Of a DNA stretch of 64,000 nucleotides, positions 1 through 64,000 are shown piece by piece. The DNA comes from an uncultured Gammaproteobacteria bacterium (lineage in GTDB: Bacteria > Pseudomonadota > Gammaproteobacteria > UBA9214). The DNA lies in the NCBI GenBank assembly GCA_963748215.1, contig CAVVHS010000003.1, positions 157,884 through 221,883 of the forward strand, read 5' to 3'. Within the stretch, counting starts at the first letter, position 1, and each line of letters starts with the position of its first letter. The notes beneath the pieces were generated by a model. The model was not told the origin of the DNA. It searched no databases and worked only from the letters and a program-made list of their open reading frames with translations. A program made the translations under genes and the position numbers.

Positions 1-50
1 GCCTGTCTCGGGCAGTGTCTGAAATTCTCAATTCAAAGAGGTTGATTACC

Positions 51-785
51 ATGACAAAAAGCATAAGTTGGGCGAAACGTCTGTGCTCCAGCGGGTTGGT
101 GGCGAGCATGCTGTTGACGTCAGTTACCGGGCCGGCGTTCGCCGATCGCCCGGGCGGGTATTCTGACCGCGATGATCACCGGGACAGCCGCGATGACCGG
201 CGGGACAAGCGCGATGACCGGCGGGACAAGCGCGATGATCGCAGGGACCGTGACGATCGCATTTCCTGGGGCAAGCACAGGGATTCCGGCTATGAGCCCA
301 GGGTACAGGACAGGCGCTACGCACCCGACTATCGCTACCGGGATTACCGCAAGTCGCCGCAGGTCGTTTACCGTGGCAAACCGCGTAACCGGATACGCAA
401 ATACCGTGATGTGGTGATCGTGCGTCCCTACGGCCACTGGTATTCTGGTTATGGACATTATTATCGTGACGATGATGCCTACAAGTGGCTGGCTTTCACC
501 GCCATTACGCTGGGCCTCCTGAATTACCTTAACGAGGCGCAGCAGCGCGAGTACGAGGCGGCACAGATTTCCGCGACAACGGCGCCGCTCGGCGAACCGA
601 TCATCTGGGAGAACGGCGGCGCCAGCGGTGCGGTAATCGCCACGCGTGAAGGCACGACTCCTTCGGGGCGCTACTGCCGCGAATTCCAGCAGAATGTCGC
701 TATCGGCGGTCGGAGAGAGGAGGCCTATGGTACTGCCTGCCGCAACCCGGATGGCTCGTGGGAAGTGATCTCAACAGGTCAGTGA
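51..785 (+). CDS. Secreted protein with R/D-rich repeats and C-terminal RT0821/Lpp0805 (17-kDa surface antigen-like) domain
   Basis: Signal peptide ending AFA; C-terminal YCREFQQNVAIGGRREEAYGTACRNPDGSW motif; ATG at 51 preferred over GTG/GTG-like upstream start. Confidence 0.8.
   Translation: MTKSISWAKRLCSSGLVASMLLTSVTGPAFADRPGGYSDRDDHRDSRDDRRDKRDDRRDKRDDRRDRDDRISWGKHRDSGYEPRVQDRRYAPDYRYRDYRKSPQVVYRGKPRNRIRKYRDVVIVRPYGHWYSGYGHYYRDDDAYKWLAFTAITLGLLNYLNEAQQREYEAAQISATTAPLGEPIIWENGGASGAVIATREGTTPSGRYCREFQQNVAIGGRREEAYGTACRNPDGSWEVISTGQ
168..258 (+). repeat. In-frame ~21-bp tandem repeat encoding RDDRRDK
   Basis: cgcgatgaccggcgggacaag occurs twice exactly, with degenerate flanking copies. Confidence 0.85.
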
Positions 786-1317
786 CGGGAAGCGCTGACA
801 CACGGTATACGAACGTCAGGGCAGTGTTTCCCCGGGGCCGAGGAAACACACTGCCCTTACAACCTTTGGTGTGTGTGGGGTCTGACCCGTTACGTCGAGA
901 TGCATTTCATGAGAATCCGGTCTTACCGGCGGGGTGCAGGTCCGGATAGCCGTACTTCTGTTCCATCTCCAGCTGCATTTTCAGCATGTGTCCCATGCCC
1001 GTGGTGTTCATCATTTCATCCCGCATCTGATCTTCCAGTTCCCGGTCCTCCTGTTTGCATCGCGCGTACGGATGCTCCAGTTGCTCTTTGGTTGCCCATT
1101 CATGCGCCGCAAGGAGGTCGGGAATGGCGTCGCCGGCCCGTTACTTATGTATATCTGCCTGATTGTTATGTAAAAAATGTCCGCTGTCAGGGTATCCGAC
1201 TTTGGTGCAATTGAATTACCGGCCCAGTGGGATAAGCTTCTATGCAACTCCCGGATGCCGGGGTAGGATATTGCCTCACAGTGGCGGCACGTCATTCAGC
1301 TACAGGAGGGTGGAGAG

Positions 1318-1707
1318 ATGCGCAATTACATAACAAGCATGCTTTGTGCCCTGGCGTGTTCCGCGGCCGTCCATGCGGACGACAGGGAAAAAACCCTGTA
1401 TGCCGCGGCCCCGACGGAACGCCCCCTGTGGCAGCAGACCAGCCCGGGGATGGCATCGCACGAGTACCAGCATACCGTGGATAACAACCGGGAAATGGTG
1501 CAGCAGCAGTTGCAGGTTGTCTCCGGTCGCTTGCTGGCAAAGGCCGGCGACTATGGCAAGACCGTCGGATTGCTCGGTGCGGCCGTTGCCGTGGCGGCAA
1601 CCGACCGGCGCGTGAACCTGAACGAAAGCAAGACCGTCGGCATGGTATTCAGGGACACCGCCAGCAGTGACCGCACCGTATTGCTCGAGTACCGCAAGGC
1701 CTGGTAG
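1318..1707 (+). CDS. Hypothetical secreted protein
   Basis: GGAG RBS, signal peptide (AVHA), C-terminal aromatic residue (YRKAW). Confidence 0.7.
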   Translation: MRNYITSMLCALACSAAVHADDREKTLYAAAPTERPLWQQTSPGMASHEYQHTVDNNREMVQQQLQVVSGRLLAKAGDYGKTVGLLGAAVAVAATDRRVNLNESKTVGMVFRDTASSDRTVLLEYRKAW

Positions 1708-1869
1708 CGCAACGCTCAATGCGGTCAATCTGACAACATCACCCAGGCGTGATGACCGGTTGTCCTTTCTTTCACGTCCGCCTTTTTATTCGACCGGTCG
1801 CGGCACCTTTTCTTTCAACGGGATACGGGTAGAATACGGCCATCACTCAGGGAGGGGGATGGCCCGGCG

Positions 1870-3168
1870 ATGCTACCGGCTCGCACGCTGACAATCACGG
1901 GTATCGCACTGTTGCTGTTCGCCGGTGCCGCACGCTGCGACTCGCGGCAGGCCGAACAGGCCTGGCAAGAGGGTGACTACGTGACGGCGTTGCAGGTGTG
2001 GCAGTCACTGGCCGAGGCCGGTGACGGCGCGGCACAATACAACACCGCCATCCTGTTGCTGGACGGTCTCGGCCAGCACCCCGATCCACAGGCTGCGCTC
2101 GACTGGCTGCAGCGTGCCGCTGCGCAGGGCAACGCCGATGCCCGCTTCTGTCTTGGTTATCTCTATGCACAAGGGCGCGATGTGCCCCGCGATGACGAGC
2201 GCGCGGCGCAGTGGTACCGCGCCGCCGCCGCCGCGGGGCACGCCGCTGCACAGCTCAACCTGGCATTGCTCTACCGCGATAAGCGCGCAAGGGGCGGCGA
2301 CGATACCGAGGTCGTCCGGTTACTGCGCGCCGCAGCCGACCAGGGACTGGCCGCGGCGCAGTACCTGCTGGCGGAGCACAATGCGCAGGGTGAGGTGGCG
2401 TCGCGTGATGTGCGGCATGCCAACGCCCTGTACCGCAAGGCGGCCGACCAGGCGTATGCACCGGCCCAGCGCCAGCTGGGCCTGATGTTTCTGAACGGTA
2501 CCGGTGCACCAGTCGACACGGATATGGCCATCCGCTGGCTGACACGTGCCGCACAGCAGGACGATGCCGAAGCGCAGTATTACCTGGGCATGCTGTACCG
2601 CACCGGCAAGGGCGTCGATCAGGACCCGGCGCTGGCGTTTCACTGGCTGCAGGACGCCGCCTGGCTGGGGCATGCCCGCGCCCAGTACAATCTCGGCCTC
2701 ATGTACCGGGAAGGTGTCGGCGTGGAGCGCGACTATCACGAGGCGGCACGCTGGTACCGCGCGGCAGCCGAGCGGGGCGAGCCGCGGGCACAGAACAATC
2801 TCGGCAACCTGTATGTCAGCGGGCGCGGTGTGCCACAGGACTATGTGCTGGCACACAAATGGTTCAACCTGGCCGGTGCCAGTGGCAACGAGAACGGCAT
2901 CAGGAATCGCGACAAGCTCGCGGGGCAGATTACCGGGCTGCAGCTGGTCGAGGCACAACGGCTGGCGCGCGCCTGGTATGACGGTCACGCCGACCGGCCG
3001 CAGGTACTGCTCGGCGATGCGACGGATCCGGTTGCAGTCGATACCACGGGTGACGATGCTGGCACCGCAACGGTAAGCGGGGTGTCAGGTGCGGCCGGTG
3101 CGCGGTCCTGGTTCAGTCGCTGGTTCGGACAGGATAAAACAGTTGCGCAGGGCGGAGGAGGTGAGTAA
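1870..3168 (+). CDS. Sel1-like repeat periplasmic protein
   Basis: Many AQYNLGxxYxxGxGVxxDxxxAxxWYxxAA repeats after a signal peptide. Confidence 0.92.
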   Translation: MLPARTLTITGIALLLFAGAARCDSRQAEQAWQEGDYVTALQVWQSLAEAGDGAAQYNTAILLLDGLGQHPDPQAALDWLQRAAAQGNADARFCLGYLYAQGRDVPRDDERAAQWYRAAAAAGHAAAQLNLALLYRDKRARGGDDTEVVRLLRAAADQGLAAAQYLLAEHNAQGEVASRDVRHANALYRKAADQAYAPAQRQLGLMFLNGTGAPVDTDMAIRWLTRAAQQDDAEAQYYLGMLYRTGKGVDQDPALAFHWLQDAAWLGHARAQYNLGLMYREGVGVERDYHEAARWYRAAAERGEPRAQNNLGNLYVSGRGVPQDYVLAHKWFNLAGASGNENGIRNRDKLAGQITGLQLVEAQRLARAWYDGHADRPQVLLGDATDPVAVDTTGDDAGTATVSGVSGAAGARSWFSRWFGQDKTVAQGGGGE

Positions 3169-3818
3169 TGCGGGCAGCAGGCAGTATCCCGAACATACGT
3201 GTCGGTGCGCTCTCGGGCATGGCGCTGCTGCTGGTTGCCTGCAGCACCGGCGGGCCGGCGAAACCCGCCGCCGCGTCATTGCCGAACGCAGGCACCGATA
3301 GTTCCCCGGAGCAGCGCCTGCTGGCGCTGGAGGCCGGCCTGCAACAGCTCGCGCAACGCGTCGAGGCCCTGCAGGTCGCGGCCGGCTCGGCGCGCGGTGA
3401 CTACCTGACAAGCGCGCGCACCGACCGGCTGCCTTCGGAGTACCAGCCAGTCCGGCCGGGCGTCGTGCTGGCCGCGCACCCGGTGCGCAGGGCGACCGTG
3501 CCGGCCGCGACACCCTTACCGGCGACCGAACCGCCGCCAGCGCCGGTGCAGCAACCGGCGCCGAAGCTCCAGCCGCCCGGCGAGGGTGACTGGGTCATCA
3601 ACCTGGCTTCCTATAACAGCCGGCGTATTGCCAGCAGCAAGCTGGCGGAGTTCGTCGACGCGGGTGTGGCCGTGGAACAGGTCAAGGCCGAGGTCAACGG
3701 CAGCACGGTGTACCGTTTGCGCGTGCCGGGTTTCGACTCCTACCGTGCGGCCAGCGCGGAGGCCGGTGCTATCCGCGTGCAACTGGGCCTCGCCGATACC
3801 TGGGTGGCGAGGCGCTGA
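3168..3818 (+). CDS. SPOR-domain lipoprotein
   Basis: Lipobox LVAC, Pro-rich linker, C-terminal WVINLASY...YRLRV SPOR-like domain; TAATG coupling to the Sel1 gene. Confidence 0.82.
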   Translation: MRAAGSIPNIRVGALSGMALLLVACSTGGPAKPAAASLPNAGTDSSPEQRLLALEAGLQQLAQRVEALQVAAGSARGDYLTSARTDRLPSEYQPVRPGVVLAAHPVRRATVPAATPLPATEPPPAPVQQPAPKLQPPGEGDWVINLASYNSRRIASSKLAEFVDAGVAVEQVKAEVNGSTVYRLRVPGFDSYRAASAEAGAIRVQLGLADTWVARR

Positions 3819-3904
3819 CAGGCTTGAAAAACAGGGGCCGTCACCCGATGGTTGTTCGTATTGTCACACCCGGGATCTGATCCGGTTTTTCAGGAGTAAA
3901 TACG

Positions 3905-4126
3905 ATGTCCGTAGAACGCACACTGTTTGCCTTTGGCGGCACCATGGTCATGCTGACCTCGTTGCTGGCGCTGTTCCATCATCCCAACTGGACCTGGTTG
4001 ACCCTGTTCATCGGGTTCAACTGCCTGCAGAGTTCGTTTACCGGCTTTTGCCCGCCGAGCTGGCTGATGAAAAAGTTCGGCATGAAAACCGAAGCCGAGC
4101 TGGCCGTGGAGAACCTGCAGATATAA
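3905..4126 (+). CDS. DUF2892/YgaP-like small membrane protein
   Basis: Two hydrophobic segments and QSSFTGFCP motif; AGGAG RBS. Confidence 0.88.
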   Translation: MSVERTLFAFGGTMVMLTSLLALFHHPNWTWLTLFIGFNCLQSSFTGFCPPSWLMKKFGMKTEAELAVENLQI

Positions 4127-4146
4127 AGCCCACTCCGGGGCCCGGG

Positions 4147-5037
4147 CTACTTCGCCTTTGCCGTAATCCGGTTCAGTCTGTCGATGGTGGCCTGGCTGTT
4201 GTCAAGACTCAGGATCAGTGCCGTCAGCATGCGGCCTTCGCTGCTGTTGCCGGCCTGTTCCAGTTGCGTGATGAGCGTCGGTAGCACCGAGGCGCCGCCG
4301 ATTTCCGCCAGTGCATACTCGGCCTTGACGCGCACGGACTGCGAGGGGTGCTCCAGCAGGTGTTTCGCGCTGGCTACCGTGGATTCCGGCAGCCGGTAAC
4401 CGTAGCGCCGCTTGTAGATGCCATAGGCCCTGAATGCCGCGGCGTGCGATTCGGGGAACCGGTCCATGTCGCCCTGCAGGATCATTTCCAGTGTGCCGAT
4501 CATGGCGTCATCCGGCGGATACATGAGCACCCAGGCATCGATAGCGCGACCCCGCACCGTGTCGTGTTCGCTGTGTGCGATGACGTTTTCCAGTGCAGCC
4601 TTGATGGCCTCGGATTCAGAAATCGCCGGGATTTCGGTGGTGCGCTGCATGAGTGCCAGCACGTTGGCAATCGACGCGGCGGGTTCCGCCACGTACTCGC
4701 TGTCATCCTGCAGCAGCCCGGCCAGCGTGTCATACGTTTGCGCGAAATCTTTCAAATACTCTCCGTTTACAGCGCCCGGATTCTTGTAGGTGTTCAGCGC
4801 CAGCAGCAGGTTGTCCAGGAACAGTCCCTTGTCCCGTACACTGCCCTGCACGGCCTGCTGGAAGATATCTTTGGCCGCGATTTCCCGTGTGGTAGCGACT
4901 GCGTCTGTGCCTGCACGCAGCGTGAGTTCGGGATGGATGGCGAGTGCGCTGGTGATGTACGGTTTGAGCAGCACGCCTGCGGCCAGCCCGATCCCCATGG
5001 TGAAAATTAACATTACAGCATTTCTGGTTATGTGCAT
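4147..5037 (-). CDS. Membrane-anchored HEAT-repeat protein
   Basis: C-terminal part of the 1378-aa ORF; N-terminal TM helix; LLEHPSQSVRVKAEYALAEIG HEAT-like repeat; start uncertain (5037 or 5073). Confidence 0.65.
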   Translation of the reverse strand: MHITRNAVMLIFTMGIGLAAGVLLKPYITSALAIHPELTLRAGTDAVATTREIAAKDIFQQAVQGSVRDKGLFLDNLLLALNTYKNPGAVNGEYLKDFAQTYDTLAGLLQDDSEYVAEPAASIANVLALMQRTTEIPAISESEAIKAALENVIAHSEHDTVRGRAIDAWVLMYPPDDAMIGTLEMILQGDMDRFPESHAAAFRAYGIYKRRYGYRLPESTVASAKHLLEHPSQSVRVKAEYALAEIGGASVLPTLITQLEQAGNSSEGRMLTALILSLDNSQATIDRLNRITAKAK

Positions 5038-5241
5038 TGCTGTGTTTCCGGGCGGTCCCTGCAGAAGCGCCATAGCGTAGCGCCTGCTATCCGCAATGTC
5101 ATGCACTGGATGGAAAAAAACCAGCGGCACGTCCTGCCGGCCGGAATCGCAATCCGGATAGCCCGCTTTTTGCCGTGCTAGTGGAGGATTACCCAATCCT
5201 GTTAATCCCGATTCTGGTTTGATCTGATAACATCCCGAACC

Positions 5242-8200
5242 ATGGTCCAGCTCCCCACCGTTCCCGAGGCCGACACTCGCGATGCCATCACCGCGACGCC
5301 GTTCGATGACTATGAGCTCATCGACTTCGGCGGTGGGCGCAAGCTGGAGCGCTGGGGAAACTACCGGGTGGACAGCCCGGACCGGCAGGCGACCGGCCTG
5401 CCCGCCGACCGCCAGTGGAGCGCGGACTGGGTCTATGTCGCCGATCTCGGCGTGCAGGGGCACTGGCAACCGACGCGCGACGGCCTGCCGCGCGAGTGGA
5501 CGGCCAGGATCGGCGACCAGGATGTCTTGTGCCGGCCGGACGCGCGCGGGCATGTCGGCCTTCGCGGCCGCGATATCCCCTGTGCGCAATGGGTACGCCA
5601 GCGCATCGACGGTTGCTATGACCTCGAGGAAATCAACCTGCTCAACCTGTTCGGCGGCAACGGCTACGTTTCCGCGCTGGCACTGCAGGCCGGCGCCTCC
5701 GTGGTGCACGTTGATGCCAACACCGACATGTTGTCCCTGGCGCGCGTGCATGCCGGTACGCGCAATATCGAATATGTGCACGACGACGTGATGGACCACG
5801 TCGAACACCTGCTGCGCAGCCAGCGGCGGTTCGAGATGGTGATCCTGCCGATCCCGCCCGTCGGTCACGGGCCGCGCGGGCAGATGTGGGACCGCGAGGT
5901 CGACATGGCGAAGCTGGTGAAGTACCTGCCCCGGCTGCTGTCGAAAAACTCGCTCGGCGTATGGCTGTCGACCGACGGCGGTGCGATCACCTGGAAGGCC
6001 GAAGGCCTGGGCCAGCTGCTGCGCGAGGCATTGCCCGGCTGCACGATCGAACCGCTGCATCTTGGCGTGCAGACCGCAGACGGGCGCGTGTTGCCGGCCG
6101 GCGTCGCGGCACGCTGGTACGACGCCACCGAGTTCCTGCAGACCAGCGGCCTGCCGCTGACCGCCGCGCAGCTGGAGGAGCGGCTCGATATCCACATGAT
6201 CTCGCTGGGTGCGGCCGAGGAACCGGCGCGGGCGCTGGCCGGCTTCCCGCGCGACCAGCAGGATTTCGTGCTGCACTGGGTGAGCGTGGTGGGGCGCACC
6301 AGTTCCGGCATGGCGCTGAACTTCGTCTCGCATGTCTGCCCGGCGCTGCGCCTGATGGACATGGCCGGGGTCGAGGCCTGGCTGCTGGCGTGCATGGATA
6401 TCTACGACACGAAGGGCCTGCACCCGGCGGTGGCGACATTCAGGGACGTGGAGCGTTTTGCGCACGAGCACAAGGCGCGCGCGACCGGCGTGGCGTTCGA
6501 TGAGGTGGTGAGCGTGCTGGAGATGTTCGTGCACGGCCTGAGCGGGCGGCGCCTGAAAATCGAGTGCGGCGAGCAGGCGTATACCGATACCGAGACGATC
6601 TTCCTGCCGGCCACCGTCGCGCACTACGCGGCGCGTGATGACAATTTCCAGCTCTACAAGGTCATGGTCGTGCACCAGTGGGCGCAGACCTGGTATGGCA
6701 CCTGGCGCATCGAGCCGGCCGAGGTGTTCGGCCGGTTTGCCGATGCCGGTCATACCGTGCAGTGTTTCCATGTGCTGGAGACGCTGCGTCTGGATGCGCG
6801 CATACGCGATACGCTGCCGGGGTTGTACCGTCACCTCGAGCGCTTCCGTGCCGACAGCGTGTTCGAACTCGATCCCGACTGGCGGGAAGCGGCCGCGGCA
6901 CTGGCGCGCCCGGAGGCGCGGGTCGAGGACACGCTGGTCTGGCTGCAGCGGCTCATCAATAAGCCGCTCCCGGGCCATACCCTCTACCACGGCGTCATGC
7001 GTCCGGACCTGGTGGAGAAGGTGCGCAGCGCGCGCATCGATGCCGATCGGCAGGCGTTCCGCCTGCATATGCTGCGCCTGGCGCAGGACCTGCACGAGGC
7101 GGAGGAGGCGGTGGAGGAAGAGCCCGCGGCCGCGCAGGAGGAACCCGACAGCGGCGAGCGGCGCCTGCCGTTCGAGCTGAAGCGGGTCGAGTCGGACGAA
7201 AACCCGGATGGTTTCGTGTACCGGATGGAGCTGGACGGCAAGCCGGTCGCGCCGCCCGACAACGTGAAGGGCACCATGGCCTCGATCTTCCAGGACCTGG
7301 GCGAGATCCCGGAGGACTACCTGTACGCGGCCGGCGACGGCGCCTACCTGGCGGAGGCGATCGGCGCACAGAATGTCGAGGACGTGTGGAAGGGGACCTA
7401 CCACGAGGAGGGTGCGTTCCTCTACAACGAGTGGGACTACGAGCGCCAGAACTACCGCAAGAACTGGGCGGTGTTGCGCGAACTGGAGGTCAGCCCGGCC
7501 GATGACAGCTTCGTGCGCGACACGCTGCAGAAATACCGCGGCCTGACAGCGCACCTGCGCCGTACCTTCGAGGCGCTGCGTGGCGAGGACAAGCTGCTCA
7601 AGAAGCAGCCCTACGGCGACAACGTCGATATCGATGCGCTGGTCGAGGCCTATGCCGACTCCACCATGGGCATGGAAATGACCGAGCACCTGTTCACCAA
7701 GATGCACAAGCTGGAGCGTGACATCGCGGTGATGTTCATGGTCGACATGAGCGGTTCCACCAAGGGCTGGATCAATGACGCCGAGCGCGAGTCGCTGGTG
7801 CTGCTGTGCGAGTCGCTGGAAACCCTCGGTGACCGCTATGCCATCTACGGTTTCTCCGGCATGACGCGCAAGCGCTGCGAGGTGTACCGCGTGAAGCGCT
7901 TCGACGAGGCCTATACCGACGAGGTGCGCGGGCGTATAGCCGGCATCCGCCCCAGGGACTACACGCGCATGGGCGTGACCATCCGTCACCTGTGCCACCT
8001 GCTGAACGAGGTCGAGGCGCGCACCAAGCTGCTGATCACGCTGTCCGACGGCAAGCCGGATGACTACGATACCTACCGCGGCGCCTACGGCATCGAGGAC
8101 ACGCGCCAGGCGCTGGTCGAGGCGAAGCGCATGGGGATCCACTCCTTCTGCATCACCATCGACAGCGAGGCGCGCGACTACCTGCCGCATATGTACGGCG

Positions 8201-8280
8201 CGGTGAACTATGCCGTCATCGACGAGGTGCGCAAGCTGCCGCTCAAGGTGTCGGATATCTACCGGCGGCTGACCACGTGA
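5242..8280 (+). CDS. Fusion: RlmI/RlmK-like class I SAM methyltransferase domain + CbbO/NorD-family VWA protein
   Basis: N-terminal YELIDFGGGRKLERWG and LLNLFGGNG..VVHVDA; C-terminal MIDAS VDMSGST, YTRMG, LSDGKPDDYD typical of NorD/CbbO. Confidence 0.85.
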   Translation: MVQLPTVPEADTRDAITATPFDDYELIDFGGGRKLERWGNYRVDSPDRQATGLPADRQWSADWVYVADLGVQGHWQPTRDGLPREWTARIGDQDVLCRPDARGHVGLRGRDIPCAQWVRQRIDGCYDLEEINLLNLFGGNGYVSALALQAGASVVHVDANTDMLSLARVHAGTRNIEYVHDDVMDHVEHLLRSQRRFEMVILPIPPVGHGPRGQMWDREVDMAKLVKYLPRLLSKNSLGVWLSTDGGAITWKAEGLGQLLREALPGCTIEPLHLGVQTADGRVLPAGVAARWYDATEFLQTSGLPLTAAQLEERLDIHMISLGAAEEPARALAGFPRDQQDFVLHWVSVVGRTSSGMALNFVSHVCPALRLMDMAGVEAWLLACMDIYDTKGLHPAVATFRDVERFAHEHKARATGVAFDEVVSVLEMFVHGLSGRRLKIECGEQAYTDTETIFLPATVAHYAARDDNFQLYKVMVVHQWAQTWYGTWRIEPAEVFGRFADAGHTVQCFHVLETLRLDARIRDTLPGLYRHLERFRADSVFELDPDWREAAAALARPEARVEDTLVWLQRLINKPLPGHTLYHGVMRPDLVEKVRSARIDADRQAFRLHMLRLAQDLHEAEEAVEEEPAAAQEEPDSGERRLPFELKRVESDENPDGFVYRMELDGKPVAPPDNVKGTMASIFQDLGEIPEDYLYAAGDGAYLAEAIGAQNVEDVWKGTYHEEGAFLYNEWDYERQNYRKNWAVLRELEVSPADDSFVRDTLQKYRGLTAHLRRTFEALRGEDKLLKKQPYGDNVDIDALVEAYADSTMGMEMTEHLFTKMHKLERDIAVMFMVDMSGSTKGWINDAERESLVLLCESLETLGDRYAIYGFSGMTRKRCEVYRVKRFDEAYTDEVRGRIAGIRPRDYTRMGVTIRHLCHLLNEVEARTKLLITLSDGKPDDYDTYRGAYGIEDTRQALVEAKRMGIHSFCITIDSEARDYLPHMYGAVNYAVIDEVRKLPLKVSDIYRRLTT

Positions 8281-8505
8281 CAATTGCTCCTGCGGAGTCG
8301 CCGGTGCATAAGATCTTCACGGAACGCGTTTGCTACGGGTTCAACTAACGGGGTGCAGGAGCGCATGACTGCATGGATGCACGCGTCCATGGAGAAGGTG
8401 AGATCATTTTTACGGTCATTGCCCGGGTCGAGAAGCTGGTCTGGGCCATGCCAGAGCCGAGAGCACCAACAGTAGGCGCCCTGGGCGATGCATGGAGCAA
8501 TTGCC
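8281..8505. repeat. Structured intergenic element with terminal inverted repeat and GGA-loop hairpins
   Basis: CAATTGCTCC (8281-8290) / GGAGCAATTG (8494-8503); hairpins TGCATGGATGCA (8370-8381) and GGCGATGCATGGAGCAATTGCC (8484-8505). Confidence 0.45.
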
Positions 8506-8620
8506 GAGGCCTATGCGAACCCACTTGATGCGCAACGGTTCGCGGGAGATATGCCCGCGTTGATAGCGGGCCGCGTGGCGACTGACGGCGCTGTTCCTGC
8601 GGGCTCCGGCCGTGCCAGGC

Positions 8621-10367
8621 TCAGCCTGCGGCCGGGCGGGCAGCTTGTTGCGCGGTGGCGCCAGCCACTTGATCCTGTCCGGACTCCGCAGTGTGAACGG
8701 TGATCTGGGTGAACGGGATCACCCAGCCTTCGCGGTTGCAGGTGTCCACGCAGGCCTGCTGCACCAGGCGCTGGGCCTTGAAATACGCCTTCGCTGCGCT
8801 GCCCTTCAGCACCAGGTAGATCTGGTAGTCCAGCGAACTGGCACCGGCGATCTTGAATTCGACCAGGATGTCACGGATGTCGTCGCCGAATCCCGCCTGC
8901 CGGAAGCGCTCGAGAATCGCCTCGCGGAAGCGGCCGGGCACCGTGTCCAGGCAGATGGCCTGGTGCTGGTAGTCGATACCGAAGGTGCCGGCGATGCCGA
9001 ACCCCTCGCGCGACAGGTTACGGACATTCTGACCGAGCAGGTCGCGGGTGCGGACCTGGAGCACGGCGTCCTGAATACCGATCTCGACCAGTTCGATGGT
9101 CTGGCGCAACACCCTGCCGAGACTGCCGTTGTCGAGGAGCAGGAAGTCGCCGGGCTGGCAGGGGAACCAGGGTTCCTCCCCGGCAGGCCGCGATGCAAAG
9201 TCATTCATGGCATGCAGGGGCAGCCGCACGACGCCCTCGAGGGCGGGGTTCCTCAGCACCGAAAAGACGCTGAGTGATTCCACCAGGAGCGGAATGCCGT
9301 CCAGCACCAGCCGTTCGTTTTCGCGCACCGGGCCGACACCCAGCAACAGCCGTATTTCCGCGGCGTAGCGGGGGAGGGTCTGTCGCAGGGCGAGCGCGGC
9401 GCCGGCCAGCGCGATCAGGGCGAGGGTGAGAAACAGTACGTCGCCACGCACATAAAACACCATGAGCGTGGCCACTATGATGAGGGCTGCCGTGGCCAGC
9501 CGGAAGCTGTAAAGTACCAGCGGGGCCCGGGTGACGCCGATATCGCGCGGGGTCCGATAGGCCCATCCCAGGTAGAACTTGAGCATCAGCTTCAGGATCA
9601 GCCAGATGAGCGTGCCGATGGCAACGGCCAGCAGCAGGGTGAGGCCGCGCCCGGTGAAAAATTCCTTAATCGCTTCCCCGCTCGACGCCCGCCACGCAAT
9701 GCCTTCCGATTTCAGGCTGTCGCGCTTGAAACGGGATATCTCCAGGGCGCGTTCCGTATCGTCCCGGCGCTGCTCCCAAGTGACCAGTAACTGCCTGATC
9801 GGGTCGGCTGCCGCGGGCGGGAGATCCTGGGTCGAGAATAACCGGATCGATTCCAGCGCCTTGTCGATTACCTTGAGCTGGTTTTCCTGTCGCTCGATAT
9901 CCCTGCGCAGGCTGTCCAGCTGGCGCGGTTTCGCGGTCAGTTCCTTGAGCTGAAGACAGGAGCGGACGGCTGATCTGCTCGATTTCCACGCGCCAGTCGA
10001 TCGGCTGTTCGGGCTGGTCCGCCAGGACCGACAGATTGATATTGCCAAGCGCGATATGCTCGAATGACTGCTGCAGTTCCGCTACTTCATTCCTGATGCG
10101 CTCGATCTTCCGTTCGACTTCCTGCCGCTCGGTTGCTTCCTCCAGCGTTTTCAGCTGTTCCCTGAGCTCGCGAAGGGTGCTGCGCTTTGCCTCGACGGAG
10201 CGCTGGATGGATGCCAGATTCTCCGCCGCGGTCTGCAGCCTGACATCGGCGGCGCCCTGGACCGGGTGTTCCTGCGGCTGTGCAGGTGCCTGGCAAGGCA
10301 GTAATGCGGCTGCCAGCAGTACGAGCAGGGCGAGCGCGCTGGAAGATTTACCGGGTGCGTGAACCAT
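8621..10367 (-). pseudogene. Large MscS-like membrane protein with periplasmic coiled coil, interrupted by a +1 frameshift near 9952
   Basis: Signal peptide and coiled coil in one frame (..ISRPLLSS) continue as LKELTAKPRQ in the next frame; C-terminal IPFTQITVH is typical of MscS ends; may be an assembly error. Confidence 0.65.
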
Positions 10368-10432
10368 ATCGATTGTCGACAATAGCGGGGAGCCCAACTC
10401 GCCGGTCGCGGCGGAAAGGAACGTTGCGTACT

Positions 10433-11740
10433 TTACAACAATCCGGAGAACAATGATGCCAGACCGAGGAAGCTGAAGAAGCCGACCACGTCGGTCACCG
10501 TTGTGAGGATGATGGAGGCCGACTGGGCCGGGTCCTGGCCCAGGCGCGTCAGCAGCAGCGGGATTGCGGCGCCGGACAGACCCGCCAGTGCCATGGATAT
10601 CACCATGGCCACGCCGATCACTGCGGCGAGACCGGCCGAGCGGCTCCACAACAGGACACCGAGCGACGTAACCAGCGCGATGGCCATGCCATTCAATATG
10701 CCGGCCAGCACTTCCTTCAGCAGTACGCGTTGCCAGTGACGTACCCGGATCTCCCGCACCGCCAGTCCGCGCATAATGACGGCCAGGGCCTGTGCGCCCG
10801 TATTGCCGGACTGCCCGGCAACGACCGGCAACAACACGGCCAGCGCCGTGAATTGCGCAATGGTGTCCTCGAAAATTCCGACCACCGAGGCGGCCAGAAA
10901 GGCGGTCAGCAGGTTGATATTGAGCCAGGGCAGGCGCTTGCGCATCGCGAGCAGGGGGGAGGACAGCGCCCGCTCATCGCGGCTCACGCCGACCATGGCC
11001 TGCAGGTCCGCTGCCGCCTCTTCCTGTGCGGCCTTGATCACGGTGGACTGGCGGATGATGCCGAGCAGGCGGTTCTCGATGTCGACGACCGGCAGCAGCC
11101 TGAGCCGGTAGCGCGAGAACAGGTCAATGATTTCTTCCCGGGGTGTCAGCGCATTTACGCGCACCGGGGTGGTGATTTGCACGAGGGTCTCGAGCCGGGC
11201 GCCGGGGTCTGCGTGGACGACGTCCGCCAGGTCTACCAGGCCGAGCAATCTGCCGCTGTCATCCGTCACCACCAGGACGGCCGTGTCGCGCGCCGGCAGT
11301 CGGCGCAAGCGGTGCAATGCCTGCTTGACGGTCAGACGTGCGGGAATGCTCGGCGGGCGGGGCTGCATCAGGCGTCCCGCGCTGGCCTGCGGATAGGACA
11401 TGAGATCGCGGAGTTCCCTGGCCAGCCCTGCATCCAGCCTGTCCAGTTGCAGCTCCCTGCTTTCCGGGTCCAGGCTGCCGAGCAGCAACGCCGCGCCAAC
11501 CGGGTCCATGACGGTCAGGTTTCGCCTGGCTTGATCCGGCTGCAGTTTTTTCAATACCGACGTGGCGAGTGCCGTCGATATGCGCCCCAGGATCTGTGCC
11601 CCCCGGTCCGGTGGCAGGGAGTGCAACAGCTGGACGATTTCGTCGGCGGGCGCCGTTTCCAGCGCCTCGGTCGCCTCCTGGGGGAATTTCTCGATGAAGG
11701 CATCCGTCAGGGCATGCGAGATGGTCCGCAGCTCAGTCAC
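10433..11740 (-). CDS. mgtE: Magnesium transporter MgtE
   Basis: N-domain + CBS pair + TM region with RLPWL, GQSGNTGAQ, DPAQSASIILTTVTD. Confidence 0.95.
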   Translation of the reverse strand: MTELRTISHALTDAFIEKFPQEATEALETAPADEIVQLLHSLPPDRGAQILGRISTALATSVLKKLQPDQARRNLTVMDPVGAALLLGSLDPESRELQLDRLDAGLARELRDLMSYPQASAGRLMQPRPPSIPARLTVKQALHRLRRLPARDTAVLVVTDDSGRLLGLVDLADVVHADPGARLETLVQITTPVRVNALTPREEIIDLFSRYRLRLLPVVDIENRLLGIIRQSTVIKAAQEEAAADLQAMVGVSRDERALSSPLLAMRKRLPWLNINLLTAFLAASVVGIFEDTIAQFTALAVLLPVVAGQSGNTGAQALAVIMRGLAVREIRVRHWQRVLLKEVLAGILNGMAIALVTSLGVLLWSRSAGLAAVIGVAMVISMALAGLSGAAIPLLLTRLGQDPAQSASIILTTVTDVVGFFSFLGLASLFSGLL

Positions 11741-12578
11741 GGGGATCCCGCTCCGCCAGTGATCTGCCGGTGTTGATCAGGGCGGACAGCAACTGGACTG
11801 CCGTGACGGAGAACAATTCCCCCACGGCCATGACTGTACCCAGGCCGTTGCTGATGGCGCCCGTCTGTCGCAGCTGTTCCTCGAGGCGCCGCAGGCTCTT
11901 CTGCCGGATCACGCCGAGCAGGATGTTGTTTCCATCCGTAACCGGCATGGCGTGATATTCCTGCCAGTAGGGACTGTCAAGCACGGCCTGTATCGACAGC
12001 GTGGGGGGAAGGCTGGTGACATGCCTGTCCATCACCTGGCTGATCGTGCTGTTCGGCAGTGAATTGAGCAACTCGTGCAGGGTCACCACACCCGCCAGCT
12101 GTCCCCTGGTATTGGTGGCATAGAGATAGAATTTCATGCCGCGCCGGATGCGCTTGATGCGTTTCAGGGCATGTCGAACCGATAGATCCTCAGGCACGCT
12201 GGCCAGCGGTGCTTCCATCAGGGCGCCGGCCGTGCCGTCAGGCCAGGGCAGCAGACGCTGTATGGATGCGGCGATGTCCGGTCGCATTTCGCCCAGCAGG
12301 GACTCGCGCTTGTCGTGATCGAGCTGGCGCAACAGCGTGATCTGGGAATCCGGCAGGAGCCCGCCGAGGATGCGGCCGGCGGGTGCGGGTTCCAGGGCGG
12401 CAAGGCAGCTTGCCGCGTAACCCGGCGTGAAATGACTGACGACCTGGCCGGCGGTTTCCAGGCTGGCGGCTGTCAGGTAGCGTGCCACTGTTTCGGCGGG
12501 ATAATTCTCGAGTACGCGCGCTGCAGCCGCGGGCTGGTTTTTCAGTATGGCCGAACTCAGGCGGGAATAGGGATTCAT
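11733..12578 (-). CDS. Stand-alone MgtE intracellular N-domain/CBS protein
   Basis: Helical N-domain, PDGTAGALM, CBS pair; lacks the full TM domain; overlaps both neighbours. Confidence 0.85.
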   Translation of the reverse strand: MNPYSRLSSAILKNQPAAAARVLENYPAETVARYLTAASLETAGQVVSHFTPGYAASCLAALEPAPAGRILGGLLPDSQITLLRQLDHDKRESLLGEMRPDIAASIQRLLPWPDGTAGALMEAPLASVPEDLSVRHALKRIKRIRRGMKFYLYATNTRGQLAGVVTLHELLNSLPNSTISQVMDRHVTSLPPTLSIQAVLDSPYWQEYHAMPVTDGNNILLGVIRQKSLRRLEEQLRQTGAISNGLGTVMAVGELFSVTAVQLLSALINTGRSLAERDPRD

Positions 12579-13432
12579 GCGCCGCTGCTACCGGAAATAT
12601 TGACCGACTCCTGTTCGCTGAAGCGCTTGGCCGGGATCAGTGCCTGCCCGTCCCGGGTCTCGAGGATGAGGCTCGTGCGGGTGATGCGCAGGATTTTCCC
12701 CTCGATATCACCGATGCGAATCGTATCGCCTGCCTGGTATGCCTGTGCAATGGACTGCGCACCCAGCATGTTGGCGATGGTGGTCTTCGCGCCAAAGGCG
12801 AAGGCAAGTGCAATCGCGCCGAGTGTCACGCCGAACAGCGTCGCGACCAGTGCCACCAGCACGGTGTTGTCGATACCGATCTGTCCGGCGGCGACAGAGA
12901 AAACGACCAGCAGGACCAGTACCTGGCCCAGGCGGCCGAGGATTTCACCCTGTTCGACGCCTATCCTGATGCTGGTGCGGGTGAGGACGGCCCGTGTTGC
13001 CTCGCCAAACCACAAGCCGATGAAGAGAATCAGCAGTCCCGCCAGCAGGCGCGGCAGGTAGGCGGTGACGCCGCCGAGCAGCCCCGAGATCACCTTCAGT
13101 TCGAGCACCTCGGCCGCCGCAAGGATGAAGAAGAGCATGGTCACCCAGAACACGATGCGACTGGCGATGCGTGGCGCCGCGCTGTAGGACTGCGGCTGCT
13201 TGATACGCGTATCCATCGGCCGAGTGTGTGCAAGCCGCACCAGGGTCTTCTCGGTGATCTTTTCCGTTGTATACCGCAGCAGGCGCGCCACACCCCAGCC
13301 GACCAGCAGCAGCACCACGGCCCCGAGAATCGATGGCAGGTATTCGAGGATCTGGAAGGCCACCCGTCTGACGGACTCGGCCAGTGTGGCCGTCCACTCC
13401 TGAAGTTCGACGATCGTATTCTGGTTTTCCAT
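12575..13432 (-). CDS. Small-conductance mechanosensitive channel family protein (CmpX-like TM repeats)
   Basis: YLPSILGAVVLLLVGW and YLPRLLAGLLIL repeats, ALAFAFG, GDTIRIGDIEG. Confidence 0.88.
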   Translation of the reverse strand: MENQNTIVELQEWTATLAESVRRVAFQILEYLPSILGAVVLLLVGWGVARLLRYTTEKITEKTLVRLAHTRPMDTRIKQPQSYSAAPRIASRIVFWVTMLFFILAAAEVLELKVISGLLGGVTAYLPRLLAGLLILFIGLWFGEATRAVLTRTSIRIGVEQGEILGRLGQVLVLLVVFSVAAGQIGIDNTVLVALVATLFGVTLGAIALAFAFGAKTTIANMLGAQSIAQAYQAGDTIRIGDIEGKILRITRTSLILETRDGQALIPAKRFSEQESVNISGSSGA

Positions 13433-13695
13433 GGGCGGCAATCATAGGGCGCAAGTCATCACGCCCGCAACAACTGTTACAAGCCATCGTTCCTTGTCGG
13501 GTCGCGTCGTTTTGTTACGGAATTGTGACAGCGAGGCACGCCTGGCAGAGGCCCCTTGATCACCTTGCGTGGTCGTAGCGGTGGCGGCCCGCTGTGGCGA
13601 TTTGATCGGCGGACAGTTTCCCCGGGCGGATTTCCCGCATGCCCCGGCCGTCACGAAATTCGCCTGTCCGGAGAGCCGGGAGCGCCAGTCGTGTA

Positions 13696-13732
13696 ATTAA
13701 CACAGGCTATGGGAAGCATAGCTGTTATTCAT
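13696..13732 (+). promoter_or_regulatory. OxyR-like binding site upstream of peroxiredoxin
   Basis: ATTA-N7-CTAT-N7-ATAG-N7-TCAT versus the consensus ATAG-N7-CTAT-N7-ATAG-N7-CTAT. Confidence 0.55.
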
Positions 13733-13811
13733 TGGATCTATGGAAGGGCGACCTCCCCAGACTGTACTGATCAGCAATCAAACCCTACCATCATCCGACG
13801 AGGAAATGACC

Positions 13812-14468
13812 ATGGAAACTGTGAATACCGAACAACACGCGGCGACCCTGCCGCAACTGAACCGCCCGGCACCGGACTTCGAGGCCGTCACTACCTTGGG
13901 GTGAAGAAGCTTGCGGATTACCGTGGCAAGTGGCTGGTGCTGTTCTCGCATCCTGCGGATTTCACCCCGGTGTGTACCACCGAGTTCATCGCCTTCGCCA
14001 GGCGCCACGCGGAATTCCAGGCCCTGAACACCGAGTTGCTGGGCCTATCGATCGACAGCCACTATGCGCACCTCGCCTGGGTGCGCAACATCAAGGAGAA
14101 GTTTGGCGTCGACATTCCGTTCCCGATCATCGCCGATCTGTCCATGTCGGTCGCCAACAGCTACGGCATGGTGCAGCCGGGTACCAGCGATACCTCGGCG
14201 GTGCGCGCGACCTTCGTCATCGATGACAAGGGCGTGTTGCGGGCGATGGTGTACTACCCGATGACCAACGGCCGTTCGATCGATGAATTCCTGCGCCTGG
14301 TTACCGCTCTGCAAACGTCGGATGCCAACAAGGTGGCGACACCGGAAGGCTGGCAGCCGGGTGACAAGGTGATCGTGCCGCCGCCGGCAACCGCGGAGGC
14401 GGCCGAGGCGCGCATCAACGAGGGATTACGAATGCGTCGACTGGTACTTCTGCAAGAAGGCGCTGTGA
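13812..14468 (+). pseudogene. Peroxiredoxin (Prx6-like) with two frameshifts (~13897 and ~14425)
   Basis: METV..LPQLNRPAPDFEAVTT, then shifted GVKKLADYRGKW..FSHPADFTPVCTTEF, then shifted YECVDWYFCKKAL*; probably intact in vivo. Confidence 0.85.
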
Positions 14469-14506
14469 TGCGCGTGTGTGAGCGTTGCTCTGCTGTTTGA
14501 AGTGTG

Positions 14507-14537
14507 TTGTCTGCCCCGTATTGGGGCAGACAATTTT
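14507..14537 (+). terminator. Rho-independent terminator after peroxiredoxin
   Basis: TTGTCTGCCCC-gtatt-GGGGCAGACAA followed by TTTT. Confidence 0.75.
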
Positions 14538-14629
14538 ATTGTGATGTATGCATGCATAAAGTTTGCGATTCATCATATTTTAATGAATTTACTTATATGC
14601 TATAAAACCTCCGTACATGGAGGTGTGAA

Positions 14630-14770
14630 ATGTATTTTGACAACCTGACTATTACGGCACTGGTGATCTTCATTTTCGAGTTCGGACTCGTCGTACGTTT
14701 TTGTGTGTTCGGTTCGTGCGGTGGACCGCTGCGTGATGAAGAACCCGGTGTGACTGACAAACCTTGCTGA
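14630..14770 (+). CDS. 46-aa single-TM peptide with CxxxxCG (not in ORF track)
   Basis: GGAGGTG RBS; MYFDNLTITALVIFIFEFGLVVRFCVFGSCGGPLRDEEPGVTDKPC; paralogue at 15046. Confidence 0.75.
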   Translation: MYFDNLTITALVIFIFEFGLVVRFCVFGSCGGPLRDEEPGVTDKPC

Positions 14771-14975
14771 CCCGCTCCTGATTGCCGTTCGGGCGGGTGC
14801 CCGGTACACAGGGCGGTTCGCTTCCGGCTTGCGCGGCTGGCGGCGTTTACTCGTGGCTGATCTTGTCCCGTATTGGGCGGTCAGCGTCTCCGAACGGCTA
14901 AAAATCCCACCCAGCTAAAAAACATCGATAAATCACGCGCCTTGTTGCGTGCAACTGTGCCGGCCCCTGTTGATA

Positions 14976-15003
14976 TTGACAAAATATAATTAAATACTAA
15001 TAT
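14976..15003 (+). promoter_or_regulatory. sigma70-type promoter overlapped by an operator-like palindrome
   Basis: TTGACA-N16-TAATAT; ATATAATTAAATACTAATAT at 14984-15003. Confidence 0.6.
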
Positions 15004-15045
15004 AACTGTTAGCTGTAGTTCCTGGCGGGTCTGAGGAGGTGTTAT

Positions 15046-15207
15046 ATGCACATCGATAGCTTGACGGTTACTGCACTGGTTGTGTTCATCATCATGCTGG
15101 CAGTCTTCGTGCGCTTTTGCATGGTGAAGGTCTGTGGCCTGGCTGCCACGCGCATGCACGGTACGCAGGACACACAGGACCGGGCGCAGGGAGGTGACAA
15201 GTCATGA
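15046..15207 (+). CDS. 53-aa single-TM peptide with CxxxxCG (not in ORF track)
   Basis: GAGGAGGTG RBS; MHIDSLTVTALVVFIIMLAVFVRFCMVKVCG...; ATGA overlap with the rhodanese gene. Confidence 0.78.
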   Translation: MHIDSLTVTALVVFIIMLAVFVRFCMVKVCGLAATRMHGTQDTQDRAQGGDKS

Positions 15208-15527
15208 ACCTCGCACTGCATACCCTGGGCCTGGCCGGCAGCGAAACGCTGAACGGCGGGTCTGCCGCAATCCTGCTGGCAGGTGGCTGCCAGCTGGTTG
15301 ACGTCCGCTCACCGGACGATTTCATCCGCGACGCGCTGCCCGGTGCGCTTAACCTTCCGGTCGAAGCGCTGTCCTACGATTTCAGGCACCTCGACAAGCA
15401 CGAGCCGGTGATTGTCTACGGCGCGCACCCGGTTGCCTGTGTGCGGGCCGCGCGTCTGCTGGCCGGGCAGGGCTTTTCACGTATCTACCATCTCGCCTTC
15501 ACGGATGCAGCGGGCACCGGCGTGTGA
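15204..15527 (+). CDS. Rhodanese-like single-domain protein lacking the canonical active-site Cys
   Basis: LVDVRSPDDF..LPGALNLP..VIVYG(not C)..LAGQGFSRIYHL. Confidence 0.82.
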   Translation: MNLALHTLGLAGSETLNGGSAAILLAGGCQLVDVRSPDDFIRDALPGALNLPVEALSYDFRHLDKHEPVIVYGAHPVACVRAARLLAGQGFSRIYHLAFTDAAGTGV

Positions 15528-15724
15528 GTATTGAACAGTTCGAGTCGATTTCGCTGAACCTCGGGGTTGGCGGTCTGGTGTTGTACATGCTGTTTGTCAT
15601 GTACCGCCTGGCAAAGGAATCCGGTGCCGGGCGCTTCGGTACCCTGGTGATTTTCCTGTCGCTGGGGTTGGGCATCGTCGGCTTCGCCACCAAGTCGGTC
15701 ATCCAGCTGATGCTCCACGTATAG
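15524..15724 (+). CDS. DUF2788-like small membrane protein
   Basis: EQFESISL..LAKESGAGRFGT motif. Confidence 0.85.
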   Translation: MSIEQFESISLNLGVGGLVLYMLFVMYRLAKESGAGRFGTLVIFLSLGLGIVGFATKSVIQLMLHV

Positions 15725-15894
15725 GGTGCGTTCTACGCACCTGGAATTCCAGGTGTAGGGTGCGTTTTACGCACCGGATAGGGCGCACGAGGCAATGGTG
15801 CACGGAGTGCACCCTACAGATCCTGCGCTCTGACAGAAATCCAGATGTAGGGTGCGTTTTACGCACCGTAAATGGTGCACGAAGTGCATCCTAC
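15722..15894. repeat. Cluster of GTAG-type REP sequences / REPIN-like doublets
   Basis: GTAGGGTGCGTTTTACGCACC at 15755 and 15847 paired with inverted GGTGCACGxAGTGCAyCCTAC at 15797 and 15874; a further copy at 15722. Confidence 0.85.
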
Positions 15895-15908
15895 AGATCC
15901 CGCGTGCG

Positions 15909-16094
15909 TTATTTTTTCTCTCCCGTCTCGTCTTCGCCGGGTTCTTCCTGCGGCGAATCGTCGTCCATGAGTATCTGGTGGGCCGGCCCCTCCAGGTCAT
16001 CGAACTGACCCGAACGGATGGCCCAGATGAACACCCAGATAATCACGCCGACCAGGATGATCGACAGGGGAATCAGCAGGTATATGATTTCCAT
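15909..16094 (-). CDS. ccoS: cbb3 oxidase maturation protein CcoS
   Basis: IYLLIPLS..WAIRSGQFDDLEGPAHQILMDDD. Confidence 0.95.
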   Translation of the reverse strand: MEIIYLLIPLSIILVGVIIWVFIWAIRSGQFDDLEGPAHQILMDDDSPQEEPGEDETGEKK

Positions 16095-16097
16095 GGG

Positions 16098-18599
16098 TTA
16101 TCTTCCGCGTGTCAGGCGCAGGGCGTTCAATACCACGAGCAGCGAGCTTGATGACATGCCGATGGCGGCCATCCACGGCGCAACGTAGCCCAGTGCCGCG
16201 GCCGGCAGCGCGATCAGGTTGTACGCGATCGCCCAGCCGAGGTTCTGCCGGATGACACGCAGCGTGTGCCGGGCCAGCCGCATACCGTTCGACAGGCCTT
16301 CCAGCCGGTTCGAGAGCAGGATCATGTCGGCACTGGCCTGACTGATTTGCGCGGCCGCCTGCATGGCAATCGAGACATCCGCTGCGCCCAGTACCGGCGC
16401 GTCATTGATGCCGTCGCCGACCATCACCACGACGGCCCCCTGCTGCTGCAGGCGCTGCACCTCGCGCAGCTTGTCCGCCGGTTTCATGTCGGCGAGGACC
16501 GTATCGATGCCCAGCCCATCGGCGACGGCGTGCGCGGCGGCCGGGTTGTCGCCGCTCATCAGGATCACCTGTTTGCCGCTGTGCTGCAAGGCGCGGATCG
16601 CTGCCTGTGCATCGGGCCGGATTTCGTCGCGCAGTGACAGGCGTGCATGTACCCGCTGCGTATCCGCCAGCAGGATGTGCGTGGCGCCGTCCGCAGCCGG
16701 CAAGGCGAAGTCCTTGCCGGCCGTGCTGTGTTCCCGCACGAAGGCGGCGTTGCCGATGAACCAGGTGCCGTCGTGCAGCCGGCCGCTGATGCCGGCGCCG
16801 GGATAGTTGGTGATATCGCGCGCCGTGAGCGGATTGCCGTCGACGCGGTCGCAGATGGCCCTGGCCGCGGCGTGTTCGGAATGCGCCTCCAGCGCGGCGG
16901 CTATCCACAGCAGTTGCTGTTCGTCGAGGTCGGAATCGCGCTCGATAGCGACGATTGCCGGGGTGCCGACGGTCAGCGTGCCGGTCTTGTCGAAGACGAC
17001 ATGGGTCGCGCGCGCCAGGGTTTCGAGGCGGGCGCTGCCGGTGGTCAGCAGGCCCTGGGCGAGCAGCGTGCCGGTGGCGGCGCTGATGGCGGTGGGCGTG
17101 GCCAGCGACAGCGCACACGGGCAGGTAACCACCAGCACCGATACCAGTATCGGCAGCCAGTGGTCCGGTGCCTGCTGCCACCAGTACAGTCCGACCGCGC
17201 CCGCCAGCAGCAGGACGCCCACCACGAACCAGGCGGCCGCGCGGTCGGCGAGCCGGGTGATGGCCGGCTTTTCCTGCTGGGCGCGTTCCAGCAGGCGCGT
17301 GATCTCGGCCAGCACGGTATCCAGCCCGGTCTTGTCCACGCGCATGACCAGCGGGCTGTCCATGTTGATGCTGCCGCCGACCAGGCGGGCGCCGGGTGCC
17401 TTGGCGAGCGGCGTGCTTTCGCCGCTCAACAGGGCCTCGCTGACGCCGGAGTTGCCCGACTCGACCGTACCGTCGGCCGGGACCGCCGCGCCCGGCCTGA
17501 TCAGTACCCGGTCGCCCGGCTGCAGTTCGCTGGCCGGGATGATGTCCTGCGTGTCCCTGCCGTCGACCCCGGTCAGGCGGGTCGCCATGGCGGGCAGGGC
17601 GTGGGCCAGGTTCTCGGCGATTTCCGCTCCGCGCTTGCGCGCCATGAGTTCGAAGTAGCGGCTCACCAGCAGGAAAAAGATGAACATGACCACTGAGTCG
17701 TAGTACACCTCGCCGCGACCGGTGAGCGTGGCATGCACGCTGCCTCCGAAGGCGACCAGGATGCCGAGCGCCACCGGTACGTCCATGCCGACGCTGCGGT
17801 TGCGCAGGTCGCGCCACGCACCGCGCAGGAACGGGGCGCCCGCGTACAGCAGCACCGGCGTGGTCAGCAGCAGCCCGATCCAGCGGAAAAAGCGCCGGAA
17901 TTCGTCCTCCATCCCGGACCAGTCGCCAATGTAGAGCGTGATCGACAGCATCATGACCTGCATGCCCAGCACGCCGGCGATGCCGATACGCTTGAGCTGC
18001 GTGCGGCGCTCGCGCTCGCGCGCCAGTTGCTGCCGGGCGGGATCGTAGGGATGCGCGGTGTAGCCGATGTTGTGGATCGCCTGCAGGATGTCGCTCAGCT
18101 TGATCCTGGAGTCATCCCAGCGGACGCGCGCACGGTGTGTCGCGTAGTTGATCTGCACTTCCAGCACGCCCGGCAGGCGGCTCACGTGGCGCTCGTTCAG
18201 CCATATGCAGGCCGCGCATACGATACCTTCGAGAATCAGCGCGGCCTCGTGTTCGTGTGCGCCGGTGCTGCGTACGAAGGTCTTCTGGATCTCGGGATGG
18301 TCATAGACCTGTGTCTGCTGGATAAATTCCGGCACCAGCGCCGTGCCGGTGTTGGAAACCCGGGTGCGGTGGCGATAGAAGTCGGTATGGCCGGCATCGA
18401 TGATGGCCTGTGCGACGGCCTGGCAACCAGGGCAGCACATGGGTTCATCGCGGCCGTTGATACTGACCCTCAGGTCGAGACCGGGCGGCACCGGCAGACC
18501 GCAATGAAAGCAATCGGCCGCCTCTGCCTCGGTGGCGGCTTGCGGGAGTCCGGCGGTTGCCGGTGTTGGCGGGGACACTGTGGTTACCGTGGTAATCAT
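16098..18599 (-). CDS. ccoI: Cu-transporting P1B-type ATPase CcoI/FixI
   Basis: CFHCG, CCPGC, CAAC, CPCALSLATP, DKTGT, GDGIND; adjacent to ccoS. Confidence 0.93.
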   Translation of the reverse strand: MITTVTTVSPPTPATAGLPQAATEAEAADCFHCGLPVPPGLDLRVSINGRDEPMCCPGCQAVAQAIIDAGHTDFYRHRTRVSNTGTALVPEFIQQTQVYDHPEIQKTFVRSTGAHEHEAALILEGIVCAACIWLNERHVSRLPGVLEVQINYATHRARVRWDDSRIKLSDILQAIHNIGYTAHPYDPARQQLARERERRTQLKRIGIAGVLGMQVMMLSITLYIGDWSGMEDEFRRFFRWIGLLLTTPVLLYAGAPFLRGAWRDLRNRSVGMDVPVALGILVAFGGSVHATLTGRGEVYYDSVVMFIFFLLVSRYFELMARKRGAEIAENLAHALPAMATRLTGVDGRDTQDIIPASELQPGDRVLIRPGAAVPADGTVESGNSGVSEALLSGESTPLAKAPGARLVGGSINMDSPLVMRVDKTGLDTVLAEITRLLERAQQEKPAITRLADRAAAWFVVGVLLLAGAVGLYWWQQAPDHWLPILVSVLVVTCPCALSLATPTAISAATGTLLAQGLLTTGSARLETLARATHVVFDKTGTLTVGTPAIVAIERDSDLDEQQLLWIAAALEAHSEHAAARAICDRVDGNPLTARDITNYPGAGISGRLHDGTWFIGNAAFVREHSTAGKDFALPAADGATHILLADTQRVHARLSLRDEIRPDAQAAIRALQHSGKQVILMSGDNPAAAHAVADGLGIDTVLADMKPADKLREVQRLQQQGAVVVMVGDGINDAPVLGAADVSIAMQAAAQISQASADMILLSNRLEGLSNGMRLARHTLRVIRQNLGWAIAYNLIALPAAALGYVAPWMAAIGMSSSSLLVVLNALRLTRGR

Positions 18600-18690
18600 C
18601 TGTTTTTCAAGGCGCTGCAGGCGCGCTGGCTGACCATAGCGTACCGTCAAATAGCATGCAGAGGAACTGTATTATAATTTTCTAATGTAC

Positions 18691-18704
18691 TTGATGCAGG
18701 TCAA
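18691..18704. promoter_or_regulatory. FNR/Anr-like box between ccoI and ompW
   Basis: TTGATGCAGGTCAA, one mismatch from TTGAT-N4-ATCAA. Confidence 0.75.
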
Positions 18705-18812
18705 TTAACATCCGCTCCCGCCTGTCAATAATACCCACCACATTACAGTTTTATTACCTGCGCCCGGTGCATGGCGTGGCGTGTGACAAATCCACTGAAC
18801 AGGAGAATGATC

Positions 18813-19451
18813 ATGAAACTACGTATTGCAACCACGCTGCTGGCTACGCTCATCGCCACGTCCGCCCAGGCCTGGCAGGCCGGTGATATCCTGCTGCGCG
18901 CCGGTGCGGCCGGCGTGTACCCGACCGGTGATGGCACGGTTGTGTCGCCGAATGGCAATGTCGAGGCCGATGATGCCTGGAGCCTGGGCCTCACCGGGAC
19001 CTGGATGGCCACCAATAATATCGGCATCGGCTTGCTCGTTGCCTGGCCTTTCGATCATGACATCGAAGGTAGCGGGAGTCTTGCCGCTGTCGGCAAGGTG
19101 GGTGACACCAAGCACCTGCCGCCGACGGTGACCGTGCAGTACCACTTCGACACCGGATCCAAGCTGCATCCCTACGTCGGCGCCGGTATCAACTACACCT
19201 ATTTCTTCGATGAAGGCACGACGGGCGCCCTGGCGGGTGACTCACTCAATCTGGACAGTTCCTGGGGCCTGGCCGGAGAGCTCGGTGTCGACTATGAGCT
19301 GCAGAATGACTGGACGGTTGGTGCCCAGGTGTTCTATATCGACATCGATACCGATGCCACCATCAGCGGTACCAATAGCGGTTTGGCAGGAAAATACAGC
19401 GTCTCGATCGACCCATGGGTTTACATGTTCAGCGTCGGTAAGAAGTTCTGA
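18813..19451 (+). CDS. ompW: Outer membrane protein OmpW
   Basis: AGDILLRAG, HLPPT, PYVGAGINYTYFFDE, IDPWVY, terminal F. Confidence 0.95.
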   Translation: MKLRIATTLLATLIATSAQAWQAGDILLRAGAAGVYPTGDGTVVSPNGNVEADDAWSLGLTGTWMATNNIGIGLLVAWPFDHDIEGSGSLAAVGKVGDTKHLPPTVTVQYHFDTGSKLHPYVGAGINYTYFFDEGTTGALAGDSLNLDSSWGLAGELGVDYELQNDWTVGAQVFYIDIDTDATISGTNSGLAGKYSVSIDPWVYMFSVGKKF

Positions 19452-19552
19452 TACCGGCTGGTTGATCCAGTCTGTGGTCTGAAGGATACTGGCGTCCCGA
19501 TTGTGCGCGGCGAAAGCCGCGCACAATCAACAAAATACGGGGAGACTGACCA

Positions 19553-20152
19553 ATGCTGCAACATGTCTGGGGTTTGTTCGTCAATCCAAAGCGTGAATGG
19601 GAAGCCATTCGCACGGATGAATGTACCATTGGCAAGTGTTACGCAATCCACGTCCTGATCCTTGCGGCCATTCCAGCCATTTCGGGGTTTATCGGTACCA
19701 CCCAGTTCGGCTGGCAGATCGGCGCCGGTGACCCGGTCAAGCTGACCACGCAGAGCGCAGCGATCATATCCATGCTCTATTATCTGGCCATGCTGGTCGG
19801 CGTGTACGCCATGGGCTATATGATCTACTGGATGGGTAGCACCTACGGTGCGGAAGTGCCGTTATCGCAATGTGTGGTGCTGGCGGCCTACACGGCGACC
19901 CCGCTGTTTCTCATCGGCATCATGGAGCTGTACCCGGTGCTGTGGGTGAACCTGGTGGTCGGCATCGTGGCGCTGACCTATACCGTCTACCTGCTCTACA
20001 CCGGCGTGCCCATCATGATGGGGATTTCGGAAGACCGCGGTTTTCTGTTCTCCAGTGCAGTGCTCGCCGTTGGCCTGGTGGCCTTCGTTGCCCTGCTCGC
20101 CGTGACTGCCATTTTGTGGGGAATGGGGCTGGAGCCGCAGTTCACCAGCTGA
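19553..20152 (+). CDS. Yip1/YohC-family membrane protein
   Basis: HVWGLFVNPKREW..AYTATPLF..YLLYTGVPIMM. Confidence 0.88.
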   Translation: MLQHVWGLFVNPKREWEAIRTDECTIGKCYAIHVLILAAIPAISGFIGTTQFGWQIGAGDPVKLTTQSAAIISMLYYLAMLVGVYAMGYMIYWMGSTYGAEVPLSQCVVLAAYTATPLFLIGIMELYPVLWVNLVVGIVALTYTVYLLYTGVPIMMGISEDRGFLFSSAVLAVGLVAFVALLAVTAILWGMGLEPQFTS

Positions 20153-20231
20153 CATCAGGCCGACTTTCCGTCTGCGGGCGGGGCTGCGCGTTTTGTAACT
20201 GTTTTTACAATTCAGAATCAGGGAGGTCGGC

Positions 20232-21659
20232 ATGACCGATCAGCAAACGTATAACTATACGGTGGTCAGGCAGTTCGCCATCATGACCATTATCTGGGGT
20301 ATCGTCGGCATGGCGGTGGGCGTTTTGATCGCAGCCCAGCTGGCGTGGCCGGTGCTCAACTTCGACATACCCTGGCTGACCTTCGGCCGCCTGCGCCCGC
20401 TGCATACCAATGCGGTGATCTTCGCATTCGGCGGCTCCGCACTGTTTGCGACCTCCTATTATGTGGTGCAGCGCACCTGCCACGTGCGGCTGATCAGTGA
20501 CAAACTGGCGGCCTTCACCTTCTGGGGCTGGCAGCTGATCATTCTTTCTGCTGCCATCACGCTGCCGCTCGGTATCACGAGCAGCAAGGAATACGCCGAG
20601 CTGGAATGGCCGATCGATATCCTGATCGCGGTGGTATGGGTAAGCTATGCCATCGTGTTCTTCGGCACCATCATGAAACGCCGCGTGCAGCATATCTATG
20701 TCGCGAACTGGTTCTATGGCGCATTTATCCTCACCGTCGCGATCCTGCATATCTTCAACAGTGCCGCCGTACCGGTCTCCCTGCTGAAATCCTACTCCGC
20801 CTATGCCGGCGTGCAGGATGCCATGATCCAGTGGTGGTACGGCCATAACGCGGTGGGTTTCTTCCTGACGGCCGGCTTCCTGGGCATGATGTACTACTTC
20901 GTCCCCAAGCAGGCGGGACGCCCGGTGTACTCCTACCGCCTGTCGGTGGTGCACTTCTGGGCGCTGATCTTCACCTATATCTGGGCCGGCCCGCACCATC
21001 TGCACTACACGGCACTGCCGGACTGGGCGCAGTCGCTCGGTATGGTGATGTCGCTGATCCTGCTGGCGCCGAGCTGGGGCGGCATGATCAACGGCATCAT
21101 GACGCTGTCCGGCGCCTGGGAGAAGCTGCGTACCGACCCGGTGCTGCGCCTGCTGATTGTGTCGATCTCGTTCTACGGCATGTCCACCTTCGAGGGACCG
21201 ATGATGTCCATCAAGACGGTGAACGCGCTGTCGCATTTCACCGACTGGACCATCGGCCACGTGCATTCCGGTGCGCTGGGCTGGGTGGCGCTGATTTCCC
21301 TTGGCAGCCTGTACTACCTGATTCCGCGCCTGTTCAATCGCGAGCTGTACAGCCTGAAACTGGTGGAGGTGCATTTCTGGACCTCGACCATCGGTATCGT
21401 GCTGTACATCGCTTCCATGTGGGTGGCCGGCATCATGCAGGGCCTGATGTGGCGTGCGACCAACCTGGACGGCACGCTGACCTACAGCTTTGTTGAATCG
21501 GTACAGGCCATGCATCCGTACTACATCGTGCGTTTCCTGGGCGGTGCCTTCTTCCTGTTCGGCACCCTGGTGATGGCCTGGAATGTCTGGAAGACCATTG
21601 CAGGCGCCAAGCCGGCCGTCGGCACCATCCCGGCACCGGCCGCGGCTGCGGCTCATTAA
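20232..21659 (+). CDS. ccoN: cbb3-type cytochrome c oxidase subunit I
   Basis: [37 protein letters not shown]. Confidence 0.98.
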
Positions 21660-21669
21660 GGAGACGATC

Positions 21670-22284
21670 ATGGCGACAGGACACGACAAGATTGAAAAAA
21701 ATATCGGCCTGATGATCATCCTGATCATCCTGGTGGTCTCCGTTGGCGGACTGGTGCAGATCGTGCCACTGTTCTTCCAGCATTCCACCACCCAGGCGGT
21801 CGCCGGGCTGGAGCCCTACACGCCGCTGCGGCTGGCGGGGCGCGATGTCTATGTGCGGGAAGGCTGCTATCTGTGCCATTCACAAATGATCCGGCCGTTC
21901 CGTGCCGAGACGGAACGCTACGGGCATTATTCCGTCGCCGGAGAGTATGTCTACGACCGGCCGTTCCAGTGGGGTTCCAAGCGTACCGGTCCCGATCTGC
22001 ACCGGGTAGGTGGCCGCTACAGTGACGAGTGGCACCGCGTGCATCTGGTCAATCCGCGTGACGTCGTGCCCGAGTCGATCATGCCGGGTTACCCGTGGCT
22101 GGAAAAGAATGCAGCCGATGCCTCGGCTATCAAGAAGAAAATGGAAGTACTGCGTATGCTGGGTGCTCCGTACACGGATGCAGAGATCGAGAGCGCGCCG
22201 CAGGCCCTCGAAGGCAAGACCGAGATGGACGCCATGATTGCCTACCTGCAAGGGCTGGGTACGGCGATCAAGACCCGGAGATAA
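21670..22284 (+). CDS. ccoO: cbb3 oxidase subunit II
   Basis: [23 protein letters not shown]. Confidence 0.98.
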
Positions 22285-22289
22285 TTTTC

Positions 22290-22475
22290 ATGAGTCAAAC
22301 GCTGATACAGGAAATCTGGACGGTGGTCGTACTGGTAGTGTTCGTCGGGATCGTCATCTGGGCCTGGAGCGGCAAGCGCAAGCAGCGCTTTGAAGAAGCG
22401 GCGAATATCCCGTTCGAGGACGATGACGAGATGGTGCCGGCAGATAAACATTCCAAGGAGAATCCCCATGGCTGA
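22290..22475 (+). CDS. ccoQ: cbb3 oxidase subunit CcoQ
   Basis: Single TM, KRKQRFEEAANIPF, position between ccoO and ccoP. Confidence 0.92.
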   Translation: MSQTLIQEIWTVVVLVVFVGIVIWAWSGKRKQRFEEAANIPFEDDDEMVPADKHSKENPHG

Positions 22476-23388
22476 TTTCACCAGCAGCTTCTGGAACTGG
22501 TACATCATCATCCCGACCGTTGCCGGAATCATCGCGTGTTTTATGATCATCCGCTGGCTGTCTACCGACATACGCCCGGAAGAGCAGGGCAAGGAGATGG
22601 GGCATGTCTGGGATGAAACACTGGTCGAGCTGAACAATCCGCTGCCGCGCTGGTGGCTGAACATGTTCTACCTCACGCTGTTCTTCGGTATCGGCTATCT
22701 GGCGCTGTATCCCGGCCTGGGTACGTTCAAGGGCCTGCTGGGCTGGACTTCGCTGGGGCAGTACCAGCGCGAGATCGACCTGGCCGACGCCCAGTACGGG
22801 CCGCTGTTCGAGAAATACGCCGGCATGGACCTGGTCGCAGTGGCCGCTGATCCCGAGGCGCGCCGCATGGGTGAGCGCATGTTCGTGAACTACTGTGCGA
22901 CCTGTCATGGCTCCGATGCGCGCGGCGCACGCGGCTTCCCGAACCTGCGCGACAATGACTGGCTGTATGGCGGTACGCCGGATGCCATTCAGACTTCCAT
23001 TCTCAATGGCCGTAACGGTGTCATGCCGGCCTGGGAGCAGGCGCTGGGTGGCCCGGAAGGTGTTGCAGACATGACTGAATATGTCTTCAGCCTGGGCGGC
23101 CGCGATGCGGATCCGGCTGCCGTGAGTCGTGGCCAGGAAAAATTCCAGCAGCTGTGCGTGGCCTGTCATGGCATGGATGGCACGGGTAACCAGGCGCTGG
23201 GTGCGCCGAACCTGACGGACAATATCTGGCTGTATGGTGGTTCCCGGGCCGCTGTGATGGAATCGCTTACCCTGGGTCGCAACGGCCAGATGCCGGCGCA
23301 TCTCGAGTTCCTGGGCAAGGAGAAGTCACACCTGCTGGCAGCCTACGTCTACAGTCTGTCGACCGGGCAGGCCGCCGAAAAGGAATAA
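22468..23388 (+). CDS. ccoP: cbb3 oxidase subunit III
   Basis: GHVWD..ELNNPLPRWW, two CxxCH motifs. Confidence 0.97.
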   Translation: MADFTSSFWNWYIIIPTVAGIIACFMIIRWLSTDIRPEEQGKEMGHVWDETLVELNNPLPRWWLNMFYLTLFFGIGYLALYPGLGTFKGLLGWTSLGQYQREIDLADAQYGPLFEKYAGMDLVAVAADPEARRMGERMFVNYCATCHGSDARGARGFPNLRDNDWLYGGTPDAIQTSILNGRNGVMPAWEQALGGPEGVADMTEYVFSLGGRDADPAAVSRGQEKFQQLCVACHGMDGTGNQALGAPNLTDNIWLYGGSRAAVMESLTLGRNGQMPAHLEFLGKEKSHLLAAYVYSLSTGQAAEKE

Positions 23389-23417
23389 CCGCCCGGACAG
23401 AGTGGCGATCGACGGTT

Positions 23418-23693
23418 ATGGCACAGGAAAAGGAAATACCCAGGACTCAAAAGTGTATTGCCGTGCTGTGGCCGTCGTTCCTCGTTGCCATCGTGGCTAC
23501 GGGATTGTTCTTCTCCGCATTTGATCCGGCGGACCTGTATCCGTTTGGTGAAGATACGGATGTCAGCCGTCTCGGTATCTATTCCATCGGTTTTCTGTTC
23601 TTCTGGCTTATCTCGACGATCTCCGGTATCGGTACGCTGTATTTCGCCATCACCAACTGCATGCGACAAGACCCGGAAAACCGGGGCCGGTAG
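23418..23693 (+). CDS. Small membrane protein of the cco cluster
   Basis: LWPSFL..FFSAFDP..YSIGFLFFW. Confidence 0.8.
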   Translation: MAQEKEIPRTQKCIAVLWPSFLVAIVATGLFFSAFDPADLYPFGEDTDVSRLGIYSIGFLFFWLISTISGIGTLYFAITNCMRQDPENRGR

Positions 23694-23702
23694 TCTGAAC
23701 TC

Positions 23703-25118
23703 ATGGCGGCGGCCGATCAGAAAACGCCTGTAGCGACGGGTAATGCCGACGAGCAGGTTGAAAAATCCCTCTACGCCAAGGCGGCGAAGATCTATCCGCG
23801 CGAGGTGCACGGGCTGTTCGCGCGCCTGCGTGTGCTGGGTGTGCTCAGCCTGCTGGGTATTTACTACATCACCCCCTGGCTGCGCTGGGACGGTCAGCAG
23901 GCGTTGCTGCTGGATCTGCCGGCACGCAAATTCCACATTTTTTTCATCACCTTGTGGCCCCAGGATTTCATCTACCTCGCCGCGTTGCTGATCATTTCCG
24001 GCCTGTTGCTGTTCTTCGTGACCGCCATCGCCGGGCGTGTCTGGTGCGGATATGCCTGTCCCCAAACGGTGTGGACCGAGGCGTTTTTATGGATAGAGCG
24101 CAAGGTCGAGGGCGACCGTGGCAGGCAGCAGAAGCTCGACGCCAGGCCGATGGATGTACGCAAGTTCCGCCTCAAGGCAACCAAGCAGTTCCTGTGGCTG
24201 GCCTTCGCAGGCTGGACCGGCTTTACCTTCGTCGGCTATTTCACGCCGATCATCGAACTCGGCCAGCGCCTGGTGTCATTCGAACTCGGTCCGTGGGAAA
24301 CCTTCTGGGTCATTTTCTACGGCTTTGCCACCTACGGTAATGCCGGATTCATGCGCGAGCAGGTCTGCAAGTACATGTGTCCGTATGCCCGCTTCCAGAG
24401 CGCCATGTTCGACAGGGACACCCTGATCGTCTCCTACATCCCCGAACGCGGCGAGCCGCGCGGTTCACGCAAGCGCAGCGCGGATCCCAGGGCGTTGAAC
24501 CTGGGCGACTGTATCGACTGTACCCTGTGCGTACAGGTATGTCCGACCGGCATCGACATCCGCAATGGCCTGCAATACGAGTGTATTGCCTGCTCGGCGT
24601 GTATCGATGCCTGCGATGACGTGATGGAAAAAATGGGCTATGAGAAAGGGCTCATCAAGTACACTACGGAAAATGCCATGCATGGCAAGCCCTCGCATAT
24701 CCTGCGTCCGCGCATCGTTATCTATGCGCTGATCATGCTTGGCATCATGGTACTGTTCGCCTGGACATTCAGCCAGCGCGTGTCGCTGGGGCTGGATGTC
24801 ATCCGCGATCGCAACCAGCTTTACCGCGAAACCAGCACCGGCCTGATCGAAAACGTCTATATTCTGAAGGTCCTCAATATGGATGACACCGCGCACCGCT
24901 ATACGCTGACTGTCAGCGGCGTGCCGGGGCTGGAGCTGCGCATGGATCTGCCGGAAATACGTGTTGAATCGGGCGATGTACTGGAGTTGCCGGTGCGCCT
25001 GCAAGTCGACGAGGCCGAGCTCAAGATGCGCAGCAGCGAGATCGAGTTCACGCTGGTGGCGGACGATGCGCCGGCACTGTCGGCAACGGAATCCGCGCGT
25101 TTCCTCGGACCGCGCTAG
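23703..25118 (+). CDS. ccoG: CcoG/FixG 4Fe-4S membrane protein
   Basis: GRVWCGYACPQT, CKYMCPY, CIDCTLCVQVCP, CIACSACIDAC. Confidence 0.97.
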   Translation: MAAADQKTPVATGNADEQVEKSLYAKAAKIYPREVHGLFARLRVLGVLSLLGIYYITPWLRWDGQQALLLDLPARKFHIFFITLWPQDFIYLAALLIISGLLLFFVTAIAGRVWCGYACPQTVWTEAFLWIERKVEGDRGRQQKLDARPMDVRKFRLKATKQFLWLAFAGWTGFTFVGYFTPIIELGQRLVSFELGPWETFWVIFYGFATYGNAGFMREQVCKYMCPYARFQSAMFDRDTLIVSYIPERGEPRGSRKRSADPRALNLGDCIDCTLCVQVCPTGIDIRNGLQYECIACSACIDACDDVMEKMGYEKGLIKYTTENAMHGKPSHILRPRIVIYALIMLGIMVLFAWTFSQRVSLGLDVIRDRNQLYRETSTGLIENVYILKVLNMDDTAHRYTLTVSGVPGLELRMDLPEIRVESGDVLELPVRLQVDEAELKMRSSEIEFTLVADDAPALSATESARFLGPR

Positions 25119-25129
25119 GCATGCATGCA

Positions 25130-25624
25130 ATGGCAGGAAAGCAGCCCAAGCGCTGGTACAAGGAACCCTGGGTGTGGCTGGTGATCGCGTTGCCGATGAC
25201 GGCCGTGATCGCTGGCATGTTCACGCTCTACCTTGCTGTCAGCACCAGTGACGGGCTGGTGGTGGACGATTATTACAAACGTGGCAAGGCCATCAACCTC
25301 GATCTGGCACGCGACGATGCGGCGGCCCGTTATAAACTGAATGCCAGTCTCGTCCTGTATCAGGGTAATGCCGTACAGCTGCAACTCAGCGCGATCAACG
25401 GCGGCTGGCCGGAGACTGTCAGATTGTCGCTGCTGCATCCGACCCGTGCCGGCTTTGACCAGGTCGTCCAGTTACGCCATACGGGCACCGGTAATTACCA
25501 GGGCAAGATCGTGGCGCTCGGCAAGGGGCACTGGTATGTGCAGCTGGAGGCCGATGACTGGCGCCTGTCCGGCACGCTGCAGCAGCCGCAGACCGCGCCG
25601 TTGCTGCTTGGGCCGGTTCAATAG
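25130..25624 (+). CDS. ccoH: CcoH/FixH
   Basis: WYKEPWVW..DGLVVDDYYKRGKAIN. Confidence 0.92.
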   Translation: MAGKQPKRWYKEPWVWLVIALPMTAVIAGMFTLYLAVSTSDGLVVDDYYKRGKAINLDLARDDAAARYKLNASLVLYQGNAVQLQLSAINGGWPETVRLSLLHPTRAGFDQVVQLRHTGTGNYQGKIVALGKGHWYVQLEADDWRLSGTLQQPQTAPLLLGPVQ

Positions 25625-25835
25625 ACGCGCCTGCATCGCGTCCCGCCAGCGGAACATGACGGCCCTTGATTGCGTTTTTCGCGCCCGGCGGGCGCTGCGA
25701 TAATATGACTCGCCGGTCCTGCTCGACACGGGTGTCCAGGCTGCTCACAATGTCCACCTGCCGGTTCATATCCATCCGCTGGCAGTGCAGTATGCCCGGA
25801 TACGAAACTGGCTTGCTTGACCCTGGCGCATCACC

Positions 25836-26573
25836 ATGAACCTCGAAACCCTAGGCGCTGCCGGCCTTGTCGGCCTGCTCGGCGGAACGCACTGTATCGG
25901 CATGTGCGGCGGCATTGTCGGTGCCCTGACCTCCGGGCTGTCCGACGACATGCGTCATTCCCGTTCCCGCCTGGTCGCGGCCCAGCTGGCCTACAATACG
26001 GGCCGCATCGCCAGTTACGGCATGGCCGGCCTGCTGGCCGGCCTGCTGGGCCAGCAGGCCACGACAATGGGATTGACCGGGGGCTTTCCGGTCGGCGGGA
26101 TCATTGCCGCCACCATCATGATTCTGCTGGGACTCTACCTGGGTGGCTGGTGGCAGGCGTTGCAATGGCTGGAACGGGCGGGTGCGCACGTGTGGCGCCA
26201 TATCGAGCCGCTGGGAAGGCGTTTTATTCCGGTGCGTCATGCCGGACAGGCGCTGTTGCTGGGGCTGGTCTGGGGCTGGCTGCCCTGCGGCATGGTGTAC
26301 TCGGTACTGGCGCTGGCGCTGGCCAGCGGTTCGGGTCCGGAAGGCGGCGCGATCATGCTGGTATTCGGTGTCGGCACCTTGCCGACCATGCTGGTGATGG
26401 GGGTCGCATTCGGCTCGTTGGGGCGCTGGGTGCGGGATGCGCGGGTGCGCAAGGCAGCCGGTATCCTGGTGATCCTGATGGGGGTCGCCATGCTGCTTGC
26501 TATTCCCGCGAAGCATGGGCATCATGCGCACCCCCCCGCTGAACAGCAGGGGCAGCACGAACACCCCCCCTGA
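25836..26573 (+). CDS. DsbD_2/TauE-SafE-like membrane protein associated with cco
   Basis: HCIGMCGG, YNTGRIASY, GWLPCGMVY, His-rich tail. Confidence 0.88.
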   Translation: MNLETLGAAGLVGLLGGTHCIGMCGGIVGALTSGLSDDMRHSRSRLVAAQLAYNTGRIASYGMAGLLAGLLGQQATTMGLTGGFPVGGIIAATIMILLGLYLGGWWQALQWLERAGAHVWRHIEPLGRRFIPVRHAGQALLLGLVWGWLPCGMVYSVLALALASGSGPEGGAIMLVFGVGTLPTMLVMGVAFGSLGRWVRDARVRKAAGILVILMGVAMLLAIPAKHGHHAHPPAEQQGQHEHPP

Positions 26574-26647
26574 CCTGTCAGGCCCCTGTTTTGTAGACAA
26601 AAGTCTAGCTGCAGGTGTGATTCCGGTAGTATCCGTGAATATTAGAA

Positions 26648-26663
26648 ACACAATATATTGTGT
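26648..26663. promoter_or_regulatory. NrdR box 1
   Basis: Perfect palindrome ACACAATATATTGTGT upstream of nrdJ. Confidence 0.85.
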
Positions 26664-26806
26664 TTGGCTGTTATTGCATTCCTGCCTTGGCGACGCCTTT
26701 CCGACGCCTCGAAAATATCGATAACTATCTGTATTTATTATATTTATAGGCCCATATAAAATGCCCTTGACAGGGCGTCCCGGGCTGAATAATCTCCTTC
26801 CTCTCG

Positions 26807-26822
26807 ACACAATATGTTGTGT
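26807..26822. promoter_or_regulatory. NrdR box 2
   Basis: ACACAATATGTTGTGT. Confidence 0.8.
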
Positions 26823-26924
26823 TGGTCTGAACCAGACCCCCGGCTCCGGTATATCCCGACAGCAAGGCGGCAAAAACACATTCCTGTACAAGAATGTAAC
26901 AATAGAAGGAGGACGACAGGACAC

Positions 26925-29078
26925 ATGACCACGATGGCACATCTCGAAGCAGTCCCGACCAGCGTCACTGAGATTCCAATGCAGCCGGCATCGCAGGATA
27001 TCTGGGAAAAGAAATATCGCCTGAAGGCCAAGGATGGCACGCCGGTCGATGAGACCATCGATGACACCTATCAGCGTGTCGCACGGGCCCTGGCCGACGT
27101 CGAGGCTACGCCGGAGGCACGCGAGTCCTGGTACCGTGAATTCCTCTGGGCACTGCGGCATGGTGCGATCCCCGCCGGACGCATCACCTCCAATGCCGGC
27201 GCGCAGGAGCACAAGCCGGCCACCTCGACCATCAATTGCACCGTGTCCGGCATTGTGCAGGATTCCATGAACAACATCCTGGAGAAGGTGCACGAGGCCG
27301 GCCTGACCCTGAAGGCCGGTTGTGGCATCGGCTACGAATTCTCCACCCTGCGTCCGCGGGGCGCCTACGTGTCCGGGGCCGGCGCGTACACCTCCGGCCC
27401 GCTGTCGTTCATGGATATCTACGACAAGATGTGCTTTACCGTGTCCTCGGCCGGCGGCCGCCGCGGTGCCCAGATGGCTACCTTCGATGTCGGCCATCCG
27501 GATGTCATGGATTTTATCCGCGCCAAGCGCGAGGACGGCCGGCTGCGCCAGTTCAACCTGTCGTTGCTGATCACCACCGAGTTCATGGATGCGGTCCAGA
27601 ACGATGCGGAGTGGAAGCTGGCGTTTCCGATCAGCCGCCAGGAGCAGGAAGAGGGGATCGACCTGAACAACCCGGAGCAGGTTATCTGGCGTGAGTGGCC
27701 GTACAAGGGGGATTACATCACCAATAACGCCGGACTGGTGGCCTGCAAGGTATACAAGTCCGTACCGGCGCTGCGCCTGTGGGACATGATCATGAGCTCC
27801 ACCTATGACTTTGCCGAACCCGGTTTCATCCTGATCGACAAGGTCAACGAGATGAACAACAACTGGTTCTGCGAAAATATCCGCGCCACCAATCCCTGCG
27901 GCGAGCAGCCGCTGCCGCCCTATGGTTCCTGCCTGCTGGGCTCGATCAACCTGACCAAGTTCGTGCGCAAGCCGTTTGGCAAGCGTGCCGAGTTCGACTG
28001 GAAGGAATTTCGCAAGGTGGTCGCGATTTTTACCCGCATGCTCGACAACGTGGTCGAGATCAACGGCCTGCCGCTGGATGGCCAGCGCGACGAGATCCAT
28101 CGCAAGCGCCGTCACGGCATGGGATTTCTCGGTCTCGGCTCCACCGTCACCATGCTGCGCATGAAATACGGCGAGTCGGATTCAGTGGAATTTACCGAAC
28201 GTGTCAGTCGCGAACTGGCCCTGACCGGCTGGCAGGTGGCGCTGGACCTCGCGAAGGAGAAGGGCCCGGCACCGATTATGGACGAAGACTTCACGGTAAC
28301 CGAGGAAATGCTGCGCAAGCGTCCGGAGATGCGTCGCGACGGTTACCTGCCCGGCGACACCGTCAAGGGCAAGGTGCTGCATGCGCGCTACAGCCGCTAC
28401 ATGCAGCGCGTCGCGAGCGTCGATCCGGCGCTGGTGGAACAGCTTGCCGAATCCGGTGCGCGCTTTACGCATCACAGCTCGATCGCGCCGACCGGCACGA
28501 TTTCGCTGTCGCTGGCCAACAACGCCAGCAACGGTATCGAGCCGAGTTTTGCGCATCATTATTTTCGCAACGTGATCCGCGAAGGACGCAAGACCAAGGA
28601 AAAGATAGACGTTTTCTCTTTCGAGCTGCTTGCCTATCGCGAGCTGGTGAATCCGAACGCCAATGCCAGCATGGAAGGCGAGAGCGATGCGTTGCCGGAC
28701 TATTTCATTGCCGCGGACGAGGTTACGCCGAATCAGCACGTCGACATCCAGGCGGCCGCACAAAAATGGGTGGATTCCTCGATTTCCAAGACCGCGAACG
28801 TGCCGACGGATTATCGGTTCGAGGACTTCAAGGATATCTACCTCTATGCCTACAAGCAGGGCCTGAAGGGCTGCACGACCTTCCGTTTCAATCCGGAAGC
28901 TTTCCAGGGTGTGCTGGTAAAGGGCAAGGACCTGGAAAACACTGTCTATGAATTTACCCTGGAGGACGGCAGCAAGGTCAGTCTCAAGGGTAACGATGAG
29001 GTCGAATATGACGGTGAGACCCATACCGCCGCGAACCTGTACGATGCATTGAAAGAAGGCTATTACGGCAAGTTCTAG
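26925..29078 (+). CDS. nrdJa: Class II (B12-dependent) ribonucleotide reductase, large part
   Basis: STINCTV, RRGAQM, TNPCGEQ, IAPTGT, SISKT; GGAGG RBS. Confidence 0.95.
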   Translation: MTTMAHLEAVPTSVTEIPMQPASQDIWEKKYRLKAKDGTPVDETIDDTYQRVARALADVEATPEARESWYREFLWALRHGAIPAGRITSNAGAQEHKPATSTINCTVSGIVQDSMNNILEKVHEAGLTLKAGCGIGYEFSTLRPRGAYVSGAGAYTSGPLSFMDIYDKMCFTVSSAGGRRGAQMATFDVGHPDVMDFIRAKREDGRLRQFNLSLLITTEFMDAVQNDAEWKLAFPISRQEQEEGIDLNNPEQVIWREWPYKGDYITNNAGLVACKVYKSVPALRLWDMIMSSTYDFAEPGFILIDKVNEMNNNWFCENIRATNPCGEQPLPPYGSCLLGSINLTKFVRKPFGKRAEFDWKEFRKVVAIFTRMLDNVVEINGLPLDGQRDEIHRKRRHGMGFLGLGSTVTMLRMKYGESDSVEFTERVSRELALTGWQVALDLAKEKGPAPIMDEDFTVTEEMLRKRPEMRRDGYLPGDTVKGKVLHARYSRYMQRVASVDPALVEQLAESGARFTHHSSIAPTGTISLSLANNASNGIEPSFAHHYFRNVIREGRKTKEKIDVFSFELLAYRELVNPNANASMEGESDALPDYFIAADEVTPNQHVDIQAAAQKWVDSSISKTANVPTDYRFEDFKDIYLYAYKQGLKGCTTFRFNPEAFQGVLVKGKDLENTVYEFTLEDGSKVSLKGNDEVEYDGETHTAANLYDALKEGYYGKF

Positions 29079-29140
29079 CGAATTACTGCATCATGATTTG
29101 CGTGTCGATCCGGTAATCAGAGATTTTTCAGGAGTACAGA

Positions 29141-29830
29141 ATGGCTATTCGTATTGAAAAAAAGATAGTGGGATACAAGGTTGGAGACCGTAACGAGCCA
29201 CAACAGCCGGCACCGGCTGTAGAGCCAGAGGACAACATTGTCCACCTGCATGAGAAGCTCGAACGCCCGGAGATGCTGATCGGTTCTACCTACAAGGTCA
29301 AGACTCCGCTGTCCGAGCATGCGCTGTATGTCACTATCAACGATATCGTGCTCAACCACGGTACCAGCAACGAGCTGCGCAGACCGTTCGAGATCTTCAT
29401 CAATTCGAAGAACATGGATCACTTCCAGTGGATAGTCGCGCTGACCCGGATTATTTCCGCCGTGTTCCGCAAGGGCGGTGACGTGACCTTCCTGGTGGAG
29501 GAACTGCGCTCGGTATTCGATCCGCGTGGCGGTTACTTCAAGAAGGGCGGCAAGTACATGCCCTCACTGGTGGCCGAAATCGGTGACGCAATCGAATGCC
29601 ACATGCGCATGATCGGGTTGCTGAAGGATGATGGACTGGACGAGCACCAGATGAAGCTGGTTGCCGAGAAACGTGCCCAGTACGAGGCGGCCAAGGGCAC
29701 GGAGGACAGCGGCGATGCGGGAGATTTTCCCGAAGGTGCACAGCTTTGTGCCAAGTGCCACACCAAGGCCGCGATCCAGATGGATGGCTGTCTGACCTGC
29801 CTCAACTGTGGCGAGTCGAAGTGCGGATAG
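29141..29830 (+). CDS. nrdJb: Class II RNR C-terminal subunit (TSCPD-like)
   Basis: RPFEIFINSK..C-terminal CAKC..CLTCLNCGESKCG. Confidence 0.93.
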   Translation: MAIRIEKKIVGYKVGDRNEPQQPAPAVEPEDNIVHLHEKLERPEMLIGSTYKVKTPLSEHALYVTINDIVLNHGTSNELRRPFEIFINSKNMDHFQWIVALTRIISAVFRKGGDVTFLVEELRSVFDPRGGYFKKGGKYMPSLVAEIGDAIECHMRMIGLLKDDGLDEHQMKLVAEKRAQYEAAKGTEDSGDAGDFPEGAQLCAKCHTKAAIQMDGCLTCLNCGESKCG

Positions 29831-30145
29831 GGCTGTTATCCTGAGATAAGCGGGCGGGTAGCGGTAGTCGCCTGCGGCCCGGTGGGCGGTGGACAAGGTT
29901 CGCAAGCAGGCTGGCCCAGGTGGGCAGTTTCCCTGTCCACGGGTATATCATCCATAATATATTGATTTGTATAGTATACGGCTTGTATGCCCGCCGGGCT
30001 GGCTGAAGTTAGTACCTTAGGCCGATTGCCCAGCTTCTAGCCGGCGGGCTATAACATAAGCATGGCATTTCGGGTGTAGAATGCCATCAGGTGCAAGAAC
30101 AATAACAGTCCGACAACAAGAACAGTCTCGGGCGAAGGAGGCAGG

Positions 30146-30376
30146 ATGTTTCTGCAACAAAAGCCGATACCCGGCTACTGGTACAGCAATCTGGCAGGCC
30201 AGCTGATCCAGGTACGCGCCATCGTGTTCTCGACGGGACGGCACAGCCGCATCATCCTGGAAGATATCAGTGGCAAGCGTCAGTCGGTGGATATGGACAG
30301 CTGGCGCGGCATGGACATGGTACTGCATTCGCCGGTGGTGGATCGCCACCGTGATGGTGCCGCACGCGATATCTAG
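30146..30376 (+). CDS. Small hypothetical protein, DUF6763-like
   Basis: AGGAGG RBS; PxxGxWY..G..DxxSW pattern shared with 48942-49223. Confidence 0.65.
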   Translation: MFLQQKPIPGYWYSNLAGQLIQVRAIVFSTGRHSRIILEDISGKRQSVDMDSWRGMDMVLHSPVVDRHRDGAARDI

Positions 30377-30394
30377 TTTCAGCCAGGCAAAAGC

Positions 30395-30430
30395 AAAGGC
30401 GCAGGGAGAGGTCCTCTCCCTGCGCCTTTT
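30395..30430. terminator. Bidirectional terminator between convergent genes
   Basis: AAAGGCGCAGGGAGAG-gtc-CTCTCCCTGCGCCTTTT. Confidence 0.85.
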
Positions 30431-30439
30431 ATCATCGTG

Positions 30440-30859
30440 CTACTGTCCCCAGCAGGTATCGGCGCTGGGCGCGGTGCCCGAGTAGCCCCGGACGCCCAGT
30501 GAGTTGATCGTCAGCTTTGTGCACTGCTTGTCCTTGGCCAGCTGGACGCCCTGAGGGTCGGCATCGAACGAATAGGCGGTTGCCGTTGCAGAAGCGGGGG
30601 CGGTGATGAGATAGAAGCCATCCTCTGAGGTACGGTTGTGGATACCGCGTAACGTCTCACAGTTGAGATAGCTCCCGTCGTTGTCAGAACGACAGCTCTC
30701 CATCTCCATCGCCGCGCGGTTGAGTGCGGCGATGCCATCGGCACGACGCGACTTCAACACCTGGTTGGTATAGCTCGGGTAGGCGATGGCCGTCAGGATG
30801 GCCATTATCACCAGCGCGATCATCAGCTCGATCAGCGAAAAACCGCGTTCCCGTTTCAT
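30440..30859 (-). CDS. pilE: Type IV minor pilin PilE
   Basis: GFSLIELMI..AYPSY..KSRRAD; C-terminal D..C..L..CW. Confidence 0.92.
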   Translation of the reverse strand: MKRERGFSLIELMIALVIMAILTAIAYPSYTNQVLKSRRADGIAALNRAAMEMESCRSDNDGSYLNCETLRGIHNRTSEDGFYLITAPASATATAYSFDADPQGVQLAKDKQCTKLTINSLGVRGYSGTAPSADTCWGQ

Positions 30860-30879
30860 GGGCATAGTCCCCGTACCGG

Positions 30880-33800
30880 TTAGTCTGTCCACGAAGTGCG
30901 CCTGATCGGGTTGAACAGGTCGATGTCATCAACCTTCTCCGGGCCAACCACCAGTATCGGATGATCATCATCGGTGAAGATCAACCGTGGCTCGGGCTGG
31001 ATACCGCCACGGACCAGGGTCTTGTAGCGATCGGTTGCCGTGAGACTGTTGAGCGAGCCCACCCCGTCGAGATTTTTGGTCGGTGTCGCATCGTACGCAT
31101 TGATGGCATACAGGCGACCGACACCCTGGCTGGGGGCGCAGGAATTCACCAGATTCGAATCCGGCTTGTAGGTGGTGAACAGCACCGTGCCGTCCACCGT
31201 CAGGGAATTTGCCAGGACCTTTTCACCAGCCTCCAGGTCGAGGCGCCAGCCACTGCTCGATGCCAGGTTCGGGCTCAGGTCAGTCGTAACATCCAGCAGG
31301 TCGGATTCATCCAGTGGCGAGCTGTAGCTCGACGGTGGTGAATAGACGTTGCCGATGAACAGCATGTGGAAGCGGTCCTGTGTAACCGTGCTGAGCGGAT
31401 GGGCACGGTAGCCGGAGCCGATGGCGACAGCATAGGTCACCACGCCGTTGACCTTGATCAGCGAGACGTCCGGCTTGACGTAGAAGCGGCGATGCTCATC
31501 GGTACCGGTTCCCGCCAGCTGGGCGACCACACCACCGTCAATAGTCGTGTTGCTGCCGCTGTTGTCGAAATCGAAACGCCATACCTGGCCACCCATGTCC
31601 ACGGCAAACATGATATCGGTGTAGCCGTCGGCATTGATGTCGCCTGTCATGACCGGTGCCGGTATGCTGTAGTCCATAGCGTTTGACGTCAGGTTCGCAC
31701 CTGAACCGCTTTCGCCGGCCCACCACAGGCGTGCGCCGGTGTCCGCGTCGACCATGTAGACGGCGTTGCCGACGCTGTCGTTGGTCGCGGTCTCGGTATC
31801 CTGGTTGGTATCGTACCCGCCGCCGAAGATCAGGACGGTGCGCTTGTTGCCGCTGCTCTTGATGCGTGCGAGTTGCATCTTTGACCAGGTCTGGCCCAGC
31901 TGGGTAAAGTTGCCGGTGCCGCCCTGGATCATCCATTTCAACTCAGGTGTACTGCGGTCGGTGACGTCCAGTGCGTAGTAGTTGCTACCGCCACGGCGCA
32001 TGCCGACGTAGAGGTAGGCATGCTCACCGGTTTCCGTATTGCCGCTGCTGTCTTCCAGCACGCCGTTGTTATTCACGTCGTTTGCCCAGACGGTCAGCGG
32101 GCCGTCCAGACCGTACGGATGGCTGTTGGCACCACTGTTGTTGTACAGGATGTCCAGGTTCGGCAGGAGCTCCTGCGGTATGAAGGAAAACAGTTCGCTG
32201 CCATCCGTGGTATCGATGGCATGCAACACGCCTTCATTGGTCGCAATGAAGAGGGCGATGTCCGGATTGGCATCGGTGCCGCCGTAGTTGACGACCACCG
32301 GATTGCTGTGCAGCGGGTCACCCATCTGGCGCCGTGCATCCGTCGTGCTGCCATCCTCGTCGATATCGAACAGGTCGACACCGCGCGCCCATTGCAGCAG
32401 GTCGTTGCGGTAGGTGCTGGTCATGCTTGGATTGCCCAGCATGGTTGCGGTCACCGCCGAATTAGACTCGTGAAACTGATTGGCTGTTGCAGTCAGGTCC
32501 TCGTCGTTCGGCGCGGTGGTACCGGAGTAGGTGTACATATTGCGCGTCAGTGCCAGCTCGCCCGCGGCGCCACCCTTTTGAACGTCATCGCCGTCCGGTG
32601 CATCGGGACCCGAGGTCCAGAAGCTGGCCGATGAGGTAGAGAAGAAGCCGGTGGTGGCGTCGACCGCGGCGGCGCCGGTGGCATCGGTGATGATCGGCGG
32701 AGTGCCGGCGAGCTTGTATTGTTTCATGTTGCCGGACCACTGCGGGTATTTCTCCGGGCGGAACAGGGCAAAGTACAGCTCCTCGCGGTGGGTCAGGCGG
32801 TTGAAGGCATTCACCGGTACCGCCGGCGCCACGAAGGTGGTATTCACCGCCAGGATGTCGGAGATGATCTGGGTAAAGGCGGTGGTGAGCTGGACGGTGT
32901 CGTCAGCGGTGTAGTACTTGCCGCCACCCTTGTTGGCCGCGTCCTGCAGCAACTTCTGGTTGGTGGCGAAACCGATGGTGTAGGTGGAGACGTTCTGCAC
33001 GTCATCCAGGTCGGTGCGCTGGTCATAGTCGAACAGGTACTGGGCCACCTCATCAAGGCAGTCTTCAATAGCATTTGGGTCGCTATCGTCGAAAGCACAA
33101 CTTCCCGCCGTGGCCGCAAAATCCGGCAGGGCCGCGATATCGGCGTCAGCACTGTCGTCATAGGTCGGGTCGCCGTCGGTCAGCAGCACGATATAGTTTT
33201 GCTGGCACTGGTACTCAATCGGGCTTGCATACAGTGTGCTGTCGGATGGATCCAGAACGCCACTGTGGTTGGTGCCCGGTGTGGTGCTGTTGCCGAACTT
33301 GACATTCTCGCCGCGGAAATAACGTGCCGCCTCATAGAGGGTCTCTGCCAGCGGTGTGTAGCCGTCTGCCGTCATGCCGTTGGCCGCGGCCTTGAACGTC
33401 GGGCGTGAGCTGCTGTCCAGTATTTGCATGGGCAGCAGGAAATAGCCGCCCTTATTCTGGCTCTGGCTCTTGTCATCGAAGCGCATCAGGCCGGCATTGA
33501 TGCCCGAGGTGCTGTCGACCAGGTCGCCGAATACGTCCTGGACGATCTTCAGCCGTTTCTCGAGCGTGGCAACGCCGGTTGAGTTGATCCAGTTCAGGTA
33601 GTTGGCGGAATACAGCGTGTAGACACTACCGGTCGAATTCCAGTTAATCGCATTGGTGGCGGTGGTGTTATACGGACCGCCATCATTCTGGTCGGCCGGG
33701 TAGTTGCCGCTGGCGCCCCCGTCACCGTGCACGCTATAGTCGGCCTTGCAATCGATGATCTCGGAATGGTCGCTTTCGCTCAGGTTTTGCCAGCGATCCT

Positions 33801-34233
33801 CGCCCCACCTGATATTGTAGCGCGCCAGGGTGCCGGTGTAGCGCCCCGGGCCACTCGATGACAATGCCGCGAATGAATCAGCGCAATTATTCGAGCTGGT
33901 ATCGATGTAGCCACGTCTGTTTGTGCCTGCAGTTGATGGCGGGCAAGTGGGCGCAACACCGTTGTCGGCTGCCGAGGCCCAGTAGACGTAGCTTGCATTG
34001 CAGGCGCCGGTATAGGTGGTAGCGGGATCGTAGTTGCCCGTCGTGAGCTGAACGTCGGTATCCATACTGCCCGAGGTGTCGATGATGAACAGCACATTCG
34101 GTCGTATATTGGTCGTGAAGGCGAGATCACCGAGATAGACCTCGGTATCGTCCGCCAGCAGCGGGAATCCTGTGATTGCCGAGACGATAAACGTCAGCAA
34201 CATCGCCCTTGACTTGATTGTGAACGTAAACAT
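30880..34233 (-). CDS. pilY1: PilY1/PilC pilus-tip adhesin with vWA domain
   Basis: PNVLFIIDTSGSM, TPLAETLYEA, LLTDG, GDPLHS, GQTWS, GSGYRAHP. Confidence 0.93.
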   Translation of the reverse strand: MFTFTIKSRAMLLTFIVSAITGFPLLADDTEVYLGDLAFTTNIRPNVLFIIDTSGSMDTDVQLTTGNYDPATTYTGACNASYVYWASAADNGVAPTCPPSTAGTNRRGYIDTSSNNCADSFAALSSSGPGRYTGTLARYNIRWGEDRWQNLSESDHSEIIDCKADYSVHGDGGASGNYPADQNDGGPYNTTATNAINWNSTGSVYTLYSANYLNWINSTGVATLEKRLKIVQDVFGDLVDSTSGINAGLMRFDDKSQSQNKGGYFLLPMQILDSSSRPTFKAAANGMTADGYTPLAETLYEAARYFRGENVKFGNSTTPGTNHSGVLDPSDSTLYASPIEYQCQQNYIVLLTDGDPTYDDSADADIAALPDFAATAGSCAFDDSDPNAIEDCLDEVAQYLFDYDQRTDLDDVQNVSTYTIGFATNQKLLQDAANKGGGKYYTADDTVQLTTAFTQIISDILAVNTTFVAPAVPVNAFNRLTHREELYFALFRPEKYPQWSGNMKQYKLAGTPPIITDATGAAAVDATTGFFSTSSASFWTSGPDAPDGDDVQKGGAAGELALTRNMYTYSGTTAPNDEDLTATANQFHESNSAVTATMLGNPSMTSTYRNDLLQWARGVDLFDIDEDGSTTDARRQMGDPLHSNPVVVNYGGTDANPDIALFIATNEGVLHAIDTTDGSELFSFIPQELLPNLDILYNNSGANSHPYGLDGPLTVWANDVNNNGVLEDSSGNTETGEHAYLYVGMRRGGSNYYALDVTDRSTPELKWMIQGGTGNFTQLGQTWSKMQLARIKSSGNKRTVLIFGGGYDTNQDTETATNDSVGNAVYMVDADTGARLWWAGESGSGANLTSNAMDYSIPAPVMTGDINADGYTDIMFAVDMGGQVWRFDFDNSGSNTTIDGGVVAQLAGTGTDEHRRFYVKPDVSLIKVNGVVTYAVAIGSGYRAHPLSTVTQDRFHMLFIGNVYSPPSSYSSPLDESDLLDVTTDLSPNLASSSGWRLDLEAGEKVLANSLTVDGTVLFTTYKPDSNLVNSCAPSQGVGRLYAINAYDATPTKNLDGVGSLNSLTATDRYKTLVRGGIQPEPRLIFTDDDHPILVVGPEKVDDIDLFNPIRRTSWTD

Positions 34234-34269
34234 GGCCAATTCCCTCTTCTTTGATCCTGTAGCCTTTGA

Positions 34270-34584
34270 CTAGAGTTTCAGGCGCGCAACATGGTTGGTC
34301 TTGATGTCGTAGATGACAATACCGCCGGACCAGTGTTTTTCTATACGCTTGCTGACCTTGACCGGTTTACCGTCTACCGTGACCGCCGTGTTGCGGTCGA
34401 TGTCCAGGCGGGTGAACGGGCAGGAGGCGCAACTGCGTGCCAGCACGTAGCCATCCCCGCTGCTATGAACCATGACCTTGATATCGTGCGCTTCAATGGC
34501 TTCCTGTACTGCGATCAGTTCCGCATGCAGGCCCATGCACCACAGCAGAGCTGTGGCAAGGCCGAATATTTTCAGGGATTTCAT
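34270..34584 (-). CDS. Small secreted protein with CxxC between pilX and pilY1
   Basis: AGGAGG RBS, signal peptide (LHA), SCASCP. Confidence 0.75.
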   Translation of the reverse strand: MKSLKIFGLATALLWCMGLHAELIAVQEAIEAHDIKVMVHSSGDGYVLARSCASCPFTRLDIDRNTAVTVDGKPVKVSKRIEKHWSGGIVIYDIKTNHVARLKL

Positions 34585-34678
34585 AGCGATCCTCCTTGCT
34601 GCATCGCAGTGCCGGTAATACCGAGGGTACTCGCCGGCATGTTAAAAATAGTGTTGGTTATCACAATTCTGTTCTTCC

Positions 34679-35170
34679 TTATTCCAGGTAGGGCGAGATC
34701 TTGCTGGCCGTCTGGACATGGGTGTCCGCGGCATTGATTGATGCGATCGCGCCATCGGCAGTGATCGTGAAAGGGTAGGCCACGAATTCACCTATCGAGT
34801 AGCCTATCGGTATGGTTGGTGTGCCAACCTCAATGGTTGCGCTGCTGGTGACGGGCTGGGCCGAGGAACCCTGTGTCAGGGCATAACTGCGTGTCGGCCA
34901 CGTACCGCTGGTCGGTGTGTTGATGGCGTCCACAAAAGCGGTACTGTCAGCGAGCGTGCCCTCAATCGCGGATTCGGCAGCCTGAAATACCAGCATGTGA
35001 TACTGATTGTTGGTGGCCATGTTTTTTTCCATGACCACCGAGCGCACGCCGCTGACACCGATTATGGCGATTACCACCAGTATCATCAGGCCGATGAACA
35101 GCGCGGCACCATCCTGCCTGTTGCGTGACGGCATGCCTGTGTGAGTGCATTTGAAATGGACGCTGTTCAT
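34679..35170 (-). CDS. pilX: Minor pilin PilX
   Basis: QDGAALFIGL..EKNMATN..FQAAESA. Confidence 0.9.
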   Translation of the reverse strand: MNSVHFKCTHTGMPSRNRQDGAALFIGLMILVVIAIIGVSGVRSVVMEKNMATNNQYHMLVFQAAESAIEGTLADSTAFVDAINTPTSGTWPTRSYALTQGSSAQPVTSSATIEVGTPTIPIGYSIGEFVAYPFTITADGAIASINAADTHVQTASKISPYLE

Positions 35171-35175
35171 GTTTG

Positions 35176-35904
35176 CTACATCCTGTTTCTGATCACGGTG
35201 GTCGTGCTGTAGGCGCGCCGCCGCAGACGGTCGCCTGCCGCAGCGTTCGCGGTTTGCCCGATGAGGGAAAAGCTGGCCGAGTCATTGGTCGTAGCGATGA
35301 CGTTCTGTGAGTTCACCACAATACCGATCTTGGCGCTGACCAGGTTGGCCCAGTTGGCGACATTGCCGGCCACGACGTAACGGGTGGCATTGGGGATGCC
35401 GTCCGTTGGGTCGTTGTCTTCGCCATAGAGTATCTGCAGGTTCTCGATGCCAGCGACGACGACGGCAGCCGCACCGATGGCGGAATCGTCTTCGGCGCGA
35501 GGCTGGCACATCAGGTTACTGGTGCCCGCCACTACCTGGACGAAGTACTGGTTTTTGGCGTACTGCTGTCCATCTGCGTAAACGGGCGCGGCGTTGCCCA
35601 GGCAATCAACAGTTGACCGATAATGCACGGTGAACGTGTCGCTGTTTCCGCCGCCGCCATCCGTGCTCAGCGCGGAGACAAAGGTGTCAATGACATCTTC
35701 CTGGGGAAAGCCTGAGATCATTATCTCCCTCGTCAACAGGTCAAGGGTGGCGCGCCCGGTTGCCTGCATGAGGGACATTCCGCTGGTCATGCGGTAACCC
35801 TGCTTGGTGCTGAGAAATACGCTCATCGTCCCTGCGATCAGCAACAGGCCGATCACGATCGCGATCATCATTTCAACCAGTGTAAAACCTTTCTGACGCA
35901 TCAT
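35176..35904 (-). CDS. pilW: Minor pilin PilW
   Basis: GFTLVEMMIA..GIENLQILYGED..RN. Confidence 0.92.
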   Translation of the reverse strand: MMRQKGFTLVEMMIAIVIGLLLIAGTMSVFLSTKQGYRMTSGMSLMQATGRATLDLLTREIMISGFPQEDVIDTFVSALSTDGGGGNSDTFTVHYRSTVDCLGNAAPVYADGQQYAKNQYFVQVVAGTSNLMCQPRAEDDSAIGAAAVVVAGIENLQILYGEDNDPTDGIPNATRYVVAGNVANWANLVSAKIGIVVNSQNVIATTNDSASFSLIGQTANAAAGDRLRRRAYSTTTVIRNRM

Positions 35905-35910
35905 GATTGC

Positions 35911-36399
35911 CTATGGTATCAAGGTTGTCGCGACAGACCTGGGCTGCACGGCGCCATCTTCGTCGAGACCGTTCCAGCTGACCGCGACCGAGTAGATCCC
36001 GGCTGCCGAGCTTACCGCGACGCTGCCGCCCGGCAGTGTCGCCGTGACTTCACAAAACCAGTCGAAGGCATCTTCATCGGCCATTTCGGACGAGGTGCAA
36101 TCCGCGGCGGCGCCCGCCGTCCCCTCGCTGCAGATCTTGGCCGGTGCCCCGGTGCAGTCGATCGCAGCGTAATTGATGCCCGCGTAGTAATCGCTGGTAA
36201 CGGATGGCCGGTTGGCGCGCATGCGCTCGATCATGTCATTGGCGAGAAAGGTTGCCTCGGTCTGTAAATGGGCGTCGGTGCCCGCGCGAACGCTCAGCGC
36301 CTGTATCTTGGAGTGTCCCAGCAGGCCGATGGACAGCACGATGAGTGCAATCAGCACTTCAAGCAAGGAGAACCCCGTCTGTTGTCTTGAATGTTTCAT
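35911..36399 (-). CDS. pilV: Minor pilin PilV
   Basis: GFSLLEVLIAL..IGLLG..DMIERMRAN. Confidence 0.92.
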   Translation of the reverse strand: MKHSRQQTGFSLLEVLIALIVLSIGLLGHSKIQALSVRAGTDAHLQTEATFLANDMIERMRANRPSVTSDYYAGINYAAIDCTGAPAKICSEGTAGAAADCTSSEMADEDAFDWFCEVTATLPGGSVAVSSAAGIYSVAVSWNGLDEDGAVQPRSVATTLIP

Positions 36400-36407
36400 A
36401 CTGTTTC

Positions 36408-36941
36408 TCACGGACATCCGGGGCCGGGTTTTGACGATGTGATAATACCCACCAGGCTTACATTTACGCTGGCTGACTTGCTAACGCCACGGTCATCACA
36501 ATAGGTAATACTGCCACCGCCAGTTGCCCGCCCGGTCGGAGCAAAATTTACCCCGGTTGTGATGCCGGTTGCCCGCAGGCTGGCACCCGTGGTGGTGACA
36601 CCGGAGTGAACACGCAGAATCCTTTCACCGCCATCGACAACCGGCGGGCTGTCAGCGTCGGTATTTAGAAATACAATCCAGCCATTGTCGTAAATTGCAC
36701 CTGAACATGCTATCCATGGCGTCGAGCTGGGGCAAAATCCAACGGTCGCATTACTCTTGGTTGCCTCGCTTCTGGCCAGGTTCAGGCCGCTGACCAGCTC
36801 GTTGAGCTGGGTGATACGCCGGTTGTCCTTCTGAAAATTCAGGAAACTTGGCACGGCGACCACCAGCAAAATCACACCCACGACCAGTGTAATCATGAGT
36901 TCGATCAGGGTGAATCCCGCTTGTGTATTAGTACGCTGCAT
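36408..36941 (-). CDS. fimT: GspH/FimT-family pilin
   Basis: GFTLIELMI..AVPSF..LNLARSEA..GWIVF. Confidence 0.88.
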   Translation of the reverse strand: MQRTNTQAGFTLIELMITLVVGVILLVVAVPSFLNFQKDNRRITQLNELVSGLNLARSEATKSNATVGFCPSSTPWIACSGAIYDNGWIVFLNTDADSPPVVDGGERILRVHSGVTTTGASLRATGITTGVNFAPTGRATGGGSITYCDDRGVSKSASVNVSLVGIITSSKPGPGCP

Positions 36942-37494
36942 ATTCGACTTCATCCATGCCGCTGACTCGGGCTGTCCACACCGAGGTAAAGACAAACACC
37001 ATGTGCATTACTAGATCAGCCTTCATGCGAGTTGTCAATGATAACTCTAAATAAAACAATAATATATAAACAAATAAAGCCGTCGCATGATGCATGTAGC
37101 CCCGCGTACCGCATAGTATCGGCAGCGCCTGCGAAAATCTTGAAGCTATTATAAACAAGCAGATGAAAATTCGGTGAAACGCGTCGGGTTCTGATCATGC
37201 CGGGTATGATTTGTGTAGCTATGGATGCGTCGACAAGGACGGCGGGGCTCAGATTTGCTGCAGCAGGCAGGTTATCGGCTCGTATGGTGGCTGGGCGCAC
37301 GCGCAGATTGATTGCGAAACAACACGATTTTCTGAAAAAATCAGATGGTATTCAAAAGTTACATATATATTACGGGTTAATTCTGTGCGAGATCGTTTGG
37401 ATGGCGAGTGGCGGCCTCTACCTGGTTGAGTCTTGAGTGCACGTCAATGGCGCCTAGACCGGCTCCCGATTCGCCTGCCAGGCGAATACGGCAG

Positions 37495-38063
37495 GTGCGG
37501 TGAATATTCAGCATCGGTACCCGCGAATGTGCAAGGCAAAGGGCCGCTCTATCGGCTGCCGGTAGTCTGCCGCACCCGTGCCGATTCTGCGCAGGCAGCT
37601 ACTACCACGTCCTGTGCTGGTCAATCCAGGCTGCTCTCAGAGGGGCGGCGCAGCAGCGCGCGATTAGTGCGATGCGCTGGCAGCCCAGGTCGCGTAGGTA
37701 TCGAATGTCGGCATCAGTGGCAAGTAGTCATAAATATGTCGGATTAATTCCAAAACCGGCATCCGCAGCACCAGCGTCTGGCTGAAGTCTGATTCGTAAC
37801 GGGTGGCTACCGCGACCATGCAGGATTACCGCTGCGCCAGGCGCCTGATTCCACTCCGGCCGGGTGTGAATGGCCAGCAACTGTTGGTTATCGGCTTCGA
37901 GGTAACCGGGCTCGCCGCCCAGGATCGCATCGATAATCTGTTCAGACAGACGCCGCCCGAATGCCGGTTTGGATGCTCGCCTGTTGAGCGATGCCAGCAG
38001 GGTGCGGCTGGTGAATATAATAGTCGCAACCGGAAGCCGGGAAAGGATATTATTGAGTTTCAT
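37495..38063 (-). pseudogene. Decayed DUF3530-like alpha/beta-hydrolase
   Basis: Collinear fragments in shifting frames: EQIIDAILGGE, AVILHGRGSHP, TLVLRMPVL, YDYLPLMP, IRYLRDLGCQRIALIA, IGTGAADYRQP..PF, VPMLNI; 3' end approximate. Confidence 0.6.
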
Positions 38064-38176
38064 AGAGTTTGTCGCTATGCGGCTGCGGGGGAACGGGTGA
38101 TTCCGATGCTCCGGGTATATCAGGCTGCCGTGTTTGCCACATTCAGACCCTCTGGTTGTTAACAGATAGATGGACA

Positions 38177-39895
38177 ATGTATCTCAAGCATTTTGATTTG
38201 AGTGAGCGGCCGTTTTCGATAACGCCCGATCCCCGCTTCTTGTATATGAGTGCGCGGCACCGCGAAGCGCTGGCGCATCTATTGTATGGACTCGGTGAGG
38301 GTGGCGGGTTCGTACAGCTGACCGGTGAGGTGGGTACGGGCAAGACCACCATCTGCCGTTGCCTGCTGGAACAGGTGCCTGAGAACGTCGACATCGCCAT
38401 GGTCCTGAATCCAAAGGTGACGGCCACGGAGCTGATTGCCACGGTCTGTGATGAGCTGGGTATCAGTTATCCGGCTGAATCCAGCAGCGTCAAGACACTG
38501 GTAGATATACTCAATCGATACCTGCTCGACGCCTTTGCCCGTGGTCGACGTATCGTGCTGATCATTGACGAGGCTCAGAACCTGTCGGCCGACGTGCTAG
38601 AACAGGTGCGGCTGCTGACCAACCTGGAGACGGCGACACAGAAACTCCTGCAGATTATCCTGATCGGGCAGCCAGAGCTGCGCAAGTTTCTGGCGCGTGA
38701 GGACATGCGGCAACTCTCCCAGCGTGTTACCGCCCGCTACCATCTCGAACCGATCTCGCGGGATGAGGCGGATGCCTATATTCGCCATCGCTTGCAGATC
38801 TGCGGAGCATCGAAAACCATTTTTGACAAACGGTCGGTTGACCGGATTCATGAACTCTCGGGTGGGATACCCCGGCTGATCAATGTACTTTGCGACCGTG
38901 CCTTGCTGGGTGCCTACGTGGAAGGCAGCTCACAGGTGGACAGCAAGATCGTGCGCAAGGCGGCCCGTGAGGTGCTGGCTGAAGAATCCGGCGATTCCGC
39001 CACATCCTGGTGGCTGCCGGCATTTGCCGGCAGCCTGTTCCTGGCGGTTTTAGGAGTCCTTGCCTGGCAGTACCTGCCCTGGCAGGCCGCCAGCGAATCT
39101 GCCCTGTCACCCGCAACCGGCAGGGCTGATCTCGCACCGGAAAGCGTGGCAATGGCGGCGGCGGTTGCCGCTGCGGGGCTTGCACCGGTAGAGGCGGTGG
39201 AGCAGCCCGTGTCAACCGCGACTTTAACCAGGGAGCTGCCGCAAAACAATACGGTACAGCCCGCCGCCACGCTGGACTCCCTGCTCGAATCGGCGGATGG
39301 TTCCTGGTATCGCGCTGCCTGGACCGGGTTGCTGGCGGCATGGGCGGTCGATCTGCCCGCGAGTGTGAAGCCCGATTTTTGTGACTTCGCTCGGCAATAC
39401 GGCCTGCTGTGCCTTGAGGAACAGGGTAACTGGAACAGCTTGAGGCAATTCAACCGCCCTGCAATATTGAGGCTCACTGCCCCCGATGGTGGCCGGATCC
39501 CGGTATTTCTGAGGCATCTCGATGGATCCGAAGTGGAACTCGTGATGGGGAATGCGCTGTATCGTACTAGCGTCGAGCAGGTGGACCGTTACTGGTACGG
39601 AGATTATACCCTGTTGTTACAGGCCACACCGACCGGCCGTCTGTATCTGAGAATGGGCGACCGTAGCCCGGATGTGAACTGGCTGCGGCAGCAGCTGGAA
39701 ATTGCGCAGGGGACCACGATTCCGGCTGCCGATGTCAATGTGTTCGATTTTGCGCTGCAAAAGCAGGTGCTGGAATTCCAGCGCAGCCGCGGTCTGATCG
39801 CCGATGGTATTGTCGGAACAAACACCCTGATACATCTGAACTCCAGCGCCGGACGGGAGGGCGTGCCGTTTTTACAACGGGTACGCGCGGACTGA
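38177..39895 (+). CDS. exeA: ExeA/GspA AAA ATPase with peptidoglycan-binding domain
   Basis: PFSITPDPRFLY, GEVGTGKT, IIDEAQNL, FQRSRGLIADGIVG. Confidence 0.93.
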   Translation: MYLKHFDLSERPFSITPDPRFLYMSARHREALAHLLYGLGEGGGFVQLTGEVGTGKTTICRCLLEQVPENVDIAMVLNPKVTATELIATVCDELGISYPAESSSVKTLVDILNRYLLDAFARGRRIVLIIDEAQNLSADVLEQVRLLTNLETATQKLLQIILIGQPELRKFLAREDMRQLSQRVTARYHLEPISRDEADAYIRHRLQICGASKTIFDKRSVDRIHELSGGIPRLINVLCDRALLGAYVEGSSQVDSKIVRKAAREVLAEESGDSATSWWLPAFAGSLFLAVLGVLAWQYLPWQAASESALSPATGRADLAPESVAMAAAVAAAGLAPVEAVEQPVSTATLTRELPQNNTVQPAATLDSLLESADGSWYRAAWTGLLAAWAVDLPASVKPDFCDFARQYGLLCLEEQGNWNSLRQFNRPAILRLTAPDGGRIPVFLRHLDGSEVELVMGNALYRTSVEQVDRYWYGDYTLLLQATPTGRLYLRMGDRSPDVNWLRQQLEIAQGTTIPAADVNVFDFALQKQVLEFQRSRGLIADGIVGTNTLIHLNSSAGREGVPFLQRVRAD

Positions 39896-39898
39896 CAC

Positions 39899-40570
39899 AT
39901 GTCCTATATCCTTGATGCACTTAAGAAGGCCGATCGCGAACGAAACCTGGGCGATGTGCCCGATCTCGAGGCCGCGCACTGGGGCGTACGCAGGATCTCC
40001 AGTGCAGGTCGCTGGCCGTGGGTGGTTGCGGCGCTGCTGTTGTTCAATGCTGCCCTGCTCCTGTACCTGTTTGGGCGCGATACATCCGGGATTTCCGGTC
40101 AGGCGGAGACGGTCGACCATGCGTCGTCTGATGCGCCGGCACGAATCACGCAAGCAGCCACGGAATCGTTGCAGCGGCTGGACAAGCCGGTGCCCGAGAC
40201 GCCGCGCGAAAAGCGACCGAAGGTGCAGCTTCCGCCACCTGCTGTTGTTACTGCGCAGCCGGACCGGGCGGTTGCCAGGCCGGACCGGGCGCCGCAGGTG
40301 GTCAAGTCAGCGGCGCCCTTGTCAGCCGGTGAGGCTGATTCGCAGTTGCCGGAGTGGAGTGAGCTGCCGATCGAGTTTCGCAGCGGTTTCGCGCTGCCAC
40401 ACATCGATGTCCATGTTTACTCCGAGGAACCTGCCCGGCGCTTTGTACTGATCGATCTGAAGAAGTACCGCGAAGGCGATACGCTGAGCACTGGCGCGGT
40501 ACTGGAAAAGATCGGGGCCGGCAGCATTCAGCTGTTTTACCAGGGAATGCGGTTTCGGGTTGACCGCTAG
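39899..40570 (+). CDS. gspB: ExeB/GspB
   Basis: MSYILDALKKADRER..HVYSEEPARRF..REGD. Confidence 0.9.
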   Translation: MSYILDALKKADRERNLGDVPDLEAAHWGVRRISSAGRWPWVVAALLLFNAALLLYLFGRDTSGISGQAETVDHASSDAPARITQAATESLQRLDKPVPETPREKRPKVQLPPPAVVTAQPDRAVARPDRAPQVVKSAAPLSAGEADSQLPEWSELPIEFRSGFALPHIDVHVYSEEPARRFVLIDLKKYREGDTLSTGAVLEKIGAGSIQLFYQGMRFRVDR

Positions 40571-41052
40571 CCGGCGTCGTTCATGACCTTGCCGGTGCGC
40601 AGTTCGTCCGGGGTCGCATCGCGGATGCCCTGGATCTCGACCTCGAACACCAGCGTCTGGCCAGCCAGTGGATGGTTGCCGTCAAGATGCGCGATACCGT
40701 CAAGAATGTCGGTCACGGTAAACAGGATCTCCCTGCCGTCGTCGTCGTGACCCATGACTCGTCCTCCTTTCTCGATGGTCTCGCCGGGAGGAAAGCCGCT
40801 CAGCGGCATCTCGCATACCAGTTCGATGTTGCGTTTGCCAAAGGCGTCGTCGGGCAACAGGCGGGCTCGAACCACATCGCCGATTGCGCGCGATTCCAGC
40901 CGCTGTTCGAGCTTACGGGGCAGCGCCCCGGTGCCGTGCAAATAGCTGACCGGCCTGGCGGTCGCCTCACGCACAACCACGCCCTCGGCATTGGTCAGCG
41001 AGTACTGTACGGTAACCACTTTATTTTCATTAACTGTTTGAAATTCAGTCAT
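40567..41052 (-). CDS. FKBP-type peptidyl-prolyl isomerase (SlyD-like)
   Basis: YLHG..DGNHPLAGQTLVFEVEI..RDAT. Confidence 0.92.
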   Translation of the reverse strand: MTEFQTVNENKVVTVQYSLTNAEGVVVREATARPVSYLHGTGALPRKLEQRLESRAIGDVVRARLLPDDAFGKRNIELVCEMPLSGFPPGETIEKGGRVMGHDDDGREILFTVTDILDGIAHLDGNHPLAGQTLVFEVEIQGIRDATPDELRTGKVMNDAG

Positions 41053-41177
41053 TAAATTCCATTTCTGGTGTGTGTGAGCCGTGACTATTATATGCCGGAA
41101 GTTTCGATGTGCGCGAACTTGCCAGCGCGGCAACTGTCGCAACTACAAGGCACAACCAGAACGTGCAGGAGCCAGTC

Positions 41178-41489
41178 ATGAAGCAGGCCAGATTTTCAAT
41201 CGGACAATGCATTCATCACCGGTTGTTTGATTACCGGGGTGTGATCATTGATGTCGATGCGGAGTTCCTCGGCCAGGAGGAGTGGTATCAGGCCATGGCC
41301 AGGAGCCGACCGCCCAAGGATGAACCCTGGTACCGCGTGCTGGTGCATGACAGCGGGCGTGAAACCTATGTCGCCGAGCGCAACCTCCAGGAAGATGACA
41401 CTAACGAACCCATCAGCCACCCCCTGCTGGGCGAGTTTTTCACACAATTCGAGCGTGGCCATTACCAATCCGGCCGGCACATCAACTAG
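41178..41489 (+). CDS. hspQ: Heat shock protein HspQ
   Basis: FSIGQ..HRLFDYRGVIIDVD..PWY..TYVAERNL. Confidence 0.92.
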   Translation: MKQARFSIGQCIHHRLFDYRGVIIDVDAEFLGQEEWYQAMARSRPPKDEPWYRVLVHDSGRETYVAERNLQEDDTNEPISHPLLGEFFTQFERGHYQSGRHIN

Positions 41490-41556
41490 TTTCCCGCCTC
41501 GTGGATAAACATGCCATACCCGGGAAATGCGGCGTCTTACGGCTTATAATCTGCGG

Positions 41557-42009
41557 ATGATCAGCACTATACAGTCATTGCTAAAAAGGCATCTGCCGCC
41601 AACTTCCGAAGCCGGACAGGATGCGGAGCGGGCGCTGCAGGTCGCAACGGCTGCCCTGCTGATGGAAGTAGCGGCCGCCGACACCGAAGTTACCGCTGCG
41701 GAGCGGCAGCGGATCAAGCGCATTGTCGGGGAGATCCATGCTGTAACTCCGGATGATGCTCTCGATATATGCAAACAGGCGGAGCAGCAGGCCGATCATG
41801 TGACATCGCTGTTTCCATTCACCCGGCTCATCACCAGCGAATGCAGCCTGGAAGACAGGATAGAAATCGTGCACCGGTTGTGGGAGATAACATTCCTGGA
41901 CGGTGAAGTGCACGTCCATGAAGAACACCTGGTCCGGAAGGTGGCTGACTTGCTGTATGTGCCGCACAGCCAGTTCATTCGCGGCAAGGTAAAGCAGCAG
42001 GATGGTTGA
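41557..42009 (+). CDS. TerB-family protein
   Basis: ATAALLMEVAAAD..E..EEHLVRKVADLLYV. Confidence 0.88.
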   Translation: MISTIQSLLKRHLPPTSEAGQDAERALQVATAALLMEVAAADTEVTAAERQRIKRIVGEIHAVTPDDALDICKQAEQQADHVTSLFPFTRLITSECSLEDRIEIVHRLWEITFLDGEVHVHEEHLVRKVADLLYVPHSQFIRGKVKQQDG

Positions 42010-42069
42010 CGGCCGGCAATAGGCCGAAAAGAGGCGGGGCTGTCTAGCAGCCCCGTATAATGCTGTTTT

Positions 42070-42420
42070 TTATACCATTTCCTTCAGGTTCTTGAGTGGC
42101 AGGACCTTGACCACGTTACGCGCCGGCTTGGCCTTGAACATCATTTCTTCGCCGGTGAACGGGTTCACGCCCTTGCGAGCCCGGGTCGCAGGCTTGCGTG
42201 CCACCTTGACCTTCATGAGGCCGGGAACGGTGTACACGCCCGGGCCTCGCTTGAGGTCGCGCTTCATCAGAACTGCGAGGTTGTCAAACACGGCGCCGAC
42301 ATCCTTCTTGGTGAGACCGGTTTTGTCAGCAATGAAGTTAAGCGTTTCTGACTTGGTCGTTGGCTTTGCAGCAGCCCTGGTGGCTGTCTTTTTCTTGGCC
42401 GTCGCTTTCTTTTTTGCCAT
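42070..42420 (-). CDS. HU-family DNA-binding protein with K/A-rich N-tail
   Basis: TKSE..IADKTGL..PATRARKGVNPFTGE..FKAKPA. Confidence 0.92.
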   Translation of the reverse strand: MAKKKATAKKKTATRAAAKPTTKSETLNFIADKTGLTKKDVGAVFDNLAVLMKRDLKRGPGVYTVPGLMKVKVARKPATRARKGVNPFTGEEMMFKAKPARNVVKVLPLKNLKEMV

Positions 42421-43330
42421 TCGAAGTAACTCCTCGTTGGGTGATAGATGTAACAGCACGCGTAAGATAGCACAATAAACGAAATGTGAAAGTCTTTTGC
42501 TGCATTAAATGCCTTTCTTTGTAGTACTTGGTGGCTTCAGCATGTTCGCGGTGCTGTGTTTCGCAGCGCGCGATTTTCTTCGTGTTGTCTTGCAGTGCTC
42601 TATGCTCTTCCCGCAGGACATTGCACATGCTGACCGTGGCGCTGCGTGAGGGTGCTGGCTGAGCCATGCCTGTCGCATATAAAATCACAGCAAATACAGT
42701 CTCTAAGGCAATGTGTGCAAGTGCCTTGGCAATGGTCTCGGTGGCGCTGGTCCCGGGTCGTAATACTCGATGTCCGTTTCGACGTATGACGTCGCGGACA
42801 TCCGGTCGACAGTAACGGGATGTATGTGCCTTTCCCATGCCGCGCATGACCGCAGCTGCATAAACTTGTCAAAGTGTCATCCGTGCGAGTTTCTGGTGGT
42901 CCTGAGCGGTCAGTGGCGTGCGCATTGTCGGTCATGAATGCTGCAAATGTGGCGGGGTGCATGATCGCTGCCGTGGGAGCCGGCTGTGGCGAAAGCGTGT
43001 TGGAGCGACCTGGCAGCCTCGTCTGGCGATCACGCGCTGGATCAGGTGAGTAACCGCGTGTCATGAATCCGGCTAAACAGCGATGCATCGGCAAAGTACC
43101 CTGATTCCGGACGAATACTGTGATGACGATCAAACTTTACGGTGCAATTTCTCCATCGCCCTGCGTGCTTCTGCAAGCTGTCATCTGCCTGGACAGGACA
43201 GCGGCCGCGGGTCCCTGTACTTGTCTTAATAACAGTCGGTGTTAGCCGATACGGTGAATGCGGCTCTTGCCGTTGAGGTGCCTCAGCAGGAACAGATTCT
43301 TACCGTATTAAGGCAGCACACAGGGTGACT

Positions 43331-45124
43331 ATGCACGCAGCAGAGAAAACCGAGGAAAACACGAAAATTCTCCATGATCTGGTTCCCCTGAATTCACTGT
43401 CACCGGAAAGATTCGGGGAGCTGTCGGAGAAAATCCTCATTGAGACAGTCAAGGCCGGACACTACCTGTTCCGCAAGGGAGATCGTGACAATCATACGAT
43501 TTTCCTGCTGGAAGGAACGCTCAATCTCATCGACGGCTTTCGCAAAATCGCCGGTGAGGTCAAGGCGGGTACCGAGCAGAGTCGCCACCCGATCTCCAAT
43601 CTACAGCCTCGCCAGTACGCTGCACGAGCGGTGACCCGCTGCGTGATCGCGAGCATCGACTCCGGGTTGCTCGATGTGTTTCTTACCTGGGACCCGTCCA
43701 ATGCATCCGTGGTGGTCGATATCGGTGCTGCCGATAACAGTGACTGGATGACGCGGATGCTGCAATCCAAGGCATTCGTCAGATTGCCTCCATCGATGCT
43801 TCAGGCGCTATTGATGAGATTCAAGCCGGTCGAGGTGAAAAAAGGCCAGGTCATCATTGCCCAGGATAGCGAAGGTAAGCATTTCTATACCATCCACGAA
43901 GGCCGCTGCGCGGTAACCCGCAGGGAAAACCCCGGCGCACCGGAAAAAGTACTCGCCGAACTCGGGAATGGCGATTCGTTCGGGGAGGAGTCACTGGTAT
44001 CCGAGTCCAGGCGTAATGCATCAGTCACTATGTTGACCGATGGACTGCTGATGTGTCTTGCGAAAAAGGACTTCGTCGATCTTCTGAAAACACAGCTGGT
44101 CAAATATATTGATTTCGACGAGGCGAGACGCCTGGTCGACGACGGTGCGGTGTGGGTCGATGTGCGAACACCGGATGAGTACGAGTGTGGCTCGTTCGAC
44201 GACAGCGTCAATATTCCCCTGTCCGCCCTCAGGGGCGAAATGCCGGAACTGGTATATAACGCAAAGTATGTCATTTGCTGTGATACCGGCAGTCGCAGCG
44301 ACTCAGCAGCCTTCGTGCTCAGTCACAAAGGATTCGATGTCTACGTTCTGACCGGTGGCATGACTGGTCTACCGGTTGCCGTCGGTATTATCCAAGGCGA
44401 TTCCGTTCCGGCTTCAGGCGCGGAGCAATCCGGGGCAGGTAACGACGGGCAGTTTGAGTTGCTGCTGGTCAAGTACGAAGAGGAGCGGCAGGCCAGGCAA
44501 AGGGTCGAGCAGCAGCTGGAAATGGTGTGCGATGAGCTTGCCGAGTCGGGTGAGAAACTTGGCGAATTCTATAGCCGCGTAAACCGGTTGGAGGAAGACA
44601 AGCAGGGCTTTAATGAGCGTTACGAAAGCCTGCGCGAGAAGCATGCGGACGAGCTACAGGCCCTCTCTGAAGAACTCGAGCAGGGAAAGATGCAGTATCA
44701 CAAGCTGTGCAGCGAGAAGGAGCAGTACGAGGCGCAGTGTCTGCGCCTGCAGCGGCAGCTCGATATGGCTCTGGATGGCGCCAGGGCCCCGGATGATCGG
44801 CAGCGCGGTGCGCGCGCGGAAGATGTTGTATTACAGGCAGGGAACGCAACGGGCTGGGATAAAGAGCGCGTGCAGGTTGAGAAAATGCAGGCCGAACTGA
44901 GGAATGCGCGGACGGAGATCATTCATTTGAAGAAGATCCTGCAGTCCGTTGCAGGAGAGAAGCATCAGGTCGAGGAGCAAATTCAACAGTTTACGCACAC
45001 CCTTGACGCCATGCGCGAATCGATGTGCAGAATGACGGAAGGCCTGTCCGTTGTGCAGGAAGATGCTGCCAGTCCCGTGAATTCCAGCGTGATGCCCGGG
45101 AGGGGCGGTGACATTGAAGGGTGA
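43331..45124 (+). CDS. 2x cNMP-binding + rhodanese + coiled-coil protein (likely 5' part of a frameshifted gene)
   Basis: LFRKGD, FGEESL..RNASV, DVRTPDEY, ICCDTGSRS, then heptad-rich region. Confidence 0.8.
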   Translation: MHAAEKTEENTKILHDLVPLNSLSPERFGELSEKILIETVKAGHYLFRKGDRDNHTIFLLEGTLNLIDGFRKIAGEVKAGTEQSRHPISNLQPRQYAARAVTRCVIASIDSGLLDVFLTWDPSNASVVVDIGAADNSDWMTRMLQSKAFVRLPPSMLQALLMRFKPVEVKKGQVIIAQDSEGKHFYTIHEGRCAVTRRENPGAPEKVLAELGNGDSFGEESLVSESRRNASVTMLTDGLLMCLAKKDFVDLLKTQLVKYIDFDEARRLVDDGAVWVDVRTPDEYECGSFDDSVNIPLSALRGEMPELVYNAKYVICCDTGSRSDSAAFVLSHKGFDVYVLTGGMTGLPVAVGIIQGDSVPASGAEQSGAGNDGQFELLLVKYEEERQARQRVEQQLEMVCDELAESGEKLGEFYSRVNRLEEDKQGFNERYESLREKHADELQALSEELEQGKMQYHKLCSEKEQYEAQCLRLQRQLDMALDGARAPDDRQRGARAEDVVLQAGNATGWDKERVQVEKMQAELRNARTEIIHLKKILQSVAGEKHQVEEQIQQFTHTLDAMRESMCRMTEGLSVVQEDAASPVNSSVMPGRGGDIEG

Positions 45125-47948
45125 ATTGCAGGCGGGACTTGACCAGTCTGATGGCGCAGAAGCGGACATCGGCGATTCCGGGCAGGTGTCCACGCGGCAG
45201 ATTGACGAACTTCAGGCGCGAGTTGTCCGACAGGCGGAACAACTGGAGTCACTTGGTGCTGAGCGAAACTCACTTCTGACCATATCCTCCTCCCTGCAGG
45301 AAGAGGTGGAGCAGTTGCGTCACGCACTGTCGCAGTCAGCTACTGCCGAAGATGACGGAATAGAAAATATTGTAATTGAGCCCGTGACCCCCGAAGAGCC
45401 GTCCAGCGAACTGGAAAGTATCACGCGTGAGCGCGATGACTTGAAAGAACGCCTGGCAAGCCGGGAAGAAGGTGATGCGGAACTCAGGAAAACTGTTGAG
45501 TCGCTGCGGGTTCAGCTCAAGGCGCGTGACAGCGTTGCTGAAGAACAGCTCGCAAGTATCAAGAAGGCGCTGGAACTCGAGCAGCAACGGCTTGCCGTGT
45601 TACAGGCAGAGAGCGATGCAAGGGATACGCAACTCGAGAGTTCATGTGTTGAATCGAGCCAGAAGGATGTCGATCTGGGTATTCTGCGCGACGAGCTCGA
45701 GGTGGCCCGTCAACAGGTGCATGACCTGCAGATGCTGGTTGAGCAGGGAGATGATCGCGTCAAGAGTCTTGAGCATGACTACCAGGATACCGCAAGGAAG
45801 TCGCATGAGGATCTGAAACGCAAGAATGATATTGAAAAAGAGATGCAGGGCCAGATTGATCGCCTGCGGAAGCAGCTGGAGCAGACGTCCCGCGACTATC
45901 AGAAGTCACGGGTCAGTGCGCAGGAGGATATGGATAACCTGCGCGACGAATTGCATGCCGAGCGCCAGGCCCGCGCAGAGGAGCGGGCGCAGATGGCGGC
46001 GCGCCAGCGCGAGCTCAAAGAACAGCTTACGGCGGTCGCCACGGAACATGAGGTAAATTTCAGCAAGCAGTCAGACGTGATCGAGGGGGCGGTGGATGCG
46101 GTGCGTGCGGAAGAACGCAACCGTCTGCAGGGCGTGCTCGATGCCCATGCCGCTATCGAAGAACAGCTCGCTAAGGTGCAGCAGGAACTGCAACAGGCGC
46201 ACGCCGAAATGGTGGTGTTCCGTCACCAGGAAAGAGAGCGCCACCAGGCCGATATCAAGCTGATGGAGGAGCAGTACCGGCAGGCGGAAACCGCCATCAA
46301 GCAGCTCGAATCACAGCTCAGGCAGCTGACCCGGGAGCGTGACAGTGCCCTGGAAGAACAAAACGGGCTGCGTGAAAAGGTCAACACGCTGCGTGGAGAG
46401 GTGGAAGTCTCGCGCGGCCTGATGAATGTCTCAGGGCCCGGGCAACTTGAAGACCCGGCACGTCTGCGCAAGCAACTCGACGAGACACGCAAGAATGTCG
46501 AAATAGCCGTTCGCTTGCGTGCCGAGGCGGAGGCCGCGCGTGACAGACTGCTCAACGAACGAAACGCCCTGCTTGCCCAGCTCGAGAATACATCCGGTGA
46601 GGACGCGCCGTTGCATATCCCGTCGCTGGACGAGATCGACACAAAGGAGTCCCGCGGCAGCGCGCAGCACGCCAGTACGCCACTTAATTTCGGTCCGGCC
46701 AGCCAGTCACGAACCACCTCGACGCAGGCACCTGTAATTGATGCCGATGTTGCCGGCAGGCGCCTGCCAGTCGGTCTGGGCGGTCTGGCTGGATTGCTGG
46801 TGGCAGGTGCAATTGCTGCCGCAGGATGGTGGCTGGTCGGCAGTCAGCACTCCGGTCCGGATATTGCGGCGACCGCGCCACCTGAAGTGCCGCGGACTGT
46901 TGCTGAAACCGGGAATGCGCCTGTTAAAACAGGGCCATCCAGCGACCGCATGGCTGCCCGGCGGCCTGTGCAGGTCTCGCCACAACCCCTGATGCCTGAG
47001 CCGAGACAACAGCCTGTCCCGGCGGACGTTCAGGCAAGGATTGACGGGCAACAGCTTGCACAGCACATGGCTGGAATACCGCCTGCCGTGCAGGCATCGC
47101 CCCCGGAGCGGAAGGTGAACGAGACTGCTGATACTTTGATGGCGAAAAGTGCAGCCGGTTCGTCAGTCATGCCTAAGTCGACACGCCCCGCCAGACAGTC
47201 TGTGCTGCGCACCTACAGCGATACCCTGAAAAACGGTGGCGAGGGTCCGGTGCTGGTGGAACTCGCCGTGGCCGGCTATTTTATGGGCAGTTACGGCAAC
47301 TCGCTGAATTACGAGGAAGGTCCGCGCCACCTTGTCAAGCTGCCGGGGTTTTCCATTGGTAAATACGAAGTGACATTCGCCGAGTACGACCGGTTTGCAC
47401 GAGCCACCGGCCGTCGTCTGCCCTACGATGAAACCTGGGGTCGTGGTGATCAGCCGGTCATCAACGTCTCCTGGGCGGATGCGCAGGATTTCGTTGGCTG
47501 GCTGTCTGCACAGACCGGACATCGATATCGTCTGCCCAGTGAGGCGGAGTGGGAATATGCCGCCCGCGGCGGGAGTTACTGGATGTACTGGTGGATGGCT
47601 GCTGAGGATGCCGAGGCGACGGACGGGGTCTGGGCGAACTGCCATAACTGCGGCAGCGTGTGGGATGGGGTACGCACCGCCCGGGTCGGCCAGTTCCCTG
47701 CCAATGCCTTCGGCCTGTATGACATGGCAGGCAATGTTCAGGAGTGGACCTCCGACTGTTACCACGACAGCTACGAGGGCGCACCGCTGGACGGCAGTGC
47801 CTGGGTAAGGCCGCATTGCACCCAGCGCGTGGTGCGCGGCGGTGGATATACGAGCCCGCTGGACACGCTGCGCAGTGCCAAGCGCGGGCAGCTTGATCAG
47901 GATACCCGGCTCGACAATCTTGGCTTCCGTGTGGTTCGGGAAAATTGA
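45108..47948 (+). CDS. Coiled-coil + TM + FGE-sulfatase (SUMF1/EgtB/PvdO) domain protein (likely 3' part of the same gene)
   Basis: YEVTFAEY, PVINVSW, RLPSEAEWEYAAR, NAFGLYDMAGNVQEW, GFRV. Confidence 0.85.
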   Translation: MTLKGELQAGLDQSDGAEADIGDSGQVSTRQIDELQARVVRQAEQLESLGAERNSLLTISSSLQEEVEQLRHALSQSATAEDDGIENIVIEPVTPEEPSSELESITRERDDLKERLASREEGDAELRKTVESLRVQLKARDSVAEEQLASIKKALELEQQRLAVLQAESDARDTQLESSCVESSQKDVDLGILRDELEVARQQVHDLQMLVEQGDDRVKSLEHDYQDTARKSHEDLKRKNDIEKEMQGQIDRLRKQLEQTSRDYQKSRVSAQEDMDNLRDELHAERQARAEERAQMAARQRELKEQLTAVATEHEVNFSKQSDVIEGAVDAVRAEERNRLQGVLDAHAAIEEQLAKVQQELQQAHAEMVVFRHQERERHQADIKLMEEQYRQAETAIKQLESQLRQLTRERDSALEEQNGLREKVNTLRGEVEVSRGLMNVSGPGQLEDPARLRKQLDETRKNVEIAVRLRAEAEAARDRLLNERNALLAQLENTSGEDAPLHIPSLDEIDTKESRGSAQHASTPLNFGPASQSRTTSTQAPVIDADVAGRRLPVGLGGLAGLLVAGAIAAAGWWLVGSQHSGPDIAATAPPEVPRTVAETGNAPVKTGPSSDRMAARRPVQVSPQPLMPEPRQQPVPADVQARIDGQQLAQHMAGIPPAVQASPPERKVNETADTLMAKSAAGSSVMPKSTRPARQSVLRTYSDTLKNGGEGPVLVELAVAGYFMGSYGNSLNYEEGPRHLVKLPGFSIGKYEVTFAEYDRFARATGRRLPYDETWGRGDQPVINVSWADAQDFVGWLSAQTGHRYRLPSEAEWEYAARGGSYWMYWWMAAEDAEATDGVWANCHNCGSVWDGVRTARVGQFPANAFGLYDMAGNVQEWTSDCYHDSYEGAPLDGSAWVRPHCTQRVVRGGGYTSPLDTLRSAKRGQLDQDTRLDNLGFRVVREN

Positions 47949-48034
47949 GGCTTATTCCCGCCTGAGCATGCCCGGCGATGTGCAGGGTGAGGTGACGTGG
48001 TTGACATCGACACGCGCCGCCGTAGTCTGCCTGC

Positions 48035-48421
48035 ATGCAAGAATCAACTGACCGAATCCTGCTCTGCCGACTTGATGACATCAGCGTGCCGGGAAGCCGC
48101 GGTCTGACCGTGGCATGCGGCGATCACCGCAGTGACATCTTTCTCGTGCGCACAACCGACGGAATATTCGGGTATCTCAACAGTTGTCCGCATACCGGCG
48201 CACCGCTGGACTGGGTGCCGGACCGTTTCCTGAGCCTGGACCTGGCTCATATTCAGTGTTCGACCCACGCGGCCCTGTTCAGGGTGCATGACGGTGTGTG
48301 CATTGCTGGTCCCTGTATTGGTGATGTGCTGAGACCGGTACCCCTTATGATCGATGAGGAAGCCGTATTTCTCCTGCGGCACGAGCTTTGTTCCCGGCGC
48401 GGAGCGGCTGACATGCCGTGA
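48035..48421 (+). CDS. Rieske 2Fe-2S ferredoxin
   Basis: CPH..CSTH..CIAGPC. Confidence 0.92.
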   Translation: MQESTDRILLCRLDDISVPGSRGLTVACGDHRSDIFLVRTTDGIFGYLNSCPHTGAPLDWVPDRFLSLDLAHIQCSTHAALFRVHDGVCIAGPCIGDVLRPVPLMIDEEAVFLLRHELCSRRGAADMP

Positions 48422-48643
48422 ATGTGGCAGGCCTGTTCCCACCTTCGGCAATTTCTGGTGCGATGCTTGCTGTAAATCTGTCCCGATGTCTGAGATTGCC
48501 GAAACCCGCGATAGCGTGCTGGCAGTATGTGACGTGCGGGTATGTCGAAATTAGCCAATCGAGGCGGGGATGCAGGATTCCGGTCTTGCGGTGGCGCTGG
48601 CAGCTCGTTGCCTGCCGGAATCGGCAGCCACGGTAATAGTCTT

Positions 48644-48838
48644 TCAGAGATCCTTCAGCAGGCGCTGCAGCAGTACCATGTAGGCGTCGCAGGGATTCGC
48701 GTCTTCCGGGCAACAGGCAGTCTCCAGCGGTTGCAGGCCGGCAGCGTATTCTGGCTCATGCCGGGGTTTGCCGGCGGCGGTAATGGCCTCGTATTCGGAG
48801 ATAACCTTGCCCGTGGACAGGTCGTAGATAATTGCCAT
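48644..48838 (-). CDS. Small hypothetical protein
   Basis: AGGAGG RBS; MAIIYDLSTGKVI; CC..C. Confidence 0.6.
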   Translation of the reverse strand: MAIIYDLSTGKVISEYEAITAAGKPRHEPEYAAGLQPLETACCPEDANPCDAYMVLLQRLLKDL

Positions 48839-48941
48839 GCTGTGCCTCCTGTTACCGCAAGTAACAGGGTTATCGGCACACGCATACGACAGTTGAGGGC
48901 GGCTTACCAGCGGCAGTTTGCCGCTGATGATACGGGCTGGT

Positions 48942-49223
48942 TCATTCGATTTCGTCGAACGGATTCATGTGTGCGGTCGGGCTTGTCAGCTCCAGGTCCA
49001 CGCCGTAGTCGTCGCGTTCCAGATCATAGGAGCCGGACCAGTCCTCGGGTGGTTCTATGCCGGTGAGTTCCATTTCATCCCAGCTCTCGAAATCGATCTC
49101 CTCGACCGCACCGTCATAGTGCTGGATTTCGAGCGTTGCTTCGTCTTCATCAAGTGCGACGATTTCGAACTTGTCGCCATTGATGGCCTGGTACCAGTCC
49201 CCGATGCGTGGTGTAAAGCTCAT
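48942..49223 (-). CDS. DUF6763-like acidic protein
   Basis: PRIGDWY..FEIVALDE..EIQHYDG..PPEDWSG. Confidence 0.82.
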   Translation of the reverse strand: MSFTPRIGDWYQAINGDKFEIVALDEDEATLEIQHYDGAVEEIDFESWDEMELTGIEPPEDWSGSYDLERDDYGVDLELTSPTAHMNPFDEIE

Positions 49224-49777
49224 CTCGGTACCCCTCGCTGCATGTTCAGGTTGTTAGTTGATCAGGTGGTCATCGTACGAATCAAGTTAATTCCGTTTCT
49301 GACATGTGCATTTTTCCCTTTTATAAGACTTGCCAGAGGGAATGGCAAGCACATCTGTACGGGGCGGCCGATCGCGCATTTCAGAACCCGGGCACAAGTC
49401 GGCTAAGGTTGTGTTTTAAACCGCATTGCTGCCGCCATTCCTGACTAACTGTCCATGCGCCTGGCCTGACAGGGAGTGGATGCAGCTAATATTCCCGGAG
49501 GCATGGTGCATCAGGCCTGTGCGGGTTGAGCACGCCCGGGCTCAAGCGGGTTCGGCTTGGGCAGGGATGCCGGGTGGACATCAATAAAGCTATCAAAATC
49601 AGTTAATTGATATGTTGCTCTTGATTGGTGCCGGTCGCGGATACGGGCGGGGGGCTGTAATGGCCATACTCGCCGGGGGCGGTAGCTGAAAATCCCCTGT
49701 CATTCGGGTAAAGTTCGCGTTTCATTTTTACGCAAACCCGCGCGTGCGGGCAGAAAAATATTCGTGAGGACAACAGC

Positions 49778-50452
49778 ATGGCCGACTACAAGATAGCACC
49801 TTCCATCCTGTCTGCTGACTTTGCCCGTCTGGGCGAGGAAGTGACCCATGTACTCGATGCCGGTGCTGATATCGTGCATTTCGACGTCATGGACAACCAT
49901 TATGTACCCAACCTGACCATCGGCCCGCTGGTGTGCGAGGCGCTGCGCAAGCACGGGGTCACCGCGGATATCGACGTACACCTGATGGTCAAGCCGGTCG
50001 ACCGGATCATTCCGGATTTCGCCAAGGCCGGTGCCACCTACATCACCTTTCATCCCGAGGCCAGTGAGCACATCGATCGCTCCCTGTCGCTGGTACATGA
50101 CTGCGGCTGCAAGTCCGGCCTCGTATTCAACCCGGCGACCCCGCTGGACTATCTGAAGCATGTCATCGACAAGGTGGATATGATCCTGTTGATGTCCGTG
50201 AACCCGGGATTTGGTGGACAGAGCTTCATTCCCGAGGCGCTCACCAAGTTACGCGAAGCGCGTCGAATTATCGACGAGAGCGGGCGTGACATTCGCCTGG
50301 AAATCGACGGTGGCGTCAAGGTGGACAATATCGGCGAGATCGCTGCCGCCGGTGCAGACACTTTCGTTGCCGGTTCGGCGATTTTCGGCGCTGACGACTA
50401 CAAGACCACCATTGCCGCGATGCGTGCCGAGATCGCCAGGGCCGTTGGCTGA
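49778..50452 (+). CDS. rpe: Ribulose-phosphate 3-epimerase
   Basis: [29 protein letters not shown]. Confidence 0.98.
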
Positions 50453-50463
50453 TCTGTCCTGAC

Positions 50464-51138
50464 ATGCGCAGACCGGAAATGATCCTGATAGACGTGGACG
50501 GGACGCTGGTCGACAGCGTGCCTGATCTTGCGTATTGCGTGGATGCCATGATGGACCGGCTCGGGCGCCCGGCATGTGGCGAGGTGCGGGTGCGTGACTG
50601 GGTCGGCAACGGCGTCGAGCGGCTGGTGCGACGCGCCCTGGTCGGTCAACTTGACGGGGAGCCGCCCGAGGCGGATTTCGAGCGGGCCTACCCGCTGTTC
50701 CTGGAGCTGTATGCTGAAAACACCTCCAAACGCTCGTGCCTGTACCCGGGGGTGCGGGAAGGTATCGACCTGCTCAAGTCGGCCGGCTACCAGCTCGGCT
50801 GCGTCACCAACAAGGCCGCACAGTTCACCGAGCCCTTGTTAAAGGATCTGGGCGTGTTTGAAGATTTCGCTATCGTTATCAGCGGTGATACATTGGCCAA
50901 CAAGAAGCCGGATCCGGAACCCCTGCTGCATGCAGCGGCATTTTTCGGTTGCCAGCCCGGTGACGCGCTGATGATCGGTGATTCGGTCAGCGATGTCGCG
51001 GCGGCGCGGGCAGCCGGCTTCAAGATCGTGTGCATGAGCTATGGCTACAATCATGGTGTCGATATCCATGATGCACACCCGGATGCCGTGATTGACTCGT
51101 TAACAGAGATTTATCCGCTGCTCGAAAAGGCAGTCTGA
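50464..51138 (+). CDS. gph: Phosphoglycolate phosphatase
   Basis: DVDGTLVDS, TNK, KKPDP, MIGDS; follows rpe. Confidence 0.95.
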   Translation: MRRPEMILIDVDGTLVDSVPDLAYCVDAMMDRLGRPACGEVRVRDWVGNGVERLVRRALVGQLDGEPPEADFERAYPLFLELYAENTSKRSCLYPGVREGIDLLKSAGYQLGCVTNKAAQFTEPLLKDLGVFEDFAIVISGDTLANKKPDPEPLLHAAAFFGCQPGDALMIGDSVSDVAAARAAGFKIVCMSYGYNHGVDIHDAHPDAVIDSLTEIYPLLEKAV

Positions 51139-51255
51139 TATCCATGCAGATCACTGGAGAGACCCATTCGGTGCTGTACAGCCCCGGCGGATGCTGGCAA
51201 GCGTCATGTTGTTGCTGGGACTGTATGCAATCCGGATATCTCAATGGTGAGCGTG

Positions 51256-52743
51256 ATGACGCCTGAACAATTCAACGCCCTGGTTGACCAGGGATACAAT
51301 CGAATCCCCGTGACCCGCGAGGTGCTTGCCGACCTCGATACCCCGCTCAGCACCTTCGTCAAGCTGGCGCACGGGCCCTATTCCTACCTGTTCGAGTCAG
51401 TGCATGGCGGTGAAAAATGGGGGCGCTATTCCATCATCGGACTGCCGTGCTCCACGGTGCTGCGTGTCACCGGTCATGACATCACCGTCCTGAAAGACGG
51501 GTCGGTGGTCGAGACGGCAACCGCCGAGGATCCGCTGGCATGGGTTGCTGCATTCCAGTCGCGCTACAGGGTGGCTGAATTGCCCGATCTGCCACGATTC
51601 AACGGCGGGCTGGTCGGGTATTTCGGTTATGACACGGTCCGCTACATCGAACCGCGACTGGCGGCTTTCGACAAGCCGGACCCGGTCGGTTGTCCGGATG
51701 TCCTGCTCATGGTGTCGGACGAATTGCTGGTATTCGACAACCTGGCGGGTACGCTGCAGCTGATCGTGCACGTTGATCCGGCGGCGGAGCAGGCGCTGGA
51801 GGCAGGGCAGCGTCGTCTGGATGAGCTGGTGGCCCGTCTGCATGATGCCACGCCGGCCTACGAGTCGGGTGCGGCTGCCGGGGAGCAGGTCACGGAGGCC
51901 GATTTCGTGTCCGGGTTCACGCGGGCCGGATTCGAGTCGGCTGTCATGCGCATCAAGGACTATATTGTCGAAGGCGATGCCATGCAGGTGGTGTTGTCGC
52001 AGCGCATGTCGATTCCGTTCAGTGCGGCTCCGCTCGACCTGTACCGGGCCCTGCGCCGGCTCAATCCCTCGCCCTACATGTACTACCTGGACCTGGGTGA
52101 TTTTCATATTGTGGGTTCGTCGCCGGAAATCCTGGTGCATGTCGAGGCAGGCCAGGTGACCGTGCGGCCCATTGCCGGGACACGGCCGCGCGGCCACGAT
52201 GCAGCGCAGGACCTGGCGCTGGAGCAGGACCTGCTGGCTGATCCGAAGGAACTCGCGGAGCATCTGATGCTGATCGACCTGGGACGCAATGATGTCGGTC
52301 GCGTCAGCGTCGTCGGCAGCGTCAAGGTGACTGAAAAGATGGCGATCGAACGGTATTCCCATGTCATGCATATCGTTTCCAACGTGGTCGGTCAGTTGCG
52401 CCCGGAGCTTGAAGCGATGGATGTATTGCGTGCCACCTTCCCGGCCGGCACGGTAAGCGGCGCGCCGAAGATCCGCGCCATGGAAATCATCGACGAGCTG
52501 GAGCCGGTCAAGCGTGGCGTTTATGCGGGCGCGGTCGGCTACCTGTCCTGGTCGGGCAATATGGATACGGCAATCGCGATACGCACTGCCGTGATCAAGG
52601 ACGGTACGCTGCATATCCAGGCCGGCGCCGGGATCGTCGCCGATTCCATCCCGGAGAACGAGTGGGACGAAACCATGAACAAGGGGCGCGCGATTTTTCG
52701 CGCAGTCGCCATGGCCTGCCGGGGGCTGACCGGCAGACACTGA
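51256..52743 (+). CDS. trpE: Anthranilate synthase component I
   Basis: [35 protein letters not shown]. Confidence 0.97.
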
Positions 52744-52840
52744 TTCAAGGGTCGCCGGTGTCCGGCAGGTCTTGCAAACAGGTCGGCCAGACTGCCATGC
52801 CGTATTGCCCGGATACTCTATTTACAGGGATAATGAGCAC

Positions 52841-53419
<579 letters not shown>

Positions 53420-53449
53420 AACAGATAACCCTGAGAACGGACCAGACTG

Positions 53450-54466
53450 ATGGATTTGCCACAAGCTATCGCCGCTGTCATCGATCATCGCGATCTGTGT
53501 GCCCGGGATATGGAAGAGGTCATGCGACTGATCATGACCGGACAGGCGACCCCGGCCCAGATCGGCGGTTTTCTGGTCGGATTGCGAATGAAGGGCGAGA
53601 CGGTCGAGGAAATTGCCGCAGCCGCAAGGGTCATGCGGGAATTGGCCACCCATGTGAATGTCAGCGGTCCGCATCTCGTCGATACCTGCGGCACCGGTGG
53701 TGACGGTGCCAGCACATTCAATATTTCCACTGCCAGCGCCATCGTGACGGCTGCCGCAGGTGCGCGGGTGGCGAAGCATGGCAATCGCTCGGTTTCCAGC
53801 AGTTCCGGAAGTGCGGATGTGCTGGAGGCGGCCGGTGTCAGGCTCGACCTTGACTCCGAACAGGTCGCTGCCTGTATCGACCGGGTGGGCGTCGGCTTCC
53901 TGTTCGCACCGCAGCATCACAGTGCCATGAAACACGCCATCGGGCCGCGCCGGGAAATGCGCGTGCGTACCCTGTTCAATCTGCTTGGCCCGTTGACCAA
54001 TCCGGCCGGCGCACCGAACCAGGTGCTCGGTGTGTTCAGTCCGCTCTGGGTGGAACCGCTGGCGCGGGTGCTCAAGCAACTCGGCAGCGAGCATGTGCTG
54101 GTGGTGCATGCCGAGGACGGTCTGGACGAAATCAGTATTTCAGGCCCGACGCGGATCGCGGAGCTGAAAGATGGCGTGATCACCGTGTACACGGTTTCAC
54201 CAGCCGATTTCGGCATGCAGCATGCGGACCTGGCCACGATTGCCGTGAGTGATGCGCAGGCGAGCCTGGCCATGATCAATGACGTCTTCGCAGGAGTGCC
54301 GGGGCCGGCCCGCGATATCGTGGCGCTTAACGCCGGTGCGGCAATTTACGCGGCCGGTCTTGCCGCCACGCTGGCAGAGGGGGTGGAGCTGGCCGGCAAG
54401 ACCATTGCCAGCGGCAAGGCGCAGCAGACATTTCAGGCGCTCATTGAAGTGTCGAACGCAGCCTGA
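53450..54466 (+). CDS. trpD: Anthranilate phosphoribosyltransferase
   Basis: [19 protein letters not shown]. Confidence 0.97.
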
Positions 54467-54469
54467 TCC

Positions 54470-55273
54470 ATGCGTGATACCCCGGATATCCTGAAACGCA
54501 TTCTCGCCCGCAAGGTCGAGGAAATCGATGCGCGCAATCGCATCGTCAGCCTGCAGGCTCTGGGTGAGCGTGTGGCGAACGCCGATGAGCCGCGCGGCTT
54601 CGTCAGCAGTCTGCAACGCAAGATCGCCGCAGGACAGCCAGCCGTTATCGCCGAGATCAAGAAGGCGTCGCCCAGTCGCGGCATTTTACGCGAGGACTTC
54701 GACCCGGTGCAGATCGCGGTCAGCTATGCGCGTGCCGGTGCTGCCTGCCTGTCGGTACTGACCGATGTTGATTTTTTCAAGGGCGATGACAGCTATCTGC
54801 AACAGGCGCGGGCTGCCTGTTCGTTGCCGGTATTGCGCAAGGATTTCGTGATCGATCCCTACCAGGTGTACGAGGCACGTGTTTTGGGTGCTGACTGTAT
54901 TCTGCTGATTGTCGCGGCGCTGGGCGATGCGATGCTGGAGGAACTTTATCAGCTGGCAGTGCACCTGGGCATGGATGTGCTGATCGAGGTCCACGACCGG
55001 GAGGAGCTAGATCGAGCACTGGAAATACCCGCGCCCATGATAGGTATCAACAACCGCGACCTGCGTTCCTTTGAAACTAGCCTCGATGTGACGTTGGGAT
55101 TTCTCGGCCGGATCACGGATGACCGGATTGTGGTAACCGAAAGCGGGATTCACACGCCGGCCGACGTGGGACTAATGCGCTCCAGAGGCGTGAATGCCTT
55201 CCTGGTCGGGGAGGCGTTCATGAGAGCGGCAGATCCGGGTGAAAAGCTGGCCGAGTTGTTCGGCCGGGTATAA
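54470..55273 (+). CDS. trpC: Indole-3-glycerol phosphate synthase
   Basis: [24 protein letters not shown]. Confidence 0.97.
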
Positions 55274-55276
55274 ATC

Positions 55277-55942
55277 CTAGCGGGTGCCGAATACCACGAT
55301 GGTCTTGCCCTTGACCGAGACATGGCCCTGTTCGCCGAGGGCCTTCAGTACGCGACCGGCCATTTCACGCGAGCAGCCGACAATGCGCCCCAGTTCCTGG
55401 CGGGTGACCTTGATCTGCATGCCGTCCGGATGGGTCATGGCGTCCGGCTCCTTGCACAGTTCCAGCAGTGTATGTGCAATACGACCGGTGACGTCTAGAA
55501 AGGCCAGGTTGCTGACCTTGCGGCTGGTCTTGCGCAGACGGGTGGCCATTTGTGCTGTGAGTTCCAGCAGGATGTCCGGGTCTTCGCGTGCGAGGGTGCG
55601 GAACCGGGCGTAGCTGATTTCCGCGACTTCGCATTCGCTGCGGCTCCTGATCCATGCGCTGCGGTTGGCGTGCTCCCCGAACAGGCCCATTTCCCCGAAA
55701 AAGCCGCCGCCGTTGATGTAGGCCAGTACAATTTCGTGGCCTTCCTCGTCCTCGATCAGCACACTCACCGAGCCCTTCACGATGTAGTAGAGAACATCCG
55801 GCTGGTCTCCGGCGTAGATGATTACGCTCTTGTTCGGGTACTTGCGTCGGTGGCAGTGTTCCAGAAACCGTTCCACGCAGGGATTGACCGTCGTGCCGGG
55901 GAGGGTTAAGTCGTCCACAAAGGGGAGTATGAGCGTTTGCAT
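55277..55942 (-). CDS. crp: cAMP receptor protein Crp/Vfr
   Basis: [35 protein letters not shown]. Confidence 0.96.
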
Positions 55943-56009
55943 GCTTCTTATATCGGGCCGGTATTCCGTAGCTTTAGGTGTTTATCCGACTGATATCCGG
56001 GGCGGATTC

Positions 56010-56025
56010 TGTGATAGGCTTCGCA
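56010..56025. promoter_or_regulatory. CRP-like box in the crp/osmC intergenic region
   Basis: TGTGA-taggct-TCGCA versus TGTGA-N6-TCACA. Confidence 0.55.
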
Positions 56026-56048
56026 TTTTCCACGGCTGGATCGACATC

Positions 56049-56477
56049 ATGAGGGCACGGGTCAAATGGGTCGAGGCGGCCACCTTTCTGGGTGAATCCG
56101 GCAGCGGCCACGCGGTGGTCATGGACGGGCCGCCCGAGGGCGGTGGGCGTGACCTGGGAATCCGCCCCATGGAGATGCTGCTGCTCGGCATGGGCGGGTG
56201 CACGGCCTACGATGTCGTCCACATCCTGAAAAAGGCCAGGCAGCCGGTGACGGACTGCGTGGTCGAGCTCGACGCCGAGCGCGCTGCAACCGAGCCCAGG
56301 GTGTTCACCCGCATCCATGTTCACTTCGTGGTGACCGGGCGTGATCTGCCCGAGAAACAGGTCGCGCGCGCCGTCGAGCTTTCGGCCGACAAGTACTGCT
56401 CGGCTTCGATCATGCTGGGCAAGGTGGCGGAGATAACCCACGATTTCGAAATTCGCACGGCGGGAGTGGCGGACTGA
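56049..56477 (+). CDS. OsmC/YhfA-family protein
   Basis: RPMEMLLLGMGGC..KYCSAS; divergent from crp. Confidence 0.93.
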   Translation: MRARVKWVEAATFLGESGSGHAVVMDGPPEGGGRDLGIRPMEMLLLGMGGCTAYDVVHILKKARQPVTDCVVELDAERAATEPRVFTRIHVHFVVTGRDLPEKQVARAVELSADKYCSASIMLGKVAEITHDFEIRTAGVAD

Positions 56478-56905
56478 TGCAGCGGCCTGCTGCGACACTG
56501 GGCATGCATCATGTTGCCCTGAATGTCCACGACATGGCTGCCTGCGAGGCCTTCTACATCGGCCTGCTGGGAATGGTCGAGGAATGGCGGCCGGATCCTG
56601 ATAACCTCTACCTGACATCCGGTCATGACAATCTTGCCCTGCATCGTGTCGCTGGCCACGTGCCCGCCGGCAGCGGGCAGCGGCTCGATCACATCGGGTT
56701 CTTCGTCGCCACCGCGGGTCAGGTGGACGAATGGCACGAGTTCCTAAAAGCGCACAATGTTGCCATAATTGCGGTGCCCAGGACGCATCGTGATGGCGCG
56801 CGCAGTTTCTACTGCAGCGATCCGGAAGGGACCGTCGTCCAGGTCATTCATCACCCGCCGTTTGTTACTTCCCGGCACCGGAACAAAAGCCAGGCCAATG
56901 CGTAA
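56477..56905 (+). CDS. VOC/glyoxalase family protein
   Basis: [27 protein letters not shown]. Confidence 0.9.
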
Positions 56906-57698
56906 ACTCAAGTTACATGGTTTCAATAACCTGACCAAAACGCTCAGCTTCAATATCTACGATATCTGCTATGCGCGCACCAGGAAACAGCGTCGTGAAT
57001 ACATCGAGTATATCGATGATGCCTACAACGCGGATCGTCTGACCGACATCCTCTCGGATGTCGCTGAGATTATCGGCGCCACTATCCTCAATACCGCCCG
57101 GCAGGACTATGAACCGCAGGGCGCCAGCGTCACCATGCTGATCTCCGAGGAACCGCTCACCTCGGGGCATCTCTCGAACACCGAGGCGCCCGGCCCCCTT
57201 CCGGAGTCGGTGGTTTCGCACCTCGACAAGAGTCATATCACGGTGCATACCTACCCGGAGAGTCACCCTGACAACGGCATAAGTACCTTTCGCGCCGACA
57301 TCGATGTGTCGACCTGTGGCCGCATTTCGCCACTGAAGGCGTTGAATTACCTGATCCACAGCTTCGAATCGGATATCGTGACCCTGGATTACCGTGTGCG
57401 CGGGTTTACCCGTGACGTGCGTGGACGCAAGCATTATATCGATCACAAGATCGACTCGATCCAGAATTACCTGTCAAAGGATACGATCGAGCGTTACCAG
57501 ATGATCGACGTCAACGTGTACCAGGAAAATATTTTCCACACCAAGATGTGTCTGAAGGAGTTCGACCTGGAGAACTACCTGTTCGGTGATGCCAAGGAAG
57601 ATTTGACTACAGTCGAAAAGCGCCAGATCCGGGCGAACGTCAACAAGGAAATGCTCGAGATATATTACGGCAGGAACCTGCGCGGGAGAGGCAGGTAA
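56898..57698 (+). CDS. speD: S-adenosylmethionine decarboxylase proenzyme
   Basis: [29 protein letters not shown]. Confidence 0.97.
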
Positions 57699-57739
57699 TC
57701 CCGCGGCATTGCCGGCTGCCGCAATGCAAGTACAGAAGG

Positions 57740-58384
57740 CTAGATGCGGTAGGCCGTCAACGTCATCACGCGCGACGCCAGTGCCATCAGCTTCTTTACC
57801 GGTTCGGGCAGCTTCACGCCGCCGGCACTGACGGCAGTATTGCGGTGCTTCGCCTCGTCGATTTTCATTTGCTCGACAATAGCCCGTGATTTGCGGTCCC
57901 CGCTGGACAGGCGTTGCAGGTGCCCGTCGAGGTGATTGACGACCTGCTGTTCGGTCTCGGCAAGGAAACCCAGGCTCCACTTGTCGCCCAGCAGGCCGGA
58001 GCATGCGCCGATTGCCAGTGACCCGGTATACCATACGGGGTTGAGCAGGCTGGTGTGGCCACCCAGGTCATTTACGCGCTGCCGGCACCAGGTGAGGTGA
58101 TCGTTTTCTTCTGCCGCCGCCTGTTGCATCTGGCCGCGCGTCTCGGCGCGGCGTGCGGTAAGCGCCTGTCCCTGGTACAGGGCCTGCGCGCATACTTCGC
58201 CCGCATGATTGACACGCATCAGGCACAGGCTTTCCGCGCGTTCCGTCGAGGAGAGTTTGTCATCCGTGGCTGATTCGGCCGGGTTGGCACGTCCCGACCC
58301 CGTCGGTTCTCCGAATACGGTTCGCAGCGCCTGGTCTGCCTGGAGAATGATTCCGTCAAAAAAAGACAGTCCGCGCTGCATCAT
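57740..58384 (-). CDS. coq7: Demethoxyubiquinone hydroxylase Coq7
   Basis: [28 protein letters not shown]. Confidence 0.95.
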
Positions 58385-58466
58385 GCTGCCAAGATAGCAC
58401 GAAGATTGTTTACCGTCTTCATCGCCACGGCTTTCCCTGGCCACGGCGACACGGTATCGTTTCCCC

Positions 58467-58775
58467 ATGTCGTACTACCGCTACCACGTCTTTTTCTGTA
58501 CCAACCTGCGTGCCGATGGCAGTGCCTGCTGCCAGCGCCATGATGCGCAGGCCCTGCGCGATTACGCGAAGCAACGCAGCAAGGAGCTGGGCCTGGCCGG
58601 GGCGGGCGGGGTGCGCATCAATACGGCCGGATGTCTGGACCGTTGTGCCGAGGGCCCGGTGCTGGTGGTGTACCCCGAAGCCGTCTGGTACACCTATCTG
58701 GACCGCGAAGATATCGAGGAAATCATCCAGGAACACCTGGTCAACGGCCGCATCGTCGAGCGGCTGCGTATCTAG
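58467..58775 (+). CDS. Thioredoxin-like 2Fe-2S ferredoxin
   Basis: [26 protein letters not shown]. Confidence 0.93.
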
Positions 58776-58952
58776 CGAATGAGCCCCGGTCATGGGTTGC
58801 GGTACACACGGCGCGACGGTGAAAAATCCGCCCCTGCACCTCATTGGTTATATAAGATATGTATATCAATTAGTTGAGTCGATCCGGGCGACGACGCAGG
58901 GTGCGACAGAATGTCACTTGACAGTTTAAACGTTATATTAGAAAATACTAAC

Positions 58953-59051
58953 ACGCTGATTGGCCTGCCCCCCTATTTTGGCCGGTCAGCGCTCCTCCAC
59001 CTCCCCCCAAGGAGGTTTTATTAGCGCGGCTTTCGAGCCGCGCTTTTTTTT
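58953..59051 (+). ncRNA. Candidate ~100-nt sRNA with C-rich anti-SD motifs
   Basis: TTGACA at 58918, GAAAAT 17 bp later, strong terminator AGCGCGGCT-ttcg-AGCCGCGCT+T run, no ORF. Confidence 0.5.
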
Positions 59052-59312
59052 GCCTGAAGGGCGCTTCTCCGTTGTCTTGCTGCCCTGTTTCTGCAATATC
59101 CGGACAGCCTTTCCCGCAGAGTGTCCTGGGGCCGGGCTGTCTACGGTCATCGCCTGGGGAAGCGCGGGGCGGCATTTTACCCGGCCGGCGTCCCAAGCAG
59201 TGCAGGCACCGATTCATTGAATACAGGGGGGTGTGCAGGGGATGCCTTGTATGTTCGGGCCGATTTTTGTAACATCCCCGCTCTTTGATTTGCGCGGTCC
59301 AGAGCAAGACTC

Positions 59313-59741
59313 ATGAACACATTTACTGCAAAACCGAACGAAGTGAACCGGGACTGGTATGTTATTGATGCGAAGGGAAAAACCCTGGGTCGCCTGGCAA
59401 GTGAAGTGGCGCGCCGCCTGCGTGGCAAGCACAAGCCCATCTATACCCCTCACGTCGACACCGGTGACTATATTATTGTCGTGAATGCTGACAAGGTGCA
59501 TGTCACCGGTCGCAAGTTCACCGACAAGATGTATCACCACCATACCGGCTATATCGGCAACCTGAAGTCGGCCAGTTTTGCCAAGATGCAGGAACGGGCG
59601 CCTGGACGGGTCATTGAAATCGCCGTCAAGGGCATGCTGCCGAAAAACCCGTTGGGTCGTGCCATGTACCGCAAGCTGAAAGTGTACAGCGGCCCGGAAC
59701 ACATGCATGCCGCGCAGCAGCCCAAGCCTCTCGACTTCTAA
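59313..59741 (+). CDS. rplM: 50S ribosomal protein L13
   Basis: [27 protein letters not shown]. Confidence 0.99.
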
Positions 59742-59784
59742 GCAATAGCAGGGTGGCCAAGGCCACCAGTACAGGAATACCAGA

Positions 59785-60174
59785 ATGAGCGATACCTATT
59801 ACAGTACCGGACGACGCAAGACCTCCACCGCGCGCGTATTCCTGCGCAAGGGCAGTGGCGGCATTACGGTGAACAACCGTCCCCTGGACCAGTATTTCGG
59901 TCGTGAAACCGCGCGCATGATCGTGCGTCAGCCACTGGAAACGACCAACATGTCCGACAGCTTCGATATCATGGTCACCGTCAAGGGTGGCGGCATGAGT
60001 GGCCAGGCCGGCGCTATTCGTCATGGCATCACCCGTGCCCTGATGGAATACGACGGCCAGTTGCGGCCGACGCTGCGTCGTGCCGGTTTCGTAACCCGCG
60101 ATGCGCGCCAGGTCGAGCGCAAGAAGGTCGGCCTGCACAAGGCACGCCGCGCACCGCAGTACTCCAAGCGCTAA
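59785..60174 (+). CDS. rpsI: 30S ribosomal protein S9
   Basis: [28 protein letters not shown]. Confidence 0.99.
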
Positions 60175-60189
60175 CGCGTTACCGCTTGT

Positions 60190-60263
60190 TGGCGGATCGT
60201 CTAACGGCAGGACAGAGGACTCTGACTCCTCTAATCTAGGTTCGAATCCTAGTCCGCCAGCCA
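60190..60263 (+). tRNA. tRNA-Gln(CTG)
   Basis: TGGCGGA/TCCGCCA acceptor stem, anticodon arm GAGGA-CTCTGAC-TCCTC, GGTTCGAATCC, encoded CCA. Confidence 0.95.
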
Positions 60264-61240
60264 TACAGCAAAAGGGCCCATCAGGGCCCTTTTGCTGTAT
60301 TGAATGGTGCGGACTGGGATGAGAACCTCAGGTTCGACAACCGAGCGAAGCGAGGTTGAACGTCGCCGCGTGCGGCGGCGGCCCGCAGGGCGAGGGGCGC
60401 TTCGCCCCGAGTAATCCTAGTCCACCAGCCAACAAATAACCCCGCCCTTGTGGCGGGGTTATTTGTTGGCTGGTGGTCGATGGGTGAGGAGCTAGTCAGG
60501 TTCGACAAAATCGCCGGGAGGCCGCTCTCGCACATCCCTGTGTTTCGCGGCACTCGTTCATCCTGAACATCGCGGTTTGAACAGTGTCGCAACGCGACGC
60601 TGGCCCGAAGAGGTGCGCGGGGCGTAATGCCCCGCGTAGATAAACTCCCGGAGTAATCCTGGTCCGCCATGCCAAATCATGCAGCGAGTCCGGGAGGACT
60701 CGGCTGTATGGTTTTAAAAATAGTGGCCCATCAGGGCCCTTTTGCTGTATTGAATGGTGCGGACTGGGATGAGAACCTCAGGTTCGACAACCGAGCGAAG
60801 CGAGGTTGAACGTCGCCGCGTGCGGCGGCGGCCCGCAGAGGTGCGCGGGGCGTAATGCCCCGCGTAGATAGCGCCCCGAGTAATCCTGGTCCGCCATGCC
60901 AAATCCTGCAGCGAGTCCGGGAGGACTCGGCTGTATGGTTTTAAGAATGGTGGTCCGTGCGGACGTGGCTGTTGGTCGATGGGTGAGTAGCTAGGCAGCG
61001 GTTGCCGATGCAGGAGTCGTAGGGTGCGTTTTACGCACCGTTACTGGTGCACGGAGTGCACACTGCAGCATGCAATGATATCTCTGTGTTCTTCCGTGGC
61101 CAGTATCCTTTACGCAATGAGTAGGGATAAGGTGAAACCGCGTAGCGGTCGAGATACTGGCCTGAGTCATGCCCGGAGCCATCCTGGTCCGCCACGCCAA
61201 ACCATGCAGCGAGACCGTGAGGACCCGGGTGTATGGTCTA
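60264..61240 (+). repeat. Array of tRNA-3'-end-linked structured repeats (three complete units + one degenerate)
   Basis: GGTTCGACAA at 60331, 60499, 60781; GAGyhATCCTrGTCCrCCA..CCA at 60409, 60651, 60878, 61176; 60275-60388 identical to 60725-60838. Confidence 0.9.
61019..61066. repeat. GTAG-type REP doublet (same family as 15722-15894)
   Basis: GTAGGGTGCGTTTTACGCACC + GGTGCACGGAGTGCACACTGC. Confidence 0.8.
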
Positions 61241-61365
61241 ATGAATGCTAAACCCACCCTTGTGGTGGATTTGGATCGAGTGACGGGCTGGTCGGATGCA
61301 GCAAGCGTGAGATCGTTTATGCAGGCTCTGCGTGAGCGCAGATCCGGACAACCGGTGTTTCGAGG

Positions 61366-63897
61366 TCAGTCAGTGGTATAGCCAAATTGCTCGATCGTGG
61401 GTCCGAGTATGGGAATGATGCGCTGCACGGCTTCGTGATAGTTGCGGTAACGATAGAGTGAGGACGTATAGATCTTCTGCGTGACCTGCTCGTAACTGGC
61501 CGTTTTAACCACGCGTACACTCTTGTGATGTTGCAGGCAGGCATCACTCCAGGGTGCGCCGATGTAGTCCAGAACCCGGCGTGTCACCGCTTCCTGCTCC
61601 GCGACCAGGTCTTCGTAGTGTATTTCCAGGAACTCGATGCCGATGCTGCGGTAATGTAGCAGCATGTCCATCACCTGCTTGTAATGCAACGCGGTACTTT
61701 CGAAACTCGAAGTGTAGCGGTGTGCCGGTTTGAAGTTGGAGAAAAAGGCAGACAGGCAGGAATTGAATGGATGCCGGGATATGTGAATGACCGCTGACTG
61801 TGGAAACAGCAGCTTGATCAGGCCGGCATGTACTGCATTGTGCGGCATCTTGTCGGTCACCCAGCGGGTGTTGCTGTCGACCACGCCCAGTGTCTTGATG
61901 CCGGACAGGTAATAATCACGCATTTCCAGCAGGTGTTGCTGTGTCAAAGGTGCCTCCCTGTCCAGCAGGAAGGCAGGGTAGGCCAGCTTGCTGCCCGTGA
62001 TTTCATGCCCCTTATCCCCGGACAGGTCATTGATAAACTCGAGCTCGCCGGCCGGTGCGATCTGCGGATGCGAGCCGAGGATCTGTTCCAGCAGGCTGGT
62101 GCCTGAGCGCGGGAAGCCGACAATGAACACCGGCTGCAGGCTGTTTTCATCTGCCGGGACCATCAGGCTGCTCAGCCGCTGCCAGTTTTCCGCACTGAAT
62201 GTTGCTTTCCAGCGGGTAAACTTCTGCTCGTCCTTCTTCGGGTCATAGACCCTTCCGGCATAGCTGTTCTTCGCCTGGTTGGCTTCTTCAAAGGCAGTAA
62301 ATGCCTCCGGGTACTGGCCCAACTTGTCCAGCACAATGCCGCGTTCGAACAGATAGCTGGCCTTGATATGTTTGTTGTCGATAGCTGCGCTGTCGGTCTG
62401 GTTAAGAATGTCCAGGGCGGCTGTATGATCCTTGCGCCGTCTTGCCAGCATGGACTGGAGAATGGCGAGCCCCGAATAGCTTGCATCGAATTCGGCGGCC
62501 TTTTTTGCAAGCCGTTCGGCTTCATCGAGGTTGTGCACGTGTTCTTCCATCTGGCTCCATGCCTGGTAAAGACGCAGGCCGGCCGCATCATGTAACTCTG
62601 CCAGATGGAACTGGGCTCGTGCCGCGTCGTACTGCCCGAGATCTGAATAGTGTTTTCCAAGGCCTATATAACCATCGGGCATGCCGGGCTGGTGTTCGAT
62701 CACATAGCGCCATTCGGCGGCGGAAGCACCCCTGTCGCGCTGACTGGCGAGCAGGTGCGCTCTCGCGATATGCGCATGTATATCCCAGGGGGCAAGCACC
62801 AGGGCTTTCCCGATATACTCTGCGGCCTGCTCGACCTTGTCCTCGCTCAGCATGGCCTTGCCCAGGCCCGCGAGGCCCTTTGCCGAGTTCGGATTGCTTT
62901 TCAGGGCGCGTATGAAGTGCTCGACAGCCTCGTTCTGGTCGCCGAGCTCGTGCAGCCGGTAAGCCATGTTGCAGTGAACGGTCGAATTTTCCGGGTCCAG
63001 CAGGAGCGCCTTTTCGTAGTACTTGCGGGTATTGTCCGAATCATTCAGCCGGTCATACAGGTTGCCAAGACTGACGTAGGCGCCGGCATAGTCAGGGTCG
63101 AGCTTGATGGCACTTTCGAGGTATTTGCGTGCCATGTCGGCATCGCCGTGGTCGATCATCAATGAACCGAGGTTGGTAAGAAATTCCGGGTTGTCCGGCT
63201 GCAGTTTTGTTGCGGTCCGGAATTCGGCTTCTGCCTCGCCGTAGCGTTCCTGTTGTTGCATCGCCGCACCCAGGTTGTTATGCGCGAACGCAAACGTCGG
63301 GCTGATCTTCAGTGCATCGCGGTAGCGTTGTTCCGCGGTGTCAAGGTCGCCCAGCAGCTGGCTGACCGTGCCTGCATTGACGTGCAGCTCGGGATCGGAG
63401 CTGTCGAGCTGGAGTGCCTTTTCATAGTGTTCGAGTGCACCCAGCAGGTGATTGCCGGATTTATAGATATTGCCCAGGTTGTTCCAGGCGTCGGCGAGTT
63501 GCGGATCCAGTTTAATGGCTCGCTGGCCGCTGAGGTAAGCTTCTTCATCCCTGCCGAGACTGTGCAGTGCCATGCACAGGTTGCTGTGTGCCAGGGCGTT
63601 ATCCGGCTGCAGCGCGATTTGCTGTTCGAATCGCTCGATGGCAAGTTCCGGCCTGCCGGTCTGCAGGGCAATGACGGCGCTGATCTCGGCAAGGCTTGCA
63701 TCGCCGGGGTTGCTGCGCAACAGCTGCTCGGCCAGTTGCCCGGCGGCTTGCAGGTTGCCCTGCTGGTAATGCCGGATGACCTGGTTCAGCTGGTCGGGCG
63801 CTGCGGTGTACCCTGCGCTGTCGGAGCCGCAACAGCGCTTGAATTTCTTGCCGCTGCCGCAGGGGCAGGGGGCGTTCCTCGACTGGGCGGTATGCAT
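61366..63897 (-). CDS. SEC-C + TPR + sulfotransferase protein
   Basis: CPCGSGKKFKRCC, many TPRs, FIVGFPRSGTSLLEQIL, DKMP, YEDLV, TASYEQV. Confidence 0.93.
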   Translation of the reverse strand: MHTAQSRNAPCPCGSGKKFKRCCGSDSAGYTAAPDQLNQVIRHYQQGNLQAAGQLAEQLLRSNPGDASLAEISAVIALQTGRPELAIERFEQQIALQPDNALAHSNLCMALHSLGRDEEAYLSGQRAIKLDPQLADAWNNLGNIYKSGNHLLGALEHYEKALQLDSSDPELHVNAGTVSQLLGDLDTAEQRYRDALKISPTFAFAHNNLGAAMQQQERYGEAEAEFRTATKLQPDNPEFLTNLGSLMIDHGDADMARKYLESAIKLDPDYAGAYVSLGNLYDRLNDSDNTRKYYEKALLLDPENSTVHCNMAYRLHELGDQNEAVEHFIRALKSNPNSAKGLAGLGKAMLSEDKVEQAAEYIGKALVLAPWDIHAHIARAHLLASQRDRGASAAEWRYVIEHQPGMPDGYIGLGKHYSDLGQYDAARAQFHLAELHDAAGLRLYQAWSQMEEHVHNLDEAERLAKKAAEFDASYSGLAILQSMLARRRKDHTAALDILNQTDSAAIDNKHIKASYLFERGIVLDKLGQYPEAFTAFEEANQAKNSYAGRVYDPKKDEQKFTRWKATFSAENWQRLSSLMVPADENSLQPVFIVGFPRSGTSLLEQILGSHPQIAPAGELEFINDLSGDKGHEITGSKLAYPAFLLDREAPLTQQHLLEMRDYYLSGIKTLGVVDSNTRWVTDKMPHNAVHAGLIKLLFPQSAVIHISRHPFNSCLSAFFSNFKPAHRYTSSFESTALHYKQVMDMLLHYRSIGIEFLEIHYEDLVAEQEAVTRRVLDYIGAPWSDACLQHHKSVRVVKTASYEQVTQKIYTSSLYRYRNYHEAVQRIIPILGPTIEQFGYTTD

Positions 63898-64000
63898 CGC
63901 GACGGTGCTCGTTAGTCAATCGCACAACGGCGATCGGTGTCTGGTAAGGCCGGGTCAGGCACGGGCAGTTATTGTACCCAAGAGGCGGTGGCCTGGGCGA

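Follow-up and report, generated by a model that had tools for sequence, protein, structure and literature searches.

RtT/TLR elements have been known since 1978, and their archetype is the set of 178-bp repeats of tyrT-tyrV (rttR). In the account given in PMC8144298, E. coli K-12 carries 22 TLR copies at ten loci. They are located in tRNA and rRNA operons, directly 3' of a stable RNA gene and one to five per locus, and each closes with 18-19 bp that are identical to the 3' terminus of the tRNA or rRNA upstream of it. The same account gives no known function for the TLRs of tRNA operons, reports that a claim made in 1991, linking rtT to the stringent response, was later retracted, and lists 19 tRNA-operon TLRs that score below 0.01 for CsrA binding (PMC8144298). 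Three TLRs behind 5S rRNA are described there as lying between two terminators and as being produced by read-through (PMC8144298). According to PMC4986893, RtT RNAs are set free in the course of tRNA processing, and RNAs of the RtT family adjoin Asn and Lys tRNA genes in Actinobacillus.

The window analysed here is the whole 64-kb stretch of DNA. For the region directly downstream of its tRNA-Gln(CUG) gene, the initial annotation had described a segment that is antisense to the 3' half of the tRNA. This segment forms the leading arm of RtT (tRNA-linked repeat), a small structured element that has been described before and follows many tRNA genes in gammaproteobacteria. The segment behind tRNA-Gln is a real and well-built feature, but it is no new class of element. 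The features of the locus are as follows.

59313-59741, + strand: rplM (Pfam Ribosomal_L13, 6.1e-48)
59785-60174, + strand: rpsI (Pfam Ribosomal_S9, 2.4e-51)
60190-60263, + strand: tRNA-Gln(CUG), CCA encoded (ARAGORN; Rfam RF00005, 59.4 bits)
60263-60300, + strand: hairpin T1, perfect 17-bp stem (arms 60263-60279 / 60284-60300) with a 4-nt loop (inverted-repeat search)
60298-60431, + strand: RtT/TLR unit 1, complete (RF00391, 59.4 bits)
60309-60327, + strand: the flagged antisense segment GCGGACTGGGATGAGAACC, 16/19 against the reverse complement of 60239-60257
60413-60431, + strand: 3' arm of unit 1, AATCCTAGTCCACCAGCCA, an 18/19 copy (95%) of the tRNA-Gln 3' end (60245-60263)
60422-60476, + strand: hairpin T2, perfect 25-bp stem (arms 60422-60446 / 60452-60476) with a 5-nt loop (inverted-repeat search)
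60467-60673, + strand: unit 2, diverged (5' arm TGGCTGGTGGTCGATGGGTGAG, motif AGGTTCGACAA, 3' arm 60655-60673)
60725-60900, + strand: unit 3, mosaic (RF00391, 29.2 bits at 60752-60870, under the cut-off of 45)
60966-61198, + strand: unit 4, decayed (5' arm like that of unit 2; 3' arm 61180-61198)
61366-63897, - strand: TPR/sulfotransferase gene, convergent, bounding the array (profile matches)

The rplM-rpsI operon lies directly 5' of tRNA-Gln, besides which ARAGORN calls no tRNA or tmRNA in the window, the units of the array included. The tRNA's 3'-terminal 19-mer recurs four times in direct orientation (at 60413, 60655, 60882 and 61180, with 74-95% identity), and the 1.1-kb spacer that extends to the TPR/sulfotransferase gene is therefore an array of four units. 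Unit 1 begins 35 nt past tRNA-Gln on the same strand. Its 3' arm spans the end of the T-loop, the 3' strand of the T-stem, the 3' strand of the acceptor and GCCA. The perfect 17-bp hairpin that had been reported after the tRNA is present as T1, which sits between tRNA-Gln and unit 1 and has the terminator-like design of an A-tract, a GC core and a T-tract. The palindrome ascribed to the next unit was likewise found, as a perfect 25-nt inverted repeat (T2) whose left arm contains the acceptor strand and CCA of unit 1 and whose right arm (..TGGCTGGTGG) begins unit 2. A terminator-consensus scan lists 60725-60738, with a core identical to that of T1, and the core of T2 at 60444-60459, while 60263-60300 itself is unlisted; 7 terminator-like sites were found, versus a mean of 2.5 in shuffles.

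The later units are less regular, with tRNA-end copies that are 74-79% identical to the 3' end of tRNA-Gln. Unit 2 is broken by a REP-like repeat at about 60520-60575 and unit 4 carries a REP-like insert at about 61018-61067; both repeats recur at many other sites of the genome. The first 114 nt of unit 3 (60725-60838) are 100% identical to 60275-60388 and include a second copy of the antisense arm at 60759-60777, and its 3' part resembles that of unit 2. When up to three mismatches are allowed, the flagged 19-mer is found at three places of the 64-kb window, namely within tRNA-Gln, at 60309-60327 and at 60759-60777, and nowhere in 100 dinucleotide-preserving shuffles. Thus, the 16/19 match to the reverse complement of the tRNA 3' part, on which the initial annotation had been built, was upheld.

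The covariance model RF00391, with a gathering score of 45 bits, matches 60298-60431 over model positions 1-130 with 59.4 bits and an E-value of 4.7e-09. In the cmscan alignment, the Rfam consensus structure pairs the flagged arm with the tRNA-like 3' end of the unit. Three features by which TLRs are recognised are also found at the locus, i.e. the position behind a tRNA, a shared 3' end (18/19) and a number of units, four, that falls in the TLR range of one to five. The antisense segment does not stand by itself: it is the 5' strand of the closing helix of an RtT/TLR unit.

Folded alone, unit 1 reaches -67.9 kcal/mol (z -4.33), and none of 200 shuffles was as good. In the MFE structure, the closing helix P1 has 10 bp, formed by 60311-60320 with 60414-60423, while 60323-60327 (GAACC) pairs locally with 60331-60335 (GGUUC), and the unit contains three inner hairpins. 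The units for an alignment were sought by means of the GATGAGAA motif, which confines the results to that subfamily. Of 50 distinct units, 42 were aligned; the other 8 comprised four near-duplicates, two longer variants, one mosaic and one truncated unit. RNAalifold recovers P1 from the 42 units unprompted, with 88.6% of it paired and two-sided changes in 5 of its 9 pairs. Over the whole structure, 92.0% of cells are paired versus 79.2% in shuffles, a level that 0 of 500 shuffles reach, and the covariation score is 0.425, where shuffles give 0.194 and slid partners 0.164 or less. As the units are related to each other, these statistics overstate the independent support; the pattern itself is evident from the alignment. 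The core motifs are invariant in the 42 units. The inner hairpins of orthologous units differ in sequence and stay paired by compensation, and both P1 and the inner hairpins have been kept by compensatory or G.U changes from the Enterobacterales to the source genus.

The same alignment bears on the strand that folds. In paired columns, G.U is found in 66 cells versus 11 for A.C (32 versus 7 in P1 alone). An inverted repeat bound by a protein as duplex DNA would give no G.U bias, whereas a fold of the sense strand would. The excess of G.U over A.C thus points to a fold of the tRNA-sense strand, most likely as RNA. Two other versions of the helix were considered and rejected. Firstly, a true T-arm within the unit (GGUUCGA with a local T-stem) is not the main helix of the subfamily: the 3' strand of the T-stem forms on average 4.2 of 5 pairs with the 5' arm versus 3.6 of 5 with the bases that precede GGUUCGA, the latter mostly two G-C pairs. 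Secondly, a P1 that runs through the acceptor strand to CCA is not general, the acceptor part averaging 3.7 of 7 pairs. In addition, Tyr units of the E. coli type have a P1 that leaves about 10 nt unpaired, so that likeness to the acceptor/T-stem helix of a tRNA is not general. Where a true antisense of the T-loop would read AUUCGAA, the arm has a conserved AUGAGAA.

The RtT model has 25 matches at E<=1 in the source genome, 7 of them above the cut-off. Units stand directly behind 8 of the 43 tRNA genes, namely Glu(UUC), Gln(CUG), Gln(UUG), Ser(UGA, GCU, GGA, CGA) and Arg(CCG); in each case the 3' end is that of the unit's own tRNA and the 5' arm is different and matching. Further copies bear Lys- and Arg(ACG)-type ends. 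A core-motif scan of public genomes gave at least 120 matching stretches, from which 80 loci with 97 units were taken. Among the matches listed, a tRNA was called upstream of 62 units, and the 3' arm is identical to the upstream tRNA end at 17/19 positions or more in 48 of these and at 19/19 in 35. The 35 units for which the fetched stretch holds no tRNA include, among the matches listed, some with non-tRNA-like ends. Units are hosted by at least 15 anticodon classes (Arg, Tyr, Gln, Lys, Ser, Pro, Glu, Asn), and the host taxa among the matches listed are Enterobacterales, Marinobacter, Rheinheimera, Rhodanobacteraceae, Ectothiorhodospiraceae and others.

Duplex energies were computed for 44 of 55 units, after units with non-tRNA-like ends, duplicates and those whose 5' region is tRNA body had been dropped. 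In 35 of the 44, the 5' region forms a stronger duplex with the 3' arm of its unit than with the average non-cognate arm, and in 13 it binds that arm better than every non-cognate one; in the 9 units outside the 35, the own 3' arm is bound no better than the mean non-cognate arm. Together, these results agree with the prediction that the antisense segment varies with the host tRNA, different matching arms being found behind 8 of 43 tRNA genes in this genome and in at least 15 anticodon classes elsewhere. As the arm changes with the tRNA that it follows, it is not the constant segment that the initial annotation had named as speaking against its proposal.

On balance, we favour the view that tRNA-Gln(CUG) is followed by four RtT/TLR units, the first of which has the segment as its 5' arm, and that the unit most likely works as RNA, closed by P1 and presumably processed. 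This view builds on what the comparisons establish, i.e. family membership, the architecture, the co-variation of both arms with the host tRNA and the folding of the sense strand. All units follow one plan: first an arm antisense to the T-stem/acceptor 3' strand of the tRNA, next GAUGAGAACC, GGUUCGAC and a core of ~80 nt with three hairpins, and finally GAGUAAUCC and a sense copy of the T-stem 3' strand, the acceptor strand and NCCA. Transcripts that presumably read through hairpin T1 would fold the unit into a multi-helix RNA. P1, formed by the arm and the unit's own 3' copy, would close this RNA, leave a short 3' tail ending in CCA and thereby imitate the stacked acceptor/T-stem helix of the host tRNA. 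Nucleases of tRNA processing would then probably excise the unit and trim it. As long as the precursor is unprocessed, this arm could pair with the tRNA's own 3' half instead. Among the observations that count against this explanation, the tRNA is separated from the unit by T1, a strong hairpin, no promoter-like site was found on the + strand within the array, and P1 is weak in many units; the Tyr-type P1 described above, and the precursor fold and the comparison of upstream and own 3' ends given below, also count against it.

The order of rpsI, tRNA-Gln, hairpin and unit is orthologous across the genus. The flank is present in 30 of 37 genus genomes, and 25 of these 30 loci have tRNA-Gln; the arm motif follows at most 110 nt past tRNA-Gln in 20 of the 25 and a variant arm is found in 2 more, several loci ending at contig edges. 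At the position of T1, relatives bear a hairpin of other sequence. RtT matches were obtained in 21 of 24 sampled genomes of the genus, in 2 of 16 other families of the class and, among 14 controls, in E. coli alone. Of 20 public sequencing runs found, 5 are recorded as RNA, and contigs of three RNA runs and one DNA run were compared with the locus. The metatranscriptome contigs extend over rpsI and the tRNA as far as about 60260, with next to nothing on the units, and are silent on unit transcription either way. One 94-nt RNA contig falls, with differences, on 60311-60361 and carries no weight for or against transcription.

This conservation bears on the idea that the units are a neutral by-product, in which decaying duplications of the tRNA 3' end and the terminator region would account for the array, and an old inverted duplication for the complementarity. 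Units 2 to 4, being decayed, mosaic or REP-interrupted, are what such a process would leave behind, as are the truncated unit remnants that are all that several relatives keep, and tRNA-operon TLRs are without known function in the account of PMC8144298. Neutral decay is, however, hard to reconcile with a first unit that most members of the genus retain at the orthologous site, with core motifs that are invariant in 42 units, and with inner hairpins and a P1 maintained by compensatory and G.U changes over the distance described above. We therefore regard a neutral origin as unlikely.

Which partner the arm uses is a separate question. The MFE of the precursor 60190-60480 is -180.7 kcal/mol (z -13.57), and in this structure 60309-60320 is paired with the tRNA 3' half and stacked on T1, as the 25-bp hairpin T2 has tied up the 3' arm of the unit. 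The proposal that read-through RNA folds back on the tRNA was thus supported in part: the precursor MFE pairs the arm with the T-arm and acceptor, but the unit alone pairs it with its own 3' copy. A folding switch of the precursor, also put forward in the initial annotation, would exploit both states. With the arm on the T-arm and acceptor of the tRNA, T1 would be extended and the maturation of tRNA-Gln blocked or delayed, or the RNA marked for decay; pairing with the own 3' copy would be the alternative state. Nothing was found that shows a switch. In relatives, the arm begins right after T1, so that both helices would stack, and unit 2 has a 5' arm that is the perfect antisense of CCACCAGCCA in the preceding unit. 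The upstream end and the own 3' end are copies of each other and, therefore, sequence hardly separates the two partners. The upstream 3' end differs from the unit's own end in the relevant 12 nt in 8 of the 41 units that have one; among these 8, the upstream end is the slightly better fit for the arm in 6, there are 2 ties, and the own end is never the better fit. These margins amount to one base or to a wobble versus a Watson-Crick pair and come mostly from one locus in one genus, and decay of the unit's own 3' copy would be expected to give the same upstream-favouring result. In vivo, the tRNA is transcribed and folded first, and energy models are poor on tRNA tertiary structure. The T-loop part of the arm, AUGAGAA in place of AUUCGAA, also speaks against pairing with the tRNA as the purpose of the design, which dispersed units on another contig (C9) keep with no tRNA end just upstream. 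A precursor switch is thus improbable in our view.

Searches for signs of integration gave a clear contrast between the tRNA-Gln locus and other parts of the genome. None of the 5 integrase matches (PF00589) and none of the 16 sites of the arm-type motif (GYGGGR..TTTKGCGGG) in the genome lie on the contig of the window (C3), and the segments between the tRNA-end repeats (168-298 bp) contain no cargo, the one ORF tested having no family match. An integration scar or att site of a tRNA-targeting island at tRNA-Gln was rejected, given that integrase, cargo and arm-type sites are all missing there. IS200-like Y1 transposases, with 6 matches of which two lie ~1 kb from Lys-type units on C9, were rejected as well, as they have no general association with RtT. 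Two further roles suggested in the initial annotation, a target-specifying guide and a footprint of fold-back copying during insertion, find no support at the tRNA-Gln locus, where the contig has neither an integrase nor an arm-type motif and orthology is genus-wide.

Elsewhere in the genome, the arm-type motif marks real integration sites, with att features at tRNA-Lys, tRNA-Arg and tRNA-Pro. Behind tRNA-Lys(UUU), contig C9 carries eight modules of ~470 nt in the same orientation over 98 kb, each with an RtT-like core inside the T-loop of a tRNA-Lys 3' half. Over 120-220 nt, 6 of the 8 modules have a right flank with 70-95% identity to that of tRNA-Lys; the modules have in common a left flank that is absent at tRNA-Lys, and the last module is without the right flank. 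Judged by sequence, the arrangement is that of tandem islands, attL / P-O-P' / attR. Wadjet, AbiE, PIN and ParE genes are found between the modules, among housekeeping-like genes. On contig C6, the attR of tRNA-Arg(ACG) consists of a displaced tRNA 3' half with no core, followed by a normal hairpin and two RtT units. This array sits in the chromosomal flank that was displaced by the island, and it is therefore resident and pre-dates the island. These arrangements point to RtT arrays being resident trailers that are sometimes displaced or captured by islands.

They also have to be weighed in judging whether the units are mobile or recombination cassettes at the DNA level (att- or attC-like), the arms of which would present the tRNA 3' end and direct insertion, and the arrays of which would grow and shuffle at the repeated 3' ends. 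Tandem arrays bounded by a 19-nt tRNA end, one core found behind at least 15 kinds of tRNA with re-fitted arms, and the eight C9 modules would all be accommodated by such cassettes. The arrays themselves are dynamic: in one relative, 99% identical in the flank, the unit types are the same but their order differs, and one DNA contig joins 60274 to 60725. The changes in order can, however, be explained by unequal homologous recombination, and the 114-nt perfect repeat may have collapsed in assembly to give the joint. At the tRNA-Gln locus, moreover, the window contains no integrase, none of the 5 PF00589 matches or 16 arm-type sites being on C3, the units have no ORF with a family match, and the locus is orthologous across the genus. 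The G.U excess (66 versus 11) does not fit a site bound by protein as double strand, and the tRNA-Arg(ACG) array of C6 is resident and not island-borne. We consider DNA cassettes very unlikely. Lower still is the probability that RtT/TLR units are self-targeting cassettes in which the antisense arm, as RNA or folded ssDNA, pairs with a tRNA 3' end and chooses the site of a new unit, the sense copy being the duplicated target, even though this would, if true, explain how tRNAs of at least 15 kinds came to be followed by one core with both arms re-fitted, why relatives that are 99% identical differ in unit order and how the core was captured by the tRNA-Lys att sites.

The favoured reading, an RNA unit closed by P1, can be set beside three described groups of trailer RNAs. 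Like rrA/rrB/rrF, which stand behind 5S rRNA in E. coli, the tRNA-Gln unit is flanked on both sides by terminator-like hairpins and has, as its end, a copy of the upstream stable RNA's 3' end; they differ in following 5S rRNA and are described as binding Hfq and CsrA (PMC8144298). 3'ETS-leuZ is an RNA with a function that is excised from a tRNA-operon trailer. Compared by its description only, it is an sRNA sponge, and that description mentions neither a copy of the tRNA end nor an antisense arm (PMC8144298). The closest likeness is to E. coli RtT/TLR itself. As there, the tRNA-Gln units are directly behind the tRNA, on the same strand, in tandem and with a 3' copy that includes CCA; the core motifs GAUGAGAACC, GGUUCGA, CCCGNAGGG and GAGUAAUCC are common to both, and in both a closing helix links the 5' arm to the 3' copy. 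Unlike the tRNA-Tyr archetype, the host here is a tRNA-Gln(CUG) behind rplM-rpsI in an uncultured genus, P1 is longer (10-14 bp, with about GCCA free) than in the Tyr consensus, the unit is flanked by strong terminator-like hairpins, and later units have REP-like inserts. The locus adds a clean, genus-wide conserved example of RtT behind tRNA-Gln and, with 24 further matches in the genome and 80 loci elsewhere, both arms are seen to track the host tRNA, the helix to be kept and the fold to be that of the sense strand. Integron attC sites and the attP of CTX phage also have imperfectly complementary arms that fold into a duplex readable by a recombinase, and they bound cassette arrays. The tRNA-Gln units resemble them in the two-arm fold; they have no linked recombinase, however, and their G.U-rich pairing and genus-wide orthology fit RNA better.

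The closest relative, L164 (G045:C76), with 99% identity from rpsI to the tRNA, was compared with window positions 60264-61400. The two arrays share their types of RtT unit, the repeat that trails the tRNA gene, but differ in the order in which these are arranged. In L164, the tRNA is followed by a hairpin of the T2 type, an intact type-2 unit, the T1 hairpin and a type-1 unit, and this type-2 unit lacks the REP-like insert. In the window, two of the RtT units are interrupted by short palindromic repeats of a REP-like kind:

Window 60520-60575: REP-like repeat, inside unit 2.
Window 61018-61067: REP-like repeat, inside unit 4.

The repeat at 61018-61067 (GGTGCGTTTTACGCACC...GGTGCACGGAGTGCAC) is present in dozens of copies across the source genome, some of which are clustered locally on contigs C8 and C9, and its summed contig depth was very high in one metagenome DNA run. 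Six matches to PF01797 (Y1_Tnp) were obtained in the same genome (for example C9:316317-316643 and C9:333650-333976); these genes are IS200-like tyrosine transposases, possibly REP-associated. Two copies, identical to each other, are located about 1 kb upstream of tRNA-Lys-type modules on C9.

Elsewhere in this genome, RtT sequences joined to partial tRNA genes were seen at three of the following sites, and the fourth holds an intact tRNA gene:

C8:225177-225310, minus strand: tRNA-Gln(UUG) 5' body fused directly to an RtT core, with the junction at the T-loop (GCAGGTTCGA).
C6:883950-884700, minus strand: attR-like site, an arm containing GCGGGACTTTTGCGGG followed by the 3' half of tRNA-Arg(ACG).
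C5:2378-2742: intact tRNA-Arg(ACG) at the contig start, with the same arm motif and an integrase fragment.
C9:310571-408779: eight modules of about 470 nt in one shared orientation, behind tRNA-Lys(UUU).

The C8 fusion has lost the acceptor strand from its 3' end; just downstream lies an intact tRNA-Gln(UUG), itself followed by a normal RtT unit. At the C6 site, the tRNA-Arg(ACG) half begins at the anticodon loop and is followed by a hairpin and two RtT units. It seems that an island or some rearrangement displaced this RtT array. In five loci from other genomes (L038, L074, L105, L106 and L107; Rhodanobacteraceae and others), the core motif CCCGNAGGG..GAGTAATCC is followed by AATCCATTTT in place of the tRNA-like end, and no tRNA gene was found within the retrieved stretches. 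The matches may be due to chance, or the motifs may represent a relative of the core that is independent of tRNA genes.

The segments that separate the C9 modules carry Wadjet, AbiEii, PIN and ParE genes, but a tyrosine integrase was not detected. Every module contains a 3' half of tRNA-Lys that starts at the anticodon stem, with an RtT-like core inserted into the T-loop, and left and right arms are common to the modules, giving an attL / P-O-P' / attR pattern.

Follow-up and report, generated by a model that had tools for sequence, protein, structure and literature searches.

The window analysed in this work is a stretch of 64,000 nucleotides from an uncultured gammaproteobacterium, and the array described here stands behind its only tRNA gene, tRNA-Gln(CTG) (Table 1). 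The neighbours in the window, recognised by eye from the sequence, are what we take to be rplM and rpsI, and the single downstream ORF that was scanned is a TPR-sulfotransferase gene. The array comprises four units that begin 38 nt past tRNA-Gln. Every unit opens with the T arm and the acceptor 3' strand of the tRNA copied in inverted orientation, all four regenerate the tRNA 3' end with its CCA, and a hairpin follows each regenerated end; in three units the T loop is split as GGTTCGA/ATCC (here and below the slash marks the point of interruption). The motif GGTTCGA starts at 60331, 60499 and 60781, and the junction G(A/C)G(T/C)(A/C)ATCC at 60409, 60651 and 60878; a further, diverged junction starts at 61176. 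Copies of the last 19 nt of the tRNA lie at 60413-60431 (95% identical), 60655-60673 (79%), 60882-60900 (79%) and 61180-61198 (74%), and the successive 3'-end copies are spaced 168, 242, 227 and 298 nt.

Table 1. Features of the array behind tRNA-Gln(CTG), in positions of the window
Feature	Position	Strand	Basis
tRNA-Gln(CTG), array anchor, sole tRNA gene of the window	60190..60263	+	ARAGORN; Rfam tRNA 59.4 bits
Post-tRNA terminator-like hairpin, 17-bp stem, then TTTTGCTGT within the 3' arm	60263..60300	+	inverted repeat; fold -31.1 kcal/mol
Unit 1	60301..60431	+	RF00391 59.4 bits; R1 core E 3.5e-13; z -4.3
Perfect 25-bp hairpin, includes the CCA end of unit 1	60422..60476	+	inverted repeat; -50.5 kcal/mol; terminator-like
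Unit 2	60467..60674	+	repeat families; R1 match 60559-60637, E 7.7e-4
Imperfect hairpin 3' of unit 2	60674..60714	+	fold -26.8 kcal/mol; repeat family
Unit 3, recombinant	60748..60901	+	repeat identities; RF00391 29.2 bits, sub-threshold; R1 E 1.5e-7
Sister hairpin after unit 3	about 60901-60941	+	fold -22.4 kcal/mol
Unit 4, diverged	60966..61199	+	repeat families: 5' arm 91%, other family 80%
Sister hairpin after unit 4	about 61201-61237	+	fold -14.0 kcal/mol

The units share this layout and differ in their interiors. Unit 1 consists of a 5' arm from 60306, the GGTTCGA motif (60331-60337), a four-hairpin core (60337-60412) and the tRNA 3'-end copy (60413-60431), and its minimum-energy fold has a 14-bp closing stem and five hairpins. 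The 3' arm of the perfect hairpin that follows extends into the 5' arm of unit 2 (60467-60498), which is succeeded by GGTTCGA (60499-60505), the junction GGAGTA/ATCC at 60651 and a 3'-end copy up to 60674; its core has grown to about 150 nt by a nested repeat of about 60 nt at about 60520-60575, and metagenome contigs have a surplus depth over this unit at 60498-60554. Unit 3 is a mosaic in which 60725-60838 is identical to 60275-60388 of the unit 1 region (100% over 114 nt) and the 3' part resembles unit 2 (92-94% identity); the second half of the post-tRNA hairpin recurs at 60725-60750, and a terminator scan flags the 60725-60738 copy. Unit 4 has a 5' arm (60966-60998) 91% identical to that of unit 2 and a 3'-end copy at 61176-61199, REP-like hairpins (61011-61067) in place of hairpins H1-H3, and a long variant of H4 at about 61125-61175; the depth of DNA metagenome contigs is 400-1169 at 61011-61067 and 84-310 at 61125-61181. 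The 5' arm and positions 59-72 form the closing stem of Gln-type units, with NCCA left free, an arrangement that resembles the acceptor/T minihelix of a tRNA.

By sequence and position, the array is composed of units of the RtT family (RF00391), a family whose linkage to tRNA genes was already known. The RF00391 model matches 60298-60431 with 59.4 bits (E 4.7e-9; curated threshold 45), so that one of the four units, unit 1, lies above the threshold; units 2 and 4 gave no RF00391 match at E<=10. A core-only model, R1, from which the tRNA flanks were excluded, matches units 1, 3 and 2 in descending order of significance (Table 1), and a search with it gave no match to unit 4. Like RtT elements, the units lie in tandem directly 3' of a tRNA gene and on the same strand. 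In Escherichia coli K-12 there are 18 RtT matches, behind Tyr, Lys, Ser(GGA), Arg(ACG) and Pro(CGG) tRNA genes, and an additional weak match near 5S/thrV. The units of the tyrT-tyrV locus of E. coli resemble those of the window in being tandem, directly 3' of a tRNA gene of the same strand and closed by the 3' end of their own tRNA including CCA, and also in the inverted arm (GGATGAGAACC), the split GGTTCGA/..GAGTA/ATCC, the order of the hairpins and the GNA loops. The two loci differ in the host tRNA (Gln in the window, Tyr in E. coli), in the terminator-like hairpin that follows each window unit whereas none is present between tyrV and the E. coli units, in the mosaic nature of the window units, only one of which exceeds the Rfam threshold, and perhaps in the small tpr-like ORF annotated in the E. 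coli units, of which the window units would have no counterpart. The annotated E. coli rttR RNA is 171 nt long, starts 8 nt past tyrV and ends exactly at a unit CCA.

A preliminary description of this DNA, made from the letters alone, had given coordinates for the units and for the split GGTTCGA..ATCC T loop, all of which hold, and had proposed that the tRNA 3' end is regenerated and followed by a hairpin, which the four 19-nt copies and the hairpin after each of them confirm. The similar sequences that it mentioned behind gammaproteobacterial tRNAs correspond to RtT, including the E. coli matches. It had reported only a degenerate 3' end at 61176-61199; this must be revised, given that unit 4 is whole but diverged, with its own 5' arm. 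Unit 3, moreover, is a recombinant, and the inverted tRNA copy that opens each unit had gone unmentioned.

The same architecture is widespread in this genome, where the core-only model has 39 matches and RF00391 has 25 at E<=1, seven of them above the threshold. Units are found behind at least 12 tRNA types, including Gln (two genes), Glu, four Ser, two Arg, Lys, Val and Pro. A copy of the last 19 nt of the resident tRNA ends 22 of the 25 RF00391 matches, counted by eye and allowing up to four mismatches (up to three except in unit 3 of the window, whose Rfam match stops before the true 3' end), and the other three matches are truncated. Possession of units is associated with the sequence of the T loop: 10 of 13 tRNAs with a TTCGAAT T loop have units vs 2 of 30 others (Fisher p 8e-6, with tRNAs that are non-independent). 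Relative to replication, units occur at nine co-directional and two head-on tRNAs vs 34 and 9 among all tRNAs, thus no signal was detected in their orientation beyond that of tRNA genes in general. Outside this genome, RF00391 is present in 21 of 24 sampled genomes of the genus, whose relatedness makes unit counts overstate independence, in 2 of the 16 other families that were sampled first, and in 27 of 151 genomes of a class sample, eight of them above the threshold. A blastn search with unit 1 returned two Salmonella records among phages and only short chance matches among plasmids; at this sensitivity there is no sign of units on phage or plasmid replicons.

The structure of the core was analyzed with a set of 51 distinct units from this genome and the genus. 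The consensus helices have 96.1% paired cells, and changes on both sides of a pair were counted in 105 cells vs 25.2 +/- 5.3 in shuffles (0 of 500 reach 105) and 3-15 when the partners were slid. Hairpin H2 includes 22 G-U pairs and zero A-C pairs, which indicates that the tRNA-sense strand is the folding strand. These results show covariation in the roughly four hairpins of the sense strand; exactly four are predicted in 29 of the 51 units. Loop statistics, taken from predicted minimum-energy folds, revealed GNA triloops in 107 of 168 loops, compared with 27 of 2188 loops in shuffled sequences and none of the 142 antisense loops, and 97 of the 107 are closed by a C-G pair; in the E. coli units GNA triloops account for 20 of 74 loops. 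Fold z scores are -4.3 for unit 1 and -4.6 for unit 3 (0 of 200 shuffles equal), and only -1.15 for Glu units, which have a short closing stem. The duplex between 5' and 3' arms has a median of 14.5 bp vs 12.5 bp in a control with swapped arms; since many of the units belong to the same tRNA type, this control carries no information. According to a review, GCGNAGC mini-hairpins have a much higher stability in DNA than in RNA, are found at N4 promoters and where single-strand DNA is primed, and are poorly bound by SSB (PMC13037366). This hints, without proving it, that the structure matters as DNA.

Some sites exist both with and without the core. Behind tRNA-Lys (C9:310571), eight more tRNA-Lys halves are distributed downstream over about 98 kb, seven of them among the Rfam matches and the eighth (C9:408761) found by blastn-short; these halves separate cassettes without integrase genes, and each begins precisely at the anticodon loop, lies between conserved arms and has a core in its T loop. 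When one of these junctions was used for a genus-wide search, equal arms were found around empty T loops and around filled ones. Eight aligned junctions, formed by a P arm, a tRNA-Lys half and a P' arm, include five empty ones, two filled ones and one with a 10-nt remnant, and the boundary of the core is exactly GGTTCGA/ATCC. The empty junction must be the ancestral one, since the plain form is the tRNA sequence itself. Other sites agree with this arrangement: a duplicate tRNA-Gln(TTG) matches the intact gene through GGTTCGA and then continues into a core; upstream of tRNA-Ser(TGA) and tRNA-Ser(GGA), repeats made of the leader and tRNA positions 1-22, which end in GGTCGA or GGTTGA, are followed by a core; and in two relatives, tRNA-Ser-like copies carry one core in the D loop and another in the T loop. 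A single core insertion was seen outside tRNA sequence, at C6:837421-837491, where it interrupts a Y2_Tnp pseudogene fragment; a paralogue at C6:845131 is core-free at GGTTCGA/AAAT and 99.8% identical over 500 nt, and the filled copy has two substitutions directly at the core junctions.

From these comparisons, the core (about 75 nt) sits immediately 3' of GGYT(C)GA and is followed by A, in redundant tRNA pieces: in trailer copies, in displaced tRNA halves at island junctions, in a duplicated tRNA and in the D loops of 5' copies. Its orientation relative to the motif is constant throughout, and the empty/filled pairs show no target duplication beyond a single ambiguous A. One core subfamily (CAAAATCGCC...GGAGTA) was found in T loops, in a D loop and at the non-tRNA site, and two atypical T loops retain local bases beside the core (TTCGA/../TTCC and TTCA/../AATCC). 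No plain inverted copy of a 5' arm without a core was seen in a blastn-short census of the genome. The pattern of empty and filled sites thus shows a separable core of fixed orientation that would enter by a sequence-targeted insertion. The 94 GGTTCGAA sites outside tRNA genes are all empty, which means either that the motif alone is no attractant or that selection removes insertions. More than one process could account for this pattern: the two junction substitutions at the Y2_Tnp site could mean templated copying that took donor flanks along, a gene conversion rather than a transposition, and the empty and filled tRNA-Lys junctions could spread via ordinary gene conversion between their long homologous arms. 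Pairing of a guide with its target, between a conserved GAAC after H1 and the GTTC of the target, was also considered and is not supported, because GAAC remains constant at the D-loop targets GGCTGA and GGTTGA; the lone guide-like co-change in this comparison was one GGAC/GGTC case.

The content of the array changes fast. The rpsI/tRNA-Gln locus was matched in 29 of 37 genus genomes, and the unit numbers, read by eye, range from 0 to 4: most loci have one unit, three have two (L062, L070 and L082), the genome of the window has four, and in L064, L083, L085 and L087 only decayed remnants are present. In L062 and L063, rpsI is 98% identical to that of the window, yet the unit types differ. Alternative forms of the array itself were recovered from DNA metagenomes, whose contigs establish the existence of such forms and not their frequency: a contig of one run (X1) joins 60274 to 60725, which corresponds to a two-unit form, and contigs of another (X2) join 60392 to 60653 and, in a form that lacks unit 4, 60952 to 61259. 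The array therefore grows and shrinks by recombination among its repeated parts, and the number of units changes quickly.

Concerning transcription, contigs from two metatranscriptome runs (shares 0.19 and 0.14) reach 60259 and beyond this point include only parts of repeats, although contigs cannot show absence. A terminator-like hairpin is located ahead of every window unit, and a scan found no promoter-like site on the + strand of the array.

An enzymatic partner of the core was searched for among recombinases and transposases. No match to the tyrosine recombinase family PF00589 was obtained on the contig of the window, and none was found near the units of the genome. The Y1 family (PF01797) has six matches in the genome, and the flanks were read for two identical copies, neither of which has element ends that resemble the core. 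These two genes, which encode a Y1_Tnp of 244 aa and have two Lys-type units at a distance of about 1 kb, were considered as a possible link to HUH enzymes; they are flanked by their own REPs, and the proximity was judged a coincidence. A link to IS91, suggested by the core within the Y2_Tnp fragment, was likewise rejected: Y2 is represented in the genome by fragments only, with no intact gene, and is absent in 14 control genomes, E. coli among them, so that the interrupted sequence is best seen as a dead, insertion-tolerant gene. A scan for an autonomous copy, with core ends 0.2-4 kb apart, found no pair of cores enclosing an ORF. One long pair of core ends, 1154 nt, was noted at C6:847993.

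The preliminary description had proposed a non-autonomous element that inserts iteratively at tRNA 3' ends, or alternatively an array processed into small RNAs by tRNA-maturation enzymes. The empty/filled pairs bear out insertion for the core and not for the whole unit; the target is not the tRNA 3' end but GGYT(C)GA/A, a motif that is hit in D loops as well and, in one case, outside tRNA DNA. Processing into small RNAs is consistent with the annotated rttR of E. coli. Selection on structure, which it suspected, agrees with the excess of both-side changes, the covariance-model scan that it suggested gave matches of the core model throughout the genome, and differences in unit number between genomes of the genus were observed at this very locus. 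The idea that the flanks match the adjacent tRNA is sustained except for the three truncated matches, and its statement that no integrase or transposase is adjacent holds for the ORF scanned and for PF00589 on the contig; on the other hand, the co-occurring recombinase or HUH gene that it suggested looking for did not emerge, as the PF00589, Y1 and Y2 searches tied none to the core. Both of its alternatives are partly supported, being right in direction and neither complete.

The account that we favour, and consider probable, joins RtT units and a recombining array, both shown by the data above, with a core that behaves as a non-autonomous, sequence-targeted insertion and with an RNA that may be trimmed at its 3' ends. 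Each unit is built from the neighbouring tRNA, beginning with the inverted T arm and acceptor 3' strand and the 5' strand of the T stem with TTCGA, followed by the core of about 75 nt, AT with the 3' strand of the T stem, the acceptor 3' strand, CCA and a hairpin. The core would be non-autonomous and would spread from one site to another by copying, in a process that is directed by sequence and works on or through single-stranded nucleic acid, either transposition-like or a templated conversion with very short homology, and it would persist only where no needed tRNA is destroyed. Read-through transcripts may then be trimmed at each regenerated tRNA 3' end, by analogy with RttR of E. coli.

A bolder version, which we advance tentatively and regard as somewhat less than an even prospect, is that RtT cores are an unrecognised tiny mobile element, about 75 nt of single strand with clustered C-GNA-G mini-hairpins, that homes to GGTTCGA/A, which many tRNAs have in their T loop, and to look-alike D loops. 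Such an element would have no terminal inverted repeats, would cause no target duplication and would be copied by a host or trans-acting activity; the classical tRNA-linked RtT arrays would be its by-product and the RttR RNA of E. coli a mere transcript. The units do not behave as classical MITEs, since their inverted arms copy the local tRNA and vary with it, and the empty/filled pairs show no duplication. Other sequences are known that occupy a place of this kind: in Thermoproteales, transposed tRNA introns are found at T-loop positions. No splicing system is known for the bacterial RtT core. In fish, according to two reports, the Dada DNA transposons target tRNA genes (PMC8869645, PMC3706591). 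Both resemble the core in using one fixed place within the tRNA sequence and in surviving via redundant copies; they differ from it in that Dada elements are eukaryotic and encode a transposase and the introns are archaeal and spliced by enzymes, whereas the bacterial core is non-coding.

Among the alternatives to the favoured account, the one that survives best, although we think it unlikely, is that the units are a functional, vertically inherited tRNA-trailer RNA similar to RttR, which undergoes only local duplication, its presence and absence being due to deletion and gene conversion. The annotated rttR RNA with its end at a unit CCA, the covarying stems, the minihelix-like closing stem of the Gln-type units with its free NCCA, and the presence of at least one unit at the locus in nearly every genome of the genus are in agreement with such a function, and a study of Actinobacillus pleuropneumoniae describes RtT RNAs beside Asn and Lys tRNA genes that were detected on Northern blots (PMC4986893). 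The sole RtT function cited there is that the response to amino-acid limitation is affected (Bosl and Kersten 1991, via PMC4986893). Nonetheless, an RNA that is only inherited and locally duplicated is difficult to reconcile with the sharply different array content of the two relatives with nearly identical rpsI, or with cores at places where the closing stem is impossible, such as the island junctions, the D-loop copies and the pseudogene; the terminator-like hairpin before each unit, the lack of a promoter-like site in the + strand scan, and the short closing stem of the Glu units with its low z score also argue against it.

REP/RAYT systems and the palindrome-associated elements (PATE) derived from IS200/IS605 are small, hairpin-rich, non-coding and strand-specific, and insert at short sites with no target duplication. 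The core resembles them in all these properties, being located 3' of the fixed short target GGYT(C)GA/A and always on the same strand; it differs in having about four hairpins, not one or two, and in that no matching transposase was found, the Y1 copies read carrying a different REP (GGGGACAGACCACGTTTTC). It could accordingly be proposed that the core is a miniature HUH-type single-stranded DNA element, IS200/IS605 PATE or IS91-like, which is cut in trans 3' of the target and of its own ...GAGTA end. The asymmetry of the target, the hairpins at both ends of the core and the abundance of C-GNA-G mini-hairpins, described as DNA-stable in the review cited above (PMC13037366) and representing 97 of the 168 predicted loops, are compatible with this proposal. 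It is made rather improbable by the lack of a cognate transposase in the searches described, by E. coli K-12, which has its 18 RtT matches and zero Y2 matches, by the two junction substitutions at the non-tRNA site, which are unexpected from a clean cut-and-paste, and by an orientation relative to replication no different from that of tRNA genes.

Scars left by islands are a far less probable origin. Genes for tRNAs serve as att sites of tyrosine-integrase islands, and integrase-less, CIME-like elements accrete at such sites; repeated entry into one tRNA gene could produce repeated copies of its 3' part, as seen in the array, and cores do lie within the junctions behind tRNA-Lys and tRNA-Arg. 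The genome has about 10 plain scars of tRNA 3' halves, and two long integrase-less cassette arrays, behind tRNA-Lys and tRNA-Arg, with arm motifs (GCGGGAnTTTTGCGGGA) around the tRNA halves. However, true scars are uninterrupted, direct tRNA halves, continuous from the anticodon loop to CCA and accompanied by arm sites and cargo, whereas the window units have an interrupted T loop and an inverted 5' part, are spaced 168-298 nt with no cargo between them, and belong to a contig that lacks an integrase match. A plain scar at C6:884.4 kb has native trailer units behind it, and this shows that scars and units are different things. As for an assembly artefact or a chance repeat, such repeats do often break assemblies and many matches in relatives are at contig ends, but an architecture found 39 times in this genome, in most of the genus genomes sampled and again in the finished genome of E. 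coli K-12, and spanned over most of the array by independent metagenome contigs, can hardly be one.

The favoured account, with the core as the part that is inserted, is consequently the one that we carry forward. The family itself was already known, and the main texts covered by a literature search, Bosl and Kersten (1991) excepted, include no description of RtT as an insertion element; what is new here is evidence for the core as a sequence-targeted, non-autonomous insertion module. If the core is such a module, this would explain why units are found behind many tRNA genes in distant bacteria, why the ends of the units always match the local tRNA, and why the arrays change so fast; in that case, annotation pipelines would have grounds to treat matches to the "RtT sRNA" as repeats and not as regulatory genes.

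Outside the window, the source genome carries an array of about 98 kb behind tRNA-Lys(TTT), made of eight cassettes of 1.5-25 kb; a tRNA-Lys half, flanked by conserved arms (motif GCGGGAnTTTTGCGGGA), stands at the end of each. The cargo includes AbiE, a Wadjet-like JetD/SMC set, and toxins of the PIN and ParE types, together with MscK, APS reductase, an Mrp antiporter and GGDEF-EAL genes. In relatives, a cassette can be as small as a single Fic gene (L133). The array has no integrase gene and looks like an integron-like accretion of cassettes that lack an integrase. A second array of this type follows tRNA-Arg(ACG), with the tRNA and the array on separate contigs; on C6 a plain tRNA half is flanked by the arm motif of the tRNA-Lys array, and on C5 this motif lies 3' of the tRNA, beside a 96-aa integrase fragment.

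In the source genome, a Y1 (RAYT-like) transposase gene of 244 aa is present in two copies, 99.9% identical and both flanked by inverted GGGGACAGACCACGTTTTC repeats, and a 350-aa tyrosine-recombinase match contains one in-frame TGA. A weak RtT-like match (E 0.9) was observed near thrV/rrnD in E. coli K-12; its 3' end (..AACTGCCA) is closer to that of 5S rRNA than to a tRNA end.

Features in the window, the source genome and E. coli K-12
Feature	Sequence	Position
Nested element (unit 2)	window	60520-60575
REP-like hairpins, start GTAGGGTGCG (unit 4)	window	61011-61067
Second short repeat (unit 4)	window	61125-61181
843-aa protein gene	window (-)	61366-63897
tRNA-Lys array	C9	310571-408779
Y1 transposase copies	C9	315959-316801; 333292-334134
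Tyrosine-recombinase match	C2	97718-98302
tRNA-Arg array; its tRNA	C6; C5	807000-884400; 2300-2742
Plain tRNA half	C6	884362
tRNA with 3' arm motif	C5	2666
RtT-like match	L102 (NC_000913.3)	161-283 (3423260-3423382)

To the right of the RtT array, the conserved neighbour in several relatives is the gene for the 843-aa protein, which combines a SEC-C motif at the N terminus with many TPR repeats and, at the C terminus, a sulfotransferase domain. Within unit 4, metagenome-contig depth over the two short repeats is 84-1169, far above that of their flanks; therefore, these are very abundant repeats in the community. Excess depth was also found for an element of roughly 60 nt nested in the second hairpin (H2) of some cores, in unit 2 and in four sequences from relatives (L066, L067, L069 and L070). 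This nested element may represent a further small insertion element, with the core itself as its target.
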